A stretch of 64,000 nt of DNA from Euprymna scolopes. Lineage: Eukaryota. The stretch is from NCBI GenBank assembly GCA_053919585.1, contig CM132817.1; one strand, written 5' to 3'. A program made the translations under genes and the position numbers. Of the stretch, positions 1-64,000 are shown in pieces. The notes under the pieces are model-generated. The model worked only from the letters and a program-made list of their open reading frames with translations, was not told the origin of the DNA and searched no databases. How positions within the stretch are numbered: the stretch's first letter is position 1; each line of letters opens with the position of its first letter.

Positions 1-1150
1 GGCGGCTCCATGTTGTACACAAAAAAACCTTCGTAGAGATCGAGCGGATATTCGGCATTGATGCGAGCCGTTACCCCCTCGACGTACTCCAATAAGGGCT
101 GGATCCCGCTGCAACGAAAAAACGCGTGCTCGATCGTTTTGGGCTCGCGTTCATCACAGCGCGGACAGAAGCCGCTCGTATTTTCTTTATACCGGCAGAG
201 TTCGTCGAGAAGGGGCAGCGCGTTACGGACCAGTCGCCAGGTGAGGGAAAATTCCGAGTTGTTCAGAATCTCCAGTCCCGGCGCCCAACTCCAATGAGAA
301 CGGACAACCTCCATCGACCATCCCATCCGCCTACAAAGTGGATCCTTCGCGGTCCCCTCCACTAGCTCCCGATATAGTTTCTTTCTTGGCTGATCGAAGA
401 CACTGGTCCCCAGCAAAGCTCTAAGAGCGGTCCGGCATTCGGAGAAGAACTTAGACTCCCCCCTCGGTCTACGACGACCTTCTACCGAGGGGTTGGGTTT
501 GAGATTGGGAAACGAGTTCTCAACCACAGGGACCCAAGGAGCGTCTTCTTCAAGCGAACGACCCAGGAAAGCCAATCTCTCAGCATTTCTATGACACAAG
601 AGACTGGGCTGACCCAGGCCTCCCTCGCTCGGCCTCTGGACATAGACCTCTCTGCAGACATAATGGTTACCATCGTTCCACAATAGTGAATCGAGGCGCC
701 CTTGCAAGCGGGTTAGTCGTTCTGCAGGGAGAGGAAGTACAGACAATCGGTAAAGGATGAGCGGAAAGACGTATGTAGCACACACCTCCACCCGACCCTT
801 CAAGGACAATTTCCAATCCAAGTCTTCACCGACGATTTGACCTTGCCATATACTTCCGACCAATTCTTTTCCAGCTGAAGTCCCGGTCCAAACCAGACAC
901 CGAGAATACGGACCAGTCCATCGGTCCAGCTGAAAATACCTTGAAGCGAGTTTATCCCGGTCCAGGCCCCCAACCACAGGCCGACAGACTTGCTGCGGTT
1001 GAAGATGGCCCCTGTGACTTCTTCGTATCGAGCGAGCGCCTCGACCACCGCTTGAACGTCCGTGTGGCAAGGCACGAACACGGTGACGTCATCAGCGAAC
1101 GCGGAAACCCTGGCTCGTGTGCCTCCAGGGAGGGCTATTCCGCGCAGGAC
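1..1150 (-). mobile_element. L1/Tx1-clade LINE fragment (reverse transcriptase C-terminal part, frameshifted, 5'-truncated, continues beyond window start)
   Basis: GC-rich island. The minus strand reads VSAFADDVTVFV (FADD at 1088-1099), then YEEVTGAIFNRSKS...ILGVWFG...NWSEV...VKTW, typical of L1/Tx1 RT palm and thumb. ORF pieces 800-1081 and 482-673. Confidence 0.88.
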
Positions 1151-3854
1151 TAGGTGTATCAGAATTTTGGGGGAATTTTTGACACCCCTAACAGAAAACT
1201 GCGAATAAAATATAGAAAACTCGTAATTTCTCTTTCTAAAGTAGGTTTTTTATTTTCTTTATAGAATATGCTTCCAAAATAAACTATTTAAGTTGTTTAA
1301 AAAATAATAGAAATATTATTTTTTATTTAAAAAAAAACAGTGTTTACACAGTGCGTGCGTGCGCTCAGGGAGCCATTTTGTTACCTAGTGAAATCAATTG
1401 ATTTTTATGAGATGAATATTTTTCAATTTTTAAACTTTAAACATCTATCAAAATTTTCCTATCCGTTCAATTGTTACGTTTTTTTTCAGGGTAAATGTAA
1501 AATTTTATGCTCTTTCCGATAAACTGAATATAATATTTTAGACAAACGTTGTTTTATAAATTCACCCCCCCATTTTGAAATGTCTATGAGAATTTTAATA
1601 ATTAATTTTGGTTGACACGTTTTATATATCACAAATTGAAGATAAAACATCAATAAATAAAATACTCAAATTTAAAACAACAAAAAAATATCACTTATCT
1701 GTAAATTTACCGGTAAATTCCAAAATGTAAATCCTTCTTTTTTCGATAACCACTTGTTTTTTTTTTTTGTTTTTTTTTACGTGGAAGCTTAATTTTTGTT
1801 TAGAATTTTCCAGTCAATATTTTTCGGTCAGTGTATATTTTTATATTTAATTCCTGGTTTCCTTTTTTTCGATATAAAAAAAGACGATACCATATAATGC
1901 AGATATATAGTATAATAAATAAAAAATTCAGGTATTTCTTTAAGATATTAAAAAAAAAAATTACATTTCATATCTTCGTCATTCCGTAACCCGTGTAAAT
2001 CCAAAAATAAAATATCCCAGTTTTCATGTACGATAGCGTAAAGGCGCCAACATTAAAAAAAAAGGACGATAAGTTATCTCCCTTTATTCATATAGGGTCA
2101 ATATGAAGCCACCCTCGAAAATTCCTTTAAAATTACGGCCAAATCTGTTCATTGCAATGTGGGCATAAAGTGGGTGCCCATTTGACGTCACATCATTATA
2201 GAAAAGTGACCCCCCACTTTGTGACCATTTGTAAAATTTTTATCTTGGAAACTACTAGTTTCGTTTGCCGTATATATAAATGGTTATTTCCGTTTTCAGC
2301 GCCCCCGAAAACCTTTAAAAGTGGAAAATTTGAAGGAATATAATCCTATATCGAGATTACTAACGTTTCTGAATTAGTGTTTTTTTACACTTATAGGCTT
2401 CCGTAGATAACAAAGTGATAATCTTAACATCCGGTTTCTTTACACTTTCTTGAAAGACACGCGTTGTCGCGATATGTGTTGGAAAAATCCTTCCATTTAA
2501 AAAATACATGGATTATAATATCAGACTTTTCTTGGATACCCGTTACTAAAAAGAACATTTCTGCTTTTCAAAAAGCACTCCCCGGATCCCCTTTCAAATT
2601 CTTCCAATTCGACCTCTCATCACGTATTCTATAGGTTATTCATCTCTTTCCCAATTTCTCCTTTTTTAATGCTTCAATACTTGTAACATTTTCTTTCTGT
2701 CATAGCGGAACCAAAATAAAAGTTTAAGGCGATTAACTCTGAACCATGTTGAATGTGGCTATCGTGAAGAAGTAATGCTTTACGTATATTTCATTCATAA
2801 TAGCTTTAAAATATACCAAGACATTCGGTAAGAAAATGCTAAAACATTAGATGTCATCTTATTGTAATGATATGCATAAGTCATTTTGATTACAATATCA
2901 AACTAACAACAACAATAGCAATTAAAATACATGAATTTCCACTTTCTATATGTAATCACCGATTCTCTAGTTAGATTAACTGTACTCTTTGATATCTGCG
3001 AAAATTACAGTCACTTTGGGGATGGTCATATAAAAAGTTAGAGCAGTGAGGTGAGAGCAAATGTAGTGCCAAATACTTATGACGCCGTTATCCATTGACA
3101 TGACTGCACACCGGAAGTAATATGACAACTGCCAAAGCATTGCCTTTCGTAGATTCTGTGCGCATGCGCATATATACGCACACATATTAGGTCGGGCATC
3201 ATGTAATGCTCAATATTTCTTTATTGTCGTAAAAATCGAGGCTCATAGTGAAATTGGATTCTCCGCGTAGTCATTAATCTCTTGAGGATGTTCTTTTGTG
3301 ATTATTTCTAAGAATTCGCGTAAAAATCCAAATGTTTCTATCTAAAATTTAGCTTTTCTTTCGGAGATTTCTTTCGACCACATTTTCAACGACTGTCATT
3401 AATCTGAAAAAGGTTTTATTAGGCTAACCCTTGCAACTACCAAATATTTCAATGCACGACTCTATTTTCTGAGTTAATTAACTTGCTAAAAAGTGTGCAA
3501 GAAACGTGTCTATTTAAATTAAGTTTATTGATCCATATTTTACGATAGTGACAAGCGAGAGATTTAATATATTTTCCATAAGCACGCATTAGCAAGTTCA
3601 TATGTATGTGTGTGTTCGTGTGGTATAAAATATGAAACATGGTTAAATATTATCTACTGTAATAATAGAGAAAAAAAGGATTAACACCTTTATGACATGT
3701 GTACTGTTTTGCAAATTAGGCACTCAATTTTCAGTAAAAAGAGATTTCATAGATGACAGAAAACATTGGAGTTGAGATTATTCATTATTCGTTACGTTTT
3801 TTTTAAAGAGAAGTTCCTAAGCTTTTGTTACAGAATTATAAAATATAGTCATTA

Positions 3855-3892
3855 ACATACTGAGGTTTCGTCGTTTCATGACTTCCCAGTGT
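3855..3892 (-). ncRNA. degenerate minimal hammerhead ribozyme-like motif
   Basis: Minus strand ACA-CTGGGAA-GTC(atgaaac)GAC-GAAAC-CTCA-GT-A-TGT. Stems I/II/III and a GUA site are present, but the CUGANGA box is mutated. Confidence 0.35.
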
Positions 3893-3907
3893 GGTTATCC
3901 ACAGTGA

Positions 3908-6645
3908 GCGCATTAACTCTGTGTTCCGAAAGCGCATTAACTCTGAGTTCGGAAAGTGCATTAACTCTGAGTTCGGAAAGCACATTAACTCTGAGTTCAA
4001 AAAGTGCATTAAATCTGAGTTCCGAAAGCACATTCACTCTGAGTTTCAAAAGTGCATTAACTCTGAGTTCCGAAAGTGCATTAACTCGGAGTTCCGAAAG
4101 CGCATTAACTATGAGTTCAGAAAGGGCATTAACTCTGAGTTCCGAAAGGGCATTAACTCGGAGTTCCGAAAGCGCATAAACTCGGATTTCCGAAAGCGCA
4201 TTAACTCGGAGTTCCGACAGCGCATTAACTCGGAGTTCTGACAGTGCATTAACTCTGAGTTCAGAAAAACATAAACTCTGAGTTCCAAAAGTGCATTAAC
4301 TCTGAGTTCTAAAAGGGCATTAACTTTGAGTTCGAAAACGCATTAACTCGGACTTCCGAAAGTGCATCAACTCTGAGTTCCAAAAACGCATTAACTCGGA
4401 GTTCCGAAAGCACATTAACTCGGATTTCCGAAAGCTCATTAACTCTGAGTTCCGAAAGTGCATTAACTCTGAGTTCCAAAAGCGCATTAACTCTGAGTCC
4501 TGAAAGCGCATTGACTCGGAGTTCCGAAAGCGCATTAACTCGGAGTTCCGAAAGCGCATTAACTTGGAATTCCGAAAGCGCATTAACTCTGAGTTCGGAA
4601 AGTGCATTAACTCAGAGTTCCAAAAGCGCATCAACTCGGAGTTCCGAAAGCGCATTAACTCTGAGTTCGGAAAGCACATTAACTCTGAGTTCCGAAAGCG
4701 CATTAACTCGGAGTTCCGAAAGCGCATTAACTCTGAGTTCCAAAAGCGCATTAACTTGGAATTCCGAAAGCGCATTAACTCTGAGTTCGGAAAGTGCATT
4801 AACTCAGAGTTCCAAAAGCGCATCAACTCGGAGTTCCGAAAGCGCATTAACTCTGAGTTCGGAAAGCACATTAACTCTGAGTTCCGAAAGCGCATTAACT
4901 CGGAGTTCCGAAAGCGCATTAACTCTGAGTTCCAAAAGCGCATTAACTTGGAATTCCGAAAGCGCATTAACTCTGAGTTCGGAAAGTGCATTAACTCAGA
5001 GTTCCAAAAGCGCATCAACTCGGAGTTCCGAAAGCGCATTAACTCTGAGTTCGGAAAGCACATTAACTCTGAGTTCCGAAAGCGCATTAACTCGGAGTTC
5101 CGAAAGCGCATTAACTCTGAGTTCCAAAAGCGCATTAACTTGGAATTCCGAAAGCGCATTAACTCTGAGTTCGGAAAGTGCATTAACTCAGAGTTCCAAA
5201 AGCGCATCAACTCGGAGTTCCGAAAGCGCATTAACTCTGAGTTCGGAAAGCACATTAACTCTGAGTTCCGAAAGCGCATTAACTCTGAGTTCTAAAAGCG
5301 CATTAAATCTGAGTTCTGAAAGAGCATTAACTCGGAGTTCCGAAAGCGCATTAACTTGGAATTCCGAAAGCGCATTAACTCTGAGTTCTAAAAGCGCATT
5401 AACTCGGAGTTCCGAAAGCGCATTAACCCGGAGTTCCGAAAACGAATTAACTCTGAGTTCCGAAAGCGCATTAACTCGGAGTTCCAAAAGCGCATCAACT
5501 CGGAGTTCCGACAGTGAATTAACTCGGAGTTCCGAAAGCACATTAACTCGGAGTTCCGAAAGTGAATTAACTCGGACTTCCGAAAGGGCATTAACTCGGA
5601 GTTCCGAAAGCGCATTAACTCTGGGTTCCGAAAGCGCATTAACTCTTAGTTCCGAAAGCGCATTAACTCTGTGTTCCAAAAGCGCATTAACTCTGTGTTT
5701 CGAAAGTGCATAAACTCGGAGTTCCGAAAGCGCATTAACTCTGTGTTCCGAAAGTGTATACACTCTGGGTTCCGAAAGCGCATTAACTCTGTGTTCCAAA
5801 ACCGCATTAACTCTGAGTTCTGAAAGCGCATTAACTCTGTGTTCCGAAAGGGCATTAATTCTGTGTTCTGAAAGCTCGTTAACTCTGAGTTCCGAAAGCG
5901 CATTAACTCTTAGTTCCAAAAGCGCATTAACTCTGTGTTTCGAAAGTGCATAAACTCTGATTCCGAAAGGGCATTAACTCTTTGTTCCGAAAGCTCATTT
6001 ACTCTGAGGTCCGAAAGCGCATTAACTCTGGGTTCCGAAAGCGCATTAACTCTGTGTTCTCGAAAGCGCATTAACTCTGTGTTTTCGAAAGTGCATTAAC
6101 TCGGAGTTACGAAAGCCCATTAACTCTGAGTTCCGAAAGTGCATTAACTCTGTGTTCCAAAAGCGCGAATTAGCTCTGAGTTCTGAAAGCGCATTAACGA
6201 AGAGTTTTGATAGTGCATTAACTCGGAGTTGCGAAAGCGCATTAACTCGGAGTTCCGAAAGCGCATTAACTCTTAGTTCTAAAAGCGCATTAACTCGGAG
6301 TTTTGATAGCGCATTAACTCGGAGTTGCGAAAGCGCATTAACTCTGTGTTCCGAAAGCTCATCAACTCTGAGGTCCGAAAGCGCATTAACTCTGTGTTCT
6401 CGAAAGCGCATTAACTCTGTGTTTTCGAAAGTGCATTAACTCTGAGTTCTAAAAGCGCATTAACTGTGATTTCCGAAAGCACATTAACTCTGTGTTCCAA
6501 AAGCGCGAATTAGCTCTGAGTTCCGAAAGCGCATTAACTCTGTGTTCCGAAAGCGCATTACCTCTGAGTTCTAAAAGCGCATTAACTCTGAGTTTTGATA
6601 GCGCATTAACTCGGAGTTGCGAAAACGCATTAACTCGGTGTTGAA
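3908..6645. repeat. 24-bp tandem satellite (~114 units), consensus GCATTAACTCTGAGTTCCGAAAGC, with 192-bp (8-mer) higher-order repeat
   Basis: Head-to-tail repetition is directly visible. The diagnostic variant AACTTGGAAT recurs at 4561, 4753, 4945 and 5137 (192-bp spacing) and at 5353 (216). Confidence 0.97.
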
Positions 6646-8274
6646 AAACTGAGTTATGATTGGTTATTACTTGTGCAATTGCTTACTCATAACTACTTAC
6701 ATCATTGTTTTCTCACTGCATAAACGAACGTACTATGAATATTTTTATGAAACTAACATATAATATTTTACTAACTAATAATTATTATTCTACGTAAGTA
6801 AGTGAAATATATATTTGAATAAATATTTTACTGATTTGGTTATATTTTACAATAATCATAACCGAAAGGATTTGCTATTTTTTATATATATATATTCTTC
6901 CTGTCTCTATGTTTTCTCTCTCTTTTCCCTCTATCTATACGTTATATTCTTAATTTTTTTCTGAATAATTAAGAATTATTTTGTATTATTATATTTATCG
7001 TGTTTTCTACCAAATTTATTGTTATCCATGTAATAATCATTTAGTAGTTTATTATTGCTTGTTATACATCGAATGATTTTAATACTATACATGCATGCAA
7101 TATATATTTAATAGAAGACTACGAATGTTTTAATTATTCGTGTTCGCCATATTAGATGCAAAAATGTGTGGTTCATTTTGTATCTCCACTACAGGTGTGA
7201 TCTTTATCTGCTACTCAGCATAGTATTCAGTATAGTTTTCAAAAGAGTAGTTGAAATATCATTAGTTTTATAACTTATTTCATTTCAAAGACATTTTATT
7301 CTGCCTGCAAATGTACTCATTACCCTGTGTGTGAATTTTTGTATATTTTTATGTTCATAATTGAATTTTTGTGTGGAAGTCTGTTTGTGTTCTTGTCCAA
7401 TATGTGTGATATATATTTTGGCTTTTTGTGTAACTATGTAGCTGTGTGTATAAGAAAATGATGTATTTTTGGTATATTTTATTCATGTCAAATATTGTGT
7501 GTGTATATTGATGTGTGTTTAGTATCTTGTTTATATTTATTTGTAATACGTCTATACAGGCATGTTTTAAATTTATTAATTTTCATGAAAAAGTTAAAAA
7601 CAAACATATCTTTGTGGATACCAGATGAATTTACCTAATGACAAAATCTCATCGATAAATCAAAAATTTATAATTGCATCCATGAAAAGTACAAATTGTG
7701 ACTGATTTTTTTCACAATTATAATCAGTGCAAATCAAATGGGGGTTTATTTCTTCTTGCCTTATTACAGATAGATAAGCTTTATTGAAGAAAAGATCACT
7801 AACGAAAACAACAGTTTTCAGCTAGCAGAACTGCACAGTGTTTCAGGGAGGCATATTAAAGGCATATTGGAGTAATTACCAGGATAACAGGTTTGTTATA
7901 TTTCAAAACATTTTATACGTTTTCTTTTCTAAATCTGAAAAAACATGTATTATTATTTTTATCTGGAAAAATGTGTTATTTTTTAATGGCGATAATGAGT
8001 TAGATTGAGATATAGAACATGTGCTATTTTTAAATATGAAATGTGTCATTTCTTAATATAACAATGTGTTATTTTCTAAATTAAAAAACGTGTGTTATTT
8101 TTTAAATCTGAGTAAATATTGAGAAAATAAAATAATGTTTCGTCATACTAAACTTTTCATTTTTCATTATTGAGACAGCATCCTGTATGTACAAGGATAA
8201 TGCAGCAATCTAAATAATACACGGGATATACCCACATGGATCCATAGAATAATGTATACATGTTTAGGAAACAG

Positions 8275-10506
8275 AAATATTGTTTTATCAACCAAATTAA
8301 CCTCTGTTGACATGCAATGCTTATTGCACAGAATGAGTCGATTATCATGATATTGTAACCATATTGTTTTCTCCAGCTAAAAAACCTCTGTAAACATGCA
8401 ATGCTTACTGCATAGAATTGATTGAATATCTTGATAGTGTAACCATATTATTTTCTCAAGAAAATAAACCTCTATTTACATGCAATGATTACTGTATGGA
8501 AATGGATGAATGTCTTGATATTGTAGCCATATGGTTTTCTCAAGCAAATATACCTCTATTGAGAGGCAATGCTTACTGCAACTAATTGATTGAATATCTA
8601 TATATTGACACCATATTGTTTTCTCAAGCAAATAAACCTCTGTTGATATGCTATGCTTACTGCAAAGAATTGATTGAATATCTTGATATTGTACCCATAT
8701 TGTTTTCTCCAGCAAATAAACCTCTGTGGACATGCAAAGCTTATTGCATAGACTTGATTTAATATCTATATATTGACACCATATTGTTTTCTCAAGGAAA
8801 TTAACCTCTGTTGACATGCAATGCTTACTGCATAGAATTGATTAAATATCTTTATATTGACACCATATTGTTTTCTCAAGGAAATAGACCTCTGTTTATA
8901 TGCAATGCTTATTGCATAGAATTGATAGAATATCTTTATATTGAACCCATATTGTTTTCTCAAGCAAATAAACCTCTGTGGACATGCAAAGCTTATTGCA
9001 GAGACTTGATTTAATATCTTTATATTGACACCATATTGTTTTCTCAAGCAAATAAACATCTGTTGATATGCAATTCTTACTGCATAGAATTGATTGAATA
9101 TCTTTATACTGGCACCATATTGTTTTCTCAATGAAATTAACCTCTGTTGATATGCAATGCTTACTGCATAGAATTGATTGAATATTTTTATATTGAAACC
9201 ATATTGCTTTCTCAAGAAAATAAACATCTGTTGATATGCAATGCTTACTGCATAGAATTGATTGAATATCTTTATATTGACTCCAAATTGTTTTCTCAGG
9301 CAAATAAACCTATGTTGATATGCAATGCTTACTGCATAGAATTGATTGAATATCTTGATATTGAAACCATATTGTTTTCTCAAGCAAATAAACCTCTGTT
9401 GATATGCAATGCTTACTGCATAGAATTGATTGAATATCTTTATATTGACACCATATTGTTTTTTGAAGAAAATAAACATCTTTTGATATGCAATGCTTAC
9501 TGCATATAATTGATTGAATATCTTGATATTGTAACAATATTGTTTTCTCAGGCAAATAAAACTCTGTTGACATGCAATGCTTATTGCATAGCATTGATTG
9601 AATATCTCGATATTGTAACAACATTGTGTTCCCACGCAAATAAAGCTCTTTTGACATGCAATGATTTATGTACAATTCATTTAATGTCTTGATATTGTGA
9701 CAATGTTTGGTCCTCCAGCAAATAAACCTCTGTTGACATGCAATGCTTATTGCATAGTATTGATTGAATGTCTTGGTATTGTAACCATATTGTTTTCTCA
9801 AGCAAATAAACCTTTGTTTACATGCAATGCTTACTGCATAGAATTGATTGAATATCTTGATAGTACAACCATATTATTTCTCAAGCAAATCCATCGCTGT
9901 TGCTATGAAATGCTTACTGCATAGAAGTGATTAAATATATAGATATTGTAAGCATATTGTTTTCTCGACCAAATAAACCTCTGTTGATATGCAATGATTA
10001 TTGTATGGGAATGCTTGAATATCTTGATATTGTAGCCATATTATTTTCTCAAGCAAATATACCTCCGTTTACATGCAATGCTTACTGCATAGAATTGATT
10101 GAATATTTTGACATTGAAACCATATTGTTTTCTCAAGCAAATTAACTTCTGTTAATATGCAATGCTTATTGCATAGAATTGATTGAATATCTTGATATTG
10201 TAACTATATTATTTTCTCAAGCAAATTAACCTCTGTGGACATGAAATTCTTACTGCATAGAATCGATTAAATATCTTGACATTTAAACCCTATTGTTGTC
10301 TCAATCAAATAAGGATCTGTTGACATGCAGTGCTTACTCAATAGAATTGATTAAATATATTGATATTGTAAGCATATTGTCTTCTCAAGGAAATAAACCT
10401 CTGTTGACATGCAATGCTTACTGCACAGAATTGATTGAATATCTTGATATTGTAACCATAATGTTTTCTGAAGCAAATAAACCTCTGTTGACATGCAATG
10501 CTTACC
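8275..10506. repeat. 84-bp tandem satellite, block 1
   Basis: Consensus TTGACATGCAATGCTTACTGCATAGAATTGATTGAATATCTTGATATTGTAACCATATTGTTTTCTCAAGCAAATAAACCTCTG repeated head-to-tail. Confidence 0.96.
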
Positions 10507-11400
10507 GATGTTACATATAGGGGTTTCATTGAGAGAGTCTTAGGAAGAGATGCTTAGAAAGAGTCTTATTACAGGGGGGATGTTGTAAGACTCAGAGAGA
10601 GAGAGAGAGAGAGATGTTGTAAGAGACTTAGAGAGATTTAGAGAGATTGTTCATGTTATTCTTTTTATATATTAAAACGTTCATTCCTTAATTGTGTTGA
10701 ATGGGAGAAGAAGCTCTTAGAATGATGAGATAGTGTTCACTGTTCGGACATTGTGTAGACATGATGATGTTGAGACGTGTATGTAAAGACATTTTATAAC
10801 ACAAATATATAATACAATTTCACTTTACCTTTTCGTAAGAATCATAAGACAAGACGAGCTTTACAAAACACATAATGGTTTATTTCGTCACACGGCCGTG
10901 TTTCTATCACCAAGAATTGAAAGTCTCACATTTTTTTCTTGAAGTGACGTCTCGCTCCCTAGACGCCTGACTGTACCTCTCCGAGTTTCTTCACTGACTG
11001 ACTAACTCTAAAGTTTTTTTCTCTATTCCTAGAACTTTCTATTTTCCGTGACGTCATACACATGTTAAAACATGTGCCTTCTTTCACGTGTTTTGGACAT
11101 ACGTGTCCAAAACTTTTCCTATTTCTACAAAAGGAATTTTAACCTATATTCAATATGTTAAAAACATTATTTTATAAGTTGCATTCTTTCAATTTAAAAT
11201 TTCATAACAAACTTGAGAGTTCACATTCTTTCCTTGAAATATTTATCTATATTCTAAACAAATGTTAGTTTTACATTTTTAAATTCTCACACGTAATCTA
11301 TTTCTAAACTAAATTACGAGGTTCGAATTTCGCCTATGCTATTTAATTTTCATTTTATTTAAATTCTCTATTTTTATACTTACATGAAAAGGGGACAGCC
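10507..11400. mobile_element. 894-bp insertion of unclassified repeat within the 84-bp satellite
   Basis: The satellite breaks after CTTACC (10501-10506) and resumes at CTTACC (11401-11406). The paralogous satellite block near 13660 is empty. No coding capacity and no TIR. Confidence 0.7.
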
Positions 11401-14400
11401 CTTACCATTAGAATTGATTTAATGTCTTTATACAGTAACCATATTGTTTTCTCCAGCAAATATACGTCTGTTGACTTTGAATGCTTACTGCATAGAATTG
11501 ATTGACTATCCTGATATTGTAACCATATTGTTTTTACAAGCAAATAAACCTCTGTTGACATGCAATGCATAGAATTTATTGAACATCTGTATATTTTAAC
11601 CATATAGTTTTCTAAAGCAAACAAACCTCTGTTCACATGCAATGCTCACTGCACAGAATTAATTGAATATCTAAATATTGAAACCATATTGTTTCTCAAG
11701 CAAATAAACCTCTGTTTACATGCAATACATACTTCATATAATTGATTAAATATCTTTATATTGAAACCATATTGTTTTCACAAGCAAATAAACCACTGTT
11801 TACATGCAATGCTTACTGTATAGAATTGATTGAATATCTTGATTTTGTAAGCATAATGTTTTCTCATGAAATTAAACCTTTGTTGACATACAATGCTTAC
11901 TGCACAGAATACACTGAATATCTTGATATTGTAATCATATTGTTATCTCCAGCAAAAAAAACCTTTGTTGACATGCAATGCTTATTGCATAAAATTGATT
12001 GTATATCTCGATATTGTAACCATATAGTTTTCTCCAGCAAATAAACCTCTGTAAACATGCAATGCTTACTGCATAGAATTGATTGAATATCTGGATATTT
12101 AAACCATATTGTTTTCACTAGAAAATAAATCTCTGTTTACATGCCATGGTTATTGTATGGAAATGCTTGAATATCTTGATATTGTAGCCATATGGTTTTC
12201 TCAAGCAAATATACCTCTATTGAGAGGCAATGCTTATTGACTAGAATTGATAGAATATCTATATATTGACACCATATTGTTTTCTCAAGCAAATAAACCT
12301 CTGTTGATATGCAATGCTTACTGCATAGAATTGATTGAATATCTTGATATTGTAACCATATTGTTTTTTCCAGCAAATGAACCTCTGTTAACATGCAATA
12401 CTTATTGCATGGACTCGATTGAATATCTTGATATTGAAACCATATTGTCTTCCCAATAAAACAAACCTCTGTTGACATGCAATGCTTACTGCATAGAATT
12501 GATTGAATGTTTCGATATTGTAACCATATTGTTTTCTCAAGAAATAAACCTCTTTTGACATGCAATGCTTATTGCATAACATTGATAGAATACCTCGATA
12601 TTGTAACCATATTGTTTTCTCAGGCAAATAAACCTCTGTGTATATGCAATGTCTACTGCACAGAATTGATTGAATATCTTGATATTCAAACCATATTGTG
12701 TTTCCCGGCATATAAACCTCTTTTGACATGCAATGATTACTGCACAATTGATTTAATATCTTGATATGGTGACAATATTTGGTCCTCCAGCAAATAAACC
12801 TCTGTTGACATACACTGCTTATTGCATAGTATTGATTGAATATCTTGATATTGTAGCCATATTGTTTTCTCTAGCAAATAAACCTCGGTTGACATGCAAT
12901 GCTTACTGCATAGAATTGATTGAATATCTTTATATTTTAACCATATTTTTTTTCTCAAGAAATAAAACTCTGTATACATGCAATGCTTACTGCACAGAAT
13001 TAACAAGATATCTTGCTATTGTAATCATATTGTTTTCTCGAGCAAATGAACCTATGTTGACATGTAATGCTTTCTGCATAGAATTGATTGAATATCTTGA
13101 CATTGAAACCATATTGTTTTCTCATGCAAATTAACTTCTGTTAATATGCAATGCTTATTGCGTAGAAGGTATTGAATATCATCCTATTGAAAACATATTG
13201 TTTTCTCAAGCAAATAAACCTCGGTTAATATGCAATGCTTATTGCATAGAATAGATGGAATTTCTTGATATTGTAACCATATTGTTTTCTCAAGCTAATA
13301 AACCTCTGTTGACATGCAATGCTTACTGCACAGAATTTATTAAATATCTTGATATTGAAATGATAATTTTTTCCATTTGAAATAAACCTCTGTTGTATTT
13401 CAATGTGTACATCATTAACTCGATTAAATATCTTGACATTTAAACCCTATTGTTGTCTCAATCAAATAAGGATCTGTTGACATGCAGTGCTTACTCAATA
13501 GAATTGATTAAATATCTTGATATTGTAAGCATATTGTCTTCTCAAGGAAATAAACCTCTGTTGACATGCAATGTTTACTGCACAGAATTGATTTAATATC
13601 TTGATATTGTAACCATAATGTTTTCTAAAGCAATTAAACCTCTGTTGACATGCAATGCTTACCGCATAATATTGATTTAATATCTTGATATTGTAACCAT
13701 ATGGTTTTCTCCAGCAAATATACCTCTGTTGACTTTGAATGCTTACTGAATAGAATTGATTGAATATCCTGATATTTTAAAGCAAACAAACCTCTGTTCC
13801 CATGCAATGCTCACTGCACAGAATTAATTGAATATCTTATTAACCATATGGTTTCTCAATCAAATAAATCTCTGTTTACATGCAATACTTAATTCATATA
13901 ATTGATTGAATATCTTTATATTGAAACCATATTTTTCCCCAAGCAAATAAACCACTGTTGACATGCAATTCTTACTGTATAGAATGGATTAAATATCTTG
14001 ATATTGTAATCATATTGTTATCTGCAGCAAAAACACTTTTGTGTACATGCAATCCTTATTGCATAACATTGATTGAATATCTCGATATTGTAACCATATA
14101 GTTTTCTCCAGCAAATAAACCTCTGTAAACAGGCAATGCTTACTGCATAGAATTGATTGAATATCTTGATATTGTAACCATATTGTTTTCTCCAGCAAAT
14201 AAACCTCTGTTTACATGCAAAGCTAATTGCATAGACTGTATTGAATATCTTGATATTGTAACCATATTGTTTTCTCAAGCAAATAAACATCTGTTGATAT
14301 GCAACTCTTACTGCATAGAATTAAGAGAATATCTTGATATTGTACCCATATTGTTTTCTCAAGTAAAGAAACCTCTGTCGACATGCAAGGTTATTGCATA

Positions 14401-17400
14401 GCAATGATTGAATATCTCGATATTGTAACCATATTGTTTCATCCAGCAAACAAAACTCTGTTGACATGCAATGTTTACTACATAGAATTGATTGAATATC
14501 TTCATATTGTAACCATATTGTACTGCAATAATTAATTCACAATTGATTTAATATCTTGATATTGTGATAATCCTTGGTCATCGAGCAAATAAACCTCTGT
14601 TTACATGCAATGCTTATTGCATAGTATTGATTGAATATCTGGATATTGTAGCCATATTGTTTTCTGTAGCAAATAAACCTCGGTTGCCATGCAATGCTTA
14701 CTGCATAGAATTGATTGAATATCCTCATATTGCAACCATATTATTTATCAAGAAATAAATCCCTGTTTACATGCAATGCTTATTGCATATAAGTGATTAA
14801 ATATCTTGATATTTAAACATATTGTTTTCTCGAGCAAATAAACCTATGTTGATATGCAATACTTACTGTATGGGAATGCTTTAATATCTTGATATTGTAG
14901 CCATATGGTTTTCTCAAGCAAATATACCTCTTTTGACATGCAATGCTTATTGCATTGAACTGGTTGTAATATCTTGACATTGAAACGATATTGCTTTCTC
15001 AAGTCAATTAACCTTTGTTAATATGCAAGTCTGACTGCATAGAATTGATTTAATATCTTTCTATTGTAACCATATTGTTTTCTGAAGCAAATAAACATCT
15101 TTTGACATGCAATGCTTACTGTATAGAATTGATTAGGTATCTTTATATTGAAACCATATTGTTTTCTCAAGCAAATAAACCTCTGTTGCCATGCAATTCT
15201 TACTGTATAGCACTGATTGAATATCTTAATATTGTAAGCATATCGCTTTGACAAGCAAGAAACCTCTGTGTATACTCTATGCTTTCTTAACAGAATTAAT
15301 TGAATATCTTGATATTGAAACCATATTGTTTTCTCTAGAAAATAGAATTTATTGAATACCTAGGTATTGTAACCATATTGTCTTCTCAAGCAACTAAACC
15401 TCGGTTTACATGCTATTCTTACTGCACAGAATTAATTGAATATATTGATATTGTAACCATTTTGTATTCTCCAGAATATATACCTCTGTTTACATGCAAT
15501 GCTTACTCCATAGAATTGATTGAATATCTTAATATGGTAATTATATTGTTTTCTGAAGTAATTAAACCTCTGTTTACATGCAATGCTTACTGCACAGAAT
15601 TGATTGAATATCTTGATATTGTGAGCATATGGTTTTCTCAAGCAAATAAACCTCCGTATACAGGCAATGTTTACTGCACAGAATTGATTGAATATCTTAA
15701 TATTGTAATCACATTGTTTTCTCAAGCAAATAAACCTCCGTATACAGGCAGTGTTTACTGCACAGACTTGATTGAATATCTTAATATTGTAAGCATATTG
15801 CATCCCAAGCAAATAAACCTTTGTATATATGCTATGCTTTCTGCACAGAACAAATGTAATATCTTTATATGTTTTACCATATTGTTTTTTCAAGCAAATG
15901 CACCTTTGTTAACATGCAATGCTTACTGCATAGAATAGATTGAATATCTTGATATTGTTACAATATTGTTTTCTCAACCAAAAAACCTCCGATGACATGC
16001 AATGCTAACTGCATAGAATTAATTGAATATCCTGATATTGTGGCCATATAGTTTTCTAAAGAAAACAAACCTCTGTTGACATCCAATGCTTATTGCATAG
16101 AATTGATTGAATATACTGATATTGAAACACTATTGTTTTCTGAAGCAAATAAACCTCTGCTGACATGCACTGCTTACTGCATAGAATTGACTTAATGTCT
16201 TGACATTTTAACCATGTTGTTTTCTCAAGAAAAGAAACCTCTGCTGACAGGCAATGCTTACTGCATAGAATTGATTTAATGTCTTTATATTGTAACCATA
16301 TTGTGTTTTCAAGCAAATAACCTCTGTTGATATGCAATACTTATAGCTTAGAATGGATTAAATATCTTTATATTGAAACTATATTGTTTTCTAATGATAC
16401 TTCTCTCTGTTGACACATTATGCTTATTGCAAGAATTGATTGATATCTTGATATTGTAACCATATTTTGTTCTTAAGCAAAAAAAACTCTGTTGACATGC
16501 AATGCTCATTGCATAGAATCAATCATTATCTTGATATTGTAGCCATATTCTTTTCTTAAGCAAATAAACCTCTGTTGACAGTTAATGCTTACTGCATAGA
16601 ACTGATGAAATATCTTGATATAGAAAGAATAGTGTTTTCCCTAGGAAATAAACCTCCATTTACATGCAATGCTAACTGCCTAGAAATGATTGAATATCTC
16701 GATAATGTAAAAAAAAAATTTTTCAAGCATATACCCCTCTGTTGACATGCAATGCTTATTGCACAGAATTTATTGAATATGTTGATATTAGAACCATATT
16801 GTTTTCCCAGGCCATTAAATGTCTTTTGACATGCAATAATTAATACATAGAATTTATTTAATATCTTGATATTGTAACCATATAATTTCTCCAGCAAATA
16901 TATCATTGTTGACATGCAATACTTACTGCATAGAATTGATTGAATATCTTGATATTGTAAATATATTGTTTTCTCAAGCAAAAAAAACCCTGTTGACATT
17001 CCATGTTTATTGCATAGGATCGATTGAATGTTTTGATGTTGAAACCATTTTGTTTTCTCAAGAAAATTAACCTCTGTTGATATGCACTGATTACCGCATA
17101 GAATTTATTTAATATCTTGATATTGTAAATATATTGTTCTCTAAAGAAAATATACCACTGTAGACATGCAATGCTTACTGCATAAAATTGATTAAATATC
17201 TTGATATTGGTACCGATATTGTTTTCTGCAGCAAAAAAAACTCTGTTGAGATGTAATCCTTATTGCACAGAATTGATTGAATATGAGGATATGTAAACTA
17301 TATTGTGTAAATAAAGCTTTTTACACATGGCATGAGTAATGCATAGAATTGATTGAATATCTTGATATTGAAACTATTGTGTTTTCTAAAGAAAATAAAC

Positions 17401-20400
17401 CTCTTTTGACATGCAATGCTTTCTGCATAGAATTGATTGAATATCGTTATATTAAAACCATATCTTTTGTTAAGCAAATAAACCTTTGTTGACATGCAAT
17501 GCTTACTGAATGGAATTAATTGATATTGTAACCATATTGTTTTCTCAAGAAAACAAACCTCTAGCGACATGCAATGCTTATTGCATAGAATTGATTAAAT
17601 ATACGGATATTTAAACAATATTGTTTTCTGAAGCAAATAAACCTCTGTTGACATGCAATGCTTACTGTATAGAATTAACTTAATGTCTTGATATTGTAAG
17701 CATATTGTTTTCCCAAGTAACTAAACCGCTGCTGACATGCAATGCTTACTGGATCGATTTGACTTAATGTGTTGATATTGTAACCCTATTGTTTTCTCAA
17801 GCAAGTAAACCTCTGTTGACATGTAATGCTTTTTGCAAAGAATTGATTGAATATCTTGTTATTGAAACCATATGTTTACATGCAATATAAAATAAACCTA
17901 TGTTGACATGCAATCCTTACTGTATATAATTGATTGAATATCTGTACATTTTAACTCTATAATTTTCTCAAGCATATAAACCTCTGTTAAAATTCAATGC
18001 ATAAAATTGATTGAATATCTTGATATTGTAACCACATTATTTTCTCAAGCAAATAAACCTCTTTTTACATGCTATGCTTATTGTATAGAATGGATTGAAT
18101 ATCTTGATAATGAAACCATATGTTGACATGCAATATAAAATAAACCTATGTTGACATGCAATCCTTACTGCATACAATTGACATAGAAACCATATTATTT
18201 AATAAACCTTTGTTTATGTGCACACCTTACTGCATAGAATTGATTGAATATCTTGATATTGTAACGATATTTTTTTCTCAATTTTTTATTGCATAGAATT
18301 GATCGAATATACTGATATTGAAACAATATTGTTTTCTCAAGCAAATAAACCACTGTTGACACGTACTGCTTACTGCATAAAATTCATTGAATATCTTGAT
18401 ATTGTAACCATGTTGTTTTCTCAAGCAAATAAACCTGTGCTGACATGCAATGCTTACTGCATAAACTTGATTGAATATATTGATATTGTAACCATATTGT
18501 TTTCTCAAGCAAATAACCTCTGTTTTCATGCAATGCTTATTGCATAGAATTGATTGAATATCTTGGCATTGAAACCATATTGTTTTTTAACGAATATAAC
18601 CTCTGTTTACATGCTATGCTTACTGCACAGAATTAATAAAATATCTTGATATTGTCACCATATGATTTTCTCCAGCAAATATACCTCTGTTGACATGCAA
18701 GGCTTACTGCAAACATTGATTGAATATCTTGATATTGTAACCATATTGTTTTCTCAAGAAAACAATCATCTGTTGACATGCAATGCTTATTGCACACAAT
18801 TGATTGAATATCCTTATTTTGTAAACATACTGTTTTCTCGACAAAATATACCTCTCTTAAAATGCAATGCTTACTGCATATAATTGATGTAGTATCTTTA
18901 TATTGACACCATATTGTTCTCTCAAGCAAATAAGTCTCTGTTGTCATGCAATGCTTACTGCATAGAATTGATTGAATATCTTGATATTGTAACAATATTG
19001 TTGTCTAAAGCAAACAAACCTCTGTTGATATTCAATGCTTATAGCATAGTATTGATTTAATATCTTGACATTCTAAACATATTTTTCCCAGCAAATAAAC
19101 CTCTGTTGACATGCAATGGTTACAACATATTATTAATTGAATCTCGTGATATTTTAAACATATTTTTTGTCATGAAAATAAACATCTGTTTACATGCAAT
19201 GCATATTGCATAGAATTTATTGAATACTTTTGTATTATAACAATAATGTTTACTCAAGCTAATAAACCTCTATTGACATGCAATGCTTACTGCGCAGAAG
19301 TGATTGATTATATACATATTAAACCATATTGTTTTCTCAAGCAAAAAAAAAACCTCTGTTGATATGCAATGCTTACTGAATAGAATTGAGATAATATCTT
19401 TATATTTTAACCATATTGTTTTCTCCAGCAAATAAACCTCTGTTTACATGCAATGCTTACTGGAAAGAATAGATTGAATTTCTAAATATTGGATCCATAT
19501 TTATTTGTAAAGCAAATAAACCTCTCTGGACTGAATATTCTAATATTGAAACTATATTGTTTTCTCAAGGACATAAACCTCTGTTTACATGCAATGCTTT
19601 CTACATAGAATTCATTGAATATCTTGATATGGTAAGGGTATTGTTTTCCCAAGCAAATAAACCTCTGTCGACATGCAATGCTTACTGCATAGAATTGATT
19701 GAATTTCATGATACTCTAACCATATTGTTTTCTCCAGGAAATAAACCTCAGTTGACATGCAAAACTTATTGCATAGAATTAATTGAATATGTTGATATTG
19801 TGACCACATGGTTTCTCAAGCATATAAACCTCTGTTGACATGCAATGCTTATTACATAGAATTAATCAATTTTGTAGCTATATTGTTTTCTCAAGAAAAC
19901 AAACCTCCAGTGACATGCAATGCTTACTGCATAGAATTGATAGTGTTACAATATTATTTTCTCAAGCAAATAACCTGTGTTGACATGCAATGCAAATTAC
20001 ATCGAATTGATGGAATATCTCTATATTGTTTCCTCCGGCCAAAAAAATCTCTATTTACATGCAATGCTTACTGCATAGAATTGAGTCAATATCTTGATAT
20101 TGTAACCATATTGTTTTATCAAGCAAATAAACCTCTGCTGTCATGCAATGCTTACTGCATAGAATTGATTGAATATATTTATATTGTAACCATATTTTGT
20201 CTCCGCAAATAAACCTCCGTTGACATGTAATGCTTACTGCATAGAATTGATTCAATATCTTTATATAGTAACCAGATTATTTTCTAAAGCAATCAAAAAT
20301 TTGTTGACATGCAATGCTTACTGAGCAGACTTGATTGAATACTTGATATTGAAACCATATTGTTTTCTAAAGCAAATAAATCTTTGTTTTCATGCAATGC

Positions 20401-20927
20401 TTACTGCATACAATTGATTGAATATCTTGATATTGAAACCAAATTGTTTTCACCAGCTAGTAAACCTCTGTTGACATGCAATTCTTACTGCATACAATTG
20501 ATTGAATATTTGAAGAGTGTACCATATTGTGTTCCCCAGCAAATACACCTATGTTGATATGCAATGCTGACTGAATAGAATTGACTGAATATCTTGATAT
20601 TGTAACCATATTTTTTCTCTAGCAAATAAACCTCTGTTGACATGCAATGCTTACTGCATAGAATTGATTTAGTATCTTGATATTGTAACCAAATTCTTTT
20701 ATCAAGGAAATAGACCTCTGTTTACATGCAATGCTAATTGCATAGAATTGATTTAATATCTTGATTTTGTAACCACATTGTTTTCACCGCCAAATAAACC
20801 TTCGTTGACATGCAATGCTTACTGCATAGAATTGATTCGATATCTTGATATTGTAACTATATTGTTTTCTCCAGCAAATAATCTCTGTTGACATGCAATG
20901 CTTACTGCATTGAATTTATTGTGTATC
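11401..20927. repeat. 84-bp tandem satellite, block 2
   Basis: Same 84-bp consensus; units are diverged and contain kb-scale internal duplications. Confidence 0.96.
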
Positions 20928-21288
20928 TGTAAAGTCGAACAGAATTAAGGAAGAAAGCGACCACGTGTCTGCGTGTGTTGTCTTCCATGCTTGGAGGATC
21001 ACAGGGAGGGCAGTAATTAAAAATGGCGACTTTAGTTTTTGTAAGATTATCGAGCGATGACGTCACCCCTCACGTGACTGTTTTTCTTGTCGCCAATTGG
21101 CTGATGACGAACTCTTTGACAATAAAAGGAGTATGTTCAGAAGATCGAGGACAGTGTGTATCAACTGCATCAGTGTGATTAGAAGGTCGACGTGTGTGTT
21201 AATCAACTGCCGTAGTTGTGAAACGAATTCCAGCTTTAGAAGTTCGACGTGTGTGTTAATCAACTGCCATAGTTGCGAAACGAATTCA
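20928..21288 (+). repeat. 5' LTR (304 bp plus 57-bp tandem duplication of its 3' end)
   Basis: Aligns with 25093-25396. Contains AATAAAAGG near 21121. Segment 21179-21235 is repeated at 21236-21292. Confidence 0.92.
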
Positions 21289-21300
21289 AGCTATTTCGGC
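21289..21300 (+). promoter_or_regulatory. non-canonical primer-binding site complementary to the 5' end (nt 1-12) of tRNA-Phe
   Basis: AGCTATTTCGGC directly follows the LTR terminal CA. Its reverse complement GCCGAAATAGCT is the start of metazoan tRNA-Phe(GAA). The same 12-mer sits at the same position in the second Gypsy (45039-45050). Confidence 0.8.
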
Positions 21301-21303
21301 GAA

Positions 21304-22046
21304 ATGGGGGAAAAATCGACCTCAAATTAATACCAGAGTTTGATGGATCCACCCCGGTACTTGACTGGGTGGAAAAGGTGGAATTACATTGCCTTTTGTC
21401 TGGCGTAAAAAACTTCGAACATGTTGTTCCTCTGCGTTTGTCCGGCGGCGCCTTTGCGGTGTATCAATAGCTCAGCCATGAAGGCAAACAGGGCTACGAG
21501 AAAATCAAGGCGGGTCTGTTCAAGGCGTTTGCGATTGACCCCACCACTGCTTGGGAGCAACTTGAGGCAAGGACCTTATGTCCAGGCGAAACAGTCGACA
21601 TGTACTTGGCAGAGCTGACGAAGTTGACAGTGTTGTTTGGTGGACTGCCTTAGCGGACCTTGGCATGCAAATTCCTAGCAGGACTCCCAGCAGGAGCAAA
21701 GCAACTACTACGAGCTAGTTCAAGTGCAGATTCGTTGCCCCTTAATGACATAGTAGATCGGGCCAGGACTCTAATGATGAATTACTCCGAGATGAGGGGA
21801 CCAGTAATTGCTGCTGCTCAGTCCACACCGAATGATAAGAAACTGTATCAGGGACCCGGTCCACGTGGTGGAATCATATGCTACAGATGCAATGGACAGG
21901 GCCACATTGCAAGGAACTGCCGGCAACAACCAACGGCTGTTCGCTGCTACCGGTGTAAGGAAACTGGCCATATAGCTCAAGAGTGTCCGGAAAACGGAAC
22001 CGGGGACAAGGCGTCAGCGCCGACCTCTTCCCCACGCAGAAATTAA
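21304..22046 (+). pseudogene. gag: Gypsy gag (early frameshift and two in-frame stops) with two CCHC zinc knuckles
   Basis: IDLKLIPEFDG...WVEKVEL N-terminus; knuckles [14 protein letters not shown] and [14 protein letters not shown]; stops at 21468 and 21651. Confidence 0.9.
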
Positions 22047-25000
22047 ATGAGACGCAGCCGGTCATCACGATATATATCGACGAAACACTGTGCTCAGCAC
22101 TCCTCGATTACGGGTGCTCTCGCACTATCGTATGTGTAGATCTCTGCTACACTGGGAAAAAGAAGAACGTCAGAGTGACTACCATCAGTGGAGAGACGCG
22201 CACATGTTGCGGGGTGGGCAATGTAAACATTCGGACGAAAAATGAAAGCTCCGCTACCCTAGAGGCGCTGGTAGTGCTCGAAAAAACCCTGAGTTTTGAC
22301 CTGCTCCTAGGATATGATGCCATCAGAGCCCTTGGTGGTGTCTATATAATGGCGATGGGGGTGGTACATTTTCAGGAGAAAGCCCCAGTGTGTGCTGCGC
22401 TTAGGATCGACCAACCAGACTTCAGCGTCGAATTTGACGAGCAAAAGAGAGCTTGGACTGCTTGATGGAAATGGTCGGAAAACCGGGAACCAGCCAAACT
22501 GCAGAATGGAATAACTGAATACCATGTGCCCGACCACATGAGGCCCGCGTACGAAGAAGAACTTCGCAAATGGATCGAGGATGGTTGGCTGATTCCCTAC
22601 CCCTACAAGGAACTTGGACCTCCTAAGGGTCTGATCCCATTAATGGCGGTTGCTCAGCACAACAAAGCCAAAGTCAGGCCGGTAATGGACTACCGAGAAC
22701 TGAACTCGTATGTTGATGCGTTCACAGCTGATGCTGACGTGTGCGCTAGCAAACTACGAGAGTGACGCCAGCTGGGTTCTAATGTGTCCCTGTTGGATCT
22801 GAGAATAGCATATCTGCAGGTCCGGGTTAGCGAGACAATGTGGCCGTTTCAGACGGTAGTGTTTGCCAGTAGGAGGTATTGCCTCACAAGACTGGGCTTT
22901 GGGCTGAACGTTGCACCCCAAATAATGAAGACAATTGTCAATGCTGTATTGTCACAGGATAACACAGTAAAAGAGGGGACATCAGCATACCTTGACAACA
23001 TATACGTGAATGAAGACATTGTGCCATCATCACGTGTGAGGGCCAAGTTAGCCGAACTTTGACTGATGAGTAAGGATCCAGAACGCTTGGAGGATGGCGC
23101 TCGTGTCTTGGGGTTGAGCGTTCAACAGGAGCGAGGGACCTTGAAGTGGGGGCGTGGAACTGCAGTTCCTGAAGTGCCCCATGTCCTCACCAGGCGGGCT
23201 ATATTTTCCCGGTGTGGAAAACTGGTGGGACACTTACAAGTATGTGGATGGACTCGGGCCGCAACAGCCATCATGAAGAGGAGGGTGAGTGCAGTTACCA
23301 AAAGATGGGATGACGAAACGGCGGACAATCTCTTGCTGCGCATGGTGAAGGAGACCATCACAAGAGTCAAGCAGGAGGATCCCGCTAAAGGAGATTGGTG
23401 CGTCCAGGGAGACAGGCTAAATGTGTGGGTGGATGCGAGCTCCCTCGCGATTGGAGCGCTATTGGAGATGAACGGGTCTGTGATTGAGGACGCCTACTGG
23501 TTGCGACCAATAGATGCTGCTGCTCACATCCACCTGGGAGAGTTGGATGCGGTAATAAAAGGAATACACTTGGCACTCAAGTGGAAAGTCAAAGAATTAT
23601 GCATACGCACAGATTCGCTGTGCGTACACCACTGGATAGTTGACACACTAACAGACAAAACGAGAGTGCGCACCAAGGCGGCTACCGAAATGCTAATCTG
23701 ACGAAGGTTGGAGACAATAAGGAAGTTGGTGGAAGAGTACTGCCTATCGGTGAATACGGTGCTTGTCACTTCAACCTGCAGTCTTGCTGATAGACTTACC
23801 CGTGTGCCCCAGAGATGGTTCGATGCAATGAAGAAAGAAGCCGAACCAGAGTCTTTATGTGCTGCCTCTGTTGAGGAGACGGATGAAATCAAGAAGGTAC
23901 ACCATGACAGTGGACACCCCGGAGTGAGACGGACATATTATTTCGTACACTTAACTAACCCGTCAGTGTCCAAAAGCAAAGTAGAAGTAGTGGTCAAGGA
24001 ATGCCAAATATACCAGTCAATCGACGCTGCTCCCACCAAATGGCAGAAAAGTCGGCTGGAAGTCGAAGAGAATTGGAGTCGACTAGGCATGGACATAACC
24101 CATTATGGTGGTCAGCACTTCCTCACACTGATCGATTGCGGACCAACGAGGTTTGCGATCTGGCGACTATTAACAAGACAGGACTCGGCTAGTGTTATCC
24201 GTCAATTAGAGTCCATATTTTACGAGCGGGGACCACCTGAAAAGATTCTCACTGACAACGACACAGCCTTTTGCAGCGGAGAATTCAGGTGTTTCGTAAA
24301 CGAGTGGGGGATTCGGTCTAGACACAGGTGTGCGTACGTACCGAGTGGCAACGGTATAGCGGAGCGGTGCCCCCGAAGTGTGAAGAGGATAGCAGTAAGG
24401 AAGCAATGTACGATTGCAGAGGCAGTATATAGGTACAATACAACACCAAAGGATGACGCGACTGCTGAAAGAGCACCTGCTAATGCGATACATTGCTATC
24501 GAGTGCGTGTTACGGGCATTGACGCCTACCTGCCTAATCAGAAAAGGACGCAAGGACGGTACAAGTTAGGGGACACCGTCTGGGTAAGGCCTCCCAATAA
24601 CCGATGTACGACCAGTTTCAGAAGAGGACGGATGACCGGCATAATTAGGGAGCAGGCTGTGCTGGTTGATGGTACTCCACGGCATGTGAGGGATGTCCGG
24701 CCCGCCCTTGATACAAACCAAATGGTGAACAGCGAAAGTGATGAATCATCCAATGATGAAATTTGGATCCGACCTATGCCCCATTGCCGTGATGACATGG
24801 CTGAGAACCTCAGCACAGATGGCGATAGTTCCAGTGCCTCTTCTGAGAGCCCCAATGACGATTGAGCCCAGCTTGATGGAAGGACTGCTGGCAACGTTAA
24901 TGGCGACAGGTCTGTTACCCCTTCTGAGAGCCCGGATGAAGATGGAGCGCAGCCGGATAGTAGGACTGTGGACACTGACCCAAGTAGCCCTGATGAAGAC

Positions 25001-25180
25001 AAAGAAGTCCAGCTAATCCCCCTCCGTAGGAATGCTCGTAACAAACGACCGCGGCCGCAATGCCGCATGTGTGATCTTGAGACCAGAGGGGGTGTAAAGA
25101 CGAACAGAATGAAGGAAAAAGTGACCACGTGTCTGCGCGTGTTGTCTTACCTGCTGGGAGGATCACAGGGAGGGCAGTAA
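21989..25180 (+). pseudogene. pol: Gypsy pol (protease, RT, RNase H, integrase) with five in-frame stops
   Basis: ORF pieces 21983, 22526, 22784, 23066, 23708 and 24968 are all in one frame, -1 relative to gag. Motifs: ALLDYGC and LLGYD (protease); RPVMDYRELN, LGFGLNVAP, YLDN (RT); VDAS and IRTDS (RNase H); HHDSGHPG, GMDI, ILTDND, GNGIAER (integrase). Confidence 0.93.
25085..25092 (+). promoter_or_regulatory. polypurine tract
   Basis: AGAGGGGG immediately before the TGT of the 3' LTR. Confidence 0.85.
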
Positions 25181-25396
25181 TTAAAAATGGCTGCTGTGGG
25201 TTTTTTTAAGATCATGGAGCCCTGACGTCATCCCTCATGTGACTGTTTTTCTGGCCGCCGATTGGCTGATGACGAACGCTTGGAAAATAAAAGGAGTATG
25301 TTTAGAAGATCGAGGACAGTGTGTATCAACTGCATCAGTATGGTTAGAAGGTCGACGTGTGTGTTAATCAACTGCCGTAGTTGTGAAACGAATTCA
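25093..25396 (+). repeat. 3' LTR (304 bp)
   Basis: TGTAAAGACG...GAATTCA; homologous to the 5' LTR, roughly 10% divergent by eye. Confidence 0.93.
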
Positions 25397-28000
25397 ATAT
25401 CTTGATATTGTAATCATATTTTTTCTCAAGAAAATAAACCTCTGTTGATATGCAATGCTTATTGCATAGAATTGATTGAGTATCTTGATATTGTAGCCAT
25501 ATTGTTTTCTCTAGCAAATAAACCTCTGTTGACATGCAATGCTTACTGCATACAATTGATTTAATATCTTTATATTGTAACCATATTGCTTTCTCCAGGA
25601 AATAAACCTCTGCTGACATTCGATGCTTATTGCATAGAATTGAGTGAATGTCTTGATATTGTAATCATAGTGTTTTCTCCAGTAAATAAACATCTATTGA
25701 CATGCAATGCTTACTGCATAGAATTGATTGAATATCTTGATATTGTAATCATAGTGTTTTCTCCAGCAAATAAACCTCTATTGACATGCAATGCTTATTG
25801 CGTAGAATTGATATAATATCGAGATATGGTAAGCATATTTTTCCCAATCAAATAAACCGCTGTTGACATGCACTGCTTATTGCACAGAATTAATTGAATA
25901 TCTTTATATTGTAACCATATTGTTTCTCCAGGAAATAAACCTCCGTTCACATGCAATGCTTATTGCATAGAATTGATTCAATATCTTGATATTGTAAGAC
26001 TATTGTTTTTTCAAGCAAATTAACCTCTGTTTACATGCAATTCTTACTGCATAGAATTGATTGAATGTCTTGATATTGTAACCATATTGTTTTCTCCAGC
26101 AAATAAACCTCCGTTTACATGCAGTTCTTATTGCGTAGAATTGATTGAATATCTTGAAATTGTAACTATATAATTTTCCCCGCCAAAGAAAGCTCTGTTG
26201 ACATGCAATACTTACTGAATAGAATTGATTAAATATCTTGATATTGTAACCATATTGTGTTGTCCAGCAAATAAACCTATGCTGACGTACAATGCTTATT
26301 CATACAATTGATTGAAAATCTTGATATTGTCACCATATTGTTTTCTCAGGCTAATTAATCTCTGTTAACATAGAATGCTTATTGCACAGAATTGATTGAA
26401 TATCTTGATATTGTAACCATACTGTTTTCTCAAACAAATAAACCTATGTTGACATAGAATGCTTACCGCATAGAATAGATTGAATATCTTGTTATTGTAA
26501 GCGTATTGTTTTCTACGGCAAATAAACCTGTGTTAATATGCAATGCTTACTGTATATATTTGATTGAATATCTTTATATTTTAACCTTATTTTTTTCTCA
26601 AGCAGATAAACCGCAGCTGACATGCAAGTCTGACTGCATAGAATTGATTGAATATCTTGATATCGTAACCATATTGTTTTCTCAAGCAAATAAACCTCTG
26701 TATACAGGCAATGATTACTGCATAGAATTGATTGAATATCTTGATACTGTAACTATATTGTTTTCTCAAGCAAACAAACCTCAGTTGAAATGACAATGCT
26801 TGCTGCATAGAATTGATTGTATGTCTTGATATTGTAACCATATTCTTTCTCTAGCAAACAAACCTCAGTTGAAATGCAATGTTTATTGCATAGAATTGAT
26901 TGAATATATTTATCTGGTAACAATATTGTTTTCTCCAGCAAAGAAACCGCTGTTGACATGCAATACTTATTGCATAGAATTGATTGAATGTCTTAATCTT
27001 GTAACCATATTGTTTTCTCAGGCAAATAAACTCCGTTGACATGCAATTCTTACTGCATAGAATTGATTAAATATATTGTAACCACATTGCTTTCTCCAGG
27101 AAATAAACCTCTATGGATGTGCAATGCTTATTGGATAGAATTGATTGAATATCTTGATATTGTAAGAATATTGTTTTCTCCAGCAAATAAACCTCTATTG
27201 ACATGCAATGCGAATCGCATAGAATTGATGTAATATCTTGATATGGTTACAATATTGTTTTCTCCAGCAAATAAACCTCTATTGACATGCAATGCGAATC
27301 GCATAGAATTGATGTAATATCTTGATATGGTTACAATATTGTTTTCTCCAGCAAATAAACCTCTATTGACATGCAATGCGAATCGCATAGAATTGATGTA
27401 ATATCTTGATATGGTTTCAATATTGTTTTCTCCAGCAAATAAACCTCTATTGACATGCAATGCGAATCGCATAGAATTGATGTAATATCTTGATATGGTT
27501 TCAATATTGTTTTCTCCAGCAAATAAACCTCTATTGACATGCAATGCGAATCGCATAGAATTGATGTAATATCTTGATATGGTTTCAATATTGTTTTCTC
27601 CAGTAAATTGACATGCAATGCTTATTGCATAGAGTTGATTGAATATCATGATATGTTAACCATCTTGTTTTCTCCAGCAAATAAACCTCTATTGACATGC
27701 AATGATTACTGCATAGAATTGATTGAATATCTTGATATTGTTACCATATTGGTTTCTCCAGGAAATAAACCTCTATTGACATGCAATGCTTACTGCATAG
27801 AATTGATTGAATATCTTAATATTGTAACCATATTGGTTTCTCCAGCAAATAAACCTCTATTGACATGCAATGCTTACTGCATAGAAATTATTGAATATCT
27901 TTATATTGTAACCATATTGTTTTCTCCAGAAAATAAACCTCTTTTGACATACAATGGGTACTCTATAGAGTGAATTGAATATGTTGGTATTGTTACCATA
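25397..28000. repeat. 84-bp tandem satellite, block 3
   Basis: Same consensus; includes five near-identical variant units at about 27180-27600. Confidence 0.96.
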
Positions 28001-29230
28001 ATCGTGAAAAAATGTTGGTTACTTCGATTACCAACAATTTTGGCACATAATGACCAGAATAGATCTAAATATCGTTTGAACACAATTTAGTTGCTTATAT
28101 GTCACATATACCCTGTTTGTTTTTATTTTTATTACAGTCCATATATGATGGTATCTATTCGTTATTCCAATTCATCTATGCTGTTATCTATTCGTTATTT
28201 TTAAACATTTTTATTTTCCTCGTAAAAAATTTAAAAGCGTAAGTTAAGAAAACTTTAAAAAGTTAAATAGAAAATAAGGAAACCCTTTACAAATCTATTA
28301 TTACTATTTCTGATTCAATTATATTTATGCATAATAGAAATATTGTTAGAAAAAAGGATCTTAGAGATTGTAAATTTTTGCACCGATCGTATAAGATCAA
28401 TAGGGAAGGTTTTTTTTAAATAATAAAAGTTAATAAAGCAATTTTAGAGATTTGTAGTGTGATAGTGCTCGTGTCTTTCTTAATATTTTAACCGAAATAT
28501 ACGGTTTACAGATTGACATTAAGGAACACCCCTAATAACTATTAACGATAAAAAGTCGCAAAAGATAGAAATTAATGAGAATAATTTAATAATCGAAAAT
28601 GTGAGCTAGCAAGGCTTACGAAATCTTCTTAATTTTATTTCTTTTCTAAAGGAAATCTGACGATTCTGCCCTTCTTACTTTGGCTCATATATGCCATCTG
28701 CAAAAGAAGATTGGAATGTTTATGCATGAGAATACCGACCCATTCGGCGAGTGATGGTGGCTAACTGAATTGAATACATTTACATAATAAATATTGAACG
28801 TCGTTCGCAAATAGCTATTGAAACATACTATGAATGCATAAAACAGCAAACAAACATGAACAGACATTAATTTCAAGGTATGCTCTAGAACAACCAGGAA
28901 TACGTAATATTGATGGCGAACCAAACTTAATCACCACGTGAAGCGTTTACATAAATCACAGAGAATTGGGGCAGGGATAGAACAATTATTGGTTTGTTTT
29001 GTACGCTAAAGTTGAAATAGCAGATCTAGTTAATAGGGGCTGTTCAGAACCTATAAAATTAATCCCCTGAATAGAGAAATTCTGCACGGCTTGTATGTCT
29101 TCATAGGAAATATAAATCAAGATATAATGACACTGAACTTTACGTTTAAAATACTTATTCCAATTTTGATAAACCCCACATTACATGATATTGATAAATA
29201 TCATATATATATATAAAAAGTTCCCAAAAT

Positions 29231-29440
29231 CAAGGGCTTATGGTTCTAAAATAATTAATGGGAGTTTCAATAATATTACTTAATATGTTTTTAGGATGTT
29301 GTCCAAATTAAGGCTTAAGGTTCTAAAAGATAAATCAAAATTCAAATAATATTGCTTAAATTGTTTTTAGAATGTTTTCCAATTTAAGGCTTTAGGTTCT
29401 AACAAAAATAAATAAAAATTCAAATAATATTGCTTAATTT
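29231..29440. repeat. ~77-bp degenerate tandem repeat, 3 copies
   Basis: AAGGCTTAAGGTTCTAAAA...AATAATATTGCTTAA recurs near 29232, 29310 and 29385. Confidence 0.7.
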
Positions 29441-30734
29441 GTGCCCAATGACTATGAATCAAATTCCAATAGAGGATTGAATCCACAAAACACATAAAAA
29501 TATCCACATGTCTTATAGACAAATCGAGACAACATAATTCAAATTATACAACGAGGAAAGACAAAAATTAATGTATATTACTACAAAGTATTGTAAAAAT
29601 TAGTTATAATTTAATGTCGCTTTTCAAATTTCCTAATTTGTTATGCAAACATGTTTTTGCTTCTACAATGTCCAAGCAAAACACAGATCGGTACATTTTG
29701 CTGGGAAAAGGTAGTGGGCGAGTGGAAAATTTTAATAATGCAAAAATAGCTACAAAGTTATATGTTTATAAATATTTTTTATGAACCTAATATTTAATTT
29801 TGTATCAACCTAATAATTATTATTCTACATATTTATCAAATAAAGATATAGACTAGATAAACAATAATCACATGACTTGCATCAGCTTATAAATAAAATA
29901 GATCGCTCATCTCCTCAATAAAAATGCAATTTTTATGCATTTTCATTGATTCACACCTTGGATAAGATGTACACAATAAAAAAAATGACGTAAATTGAAT
30001 TCGAGCATAAATTAGTTGTTATGATTTACAAAACGTCCCAGCAGAAGAACGTTGTAGGTGCAACTTTACAATTTGTTGAGAGAACCCAGGATTGAAAAAT
30101 TGTTCAATAATTAATGAAAATGATGGAGTCGCCATGTTTAACTCCCTTCGGTGCTTTGTTCTTCATGTACGCGCTTGGGGAAAAATATTGATACAATCAT
30201 TTCCAATATCGAATTCAAGCAAGTAAATAACTCGCATCACAATGATAATGCGTAAGATACAACAAAGACATATCTGTGTGTTCGTGTATACACGCATGGA
30301 TATGTGTTTTGGTCTTTCTAAGTAATTCAAAAATATATGTAGTTCATACATAAAATATTCTCATATTCTACATAAACACCATATTTCGAGAAGAAGGCTG
30401 TAACTGATACCGCAATACAATTGAAAATAACGAATCTCATTGGAAATAATTTAAATCTAAAAACTATATGTGAAGTATCGGATATTTATTTTGATAAAAC
30501 GACATGAAATATAAATTGTAATAGCATGAAGAACAGCTTGTAAATGTCATTTGAGAAATATCTGAGCAGCATGTCATCAAATATAGGAGTGACGAAATTA
30601 AAAATTAAAAATTCGAAGAATGAAAAATAGTTCGATTATTTAGGTGACTAGTTCGATTATCTTCAAATCTTATTCTAATGTATGACGTTATTCAAATCAC
30701 GGGTTATTTCTGGAATGAATTGCTTTATTTGATG

Positions 30735-30793
<59 letters not shown>

Positions 30794-30794
<1 letters not shown>

Positions 30795-31255
30795 TAGAAG
30801 GCCACCGGGTATTGCCCGGTCGTAAAATACGCTAAAATATGATATTTTGATTAATGCAGATTTGGTATTTATTATTCCACCACCGTGCGCCACCACCGAG
30901 AAACGAAAACAAAACGTTTAGCCTACGATTTACTTTTTCCTTTGACGTTAATGCCTGAGCTATGAAGACATATTTGCTGCAAAGCAGAAGAATTTTTGCT
31001 GCAAAGCGAATAATATTAAGATATTAATATTATTCATCATGAACCAACAGCTAGTTCGATACGCATGTATATTCGCAATGCCGCCGTTGATCTTCGCCTG
31101 GGATATTCAATTTTTTTTAATTTTCACACTTTTGCACCGATTTTCCCCGGCTAAAACCCAAATATAAAGTTTAGTTCAGATACCCTATATATTACATTTC
31201 ATGTCTGTAGACGAAAAACTGGCAGAGGTGTTCGGTACGCTAATTTTTTTACGCA
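30794..31255 (-). mobile_element. non-autonomous Helitron-like element (3' terminus in a TA microsatellite; far end undefined, runs toward gap)
   Basis: The minus strand ends with hairpin ACCGGGCAATACCCGGT (30804-30820), 6 nt before CTAG followed by T. Confidence 0.55.
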
Positions 31256-31385
31256 NNNNNNNNNNNNNNNNNNNNNNNNNNNNNNNNNNNNNNNNNNNNN
31301 NNNNNNNNNNNNNNNNNNNNNNNNNNNNNNNNNNNNNNNNNNNNNNNNNNNNNNNNNNNNNNNNNNNNNNNNNNNNNNNNNNNNN
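31256..31385. other. assembly gap
   Basis: Run of N. Confidence 1.
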
Positions 31386-31481
31386 TTTATGTAAATATTA
31401 CGCAAATATAAATCATGTAGAATATATGCATAAATATAATTATTTCCAGCGCCAGACAACGTCGCAACTCCCAACAACAAA

Positions 31482-31527
31482 CTGGAAGACTCAAGTTTCA
31501 CCCTCATTTGGGGCTCATCAATTAGAC
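31482..31527 (-). ncRNA. minimal type I hammerhead ribozyme (copy 1, C3U, 3' strand of stem I damaged)
   Basis: GTCTAA-TTGATGA-GCCC(caaatga)GGGT-GAAAC-TTGA-GTC-TT. Confidence 0.65.
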
Positions 31528-31867
31528 ACATCCGAACTCGAGATTTGAAATCCAAGCCACTTGCATGCGAGGTGAGCACTTTATCAACTGAGCAAACACG
31601 CCACATACATAATAACGCCTATCCACTGACAGAGATCACGCAAACCGAAGCGAAATCCGACAATGGATTGAACTTATCTCATACCAGAACAACGGACGTA
31701 GTCATCGCAACAAGCTATAACCCAACCCGATGTTTCACAAGTCGGAATTTTATACACGTAGCGAGCAATCAACAATAGAACCTGTAGAATGTAAGAGAAT
31801 ATATACTTATTTCCACAGCTAGACAACGTCGCAGCTCACCAGAGCCCTGAGAGTCAACAAACCGGCA

Positions 31868-31914
31868 GTCTAAGATTTGAGTTTCTGCCTTCATTTTAGG
31901 CTCATCAGTTATAC
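31868..31914 (-). ncRNA. minimal type I hammerhead ribozyme (copy 2)
   Basis: GTATAA-CTGATGA-GCCT(aaaatga)AGGC-A-GAAAC-TCAA-ATC-TTAGAC; stem I pairs 5/6. Confidence 0.7.
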
Positions 31915-32618
31915 ACAGCCGATCTCGAGATTTAAAACCCCAAGCTTCTTGCATGAACTGAGCAAATACGCCACACACAACGTGGTTAATAGTAAAAGAA
32001 TATACCTAGAGGAAATCGGATGTCAATTTAAAGACATGTTCCGAAACTGTAGCAATATTTTACGTTGAACCTGAAGGAAAATCGATTAGGAATGGTAAAA
32101 ATAATAAAACTTAGGATATGTTAGGAATAAATGTGAAAAATAAGAAGAGAAACACAACAGCTTTAGAGGTAAAAATGAAATTGAATATGAATTAAAATGA
32201 GCAATCATAGGTAAAGCTAGTAAATATAAACCAGATAAACTTGAAAGATGTAATTTATACACTTTATGTACACTTGAATCATACCACATAGTGAGATCTA
32301 AAGAAGGAATTTTAAATAAAAGTTAGAAGTGATACAAAGCTGTCTTCATATTAATAAATGTTTATTATCATGCCTAAGCTTTGAGTAATAAATAAAACAA
32401 AGTAAATATTATATAATAGGGAAAGTTAAATATAAATTAGTAGCTACTTAAGAAAGTATGTTCAAGGAATCATTAGGTCGTTAATCTAGGAAGTAGAAAG
32501 TCTATTAACAATACTTTAAGTGTGAGAAGTAACATTAAACATAAATTTTATAATTGATATTGGTAATTAATTAATACCATAATCGTTTCAATAAGTAGTA
32601 ATAATTGATAAAAAAAAT

Positions 32619-32676
<58 letters not shown>

Positions 32677-32682
<6 letters not shown>

Positions 32683-33480
32683 ATGGACTCTCCCGTCGCT
32701 TTCGACGTATGAGGTTCGGACAACCCATATTTCTAAAACTCATTTATGCTTTTGCCTCTGATGACTTTTTAGTCCAGCAAGGGACTTGCAAACAAGGCCA
32801 CAAATAAAACATGAATGTGAATTTAACGCTGCAGATATTGGTGCGATTGCTAGTCGTTTTGCTCTTACTCTGTTTTCTTTCAGTTGCCTTAAGCTTTCAG
32901 ATTGAAACCTCTGGAGACCTTCAACACACCTTAATCTCCATCCTTTTCGGCCATTCACCTCATCTTCAAGACTCCTGTATGGTATTTTCACTGCAGACAA
33001 GTTACTCTTCAACTTGTCCTTGTACCTAAGCCAAGGACGTCCGACAATTCTTTTACCACCCTCAAATTGACTGTACATCGCAATTTTTGGAATTCTGTCA
33101 TCGGGCATCCTCAATACATGACCAGCCCACCGCAATTGCGATTGAATAAGGAATGATTCAATGCCAGATATTTTGCATTTTGTGAATAATTCGGCATTTG
33201 ATACCTTGGCGCGGAGGCTATGACCACATATGGAGCGTAGACAGCTTTTGTGGAAAACGTCCAGCTGATTAATGTGATGTCTGTATGGGATCCATGACTC
33301 AGATCCATAAAGAAGAATGGAAAGAACAACAGCACGGTAGACAAGGATTTTTGTGTCTAGTCGAATACCCCTTTCGTTCCACAAGCGATGGCGAAGATTT
33401 CCAAAGGCTGAAGTGGCCTTAGCAATCCTGTTGATAATTTCATCATCAAGAGAACCGCCCTGGTTCACCTTGCTACTATC
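32677..33480 (-). mobile_element. RTE-clade LINE, 5'-truncated 3' end with intact ORF fragment, inserted in a (TA)n microsatellite
   Basis: GSLDDEIINRIAKATSAFGNL..LW..GIRLDTKILVYRAVVLSILLYGSESW, QLRWAGHVLRMPDDRIPK, and C-terminal CFICGLVCKSLAGLKSHQRQKH. The 3' UTR has stem-loop CGTCG-AAAG-CGACG and a short CCAT-repeat tail. (TA)n on both sides. Confidence 0.93.
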
Positions 33481-33485
33481 ATATA

Positions 33486-33533
<48 letters not shown>

Positions 33534-34919
33534 TATGTGTGTGTGTGTGTGTGTGTGTGTCAAGGTATAAGTGGGTGAATATATGAATGCATATATAAGT
33601 ATACATTTATAAAATGAAAACAAATCAATAATTAAAGAAAGATTTTAAGTATCAAACCATCAATGAAATATAATAAAAATTCGAACACTACACATAATTG
33701 CAACATTTAGTATAAAAAATAGATAAATTGGATGTAGTTAACAATAAAATGAGGATAATAGTCAGGTTCATTGCAAACCTGTTTTTCGAAGTAATTAAGT
33801 TAAATACAATCGAAATCAATTATCAGAAAATATAAATATATATACATAATTAAATATGAAGTATTTACATTTAATATATAGGAGTAATAACAATCATATT
33901 GGATGCTGTATTTAGAAATAATGTAATAATGTACGATGGATATATTATAGGAAGAAGAAATCAATAACTGATTACAATAGATAGATAAACCGGATATTAT
34001 AGATTAAAATAGACTAAATGAATAATATGTAATATGTAAATTGAGTGAAAATAAAAGATAGCAGACTTATTGTATTTATAAATAAACAAATAGAATAATA
34101 AATGATAAGGATGAAAATATTATTTTATGTAATAAGAAGAATGTGTTAAAAAAATTAAGATAAAAAATGTGGTTGTACATGAGTCCTCTCCATTTGACTG
34201 ATTGAATGGCTTGTTGTGATTTTGAATTTATCCTAATTAAAATAATGATGCTTTGTTTAATAAGAAGTTAAATATAATTTCTAAGAATTAGAATGATCTT
34301 ATTTATTACAGTGATTTGAAAAAAAAAACACCCAATAAAATAGAAAATAATAAATATGTTAATCGGTAGATTTAAATAAAGTAAAATACGAAATTACTTT
34401 AATCAAGGGTTTTTTAATTAAATATGTACAGAAGTTTAGGATACTTTGTATAAAATTATTAAAAATTAATCAACAAACTAAATAAATTAGATAATGATTT
34501 AAATTATTAAAGAAATATAAAAACACAAAATAAAATAACAATTATCTATATAATAAAAATAAATAATACAATTTATTCAGTAAAATGAATGAAAAAGGAG
34601 GTGAGTTCGCTGCTTGTATTTGGAAAAATGAGAAATTGTGTTTTTATATATATTTCGGTCGTATTTTGTGTCTGATGACTATCTATTTTGGAATATCTTT
34701 CAATGTTTACACTTTCCAAATTGTTAAAAACGATTGTAACACTGAAGAAATGCATCTTATAACAAACCTGTTATAAGATGCTCTTTGTTATTACGAATTC
34801 ATAATGCTTTTCCTCGATTATTAATACTCATATTCGTTGAGCTTAATAAACTGGATAAATTAATATTGACTTTGGTTTAATTAACATTACCGAAATTCAA
34901 TAAGTAAAGTTTGGTTAAG

Positions 34920-34982
<63 letters not shown>

Positions 34983-35509
34983 CCCCCAAACCTCTCGCTT
35001 TTATGATGGGAGACTAAAACATGCTTCTCTTGTTTCAAATGACCTAAAATAATAGCAAGGAGAGACTTCATTCCAAATTTTTCTCATATGCTATATCCTC
35101 CCTGTTTTCGAAATTATGAATATCTCCAGCATCAAATAATCCCTACACACTGTGGAATTTTCTTTATATATGAAAACTGGAGAGGAGAGATATAATATAT
35201 GAGAAATATTTGGAATTATGTCTCCCCTTGCTGTAATTTCAGATCATTTGAAACCATAGCAGAACGTTTTAGTCTCCCCTCCATCAAGGCCAGAGGTTTT
35301 GGAGAAATATCAGATATTTTGAATTCATATGCCAAACTAGGGAAACAAATGAATATGATTAAACTATTTTATGACTGTTAAAAAGTGCCAAAAATAGGCT
35401 CTGGATAAGGGATAATCCCCTCAATGACCTTAAGGACAAATGCCACATAATCCACTACATAAATTAGCGTTCCAACGATTTAGAACTTATAAAATTGACA
35501 GAAATCATG

Positions 35510-35558
<49 letters not shown>

Positions 35559-35606
35559 GATAATTGACTTTGTTGTTGTTCCTTCTTATGAAACTGATTT
35601 TTAATT

Positions 35607-35784
35607 NNNNNNNNNNNNNNNNNNNNNNNNNNNNNNNNNNNNNNNNNNNNNNNNNNNNNNNNNNNNNNNNNNNNNNNNNNNNNNNNNNNNNNNNNNNNNN
35701 NNNNNNNNNNNNNNNNNNNNNNNNNNNNNNNNNNNNNNNNNNNNNNNNNNNNNNNNNNNNNNNNNNNNNNNNNNNNNNNNNNNN
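35607..35784. other. assembly gap
   Basis: Run of N. Confidence 1.
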
Positions 35785-36009
35785 TTCATGATGTTGACAT
35801 CTTACAATGTATCCCTTTAATTCAGTTGACATTTACAATTCTTAACCGTATCTGTAAAGAACTGTAAATATCGCCGAATTAAAGGAATTAATCGTAAGAT
35901 GGTCAACATCATGACGTTGGAATATAGACTTTTGTCATTCATTTATTATATTGGTCTGTAATTACATTGAGCTTCTTAAATAAGTATTGGTATATATTAT
36001 AAGGAAAGA

Positions 36010-36163
36010 NNNNNNNNNNNNNNNNNNNNNNNNNNNNNNNNNNNNNNNNNNNNNNNNNNNNNNNNNNNNNNNNNNNNNNNNNNNNNNNNNNNNNNNNNNN
36101 NNNNNNNNNNNNNNNNNNNNNNNNNNNNNNNNNNNNNNNNNNNNNNNNNNNNNNNNNNNNNNN
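36010..36163. other. assembly gap
   Basis: Run of N. Confidence 1.
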
Positions 36164-36437
36164 GTATTGAATATTGAAATGCTCATATCTTTTGTTCTAT
36201 CGGCCGAAACTACATGAAAATTTGAAGGCTTTTGGAAGATTATAATACTCTTCTATAGCTAAAATGTTATGACAAGTAGTAAAAATAAACTATATTTTAA
36301 AACCAATAAAATATGCCTTAATTTTCCTACATTTGTATATATAGCGTCCTGGTGGACTAGTTTAGTTTTACTGCTTTAGAATAGATTTTGCTGAGTTTTT
36401 TTTACTTGGTTGTCTACCCTGTGACCTTTCCAGGCTA

Positions 36438-36499
<62 letters not shown>

Positions 36500-37504
36500 A
36501 TCACGGCTAAATTTATGGAGTGCTTTTAATGTTTATATCAGTGTCTGTCTTTAAGAATCTACCAAAAATTAGGTATATATAATCAATATAAAATTTTCAC
36601 CGACTAATAATTAAAGAATGCATTTTAGATGTGTATAAATTTTGATCATATTCGCTTTATAAACATTTTTTTGGGAATTCATTTTCCCCTTCCTTATTTG
36701 TCCCTTGTTCACCCCCTTAAATCCAAGCGATCCACTAAGCACACACTCATTTTGTGGTAGGAGGTTGAACGAGTTTAGAAAAATAAAAAAAACAAAAAAA
36801 AATTCTACAGGTTGCTTTCGATATCGAAGATTGAAATCGGAAATTTGAATGTGTTTAATTCTTTTATCTTTTGCGTTTTGAATATGTTATCAATAATTAT
36901 TATCTTTTAGACGAGGATAAAAACATCATTTTTTACGAAAACGCTAAAATAGGCAGGATCTCTAAAAATAAATTATAAATTTTATTTTAGAATGTGTAAA
37001 CTTTCCATATGCCAGTAGATAAAAATGCTCCCCTCAAAAAGAAAAAAAAACAGGTTGTGAAAATTATAAGTGATAATTATATCTGCGTATTAGAGTTTTT
37101 TCAAGATACGGAAGCCCGTTACCGGTTACAAAAAGTTATCTTCTTTTTTAATAATATACTATAACTATGAAGACATGGATTTCCGTAGATGAGGGTTGTG
37201 ATATTCTAAGAAGTTGCATTCCCCCAGAGGGTTACCAAAAAACGGCCCTTTTATAGATCACGAAATTCTAATGAAGTCTTTGTCAACTAAATTCATGCAA
37301 TAAAGAATGAGGGAAAATACAGTATGATGTAGTTCATGGAAAAAAGTGTGGCTCATTAGTTATTATTAATTAGAATATAAGAAAGGAAAAATGGTTTTAA
37401 TCATGAACTAAAAAGTGACTAAATTGATATTAAAACTGAGAAATATAATGCTAAAAATTTGTTTGATGTAAAAATAGAAAAGAAAAACAGTTTTTCTCTA
37501 CTTC

Positions 37505-38162
37505 TGTAACCCCTAAACGTGTGGCTCCCTCATCAGATCGCCGACTCCCAACGTTGTGTACCGTGGATCTTTCGTTCATGGCCGGATCGTCATTTACTCG
37601 CTAGCGAATGTCGGTGAGGACACACGCGTGGTTTCACAAAAGTGCAAATATGAACAAAGAAAGGAAAAACACAAACGCCAATGTTCACATATAAATTGAC
37701 TGTTGGACTTGTGAGTGGGTGTGTGTGTGTATGTGTGTGTGTGTGTGTCTTCTCGTTCTATCGATGTTACATTCGTCTATCTCTGTTGAAATTGTTCACG
37801 TCTCTATTTCACAGTCAACTCTATAACTGTTCAACTGTAGTCGTTATCAACTCCCATCCGTCGTCTAGCGCATCTAGATCTCAACTGCCTGTCTTCTCTG
37901 TCTTCGCCTCTCAGGTCGCCCACCCCACCCTGGCTGTTTTCTCAGTAGATTTGTATTGTTATTGTTTGCTATTTCCTATCTATCGTTGATTGTAGGATAT
38001 TTCCCATTTCGTTGTTCATTCTAAGCTTTTTCTTATATATTGTTGATTGTAGGATATTTCCGATTTCTTTGTTTATTCTAAGCTATTTCCTCTTCCTTTG
38101 TCTATCCCCCCCTTAGCACTTAGTGGCTCAAATCCACGACAGGCCCACTTTATAGTATCACA
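37505..38162. mobile_element. solo LTR (658 bp), probably Gypsy-type
   Basis: TGTAAC...ATCACA termini flanked by the 4-bp direct repeat CTTC (37501-37504, 38163-38166). GC-richer than flanks, with an internal ~58-bp tandem duplication. Confidence 0.75.
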
Positions 38163-38805
38163 CTTCTAACAAGTATTAGAAAAAAATTAAATCTTGATTG
38201 ATCAATTATTATAAAAGAAAAAATGATAAAGCTCAAAATAACATATTTAATCATAAATGGCGTTTGTAATTATAATTTAATTTAATCATAAAAAAATGTC
38301 TGTCTAGTTACATTAAAATTTATGAAAGAGTTTAAATAAATATTTAGACACGACTGAGTTCCCATACGAAAAATTCAAGATGGCAGCGGCAAGCACATTG
38401 TTTCTAAAATGTATGAGATGTGCGAAATAATTGAATTATTTGAATTTCTTTAAATATAAGGTAATTATATTCTAATATTTTTGTATATTATTATAGCCAA
38501 TTGTAGTAAATTTTATTAACATATAAAACAAGTTTAATTGATTTGAAAACCTGTAAAAATATTTATGTTTTGTTGACATACGGCAGAAAATGGGTAAAAC
38601 GCGTTTTTTATTTATTTAAAAACTTAATAATCCATTAAACATCATAGGAAAGTATTACATTATTCTGCTGTTAACAAAAAACTTCAGGGTTTAATCTTTC
38701 AGGTAAGCTCAAACGTTGTTCAGAACGGATTTAAATATATTTGAATAAACTATAGAAAAACCAGTTCCCGATCGATTGGCAGTCATTATATATATATTTT
38801 AAATA

Positions 38806-38865
<60 letters not shown>

Positions 38866-39057
38866 ATGTATATATATATATGTATATATATGATTACTTC
38901 ATTTAATCACATAAATTAATATACGAAAGTATAAATTTATGCGTAAACTTTAAGTATTTACTTCAACAGTGCTCAATACGTAGGTAGAGTTAGGTAGTAA
39001 GTTATAAAATATATACGGCACTTAAACTGCTTAATTGCCATATATTTTATAACTTAC

Positions 39058-39098
<41 letters not shown>

Positions 39099-39107
39099 TT
39101 ATGCGCA

Positions 39108-39160
39108 TAAGCCTGAAGAGTCCTAGAGTGGATGAAATGCGGAATATTCAGTGTAGCTTA
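39108..39160 (+). ncRNA. type I hammerhead ribozyme, Penelope-like context
   Basis: TAAGC-CTGAAGA-GTCC(tagagt)GGAT-GAAA-TGC(gGAATATTCa)GTG-TA-GCTTA. Core is intact, with a GUA site at 39153-39155 and a palindromic stem III loop. Confidence 0.7.
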
Positions 39161-39183
39161 ATGGTCATAGATATTTTATAACT

Positions 39184-39227
<44 letters not shown>

Positions 39228-40380
39228 TAAGAGAAGGAGGGATTAATGAAGATTGATAAATTAATCTCAGTTTTATAAATTTTGGAGAATATGATGCAAC
39301 CTTGTTAAAATATAGTGCAGGATAGACATATTACGTTATATTTTCTTATAATTTAAAAGTCTATTAAACAAATGTGATGCTAAGATCAGTCCGACACTAA
39401 GACTATACTCATTTTTTTATTAAAAATTTTTCTACTTAATTTCTGTAAAAAATTAAATTAATATCTAGGTGCGTAGATTAAGTTGAGAACTCTCGCTTGA
39501 AACGTTTTGGAACGATATTTTAATGATTTTTTGTTGTTAATAATGTTTGACTCTGATCGATCCCAAATTATTAGTTAATGTTATCACTGATATACCAGAA
39601 AAGGTGGGAAAATTCCTACTAAAATCGTTTAGTCAAAAGATAATTGTGTTGCTTCAAAGTCATGTCAAGCCTGACTAATATCTGAAAGAGAATAATCCAT
39701 AATGTATTGGAAAACAAAATACTCTGGCATGTATAATTAATTGATACTTTACTTTATATGGTACTTTATCACACATAATCTGCATTAACCTCTTTTAAAA
39801 GTCCATTAAACGAATGCAGTCATATTGAAGTGAACACTTAGCCTGTTGAAAAAACATAATAGCTTCTAACTTGAAACGCTCTCGGTTTTTGGGAGCATTG
39901 TGCTAGCTGGGAATAAACTTTCAATACTGAAAAGTGTAACTTATAACCGAATTTTACCAAGCACTAAGCGGTGATTCCTTTGTAAAAAAAGTTACTTTAT
40001 TCATTACGTTATAAGAATTTCTATATTAATAGATAAAGCATGATTCAATGCAGATAGGAACTGGTATCTTTCCGCGATTTCAACACTAGAAAAAGTAAAA
40101 CTCTATACGACAAGAAATAATAGTTGCCATATTCGACTTTTAAGGATATAATCCAGTTTTTCTGTATCTCTTTCGCCTCGCATAATTTAATAATATAGCG
40201 AAATTGCAAAACTCGTTGTATAAAGGAATGCCACCTTTCGGAAATTGAGATTGTTTATAAATAATGAAGTTTAGCTTACCACGAATGGATAACGAATCGT
40301 TGCGTAGACAGTTACTTTTAAATCTGAGCTCGATGGTCTGCAAAATTGAAGAACTATAACAAACCGCAGCCTCTGGAAAA

Positions 40381-40448
<68 letters not shown>

Positions 40449-40749
40449 CCTTCACCAGACCATCCATTAACGTGTAATCGCCTTTTTTCTTCTCCCTATT
40501 CCCTCTGTTTCACTATTTTTTTTTACCAAGGAAGATATAGAACTTACTTGTAGTTTCATTAAATACTTTTGCAAGCAAAATCTGATCTCGCATTTTGCAA
40601 ATCCCTACCCTCTGAGGATAAGGAAAGTATTTCTTCGAAACTCCGCGCATTAAGTACTATCCACTTATTTTGTGCTTCCTTTTTTTAAATTACACGTTTT
40701 TAACTCTTTTTCAAAGTGTTTTTAACATGTTTAATTAACTACTTGTTCT

Positions 40750-40810
<61 letters not shown>

Positions 40811-40889
40811 AATTTCAGGTATTCAGGAGATAAAACTCATGACTTAAAACGAAGTTATTAAGAGTGCCCAATACTACACAAATACTACA

Positions 40890-41090
40890 TAGTCGCTACA
40901 CTGAACATGCTAATGTTTCGGACAATATGTTAATATTTTATTTTTATGAATAAAAATATATTTCACTTTTTCAATTTTGAACCAGATGCCTTCAGTGGCA
41001 AGTAAACATTTTTACGTCACCTGACAAGTAACTTTCGGTTTCTTGCAAACCAATTTTTTCGAAACATTAGTATGTTTAGTGTAGCGACTA
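40890..41090. repeat. 31-bp inverted repeat pair (MITE or Penelope-type inversion)
   Basis: TAGTCGCTACACTGAACATGCTAATGTTTCG (40890-40920) versus CGAAACATTAGTATGTTTAGTGTAGCGACTA (41060-41090), 2 mismatches. Confidence 0.7.
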
Positions 41091-41118
41091 TTTAAAATGT
41101 GTCTATATAAATAAAAAC

Positions 41119-41175
<57 letters not shown>

Positions 41176-42149
41176 GATGCAGTTATCTTTTTAATGTATC
41201 ATTGTAAATGGTGCGTAATGGTTGCTTCGGTCGTAGCTGGTAAGCTGGTATATAGAAATACAATAGTTCATTAACTTTTATTTTACAAACTGCGAAGCAC
41301 AAAAAAGCATACAAAACCTACAAAATAATAAACAGGCCTCTGTCATCAACATTCCGGCCTTCACGAATTTTATTCTTACTTCGAACATATGCGTCTATAT
41401 ACAGGTGGCTTTTAATTATTTATATTTTACGGTGTTTAAAGGGCAGTTGCAGTTAAAGACCTTATTGACAATTATATAATTACAGTCGTTTTTAATCGTT
41501 TGTTATAGTCCTTGCTGTATTAGTTAACTTCCGTTATGTAATAGTAGTTTAGTAATCGATGTAATTTTTTTGTACATAGGTGTCACCACTTGTCAAGGCC
41601 CGAAAGACACTCGAATATAATAGTGTGCAGTTTATTTTTTAATCTACTATCAGTGCTTCCCAGCGTTGCCCAGGATTATAAAAATAAACAAAAGAAAATG
41701 TTTATTTGTAAATTAACCAATTGGATAATATGGTAAATATTATCCTAAATTTTTAAGAAGGACTTCCACTTCTTTCTCATGATACTAAGGGGAAGTTATT
41801 ATAGATCCTATTTTGACATATGATAATGATGGATCAATTAGTTTTGGTGTGAATTAATTGTATTCCGACGGATTGTGCTGAAATAATAACGTTATTATTT
41901 CTTAGGGAGGCTTTGTTAACTATTCTGTACTTACATATGGTCTGGGGACTAATGCAGAAGACAGACCTTGATATTTTTGTTTAGATAAGACAAGCAGATT
42001 GAATTCAGTTCTTATGGCATAATTTTTTTTAATAAAATGTTAGGTGAAAGTACAGATTCATTAGAAAACTTCTTCCCTTTTCCATGAGTATCTATATATG
42101 TTTGTATGTGCATGCAGATTACAGATTACGAATTGTCAGACAAATGCTC

Positions 42150-42730
42150 AACCGAACACACGCACAAAAACACGCGCATGCACGAACTAAATTAAGAATC
42201 ATTGGCGAAGGGAAATACGCGCCGTTAGTAAGAGAGAAAGGGGAAGGGTAACCCCTTTATACACAGTGTGGACCCAGTAGTATAGTAGGGAACAGCAGTC
42301 CGACGGCTACAAAACCACTATCAGAGTGATTTGTATCGTACGCACACGCGCACACACGACTGGAATAGCTGTAATGGCCTATTCATAAAAAGAACTTCAC
42401 GCCAGGCGGAAGATTATGTCTCGCATAGTGAGACACATGCTGAACCGACCACACAAACGCAAACTATAATACCCACGCATACACGAACTATAATAAGAAC
42501 AATTAGCGAAAGGAAATACGCGCAGCAAGAAAGAGAGGGACCAATGTAACCCCTTTACACACGGTGTGGACCCCATAGAATAATAGAAAATCGCAGTCCG
42601 ACATCTACAACGCTACTGTTGAAGTGAGTTATATCGTACGCACGCGCGCACGCACGCACACACACGACTATAATTTCCTATTCATTAAATGAAATTGGCA
42701 CCGGGCGAAATAATATGTGTCTTAGTGACT
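42150..42730. repeat. ~302-bp diverged tandem dimer
   Basis: CACGAACTA..AAGAA..GGAAATACGCGC..GTAACCCCTTTA..GTGTGGACCC..GCAGTCCGAC..TATCGTACGCAC at 42181 and again at 42483. Confidence 0.8.
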
Positions 42731-43243
42731 CCGTATTTTAATTTTAGTAACCGTTCGCCTATAAAGGGAAGAACTGGATTCCAGAATATGAGAATTTTCA
42801 AAACTCTGCAAATCAGAATAGACGGACTTTAGCGAGGGAGCCTTTATTATTCATGAATCGGAAATTAGATCTATGTAATGTATGAGCCAATTTCAATCGC
42901 TGTAATCACATAATCTATGGAATGTGTAGAATTCGTCCCGGTGACAACTGGTAGCAATGGTAAGGCTAAATATTTAGAGGAAAAATAATAAAGAATATAG
43001 ATGTAGCGATTGTGATAGTGTGGGCCGTAGGAGACAATGTAGTAGTTTATTATCACGGCTGAATATGTCTAAAATAGGTGTCGAAAGCTACATAATATTG
43101 TATTATATTATAGCTTAGATGTATTGAATTTGTATGTGGCATCTGTTGTTGCAGACCTTCGATAATTTTGTCTAAACGTAAATACAGAAATTAATTCTCA
43201 TTAATTAAATGTCAGTAATATTATTTTAATTAATTCTAATCAT

Positions 43244-43285
<42 letters not shown>

Positions 43286-44869
43286 TTATTTTCTTGTTTA
43301 GAACAATACTTTTCAAATATGTTTCTAGGAATTTGTTTATACTTTCTATCTCAATTTTCAGTCTGTTTCAATCTATCGCTTCTAATATTAAAGGCTTTAT
43401 TCCTATATATAATATTTTGATTGCAGAAATTCCCCTCTGCACCAAATTGCCGTGGTTTTTTATTGACAGGTAGCACATACAAAAGCATTATGTCTAAACC
43501 TTCAACACCAGTCTTATCTAATTACACTAGGTCGTTTCATACAGTTTTTATTATACTTAGATTCTATATTGCATCCGAGGAGAGGCGTCGTCACTATTTC
43601 CCAGACCTATAAACGAAGTAGTTCGTATTTTCCCCCCCTTCCTCCACTCTCCCAGACAAAACGGGGTATATATATATATATATAACCATTACAACTATTT
43701 TCATCGTACACCTAATAAACTAGATTAAACACTCTTACAAATAAAACTGTAATTGCACTTCACTATTTAAAAATAATGATTTCTTCCCAGTAACATTATT
43801 GCTATTCTCATTAGCTGTTACCTTGAAATTCTATTATTCCGGTTAATACAAAAAACGAACACATCAGCCTTTAATCAAGATGGCTGGTCGATCGCCTCGC
43901 ATCTATTTAAATCATTTATACTTTAGTTTAAAGTTACACAAATACAAAAAACGTTATAACTTCCATATAGATGAATTAGTGCAGCAACCTCTGGTGATGT
44001 TTTCATCTAATGAAACTAGCGTTTCCTCGTTCTAAACTGCCCAAGCTTTCTTCCTTTATTGATTTGTATTAATAAAAATTTGTATCGATCATCCAAACGT
44101 ATTAGATAAAAATATGAACGAATCTCTGGCGTACGTCTATGAAATTGTTCCCACCCATCAATCTAGGAAGGTTATAACTGAAAACTGATCCTTGACGATA
44201 AAAGTCATAAAAACATTTCTTTATTTGTTTGCTTTTATATTTTTTTCCTGGAAGTTAAGTTTGTAATCAATGAGTTTAACGTTAATTGATTAAAAACATG
44301 TAAATCTTGGAATGTACAGGCGGGGGGGGGCATTCATAAACTTTCCCCGAATTTTTTTCTAAAATAATTTTTGTTTCTTTCTTGTAGAGGTAGGGGGTAC
44401 TTATTTATACCTTGCTTGTTTATTTTCGTTATTGAAAATACCGAATTAAGCGGGGCTCGCAAAAATCCTTCTTTTCGGCAACCACGTATGCGCTTCCACC
44501 GGTCTTCCTTGAATTGATTAAAATAGATTAAACCATGATGACGTCTGCGTTAACCAATGGATAAATGGGGTCAGGTAGTAACCTAAGGGTTGAACGTTCG
44601 CGCCCATGTATCGAATCGTATTTTTTTAGTAGAAAGGTTTAACATTTACATATTCTTCTTTATTTTTCGCTTCTTCTTTATTTTCCTGTTTTTATTTAAT
44701 TTTTAAAAATACTTTCCCATGCTCTTTTTTGGCGATAAATACGCATAACTTTTCGTGTTTATTCTCCGTTTTCTATTATCGAATTCACACAGTTTTATTT
44801 GTTTTTATATTCCTTTTTATTTGTTCTTATTATCGAAATCGATAGTTCTAATCTTAAAGAAACCAAAAG

Positions 44870-47400
44870 TGTTCTTTCTCTGCTACCGGCGCGAATAAAC
44901 CAGGAATAAGAAGTGAGAGGTGTTAACCTACGTGATGCGACAAGAGTTACTGAACATTAATAGGGCAAACTTCTTAGATAAAAGAGTATTTGCTCATGCT
45001 TGATAAGTAGGCTATACTATTTCAAACTCTACACAACAAGCTATTTCGGCTGACTAATAACCAAAACTAAATAACAGACAGAGCATTTGATACCCGAATT
45101 TATGGCATCTCCCTTGATCACAGTGTCTCAATGGTTGGAACAGGTTGAGATGGTGTTCAAAATCTATGGTGCTGACAACCTCGAGCGTGTTTTATTACTT
45201 TGGCTCTGTCAGTAAACCGATAGTTAACCCGTGACCAAAAGACTATCTAAAGCTGGTGAAACAAGTTCTCATCGTGGTTTAGCACTTCTGTTGCATTTGA
45301 AAAGCTTATCTCTCGTCGTTTGCGCTCGAGGAAAATTGTGGACAAATACTTCGGTGACCTATGGGACCTGGCACTTCTAATTAAAGAAACCTCCCTCTGA
45401 TCGAGCGTTCAATTGCGCTTTTAATTCAGCGCTCTTCGCTTCGGTTACACAACAAATGCGTAGGTCATCAAGGGTAGAACACATGACACTGGAACAGATT
45501 CTTGCTAGGAATCGAGCTTTCATGACAGAAGTAGAAGTGAGTCAGCCTGTTGCTGCAGCAGCCGGGCGACGCAAAGTTATTCTTCGTGAGCCTGTCAACC
45601 CACTTTCAACATCGGACCAGCAAGATGCAGTCGCAGTGCAGTACCAAAAATGTGCAAATCCCAATCAGTTTGTAAAAGATTGTCGGCAGTTCGCTGGCAA
45701 AGCATGAAGGGATGCACTATTATTAGTGCCAGCAATAAGGACATGTCGCATCAAGGTGTTTGGGAAACGAGACAAAGACGAGAGATCCGTACTACACTAT
45801 CGCCACATAGACTAGATCGGATAGCGTAGGTGGATTCTGGCCGCTTCTCATTTGTTATCATTGGGTTGTTATGTCAATTCAAAATAGGAAAAGTATCGCA
45901 GTTTTTAGCCAAGTTGTTGGTAGCATAACTTTAAAAGCTACCAAAAGGAACCCCCTGAAAACTGACGTACTGATGGTAAACAGTAAGTCAGTTGAAGTTA
46001 ACCTTCTTCTGAGAATGTACGTCACCAAATTTGGCGGCGTGCATATTGACGAAAGAGGCAAAGTACATTTAGCTGAAGCTGTTCTTGTTCTGAACGCAAA
46101 AAAAGAGTTGGAACAGTCTGTATTCCGCGTAGAGTTCGATCAACGCACCAAATAATGGACGGTGTCGTGATCAGCTGCCAGAAAATGTATGCAACAAATA
46201 TAACATCCCTGCAAAAGCTCGTGCTATATATGATTAAGATCTACAAGTTTAGATTGATAATTACTCAGAAACAGAATTGGAGTCCTAAAAGCGTATGATC
46301 CGACTAATGGCAGTCATACAGCAGAAAAGCAAAAAGTGAAGTCGGTTCTAGACTATCAGAAATTAAATGAGCACCTATACCAATTCACTGCCCATGCGGA
46401 TATATGCATCGAAAAGCTAAAAGAATGGCAGCGATCAGGATCCAATATATCGGTGTTAAAACTTCGCAAGGCATAACTTCAAATACACGTGCACCAATAA
46501 CTGTAGCTCTATCAAACTATCAATCAAGGGTCGAAGTCATTGTCTTAACCGCATAGAGTTCAGACTCCGTGTGGTAGTGTCTATCATGTAAACAATTGTT
46601 GACGCTATTTTGATGAAATACAAGAGCATACATCTGGCTATATTGATGCCGTATATGTGGACGAGAGTACTGTTCCCATAGGAAATTACGGCCTCCTTAG
46701 TAAAAAGAGGCTACAGAATGGTAAAAGAGTGCTGGGTTTGCAGGTTTTGAGAGAGTGTAACGGTCTGTATTGGAGGAGTTGGAATGAAATCCCAGATATG
46801 CCGCGTGTCGTCACTTGGCGGAATATATTTTTGTCATTTGGAAAGTCGGTTGGGTATCTTCCCGTGAGTAGTTTGCTTTGGGCTGCCGTTGCGTTCATCA
46901 AGCGGAGAGCATTTGACGTCATCACTGGATGGGATGAAAATGTAAACGACGCTCTCTCAAAGTTATGACAAAGGAGGTTCTCACCAAAGTGCACAAAGAA
47001 GACACAATGCGGGAAAATGATGTCGATGCTCAAGACGTTAGCGTATAGGTTGACGCAAGATCTCTCGCTATCGGTATGTCATTGGTATATTATGGAGCTG
47101 TGTCAGACGATGCTTGTTGGTCACGCCCAACAAAAGATTCCCAACATATAAAATTTGCGGAACTCGATGCCGTATTAAAATAATAAACTTGGCAAGACGA
47201 CCACCTTGCATTTGTTCACTAATTCTGCCTGTGTTCGAAAATGGATGTTGAATAATCTTACTGACAGGAATACGCACTATCAATTGATGAATCCTAGGTA
47301 AAATCTAGCCAAACGGAGGTGAATCAATTGACGAGTATGTCTTGATGCAAATAAGAGCACTACTGAGTTGCAACTTATCTGCACTGCATCTGTGAACTCA
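44870..47400 (+). mobile_element. heavily decayed Ty3/Gypsy element of the same lineage as 20928-25396 (LTR end, gag, PR, RT, RNase H remnants; boundaries approximate)
   Basis: LIPEF and QWLEQVEMV gag remnants near 45085-45155; GGGAAAC at 45762; LMAVIQQK, VLDYQKLNE and FTAHADICIEKLKEW (RT); RVLGLQV and GWDE; same post-LTR 12-mer as the first element. Confidence 0.85.
45039..45050 (+). promoter_or_regulatory. non-canonical PBS complementary to tRNA-Phe 5' end (second instance)
   Basis: ACAACA|AGCTATTTCGGC, just upstream of the gag remnant. Confidence 0.75.
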
Positions 47401-48482
47401 GTCGGAGACGATTAAAACTAGAAATTATGACTAAGACTAAAGACTAAATTTAACTAGCAAACGTCAATCGATTAAAGGACACATATCAACGCAGCAATCA
47501 ACGATTGAGAGCGATCGATTAAATTAAAGAGTAAAATACTCATCAAATTATTGAAAGAACATTTCAGCTCTTCTCTCAAGATATTAAAAATAATGTAACC
47601 TATGTTAATAAAAAATATGAGATCGCTTTTCGTGTTTTATTTTTCTCGCGACATGTTGATTTTAAAATTGAATTATACTCTTTTATATTTACTATTAATG
47701 AACTATTTATTCATATAAAATGCATTACTGTCGATTTGAAGTTACGCTATTGAATTAAAAATTCCTTGTTAAATTACTTTGGGAAAAATCGGTCACTTCC
47801 AGTCAAAAGCCGGTTTCCATTCCAAACGCCCAAAAGAAAACAAGCCCAAGATAAGAAAATATTTGTTTCTGAATTTTTAATATGATGATTTGTTTTCGTA
47901 TTATTTAGATTTTTTGAACTACTTAGGAAAATTCAATTGTAAAGATTATAGGTTAAAGTGTGGGAGACTGAAAAATACAATTGCGATTACTTAGGACTTC
48001 TATCTAGTCATAGCAAACGGAACTAGAACTTGCAACCCCCGTGAAGTAAATAAAGGATTCCGTTCGAAATTCCTTGCAGATTCCAGAGTTCGACAGAAAC
48101 ATTCCCAAGTTTGACAGAAATACTCCAGAGTTCATAAATATACATCTTAAGAAAGTCGGAGGTTACATCGACCGGAATGTTGTGAAAATGGCAGTCAAGA
48201 TGAGAATAATAGACTGTAAACTCAAAATAACACGAACAAGATATGTAATGTCCACGAAACTGCATTATTGGAATGTAATTCTTTTAATGTCGTATTAAAT
48301 ATCACTTTGGCATGTGAATTATGTTAAATGAACATTGTTTATGTAATGGAACAGATAATTTATACATGCAAAACAATTTAGGAGATGTTATCGAATTACG
48401 CTTCAGAACTTTTAAGCTGAGGGTTGATTGTTCATATTATTTGGATTCTTCAGACTGCTGTTCTCATCTTATATGTTGTTTT

Positions 48483-48524
48483 CACAACGTTTCGGTCGAT
48501 TAAACCTCTGACCTTCTTCAGGTG
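48483..48524 (-). ncRNA. minimal hammerhead-like motif lacking a stem III loop (Penelope-type)
   Basis: CAC-CTGAAGA-A-GGTC(agaggtttaatc)GACC-GAAAC-GT-T-GTG; a palindromic AACGTT replaces stem III. Confidence 0.55.
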
Positions 48525-48744
48525 TATCTTGTTGAACACGGGAATCATGGCGGAATTTCATGACTGTGTAGAAATGTTAGATAAGTCGCAATTGTTTATT
48601 GAACCTTCAACCTCCATAAGAGTGCTACTTTTACAACTGAATTTTAGTAAAAGCGTAAATAGGTAGAAATTGTACTTGAATCAGTAATTTAAAACAGAAT
48701 CGGCAATTGTATCGGGATTTTGAAATATTGGAATCGTCCTATCA

Positions 48745-48799
<55 letters not shown>

Positions 48800-49600
48800 T
48801 AGCAGAGAGACTCGACGTGTCCTCGAATGTTTTATACTTCCTATATAATTATTATCATTCAAATAAGTGAAAATACCCACTTTTTAACTAAATCGATTAA
48901 TTGCTTGCTTTAGTCGGGAACACACCATGGTTCAGTGTGAGAAAGCATCACATGCCATAGCGTAGTGGCAATTTGTACGTAATACATTGTAGTCTACATT
49001 GCACTGTACAGAACCTATTATGTATTTCATAAAATGATTTTATATAATGACTTGCATTAAAGTTTAAAATGCAACAGTCAGGTATCATAGCTAAATTATG
49101 CTTTAACCCGAAACATTTATTTTCAAAACTGCCTCTGTCTCATTAAAGAACATACTGCTGATTTTATACGCCTAGTGTTTCAGCTTGTGCAGTGAAACAA
49201 CTTCTCAAATGCACTTGTGATATTTGGTTGCATAAGTGTGTTAACTTTAGTCCAAATCCGACTGTTCCTTATTTAATCGGATATTTTCGATTATCGATTT
49301 TCAATAATTATAATGATACATTTATAAAAACTATTATATCAAAATCAAATGCACACTAGTTATAAACTTAATAAAATGGTATTAAAATATTAATAAAAAC
49401 CTACATCCTAAAGACCATCATAAAGAAGTAAAAATAATTATTTTCTTTAGTAAATTTAAAGCATCAAACATTACTATTTCTAATAACTCCTCTGTGGACA
49501 GGACAAACCTTGTTTTTGAGTTTAAATTCACATTGGAAAATTGCGTTTGACAGCGAGGAATAACACTCACAGACACAGACACACACACACAGACACACAG

Positions 49601-49648
<48 letters not shown>

Positions 49649-50267
49649 GTGTGCCTTACTACAACGACCTTGTCAAGGAGATTAACCATGCATTGTTGTG
49701 AAACAGGGACATTGCTAAACAACATATTAATTCACATTCTTGACCAACTTCCAATTTGGAAAAAGTTCAGTAGACAACACAATTTTCAAACATATTACTA
49801 ATATTACTAATTAAAGCTATCAACAAATATTAAATAAAAATATCCTAAAACAAATTACATGAATAATGCATGTATTTAATTACAATTGATATAAAAACAC
49901 TTCTATAAATATTCTATAATCAGTTGATGTAAATTATCCCTGAAGATGGATCCAGACGGATTCGGAAGTACTTAAATCAAGAGTGACTATGACAGTTACA
50001 TTAGTCAGTGCATGCCTGGAGCAAGAAAATTAATTAGACGACTGGAAACGATCCAAACGAATATATATCTAGACAAACATTTTGCATGTCTTATATACTT
50101 GAGGCGTATATAATGCGTGTATATATTGATGTTTAGATTGTCTAACCAAATCGGAATAATGTTATAGTGTCGAGGCGTATATAATGTGCTTACTTGTGTA
50201 TTTTCGTGTTCATATGTGTGAAATGTCATATTATATAACAAGTATATAACGCGTGTATACGTATAGA

Positions 50268-51066
50268 TATTTAAATAGAATATGCGGAAATTTCTCGAGA
50301 GCTCTTTCGGCTATCATCTTGTCCGGAAAAAATAGATAGCATACAAAATTAGCAAAATTAAAGACCACTATGGGGGAATTTTGATGTGCCAAAAATAAGA
50401 TTAAAAAAACGATTAAAAGAAAGACTTAATCTGAACATAAGGCGTTTACAGGCGACTAAAACTTGGCAAGACGAGGGGGGAAAAACAAAGCAGAAAAGAG
50501 TCAACGTTCCCCAAAGAGAAATAATGCCTTTGTTGTCTCCCTTTGCCGGCATAAAGAAGGTTTTCGAACCGCAATAGAGACAGACCCCAATGGTTTTTGG
50601 AGGCTGCTCTGTATAGCACCTCGAACCACTCTATTTTATATTTATCAGCACAGCATGGATTTTCAACCAAATGCTGGCCAATAGCAGAGAAAAAGGCTAC
50701 GAGAAGGAGGGAGACTATCGGATCCTACCCTTCCCTGTCTGATTTTAGATGGAACATGCTGGTTTATACGAGTTAGCAAATGCAAATGCCCGACATAACC
50801 AGCATCGCACTGGCATTTAAATTGATAAACAATATTACTAATTTGGGTGTAAGGCAAACTATCTTTCAGTCGCTTTTAAACCCCTTATTTTCAAATTAAA
50901 TCTTTCTTTTAATCGTTTTTTTTTCTCTTATATTTGGCACATCAAAATTCCCTCATAGTGCTCTTTAATTTCGCCAATAATATTGTTTTGTATGCTATCG
51001 ATATTTCCTGACGCGTTTATAGCCGAAAGAGCTGTCGAGAAATTTCCGCACATTTTATTTAAATCT
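50268..51066 (-). mobile_element. 5'-truncated Penelope-like element: GIY-YIG endonuclease remnant between ~195-bp inverted pseudo-LTRs
   Basis: Minus strand SNIVYQFKCQCDAGYVG..RINQHVP and SAIGQHLVENPCCA..FEVL (frameshifted). Arms 50268-50462 and 50864-51066 are inverted copies, each with a decayed hammerhead (GCCGAAAG-AGCT-CTC/GTC). Confidence 0.85.
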
Positions 51067-51085
51067 TTATATAATTTTGTACCTC

Positions 51086-51161
<76 letters not shown>

Positions 51162-52401
51162 GTATAAAGATTAATAATTGTAAATTATGAGTCGGTTTCA
51201 AAAGGATGAACAAACAAAATCAAATTGAGTGTACGATCGTTTCGGAAAATTTACAAAGATTTTTTTTAACATAATCTCCTATTCAGCACTAAGAGGGGTG
51301 GGGATGGGGAGTTAAGGACGCCAAAATCAAACTGGCATTTTTGTAGCAAGTAAGGTGGATAGTCCAAAAAATATTTAAAAACATAAGAAAAATGTAAATT
51401 TTATGTTGATAATGAAAATAGAAAATTAGAGGAAATAGAAAAAAGAAAACAAATTAAATACCTTATTAAAAATAAATTTGCTTTAAAGTTCGTCAGCACA
51501 TAAGTGGACATGGTGTTATGTTTTGGCCACAAATGGTTGAAATGATTATTTATAGTTTATTATTAAGTTTAAGATTTAAACACGTTAGATAAATAAAAAT
51601 TGTCTGTCTTATCGGTGGACACTAATTTGTAAATCCAGGGGTGATAACTATTATTTTTGAAAAAATAATAAAAAATAAAAACTTTTAATGATTTAATCGA
51701 GACAAAAAAGGCGGTGAATTGTGTGGTTTTGGAAAATTTTGAATTTAAACTTCTATTAAAAATAGTAGAAACATTTCCACAATATTCTGATTTTTATATG
51801 ATAACATTCATATATATAATATCTTTCTGGCAAAACAAAATTGCTCAAGAATAATGGATTTTAATAGATTTTTATTTGTTTTAAAAACAACGACTACTTG
51901 TTTGTTTTTCAATTTTTTGGCCGTGCCTACATTTCTTTTATAGTAATTTTCTTTCTTTTTTTTTGTCTTAGGCTTTATACATTCGTAACTTTTATTAACG
52001 TTTACATCGTTTTTACATTTAATCTTTTCTTCTTTTTTTTTGTCATTTATTTTGCCTTTGCAAAAAATATTATCCGTTTCTCTTCTAGAAAGAATCGAAT
52101 ACGTTTCCAGACTTTCCCATGAAAATGTGCCAGTGTAGTCTGTTCCGTTAATCCTTCCGCTTTCGACAGCAAATAACAAACTAATGAAAGTCTCTAATCG
52201 ATTTGCACGTTTTAAACAGATTTCTGCTGAAGGATTAACGATTTTTATGATTATTTCATTTTTGTTTTGTTTGTTTTTCTTTTTCAGTTATTCGATTTTT
52301 CATTCGGAGACAATCTTTTCCGTTATCCTGATTTTAAAAGAAAATTCTTTCGCTGTGCAAAGGGATTCCATCTAGACGAGTTCAGACTTAACTTGCCATC
52401 A

Positions 52402-52568
52402 TTTATAGCAATTCACTAAACATAATACTATAACCAATTCTTATTTGCTTTCTTGCTTGACTTAATATTTTATAATCTATTAGAACAAAAGGAGCTATAA
52501 TCGTGCAGAGTTTGTGACGTCATTAGAGAATCACGTCAGATAAATATCGTTTACCGTAGATGACGTTA
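52402..52568 (-). promoter_or_regulatory. candidate Pol II promoter: CRE cluster plus TATA box
   Basis: TGACGTCA (52515-52522), ACGTCA (52533-52538) and TGACGTTA (52561-52568) lie within 55 bp; TATAAA on the minus strand at 52402-52407; non-repetitive sequence. Confidence 0.35.
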
Positions 52569-52789
52569 CAATATAATTAGATCAATTAAAACAGAGGTAA
52601 AAGATGGAATCCGTTATGACGTTTAATCCCGCGGACTTGTGACCCCAATATTGCGCTACCAAGACTCTTGCTTTCATGTTTTGTTTGTCTGTTTGTAACT
52701 TATGAATGTGCACATTGGATGTATTGTTATAATAGGCGAATGGTTTGATAAAACTTTCATTCACCGTATATTATTTCTGGCGTCATCAA

Positions 52790-52868
<79 letters not shown>

Positions 52869-53459
52869 ACAGGTATATATCTTAATATGTAGATGTCCCA
52901 ATATAAATGTGAGCATAAATTGATTTATAATGGTTTAAAAACCAAATACCCCAACTTAGAATGGTAATTAAAAGTTTTAATCTCCATAAAATTACTCTAG
53001 ACTTTTCCCCAAACTCTATAATTATACCTACCTAGAATCATTATCCCACCCAACTATTAACCATACAATCGTCTAAAACTCGCGTTCTGCTTTTCTACTT
53101 GTTAGAAATAGCCCAATATCTCCCTGAATATTTATAAAAGTTATTATGTAACCAATTCACCTTTTTATTTATTAGCTGTACCCCCGTTCCCTCCTTTCAG
53201 TATTCCACTTATCTTATATTTCTACATAGTTTATTATATACCCTTCTCCCTCCCACACCCTTATACCATACTTTATCTTCCTTTTATATATATATTCAAC
53301 TACTTATCTTACACCTCCTATTCGTTCATTCACTTATCTTTTATTATTTACACATTTATCTATACAGAGATCCAACTATCACCCACTTATTTACTATTTA
53401 CTATTAAAATTCTCCACATATATAAGTGTGTATATATAAGAGTCTGTGTTGATGTCTGT

Positions 53460-53578
53460 CAGGGTGGCCGAAAAGTCCCAGGACACTGGCCGAAAAGTCA
53501 CAGTCGAAACATATATTTCTGGGCTGTGTTTTATCAAAAAATACATGTATAGTGTCCTGGGACTTTTCGGCCACCCTG
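53460..53578. mobile_element. 119-bp Tc1/mariner-type MITE
   Basis: Perfect 28-bp TIRs CAGGGTGGCCGAAAAGTCCCAGGACACT; TA on the right flank only. Confidence 0.85.
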
Positions 53579-55647
53579 TATTTCTGTATGTATATGTATG
53601 TATTTGTGTATAGTTGGGTTTATGTGTATATGTATTTATATGTGTGTTTGTATATGTATATGTATGGGTGTATGTACTCATGAGTCGTGTATATATGCAT
53701 AGGTATATATTTGTGCATGTATGTGTGTGTATACATGTATATGTACTTGTTTATGTAGATGTATTTATGTATATATTTATACTTATATATGTGTATGCAT
53801 ATATGGGCGTATGTATGCGTGTATGTATATGTATATCTAGATACGTGTGCGTGTGTGTATGTATGTGTATATGTCTATATATGTGATACACTTGACACCG
53901 AAAATAAGGTAAGACATAACCATTATCCAAAACACCATCTTAGGAACCCACTCCTTATATATCTAAACCTAACGGAACTACACGAACCCCTGACTCATTA
54001 TAACTTAAACACCACCTTCTTAACTTTTAACCTTTAAACCTGCACGCCCCCTATATCGGTCTAACCACATTTAAACTCTTAAATATCCTACTAACCATAT
54101 AGCTAGGAATATAGCACAACCTAATTGTGAATACGCTAGCTTAATTAAGAAGTCTTACTCCTCATATTTATATTTCTGATACATATAATTGTAACCACTA
54201 TATACATAAAACTACTTAAGGAATTATAATTGATCCCTAAACCTATTTACATCTTTACTACATTTAATTTACAATTCTTCTTCTTCTTCCTCTTATTATC
54301 TCTATTATTTTTATTATTTTTATTTTATTTTAATCTATATAACCATTTACAATTGACTCAGTATGCCCATATGTATGTGGTTCTATATCTGCATTGCTTG
54401 TGCTTTGTGTGCGTATTTGTGTATGTGCACGCTTATACCAATACCTAACCCTATTAACCCTGTTACATCTGACCGCTAATATCAGACACCCCGAACTAGC
54501 ATATTAAAGCATGTAATCACCTCAACACAGTATTCTAGGCTCCCCTCATTTATCTCTTTCTTTATCTAAACCTACCTAAACATTAGGACCTATGAGCCAT
54601 TATAACTTAATGAACACTTATACCAAGGCAACTCTATGCAGACTCCAAAATATTAAACCAACCACATGTATTGGACCATATTTTATCATAACTAACCGCG
54701 CCTAATTAATTATACCTATTTATATATCCTAATTTTATTTACTTATTATAGATATGTATATGTTTATATATGTATGTGTATCTCTGTGTATGTGTGTATA
54801 TATTTACGTGTGTATATATATATGTGTGCATGTGGGTGCATATGTGTGTATGTATATGCATATCCATGTTTTACTATATATCTATATGCATATATCTATG
54901 CATATGTATGTATATGTGTGTGTATGTGCATATATGTTTACATATATATTCACTTTAATTTCTTAAAGACCTTTGATAGTCAATGAATTTAAATAGATAT
55001 TTAAGTTCGATGTAACTCAACCTGCTTCAAAAAGGCGCATCTTAGTTACTGCAAACAACGCTCCCCCTCCCGATCTGCATGAACTCTTAACATTTCAAAA
55101 CACATTTGACACGTACACAACTCCTAAGCGCGACAGCCCAGAGCCACGTGTTGAATCACTTTCTTCTCTCCCTCTCAGTATTTATTCTTATCTCTATATT
55201 TCTTTTCCCCTATCTCCGCTCCCAAAACTCTATCCATCTTATGCCCCCTCTTTTTTATCTCCCTCGCTTTCTCTCTCCCTCTCCCTCCTCCTTTCATATA
55301 TTCCTGTGTCTGGTTGAACAGCTTAAACCCCCCTTACCCCCTACCTTCTATTGTTTATTAAATCTTAAAACTTAAAATTGAAATTCTTCCCCCATCTTTT
55401 CCTTACCTGTCTCTTTATCTCCCTCTCTCTCCCCTCCCCCTCCCTATATTTCTATCTGCGCTTAGCTGAATTTCCTAAACTCCCCCAATTCTCACAACCA
55501 TCTAATGTTTTTTAAACCTTAAAACTCAACTATTGTCGATCTCCGCCCCCCCCCCCATTTTTCTTCTTTCTTTTCCCCTTTTGTTTCGTTGTTTTCGCTT
55601 TTTTTCGTGCTTCTTCTAATATGATTTTTCCAATCATAATAACCATT

Positions 55648-55718
55648 TCTGTAAAGTCTGACGAAGTTACTGGATATTTGATACGATTCAGTAACCGAAA
55701 CATGTGTAACTAAACAGA
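55648..55718 (+). ncRNA. type I hammerhead ribozyme with intact core
   Basis: TCTGT-AA-AGT-CTGACGA-A-GTTACTGGAT(10-nt loop)ATTCAGTAAC-C-GAAAC-ATGT-GT-A-ACT-AA-ACAGA; GUA site at 55706-55708. Confidence 0.8.
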
Positions 55719-55792
55719 TAAAACGTTCATAAAAAACACATATTTGCTCTGCTATAGTATTGAGCACTTTCTTCAGGTTTTTACGAATTACC

Positions 55793-55795
<3 letters not shown>

Positions 55796-55869
<74 letters not shown>
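55796..55869. repeat. compound (CT)n(AT)n microsatellite
   Basis: Directly visible. Similar compound tract at 62118-62204 and many (TA)n tracts from 30737 onward. Confidence 0.95.
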
Positions 55870-55872
<3 letters not shown>

Positions 55873-57190
55873 AGTTTTGAAAATATATACTGAAATTTAA
55901 TTTGTATAAAATTTTCCGCGTTTCACGTGAGGATTCGTCCGTGTGTTGCATAGAATCGATGGTGGTACGCGTTTTATATATTCTAGTATACTAGGTCTTC
56001 TAGTCAGTCAATCAGATTCTTTGTTGTTTACACACTCATTTTTCGTAGCCAATGAACATCCGTTTATTAGGCAAGAGTAATTTTTATCTTTAATTTACAT
56101 GTTTCATTCTCCCTTTTGGTGGGAATCAGGTGTTTCTTTTCTCTGTATTGAGAATTGATCTAGTTTCAATCTGGATGTTTTTCATTTCCATTTTATTTTT
56201 ATACTAGTGTTTATGTATTTGTTTATTTATTCATCATTATTATAATTATGATAATCATTTTTGTTATTGTTGGTGTTACTATTATTTATTCATATTTTTT
56301 TGTGTGTTGTAATCATAACGTAAATTTTATTTTGTGTATACATAAGTTTGCTATTTAGTCTTGCAGTTCAATATACTTCTTTCAATTTTAGAATTTGTCA
56401 TTAATGTGCCGACCTGCTGTACTATTTCCCACTCAATTATTGGCGACTCTCAGCTTTCTTTGAGCTCTCAGTACTGATTCGCTAATGTTTTTATTCGGCG
56501 TTTTTCATTTTTGAATGTACTTCTTAGGTCCTAATATCTACTTTTAAATCCAGTGAGGGCATTCCTACATACTATTTTTTATTATTCTCGTTTCAACAGC
56601 AGAAAATGCGAAACGCTCTGTTGTTTGGGATCCAATAAAATAATTGCCTACAGGTAAAGTTCTCTATAAAACAACTGACTCTTTAAGCGTTTTGCAGCCA
56701 GACAGTCAGAGAGAATGTAGATATAAACCAAAGTCCACCAGGAAACAATGAATTTAATTTACTCCTCCCCACTGAAAAGGAATAAACCAGTTAGTTCCAG
56801 TTAATCAACAAATGTAAAAAAAAAGTATTATCAACGAGAGCAGAGCAGCACTACCTTTTGTTTTTGGTTTTTCTTACACATCTGTATTCATATCGATATT
56901 AGCTATTGATCACAGTCAGTTGTTCTTGTTTCGAGATTGCCAACAAAACTGACGACTGGGGTTCGAAGTTTTGTGGATGTTGCAAACACAGTGTTGCCAC
57001 AGAAAAAATGAATGGACACTCGTCGGGACATATATTGTAATCGCATCATCAGATCACACCAGTAACTATCGACATTTTATCTATGGATCAAATAAAATCT
57101 GTCCTACTATTGAATAGAACAAACGACCCGAGATATCGAGATATCGTGAAACGCAGGTGTGTACTTAAATGCGTAGAAATGTGTAGAAAC

Positions 57191-57242
57191 AAGAAGAAGA
57201 AGAAGAAGAAGAAGAAGAAGAAGAAGAAGAAGAAGAAGAAAG
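57191..57242. repeat. (AAG)n microsatellite
   Basis: About 17 perfect units. Confidence 0.97.
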
Positions 57243-59029
57243 TTGATATGCAGAAGAAGGACGTTTTTATTTTAACTACCCAAAGATGTGTACAATAGCT
57301 AGTACATTCATACATCGGCTTGTTGTCACTGTAACCTGGCGGCGGTTGCAACTTGACTGAAAGGGACGAGAGTCAGACAGGCAAATTGTCAGTGCGTGTC
57401 ACATAAACGACAAGAAAAGCACACACCGCGGCGCATAGGCACTACTACAACTACCATCTCTTCCTCTCTCTTTCTCTCTTTCCCTTTCTCTCTCTCTCTC
57501 CATTTCGTAGCTGTTAACATTTTTATCTTCATTCCGTTCGGATATCTCAGTCCGTCGTCACCTTTTTGATGACGTCGCTCCGGATCTGAATCTACATCAG
57601 TTTAACTAATAAAACTGACAAACTGGAAAAAAAAAATCTTATACAGTTAGTGCAAGGAATTACAGGAGGATACCAGTAGGAGATTAACCGCCGGCGATCA
57701 GCGCAAATAAACAGTTTTGCCGAATACACCATTCTGTAAGACAACAACGATGAGTGAAATAAGTATTTAACACTAAAAAATATTTTTTTCATTTTCTTAA
57801 ATAAAAAGATGTACAATTAACAGAAGATTGCAGAATAACAATATTTATAAAAAGACAACTTTTTTGTTAAAAAAGTAGAAATTTTATAAATAAACTAATT
57901 TCTGAGAAATAGAATATATTAATATTTTTCAAGAAAATAAAAAGAAATTATTACAGATTAATATATTCATTAGATACAATTTTGGCGATGATCGACAAAA
58001 ATCATTTAAATTAAAGACGCATTCACAAGAAATATATTTTGCAATTGTAAACAACAACAAACAACAATACAAATAATGTTATAGCACAATATTCGATGCA
58101 TAATTTTAAAATAGAGAAAAATAAAATTGCGAATTAGACAAGAAATAATATTTGTATAGCAGTTTTGTGATTTTTATATTTGAACTATAAAAGTTTTGTC
58201 ATTCTTGTATTTGAACTATAAAAGTCGAAACACTTCAACAGGAAAAGTGATCTAAACAAGAAGAATTTGTTCGCAACAGGTGAGTCTGCAAAAGTTTCAC
58301 ATACCCCTCTCTCTTTCTTTCTCTCTCTTTCTCTCTCTCTCCCCTTCTCTCTACCTCTGTGCGTTGATAGATTATGGGTGGACCCATATTTGTATTGATT
58401 CCCAATAGTCACGGGACATATTTATTATGGGGTTTTGAACTATAACACAGTGAGGATTAGTTCGTAAGCACATTAAGTAAGTATTGACACATTTTTATTT
58501 TTCTAAAGATTTTTTTTAAATGCAACAGTTTTGTTCTTTATACAACGTGAGCGCAGGAAAAGAGAAAATGTTTTTCTTTGATTTAAAACCATATTACTTA
58601 ACTTTTGCTTTATAACGTAAACAAACTTTAAAGTATACATTTCTATTCTAACAATTATAATTTTTTATGTTAAACATTTCTACTTAGATACAAAACCGCG
58701 ATTTAATGTTTAAAAAATCTTCTAACTAAATTAAAATTTGCCACTATCTTGAACTTCTCCTCCGACCAATGACAGAGCAGATACTGCACGTTGATTTCAG
58801 AGCAAAGGACAAATGATACAATATTAAAAATGGATGGCAATTGTAAGCTTTTATTGATAAACAACATTTGATCTGTGTTTATATCGTAACCCTTCGAGAT
58901 TGGAAACTTATTTTGAATTTTTAATAATTGCAAGCCATTTTTTGTTGAAATAAAAGTGTTCATGAGAAGGTCAAGTATGATGGTTTAGATGTGCTTCACA
59001 CCCAACGAAAGAAATGAAGAAAATAGTGC

Positions 59030-59030
<1 letters not shown>

Positions 59031-59082
<52 letters not shown>
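59031..59082. repeat. (AG)n microsatellite
   Basis: About 26 units. Confidence 0.97.
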
Positions 59083-59089
<7 letters not shown>

Positions 59090-59465
59090 GAGGGGGGGAA
59101 GGGAGGAAGGAAGAGAGAGAAATGAGCTTAGAAGAAATAAGAAAATTTCCCGAATGAAATGCGAGTGCTCGCACTTTTATTATTGGAAGAAACGAAGAAA
59201 TAACCTGAACTAATCTCGTATCAAAAAAAAAAAAAAAATCTGAAGAAAAAAAAATTTTTGGAGAGTTTATTTTTTTTTTTAAATCAACAGGTTTTTTTTG
59301 TAAAAAAACAGAAAACAATATTACGTAAACAAATTAATTGAAGCATAAACTACAAGAAAGCATAAATAAGAATAATGAGAAATAATTTTTTATGATGGAG
59401 TGAAGAAAGAAACTTTATGCAAAGATAAAATTAGATTTTATTATATGAAGGTGGTTATATATATG

Positions 59466-59517
<52 letters not shown>

Positions 59518-60127
59518 TATGTATATACATAGATATCAGCTTTAGTATACGTATATGTATATGTATAATATATGCATATATTAACTGTTTATCCTTTTTA
59601 CAGTGCAATTAACACGCATATACATATACGCATATAATATTAATATAATTTTAACAAACACATACTTTTATATATTGATGTTGATATACATATATAGATA
59701 TAATTTAAAGCATATATATATATATACATATATATATAAATATATATATATATATGTATATATATAGGCACTCTGTGCGTTATGTTTATTTGTATATCTA
59801 TACATACATATATGTATATATAATTTAAGGCTTATATTTACTTATTTGTTTACACATAAAATACATACACACGTATAGACATACACACACACATATATGC
59901 ATTTATATATGTGTGGGTGAACGTATGTATGTGTTTAATATGCGACATCTGCAGTGTCAATCGATCATTGAGGATATGATAGATGTAAGCCAAAATCTAC
60001 TAATATCCACGATAACTAATTAACTAAAGGATTGAATAATTTGAAAACTTGCATCTTATTAATAAGTCTATACGTATCTCTCTCTTTCACATACTCATAC
60101 ACGCGCGTGCGCATGCACACACACATG

Positions 60128-60167
<40 letters not shown>

Positions 60168-60300
60168 ATCAGTAGATGTAAGTGAGTTGCATATAACGTA
60201 ATCTCCGCAGTGTCATCTGCAGATTAAATGCAAGTCGACAACTCAATATAAGACTACACCGAAATCGTATAAGAGCAATATATAATTATTAAAATAGTAT

Positions 60301-60361
<61 letters not shown>

Positions 60362-62111
60362 AGAAGAGAGATGGGGAGGGGAAGGAGAGAAATAGAAACA
60401 TATATGTGTAAATGTACACACTGGTATATTAATGTTTATTTTAGGCTTACTACATGAAAATCAACTGGTATGAATTACATGAAAATAAACAGTAGTTTCT
60501 TCGAATTAAGACTGCCGAAATAAACACATATTTACATATATTATATATATTTATGTGTGTGTGCGTGTCCTATGCGTGTGTGTATACATGCAAAGTTCAG
60601 AACGAGTATGGACAAATGACGTTTATAAAGTATTTCAAACATTTTCGTTTTTAGCACACAATAGTACACATCTCCAAATATTCAACAAAGCTCATTAAAT
60701 TCATGAAGGTCCATCTTCCAACATTACATCGGGTTTTACTCGTATGACCTCAAACACAGGCGTAAGATGTTTTGTTGTGGTTTCGTTCTTCGTTCACTAT
60801 TCTACGTAGCAATCGAAGATGCAACACGTGGCAACAGGTAAAGCAGCATTCTTGCTACTATTATTATTACTTCTACTTGTGAAGGAGAATAAGAAAAAAA
60901 AACACCCGTTTTCTCGTTTCATCTTATTGATTTGGTCAGTTTAGATTTATTCTTCATTTATAATAGGCTGTTATCCCACTCGTTAATGTGGAGTAATAGT
61001 GTAATAACAGGTAAGAACCGTGGGTTGGGGTTCGTGTTCTGTCGATTTTACTTAATATCTTTGAGTAAAGTATGCAGCCATACATCCTCGCCCCCCTTAT
61101 TGCTTAAGTAGTAGGGTTAGCGTTTCAAGCCTGCAACTAATCTCTAAAAAGGAAACTCCGAAATAAAAACAGTATTGCTCTGTATATCCCGGCTGGGTTA
61201 TCATTCCTCTTAGGCTCGTCCTCCTGGTCACAGAACCCAATCATACTATTCCCAAAAAATGTGATAAGTAATTTCGAGACCTTGCTCGATGTAAAACGCA
61301 TGTATCACAGGTTTTTAGTGCGGCTAAAGTAACGCATATCCCAAGCCAGAGATCCAAACTAAATCCATCCAGTCGATTATTCTTACAAATAGGCCACATG
61401 ACAAGCACTGTTGGTAAATGATTTTTATGAAAACAATAGCTGTCACTAGACAGTGCTTAATTTGTATATTTACAACGATCTTTGTATTATACCTAATAGT
61501 AGAAGGTGATATCATTAACAAAAACACTCATCCCAAAAAGATGGAGCCTCATCCATACAAACCCATACGAACTCACACACATACACACACACACCCACAC
61601 ATATATATATACACATTAATATAATGATGAAATATACGTATATTTTTCAGTAGTTATCTCAACAGTGCTCACTAAATGAGTGGAGCTTTAAAGCAGTTGA
61701 AATAGGGTTATAATAATAAGGTGTACAGAAACGTTTTAGCTTCATTTCACAAAAGAATACATCTAGCCAACCACAGAAAGTAACTTAGAGGTAATAGTTT
61801 TTAAAAATTATCACTCATAGCCTCCCATTTCAGTCGATCATTGAAGTTATTTTTCCCTAAAACTTATAGCCTCCATTCTACATTTTCCGTTTGCTACAAT
61901 TTGAATTTGAAAAGTTAATTATGGCCTCTTATTACAATAGCGTTTCTATTTGGTAGATCTCCAAAACTACAGTTGATTCTATGTTTATAGTTTGGAGTAG
62001 ATTTACTTCTACACTTTTTTTTATAAATGTAGAATATTAATATCTGCAATTAATTAAACAATGGAATAAAATGAAATATTTCCTATGTTGCATACGTGCA
62101 ATAAGTATATT

Positions 62112-62205
<94 letters not shown>

Positions 62206-63613
62206 GGATGTAATTTTAACGACAGATACCAAAACCATATTGCATCATTTAACATCGTACTAGAAAAGGCATCAAATCAGAATGAGGATAAGAATTAAAA
62301 ATAATGATAGGACAAAGATAAATACTAAAATAAGAAGAGAACCACAACTGCATTAGGTGATTGGGTTAGGGAACTACGTAAGAATAAAATGTAAATAAAA
62401 ATGGTCAATTGCTGAATAAGTTAGAAAATATAAACCGAGTATATCAAAAAGATGAAAGCTATGTTTACTTGAATCATAACACATACTGAATTCTAAAAAG
62501 GAAAATTTAAACAAAAAGTTTGATGTTATACAAAGCTGTTTGCACATAAATAAATTTCTATTATCACGCCTAAAATCTGAATAAAATAAGATGCTTGATG
62601 AAAAAACAAACAAGCAAACATTAAGTAATTACAGAATATTGAAGCGAACAATTACGATAGTTTAAAATAGACTAAATCAGAATATTAGTTTGAAGCAAAC
62701 TAAATTAGAATTGAACCTAGACTGTTATAAAAATAATATTTGAACTACAAGTTGAAAATTAAATGAAGATTAATAAATACAAAAGTCAAAATACTAAAGT
62801 CAGAATACATAGAAATTTCGATAAAATTATGAATCAATAAATGTAGAAAATATTGAGTAAAGTCCTTACACCACAAAGATATACTGAATGATAGGAAATA
62901 GTAAAGATAATAAAAGATTAAGAAAATGTTTATATTAGGATAAGGATTGATATAATAAATGTAATATTTAAATTATTTTCAAAACCAGTATGGGATGAAG
63001 ATAAATCTTAATCAATATTATTTAAATAAACCGTTTAATTGAAAAACATCTACAAATTTATCGTAACGTGTAATTAAAATTTATACGAAACATAGGAAAA
63101 CTTGTGATAAGAATATTTGAACATATAAATTGAGATTAGATTGGAAGGTATAGCTTAGAATTTGTGGAATAAATCAATAAACTAAATAAATTTGAGAGAG
63201 AAAAATGATTATGAGAATTAGAAAACACATAAATAGATAAACTGAATATAAAAATAAGTAATTGTTGAGGTATCATATCAAAAGAAACTATCTTATATAT
63301 AAATGTCTTATATCAGAATCTACAGTTGATCTTTTGGTAGGGCCTTTCTGCTTGTGCAGTGATAAGATTTCTCAAAAGAACTTGTAATATTAGGTTGTAT
63401 AAACGTGTAAACTTTGGTCGAAATCGTTTTTAATCTGGGTATTTTGATATCAGACGAATTCGATACGAAACATTCGTAAGAACACACGCTGACCCATCAG
63501 CACCTTCGTGTGAAAATAAAAAATATCAGCCTATCTATTTCTGAGTCTATAGGGAACTCTTTCTCTCTCTTACACACGCAGATAAATTCCCTATATATAT
63601 ATATATATATACA

Positions 63614-64000
63614 CTAGTGAGGGGTACCCGGCGTTGCCCGGGTGTTTTTCGGTGTGTGTGGTCGGAGGTGGTTGAGGGTGTTAATAAAAGCCTAAGAATA
63701 AGCGAAGTAAAAAAAAACAGAAAAACGAACGTTAAAAACCCCTGCTTAGCGGGGGGGGAGGTACCCAGCGTTGCCCGAGTGTTTGTAGGTGTGTGTGGTT
63801 GTTAATGAAAACGTAAGAATAAGCGAAGTAAAAAATAAAACAGAAAGCGAGGGGTAACCGGGGGGGGGGCTAATCGATACATCGAAAAAAAACACAAAAA
63901 AATCTAACGTAATGATGTTAAATGTAAAATGTTAAATGTTGAAAAAACAAAAAAGAAAACAGAAAAACGAACGTTAAAACCAAAAAAAGAAAAAAAAAAA
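63614..64000 (-). mobile_element. non-autonomous Helitron-like element 3' end with internal ~137-bp tandem repeat
   Basis: The minus strand ends with hairpin ACCCGGGCAACGCCGGGT, then CTAG and T, next to (TA)n. The hairpin unit is repeated near 63762. Confidence 0.65.

What the first reader, a model, noticed from the sequence alone, without database searches (positions are those of the whole stretch)
21289..21300. Gypsy lineage apparently primed by a 12-nt 5' fragment of tRNA-Phe
Seen: directly after the 5' LTR's terminal CA there is no TGG-starting PBS, only AGCTATTTCGGC. The identical 12-mer follows ...ACAACA in a second, much more decayed and divergent Gypsy at 45039-45050. Established: metazoan tRNA-Phe(GAA) begins GCCGAAATAGCTCAG, so the motif is its exact reverse complement for nt 1-12. 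A normal Phe PBS would pair with the 3' CCA end (TGGTGCCGAAA...), and copia/Ty5 use an anticodon-cleaved half tRNA-iMet, which is different. Inference: the geometry is right for priming, because tRNA nt 12 pairs with the base adjacent to U5. The primer would be a very short 5' tRNA fragment cut in the D arm, perhaps by the element's own RT/RNase H after annealing. I cannot check whether this has been reported.
Basis: partly seen in the sequence, partly recalled or inferred. Interest (0 to 1): 0.9.

Follow-up and report, generated by a model that had tools for sequence, protein, structure and literature searches.

The report
Retroelement primer site matching tRNA-Phe 5' end
A very abundant group of retrovirus-like mobile elements in this mollusc genome, and its relatives in barnacles, decapods and whipworms, carries a 12-base primer site right after the left repeat that pairs with the first 12 bases of a host tRNA rather than its 3' end, which points to a way of starting reverse transcription that I could not find described.

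Summary
AGCTATTTCGGC lies directly after the terminal CA of the 5' LTR at 21289-21300, and again at 45039-45050 in a second, truncated element whose pol is only 33-47% identical to that of another family carrying the site. It is the exact complement of bases 1-12 of the host tRNA-Phe(GAA), which has about 780 gene copies.

With the CA in front, the motif occurs 5,481 times in the 5.9 Gb genome, against 1 for the control. Its flanks belong to at least 12 unrelated families and diverge immediately on both sides. Five-base target duplications fix the LTR end, so the site abuts U5. Some copies have 100% identical LTRs and open gag and pol frames, and the family is present in poly(A) RNA-seq contigs.

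- **Rejected:** no LTR contains a complement of the site, so Tf1-type self-priming is out. No TGG-type site is present.
- **Other hosts:** relatives found by protein, not by motif, have a 12-mer in the same register. It is the same in a barnacle, differs at bases 7-9 in two decapods and in whipworm, and one crab lineage matches tRNA-Lys3 bases 1-12.

Who makes the cut after base 12 is untested. The scan noted this before elsewhere in this genome (s1-244830). I found no publication.

The parts
20923..20927 (+). 5' copy of the target-site duplication (GTATC) in the 84-bp satellite
   Evidence: the satellite unit is interrupted here and resumes with ATATC at 25397
20928..21288 (+). 5' LTR of element 1 (TG...CA, 361 bp, with a 57-bp internal tandem duplication absent from the 3' LTR)
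   Evidence: 89-92% identical to 25093-25396
21289..21300 (+). Primer binding site AGCTATTTCGGC, complement of host tRNA-Phe(GAA) bases 1-12
21304..22025 (+). gag (LIPEFDG N-terminus, two CCHC knuckles), interrupted by stops and frameshifts
   Evidence: 67% identical to the open gag of L040
22130..24658 (+). pol (protease, RT, DUF7047, RNase H, integrase), broken into several ORFs
   Evidence: 73% identical to the 849-aa open pol frame of L040
25080..25092 (+). Polypurine tract (agaccagaggggg) abutting the 3' LTR
   Evidence: the same ..caggggggag position in other copies
25093..25396 (+). 3' LTR of element 1
25397..25401 (+). 3' copy of the target-site duplication (ATATC)
45039..45050 (+). 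Identical primer binding site of element 2, after ...ACAACA
45087..45206 (+). gag N-terminal remnant of element 2
   Evidence: 44% identity over 41 aa to L040 gag
45916..47180 (+). Protease-RT remnant of element 2; the rest of pol and a 3' LTR were not found
   Evidence: 33-47% identity to L040 pol residues 29-477

Best explanation
The 12-mer is the minus-strand primer binding site of a large clade of retrovirus-like LTR elements. The clade is marked by a gag that begins ..LIPEFDG.. and by the Pfam domain DUF7047 between RT and RNase H.

Proposed steps:
- The first 12 bases of host tRNA-Phe pair with the site. These are the 5' strand of the acceptor stem, bases 8-9, and three bases of the D stem. 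Annealing is probably helped by the two-knuckle nucleocapsid.
- A 3'-OH is made after U12, inside the D stem, and RT extends it into U5.
- Later, plus-strand strong-stop synthesis copies the 12 RNA bases and runs off the physical 5' end of the tRNA fragment. This explains why the site is exactly 12 bases long and why each cycle resets it to the host tRNA sequence.

Shown here: position, invariance, exact complementarity, host-specific variants, recent activity, and the absence of the alternative sites. Inferred: that the primer is a tRNA fragment. My preferred source of the cut is the element's own RNase H acting at the edge of the 12-bp duplex, as Tf1 does on its own RNA (about 0.4). The alternative is a host-made 5' fragment.
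For: - **Geometry.** Five copies have clean 5-bp target duplications (CCTTA, CCTTC, TTGCA, TAATT, GAAAT). These fix the LTR as TG...CA with the 12-mer starting at the next base.
- **Abundance.** CA plus the 12-mer occurs 5,481 times, against 1 for the control. When the three bases in front of the 11-mer are left free, CAA is the dominant context.
- **Invariance.** Thirty loci show at least 12 unrelated flank types, and sequence diverges immediately after ...GGC, which is tRNA base 1. These families share only 33-73% pol and 27-68% gag identity.
- **Host tRNA.** The 73-nt tRNA-Phe(GAA) gene starts GCCGAAATAGCT|CAGT and has about 780 copies.
- **Recent activity.** LTR pairs are 100% identical in L040 and L046, and L040 has open gag and pol frames. 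Poly(A)/oligo-dT RNA-seq contigs from 2 studies span U5, the site, gag and pol with the site unchanged.
- **Loci retrieved by protein, not by motif.** All have a 12-mer directly after the LTR's CA:
  - Amphibalanus, two lineages: AGCTATTTCGGC.
  - Petrolisthes and Macrobrachium: AGCTATCTAGGC.
  - Trichuris suis, two families: AGCTATCGAGGC.
  - A second Petrolisthes lineage: AGCTATCCGGGC, the complement of GCCCGGATAGCT, which is the 5' end of tRNA-Lys3 (sequence in PMC8715211).
  - One ENA assembly: AGCTATTTCGGC.
- **Matching tRNA variants exist.** tRNA-Phe(GAA) genes starting GCCTAGATAGCT and GCCTCGATAGCT, with a compensating 3' acceptor strand, occur in environmental eukaryotic DNA; 77 of 78 are called Phe by ARAGORN.
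- **Host specificity.** In this genome the foreign variants are at background level: 3 and 8 hits against controls of 2 and 10. No tRNA gene here has those starts.
Against: - No primer molecule has been observed. A 12-nt RNA is below the size range of normal small-RNA libraries.
- The tRNA-Phe and tRNA-Lys genes of the barnacle, decapods and whipworm were not read from their own genomes. Co-variation with the host therefore rests on environmental tRNA genes and on my recollection of nematode and arthropod tRNAs.
- The within-genome sample was selected by the motif itself. Only one unselected copy was available (L045 second copy, one point change).
- One relative (L182) has GGCTATTCCGGC, which I could not assign to a tRNA.
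- Pairing needs the acceptor stem and part of the D stem to be melted, and a cut at an unusual place.
Confidence: 0.75

Rival explanations
1. The site is a real primer binding site, but the primer is another small host RNA whose 3' end happens to read ...GCCGAAAUAGCU. Examples would be a processed fragment of a tRNA-Phe-derived repeat or an abortive Pol III transcript, rather than mature tRNA-Phe cut after annealing.
For: Nothing here identifies the molecule. The genome holds hundreds of tandem tRNA-Phe gene copies that could yield odd transcripts.
Against: The same register is found with three tRNA-Phe 5' variants and with the tRNA-Lys3 5' end in other hosts. Complementarity always ends at tRNA base 1. 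This fits mature tRNA 5' ends better than lineage-specific side products.
Confidence: 0.12
2. The 12-mer is a conserved cis element with another role, such as packaging, dimerisation or an integrase or nucleocapsid contact. On this reading the tRNA match is incidental and priming occurs elsewhere or in another way.
For: Function was not tested. In element 1 the site overlaps a near-palindrome (ATTTCGGCGAAAT).
Against: The palindrome is absent from the other families. No TGG-type site follows the LTR, and three families have no TGG within 30 bases. A non-tRNA signal would have no reason to change at bases 7-9 into other tRNA 5' ends in other hosts, or to end exactly at tRNA base 1.
Confidence: 0.08
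3. Tf1/sushi-type self-priming: the 5' end of the element's own transcript folds back onto the site and is cut to give the primer.
For: The site length (12 against 11 bases) and its position directly after U5 resemble Tf1.
Against: In nine LTRs of eight families, the best match to the complement of the site has 3-5 mismatches out of 12, which is what shuffled LTRs give. A self-primed site would co-vary with each family's R region rather than being identical across families.
Confidence: 0.02

Closest known systems
copia (Drosophila), Ty5 (yeast) and fungal Copia elements primed by a 5' tRNA half cut in the anticodon stem-loop
   Same: The primer is a 5' fragment of a host tRNA rather than its CCA end. 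The site lies directly after U5 and has no TGG (Kojima 2024, PMC10886601, cites Kikuchi 1986 and Ke 1999).
   Different: In those elements the site pairs with the anticodon stem-loop region of a roughly 39-nt half tRNA, mostly tRNA-iMet. Here it pairs with bases 1-12 of tRNA-Phe (tRNA-Lys3 in one lineage), the cut would lie in the D stem, and the primer would be only 12 nt. The elements are not Copia: integrase follows RNase H.
Tf1/sushi self-priming retrotransposons
   Same: A very short (11-12 nt) 5'-terminal RNA piece paired to a site abutting U5. A cut at the edge of the duplex would create the 3'-OH, and plus-strand synthesis would run off the primer's 5' end.
   Different: The paired RNA is not the element's own 5' end. 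It matches a host tRNA and is identical across unrelated families.
Canonical retroviral and Ty3/Gypsy priming by the 3' 18 bases of a tRNA
   Same: A host tRNA is the source of the primer. The LTR-site-gag-pol-polypurine tract-LTR layout, TG...CA ends and 5-bp target duplication are the same.
   Different: The opposite end of the tRNA is used. The site is 12 bases rather than about 18 and has no TGG.

Membership tests
LTR retrotransposon or retrovirus-like element (order Ortervirales, Gypsy-type gene order) | Two LTRs with TG...CA ends, a short target-site duplication, and a polypurine tract before the 3' LTR | tested here: met
   LTR pairs of 294-563 bp, 5-bp duplications..caggggggag tract
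LTR retrotransposon or retrovirus-like element (order Ortervirales, Gypsy-type gene order) | gag with CCHC knuckles, and pol in the order protease-RT-RNase H-integrase | tested here: met
   zf-CCHC x2; RVP, RVT_1, DUF7047, RNase H (RVT_3/PF00075), Integrase_H2C2, rve, in that order
Ty3/Gypsy (Metaviridae) in the strict sense | RT and RNase H of the Ty3/Gypsy type (Pfam RT_RNaseH / RT_RNaseH_2), with RT falling inside the Gypsy clade | tested here: inconclusive
   Those Pfam models do not hit at E<0.01. The nearest solved sequences are retroviral integrases and foamy-virus PR-RT, with no Ty3 hit. The nearest Atlas clusters are DUF7047 clusters, followed by retroviral ones. No reference RT tree could be built.
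Canonical tRNA 3'-end priming | Site starts TGG and complements the 3' CCA end of a tRNA | tested here: not met
   no TGG within 13 bases of any LTR; the best match to the tRNA-Phe 3'-end site has 3-5 mismatches out of 12
copia/Ty5 half-tRNA priming | Site complements the anticodon stem-loop region of a tRNA (usually iMet) | tested here: not met
   the site complements bases 1-12 (acceptor 5' strand plus the start of the D stem) of tRNA-Phe
Tf1/sushi self-priming | Site complements the first ~11 bases of the element's own transcript (start of R) | tested here: not met
   no complement in nine LTRs beyond the level seen in shuffled LTRs
Odin retrotransposons (Wang and Han 2022) | Sea-anemone elements with a dual RNase H, sister to lokiretroviruses | not tested
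   PMC9040795 reports them only from Actiniaria and says nothing about a primer site. No sequences were available to compare.

The most novel reading that the evidence does not exclude
A cross-phylum lineage of retrovirus-like elements (molluscs, barnacles, decapods, trichinellid nematodes) starts reverse transcription from the 5'-terminal 12 bases of a host tRNA, cut inside the D stem after the shared ..AUAGCU. The tRNA is Phe, or Lys(UUU) in one crab lineage. This would be a third way of using a tRNA as primer, beside the 3' end and the anticodon-cut half. Mechanistically it would link tRNA priming to Tf1-type 5'-end priming.
Probability: 0.65. Interest if true: 0.85.

Novelty: new variant of a known kind. 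Interest (0 to 1): 0.8.

Why it matters
Primer choice is a defining step of retroelement replication, and textbooks list three modes: the tRNA 3' end, the anticodon-cut half tRNA, and self-priming. A fourth mode has several consequences.

- **Annotation.** These elements are probably scored as 'no PBS' by LTR annotation tools that only test tRNA 3' ends. At least 5,000-13,000 copies in this genome alone may be affected.
- **Enzymology.** It predicts an RNase H or host nuclease activity that cuts a tRNA after base 12.
- **Host defence.** 3' tRNA fragments, which target classical primer sites, would not target these sites. 5' tRNA fragments would instead resemble the primer.
- **Evolution.** Because the site tracks the host's acceptor-stem sequence, it gives a built-in marker of which host an element last replicated in. 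That is useful for testing horizontal transfer between phyla.

Tried and rejected
- **Self-priming.** Searched nine LTRs for a complement of the site; matches were at chance level.
- **Canonical site.** Looked for TGG or a tRNA-Phe 3'-end complement in the 100 bases after the LTR; none found.
- **Odin retrotransposons as the clade.** The paper restricts them to sea anemones and does not mention priming.
- **Cer1 of C. elegans as a precedent.** It uses an ordinary tRNA-Pro 3'-end site.
- **Literature searches.** The exact 12-mer and its variants appear only as tRNA probes or unrelated primers. Concept searches returned nothing on 5'-terminal tRNA priming.
- **Host tRNAs near relatives.** ARAGORN on the foreign loci found no tRNA genes.
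- It has no match in this genome, so this host's Lys tRNA starts differently. This fits the absence of Lys-type sites here, and it also shows that recalled tRNA sequences are not safe evidence.
- **Unbiased sampling by DUF7047.** The search gave 13,356 first-look candidates, of which 150 were scored.
- **RNA-seq contigs.** They cannot show transcript starts. All begin at the same assembly-graph breakpoint.
- **L180 (Petrolisthes P0081).** It lacks gag and LTRs and gave no site.
- **Tree artefacts.** Two long ORFs in L042 and L043 that entered the tree are unrelated sequences on very long branches and should be ignored.

Full report
**1. Observation**

The 12-mer AGCTATTTCGGC is at 21289-21300 and at 45039-45050 on the + strand. 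With up to one mismatch there are four matches, against 0.21 expected by chance. The two 1-mismatch hits (50300, 51022) are the arms of an unrelated inverted repeat.

Element 1 is an old, degraded copy.
- Its LTRs are 20928-21288 and 25093-25396, and they are 89-92% identical.
- A polypurine tract at 25080-25092 abuts the 3' LTR.
- The element interrupts an 84-bp satellite, with a GTATC/ATATC target duplication.
- The LTR therefore ends with the CA at 21287-21288, and the 12-mer begins at the next base.
- gag (CCHC knuckles) and pol (protease, RT, DUF7047, RNase H, integrase) follow, broken by stops and frameshifts.

Element 2 has the same 12-mer after ...ACAACA. It keeps only a gag N-terminus (45087-45206) and a protease-RT remnant (45916-47180). 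That remnant is 33-47% identical to the pol of another family carrying the site.

**2. The host tRNA**

The window's genome is 5.9 Gb, and RNA runs that hold the element are labelled mollusc. It contains about 780 matches to the tRNA-Phe 5' 25-mer, and ARAGORN calls the sampled ones tRNA-Phe(GAA). The 73-nt gene starts GCCGAAATAGCT|CAGT.

The site is the exact complement of bases 1-12. Base 13 (C) would face the A of the LTR's CA, so pairing cannot extend further.

**3. It is a conserved junction element, not chance**

- CA plus the 12-mer occurs 5,481 times in the genome, against 1 for the reversed control.
- When the bases in front of the 11-mer are left free, CAA is by far the commonest context. 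One family has an LTR ending in TA.
- In 30 loci, the sequence upstream (LTR end) and downstream (leader, then a gag ATG within about 15-60 bases) falls into at least 12 unrelated types. It diverges immediately after ...GGC, which is where the tRNA's first base pairs.
- Nine longer copies gave LTR pairs. Five have clean 5-bp target duplications (CCTTA, CCTTC, TTGCA, TAATT, GAAAT). These prove that the LTR ends in CA and the site abuts it. All have a ..caggggggag tract before the 3' LTR.
- These families share only 33-73% pol and 27-68% gag identity with one another's representative.
- Internally deleted derivatives keep the LTR and the site (L047, L049).
- A second copy in L045 that was not selected by the motif has the site in the same place with one point change.
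- The clade's marker domain DUF7047 gave 13,356 first-look candidates in the genome, of which 150 were scored.

**4. Recent activity and expression**

Two copies have 100% identical LTRs (427 and 383 bp). One has uninterrupted gag and 849-aa pol frames. Contigs from oligo-dT and poly(A) RNA-seq runs of two studies span U5, the site, gag and pol of that family, with no change in the site. Contigs cannot show transcript ends.

**5. Alternatives tested**

- **Self-priming.** The best match to the complement of the site in nine LTRs has 3-5 mismatches of 12, as in shuffled LTRs.
- **Canonical priming.** No TGG occurs within 13 bases of any LTR, and three families have none within 30. The best match to the tRNA-Phe 3'-end site has 3-5 mismatches of 12.

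**6. Relatives in other animals (retrieved by protein, so not biased by the motif)**

The open pol frame finds relatives with 48-57% identity in Trichuris, Trichinella, Macrobrachium, Petrolisthes and Amphibalanus. It also finds many unnamed assemblies.

Wherever an LTR pair could be defined, a 12-mer lies directly after the LTR's CA:

| Host | Locus | 12-mer after CA |
|---|---|---|
| Amphibalanus, two lineages | L054, L179 | AGCTATTTCGGC |
| Unnamed ENA assembly | L181 | AGCTATTTCGGC |
| Petrolisthes | L053 | AGCTATCTAGGC |
| Macrobrachium | L056 | AGCTATCTAGGC |
| Trichuris suis, two families | L052, L057 | AGCTATCGAGGC |
| Second Petrolisthes lineage | L178 | AGCTATCCGGGC |
| Another ENA assembly | L182 | GGCTATTCCGGC (unassigned) |

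- The differences sit at bases 7-9, which face acceptor-stem bases 4-6.
- tRNA-Phe(GAA) genes that start GCCTAGATAGCT and GCCTCGATAGCT, with the compensating 3' strand, exist in environmental eukaryotic DNA. Of 78 such genes, 77 are called Phe.
- The complement of the L178 site, GCCCGGATAGCT, is the 5' end of tRNA-Lys3(UUU), as printed for the human tRNA in PMC8715211.
- In a pol tree, the L178 lineage groups with a barnacle element, while the other Petrolisthes lineage groups with Macrobrachium and is sister to the nematode clade. Site type therefore does not simply follow element phylogeny.
- In the window's genome the foreign variants are at control level (3 and 8 hits). No tRNA gene has those starts.

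I could not read the tRNA genes of the foreign hosts themselves. That is the main gap.

**7. Mechanism**

Shown: a 12-base site abutting U5. It is the exact complement of the host tRNA's 5' terminus, is bounded on one side by the LTR and on the other by tRNA base 1, is held invariant across deeply diverged families, changes with the host, and is present in recently active copies.

Inferred:
- tRNA bases 1-12 anneal, which needs the acceptor stem and part of the D stem to be opened.
- A 3'-OH is made after U12, and RT extends it.
- Plus-strand strong-stop synthesis later copies the 12 RNA bases and runs off the fragment's 5' end. This sets the site length and rewrites the site to the host sequence at every cycle.
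- tRNA-Phe and tRNA-Lys3 share bases 7-15 (AUAGCU|CAG), which suggests that the cut is defined by the duplex edge or by this context.

I favour a cut by the element's own RNase H at the duplex edge, by analogy with Tf1 (from established knowledge; about 0.4). A host-made fragment is the alternative. Known 5' tRNA fragments are longer (14 nt or more; my knowledge).

**8. Comparison with known systems**

The closest known systems are the copia/Ty5 half-tRNA primers and Tf1 self-priming. This differs from the first in the tRNA region and cut site, and from the second in the source of the RNA. A 2024 survey by a Repbase curator lists only 3'-end and anticodon-loop tRNA primers (PMC10886601).

'Gypsy' is only loosely right. 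The gene order fits, but the Ty3/Gypsy RNase H models do not hit, and the nearest solved sequences are retroviral.

**9. Novelty**

I found no description in the searchable literature. Subscription-only papers are not covered, so an older report cannot be excluded.

The scan itself noted the same site on other DNA of this genome (s1-244830, s1-275093). I re-tested that note's claim about barnacles, decapods and whipworms and confirmed it. I add the host-specific variants, the tRNA-Lys3-type lineage, and the negative controls in this genome.

Noticed in passing
window 15000-20927 and 25397-27300: Long array of an 84-bp satellite (units 60-86% alike) into which element 1 inserted. The array continues on both sides of the element.
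   Followed up: partly
window 50270-50330 and 51000-51050: Inverted repeat (...ggaaatttctcgagagctctttcggctat / atagccgaaagagctgtcgagaaatttcc) about 700 bp apart, possibly the ends of a small DNA transposon. It caused the two 1-mismatch hits to the 12-mer and is unrelated to the primer site.
   Followed up: partly
G000 contigs C18 (about 100.09-105.52 Mb) and C28 (about 101.7 Mb): tRNA-Phe(GAA) genes lie in very large tandem arrays. On C28 the spacing is a regular 219 bp over tens of copies. About 780 matches in all.
   Followed up: no
L040 4896-4898: RNA-seq contigs of four runs carry 32 extra bases here, near the end of pol, relative to this genomic copy. The expressed copies therefore differ from it by an indel.
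   Followed up: no
L047 and L049: Internally deleted derivatives with intact LTR pairs (97-99.7% identical). The primer site is followed directly by pol residue ~215 or ~577, so gag and part of pol are missing.
   Followed up: partly
L182 (ENA ERZ26052449) 3003-3014: A relative with GGCTATTCCGGC after the LTR's CA. Its complement GCCGGAATAGCC was not assigned to any tRNA, and the host organism is unknown.
   Followed up: no
window 31416-31975 and 55648-55718: Earlier first-reader notes on this window (s1-259203, s1-259291) report a tRNA-headed hammerhead element and a type I hammerhead ribozyme. I did not examine them.
   Followed up: no
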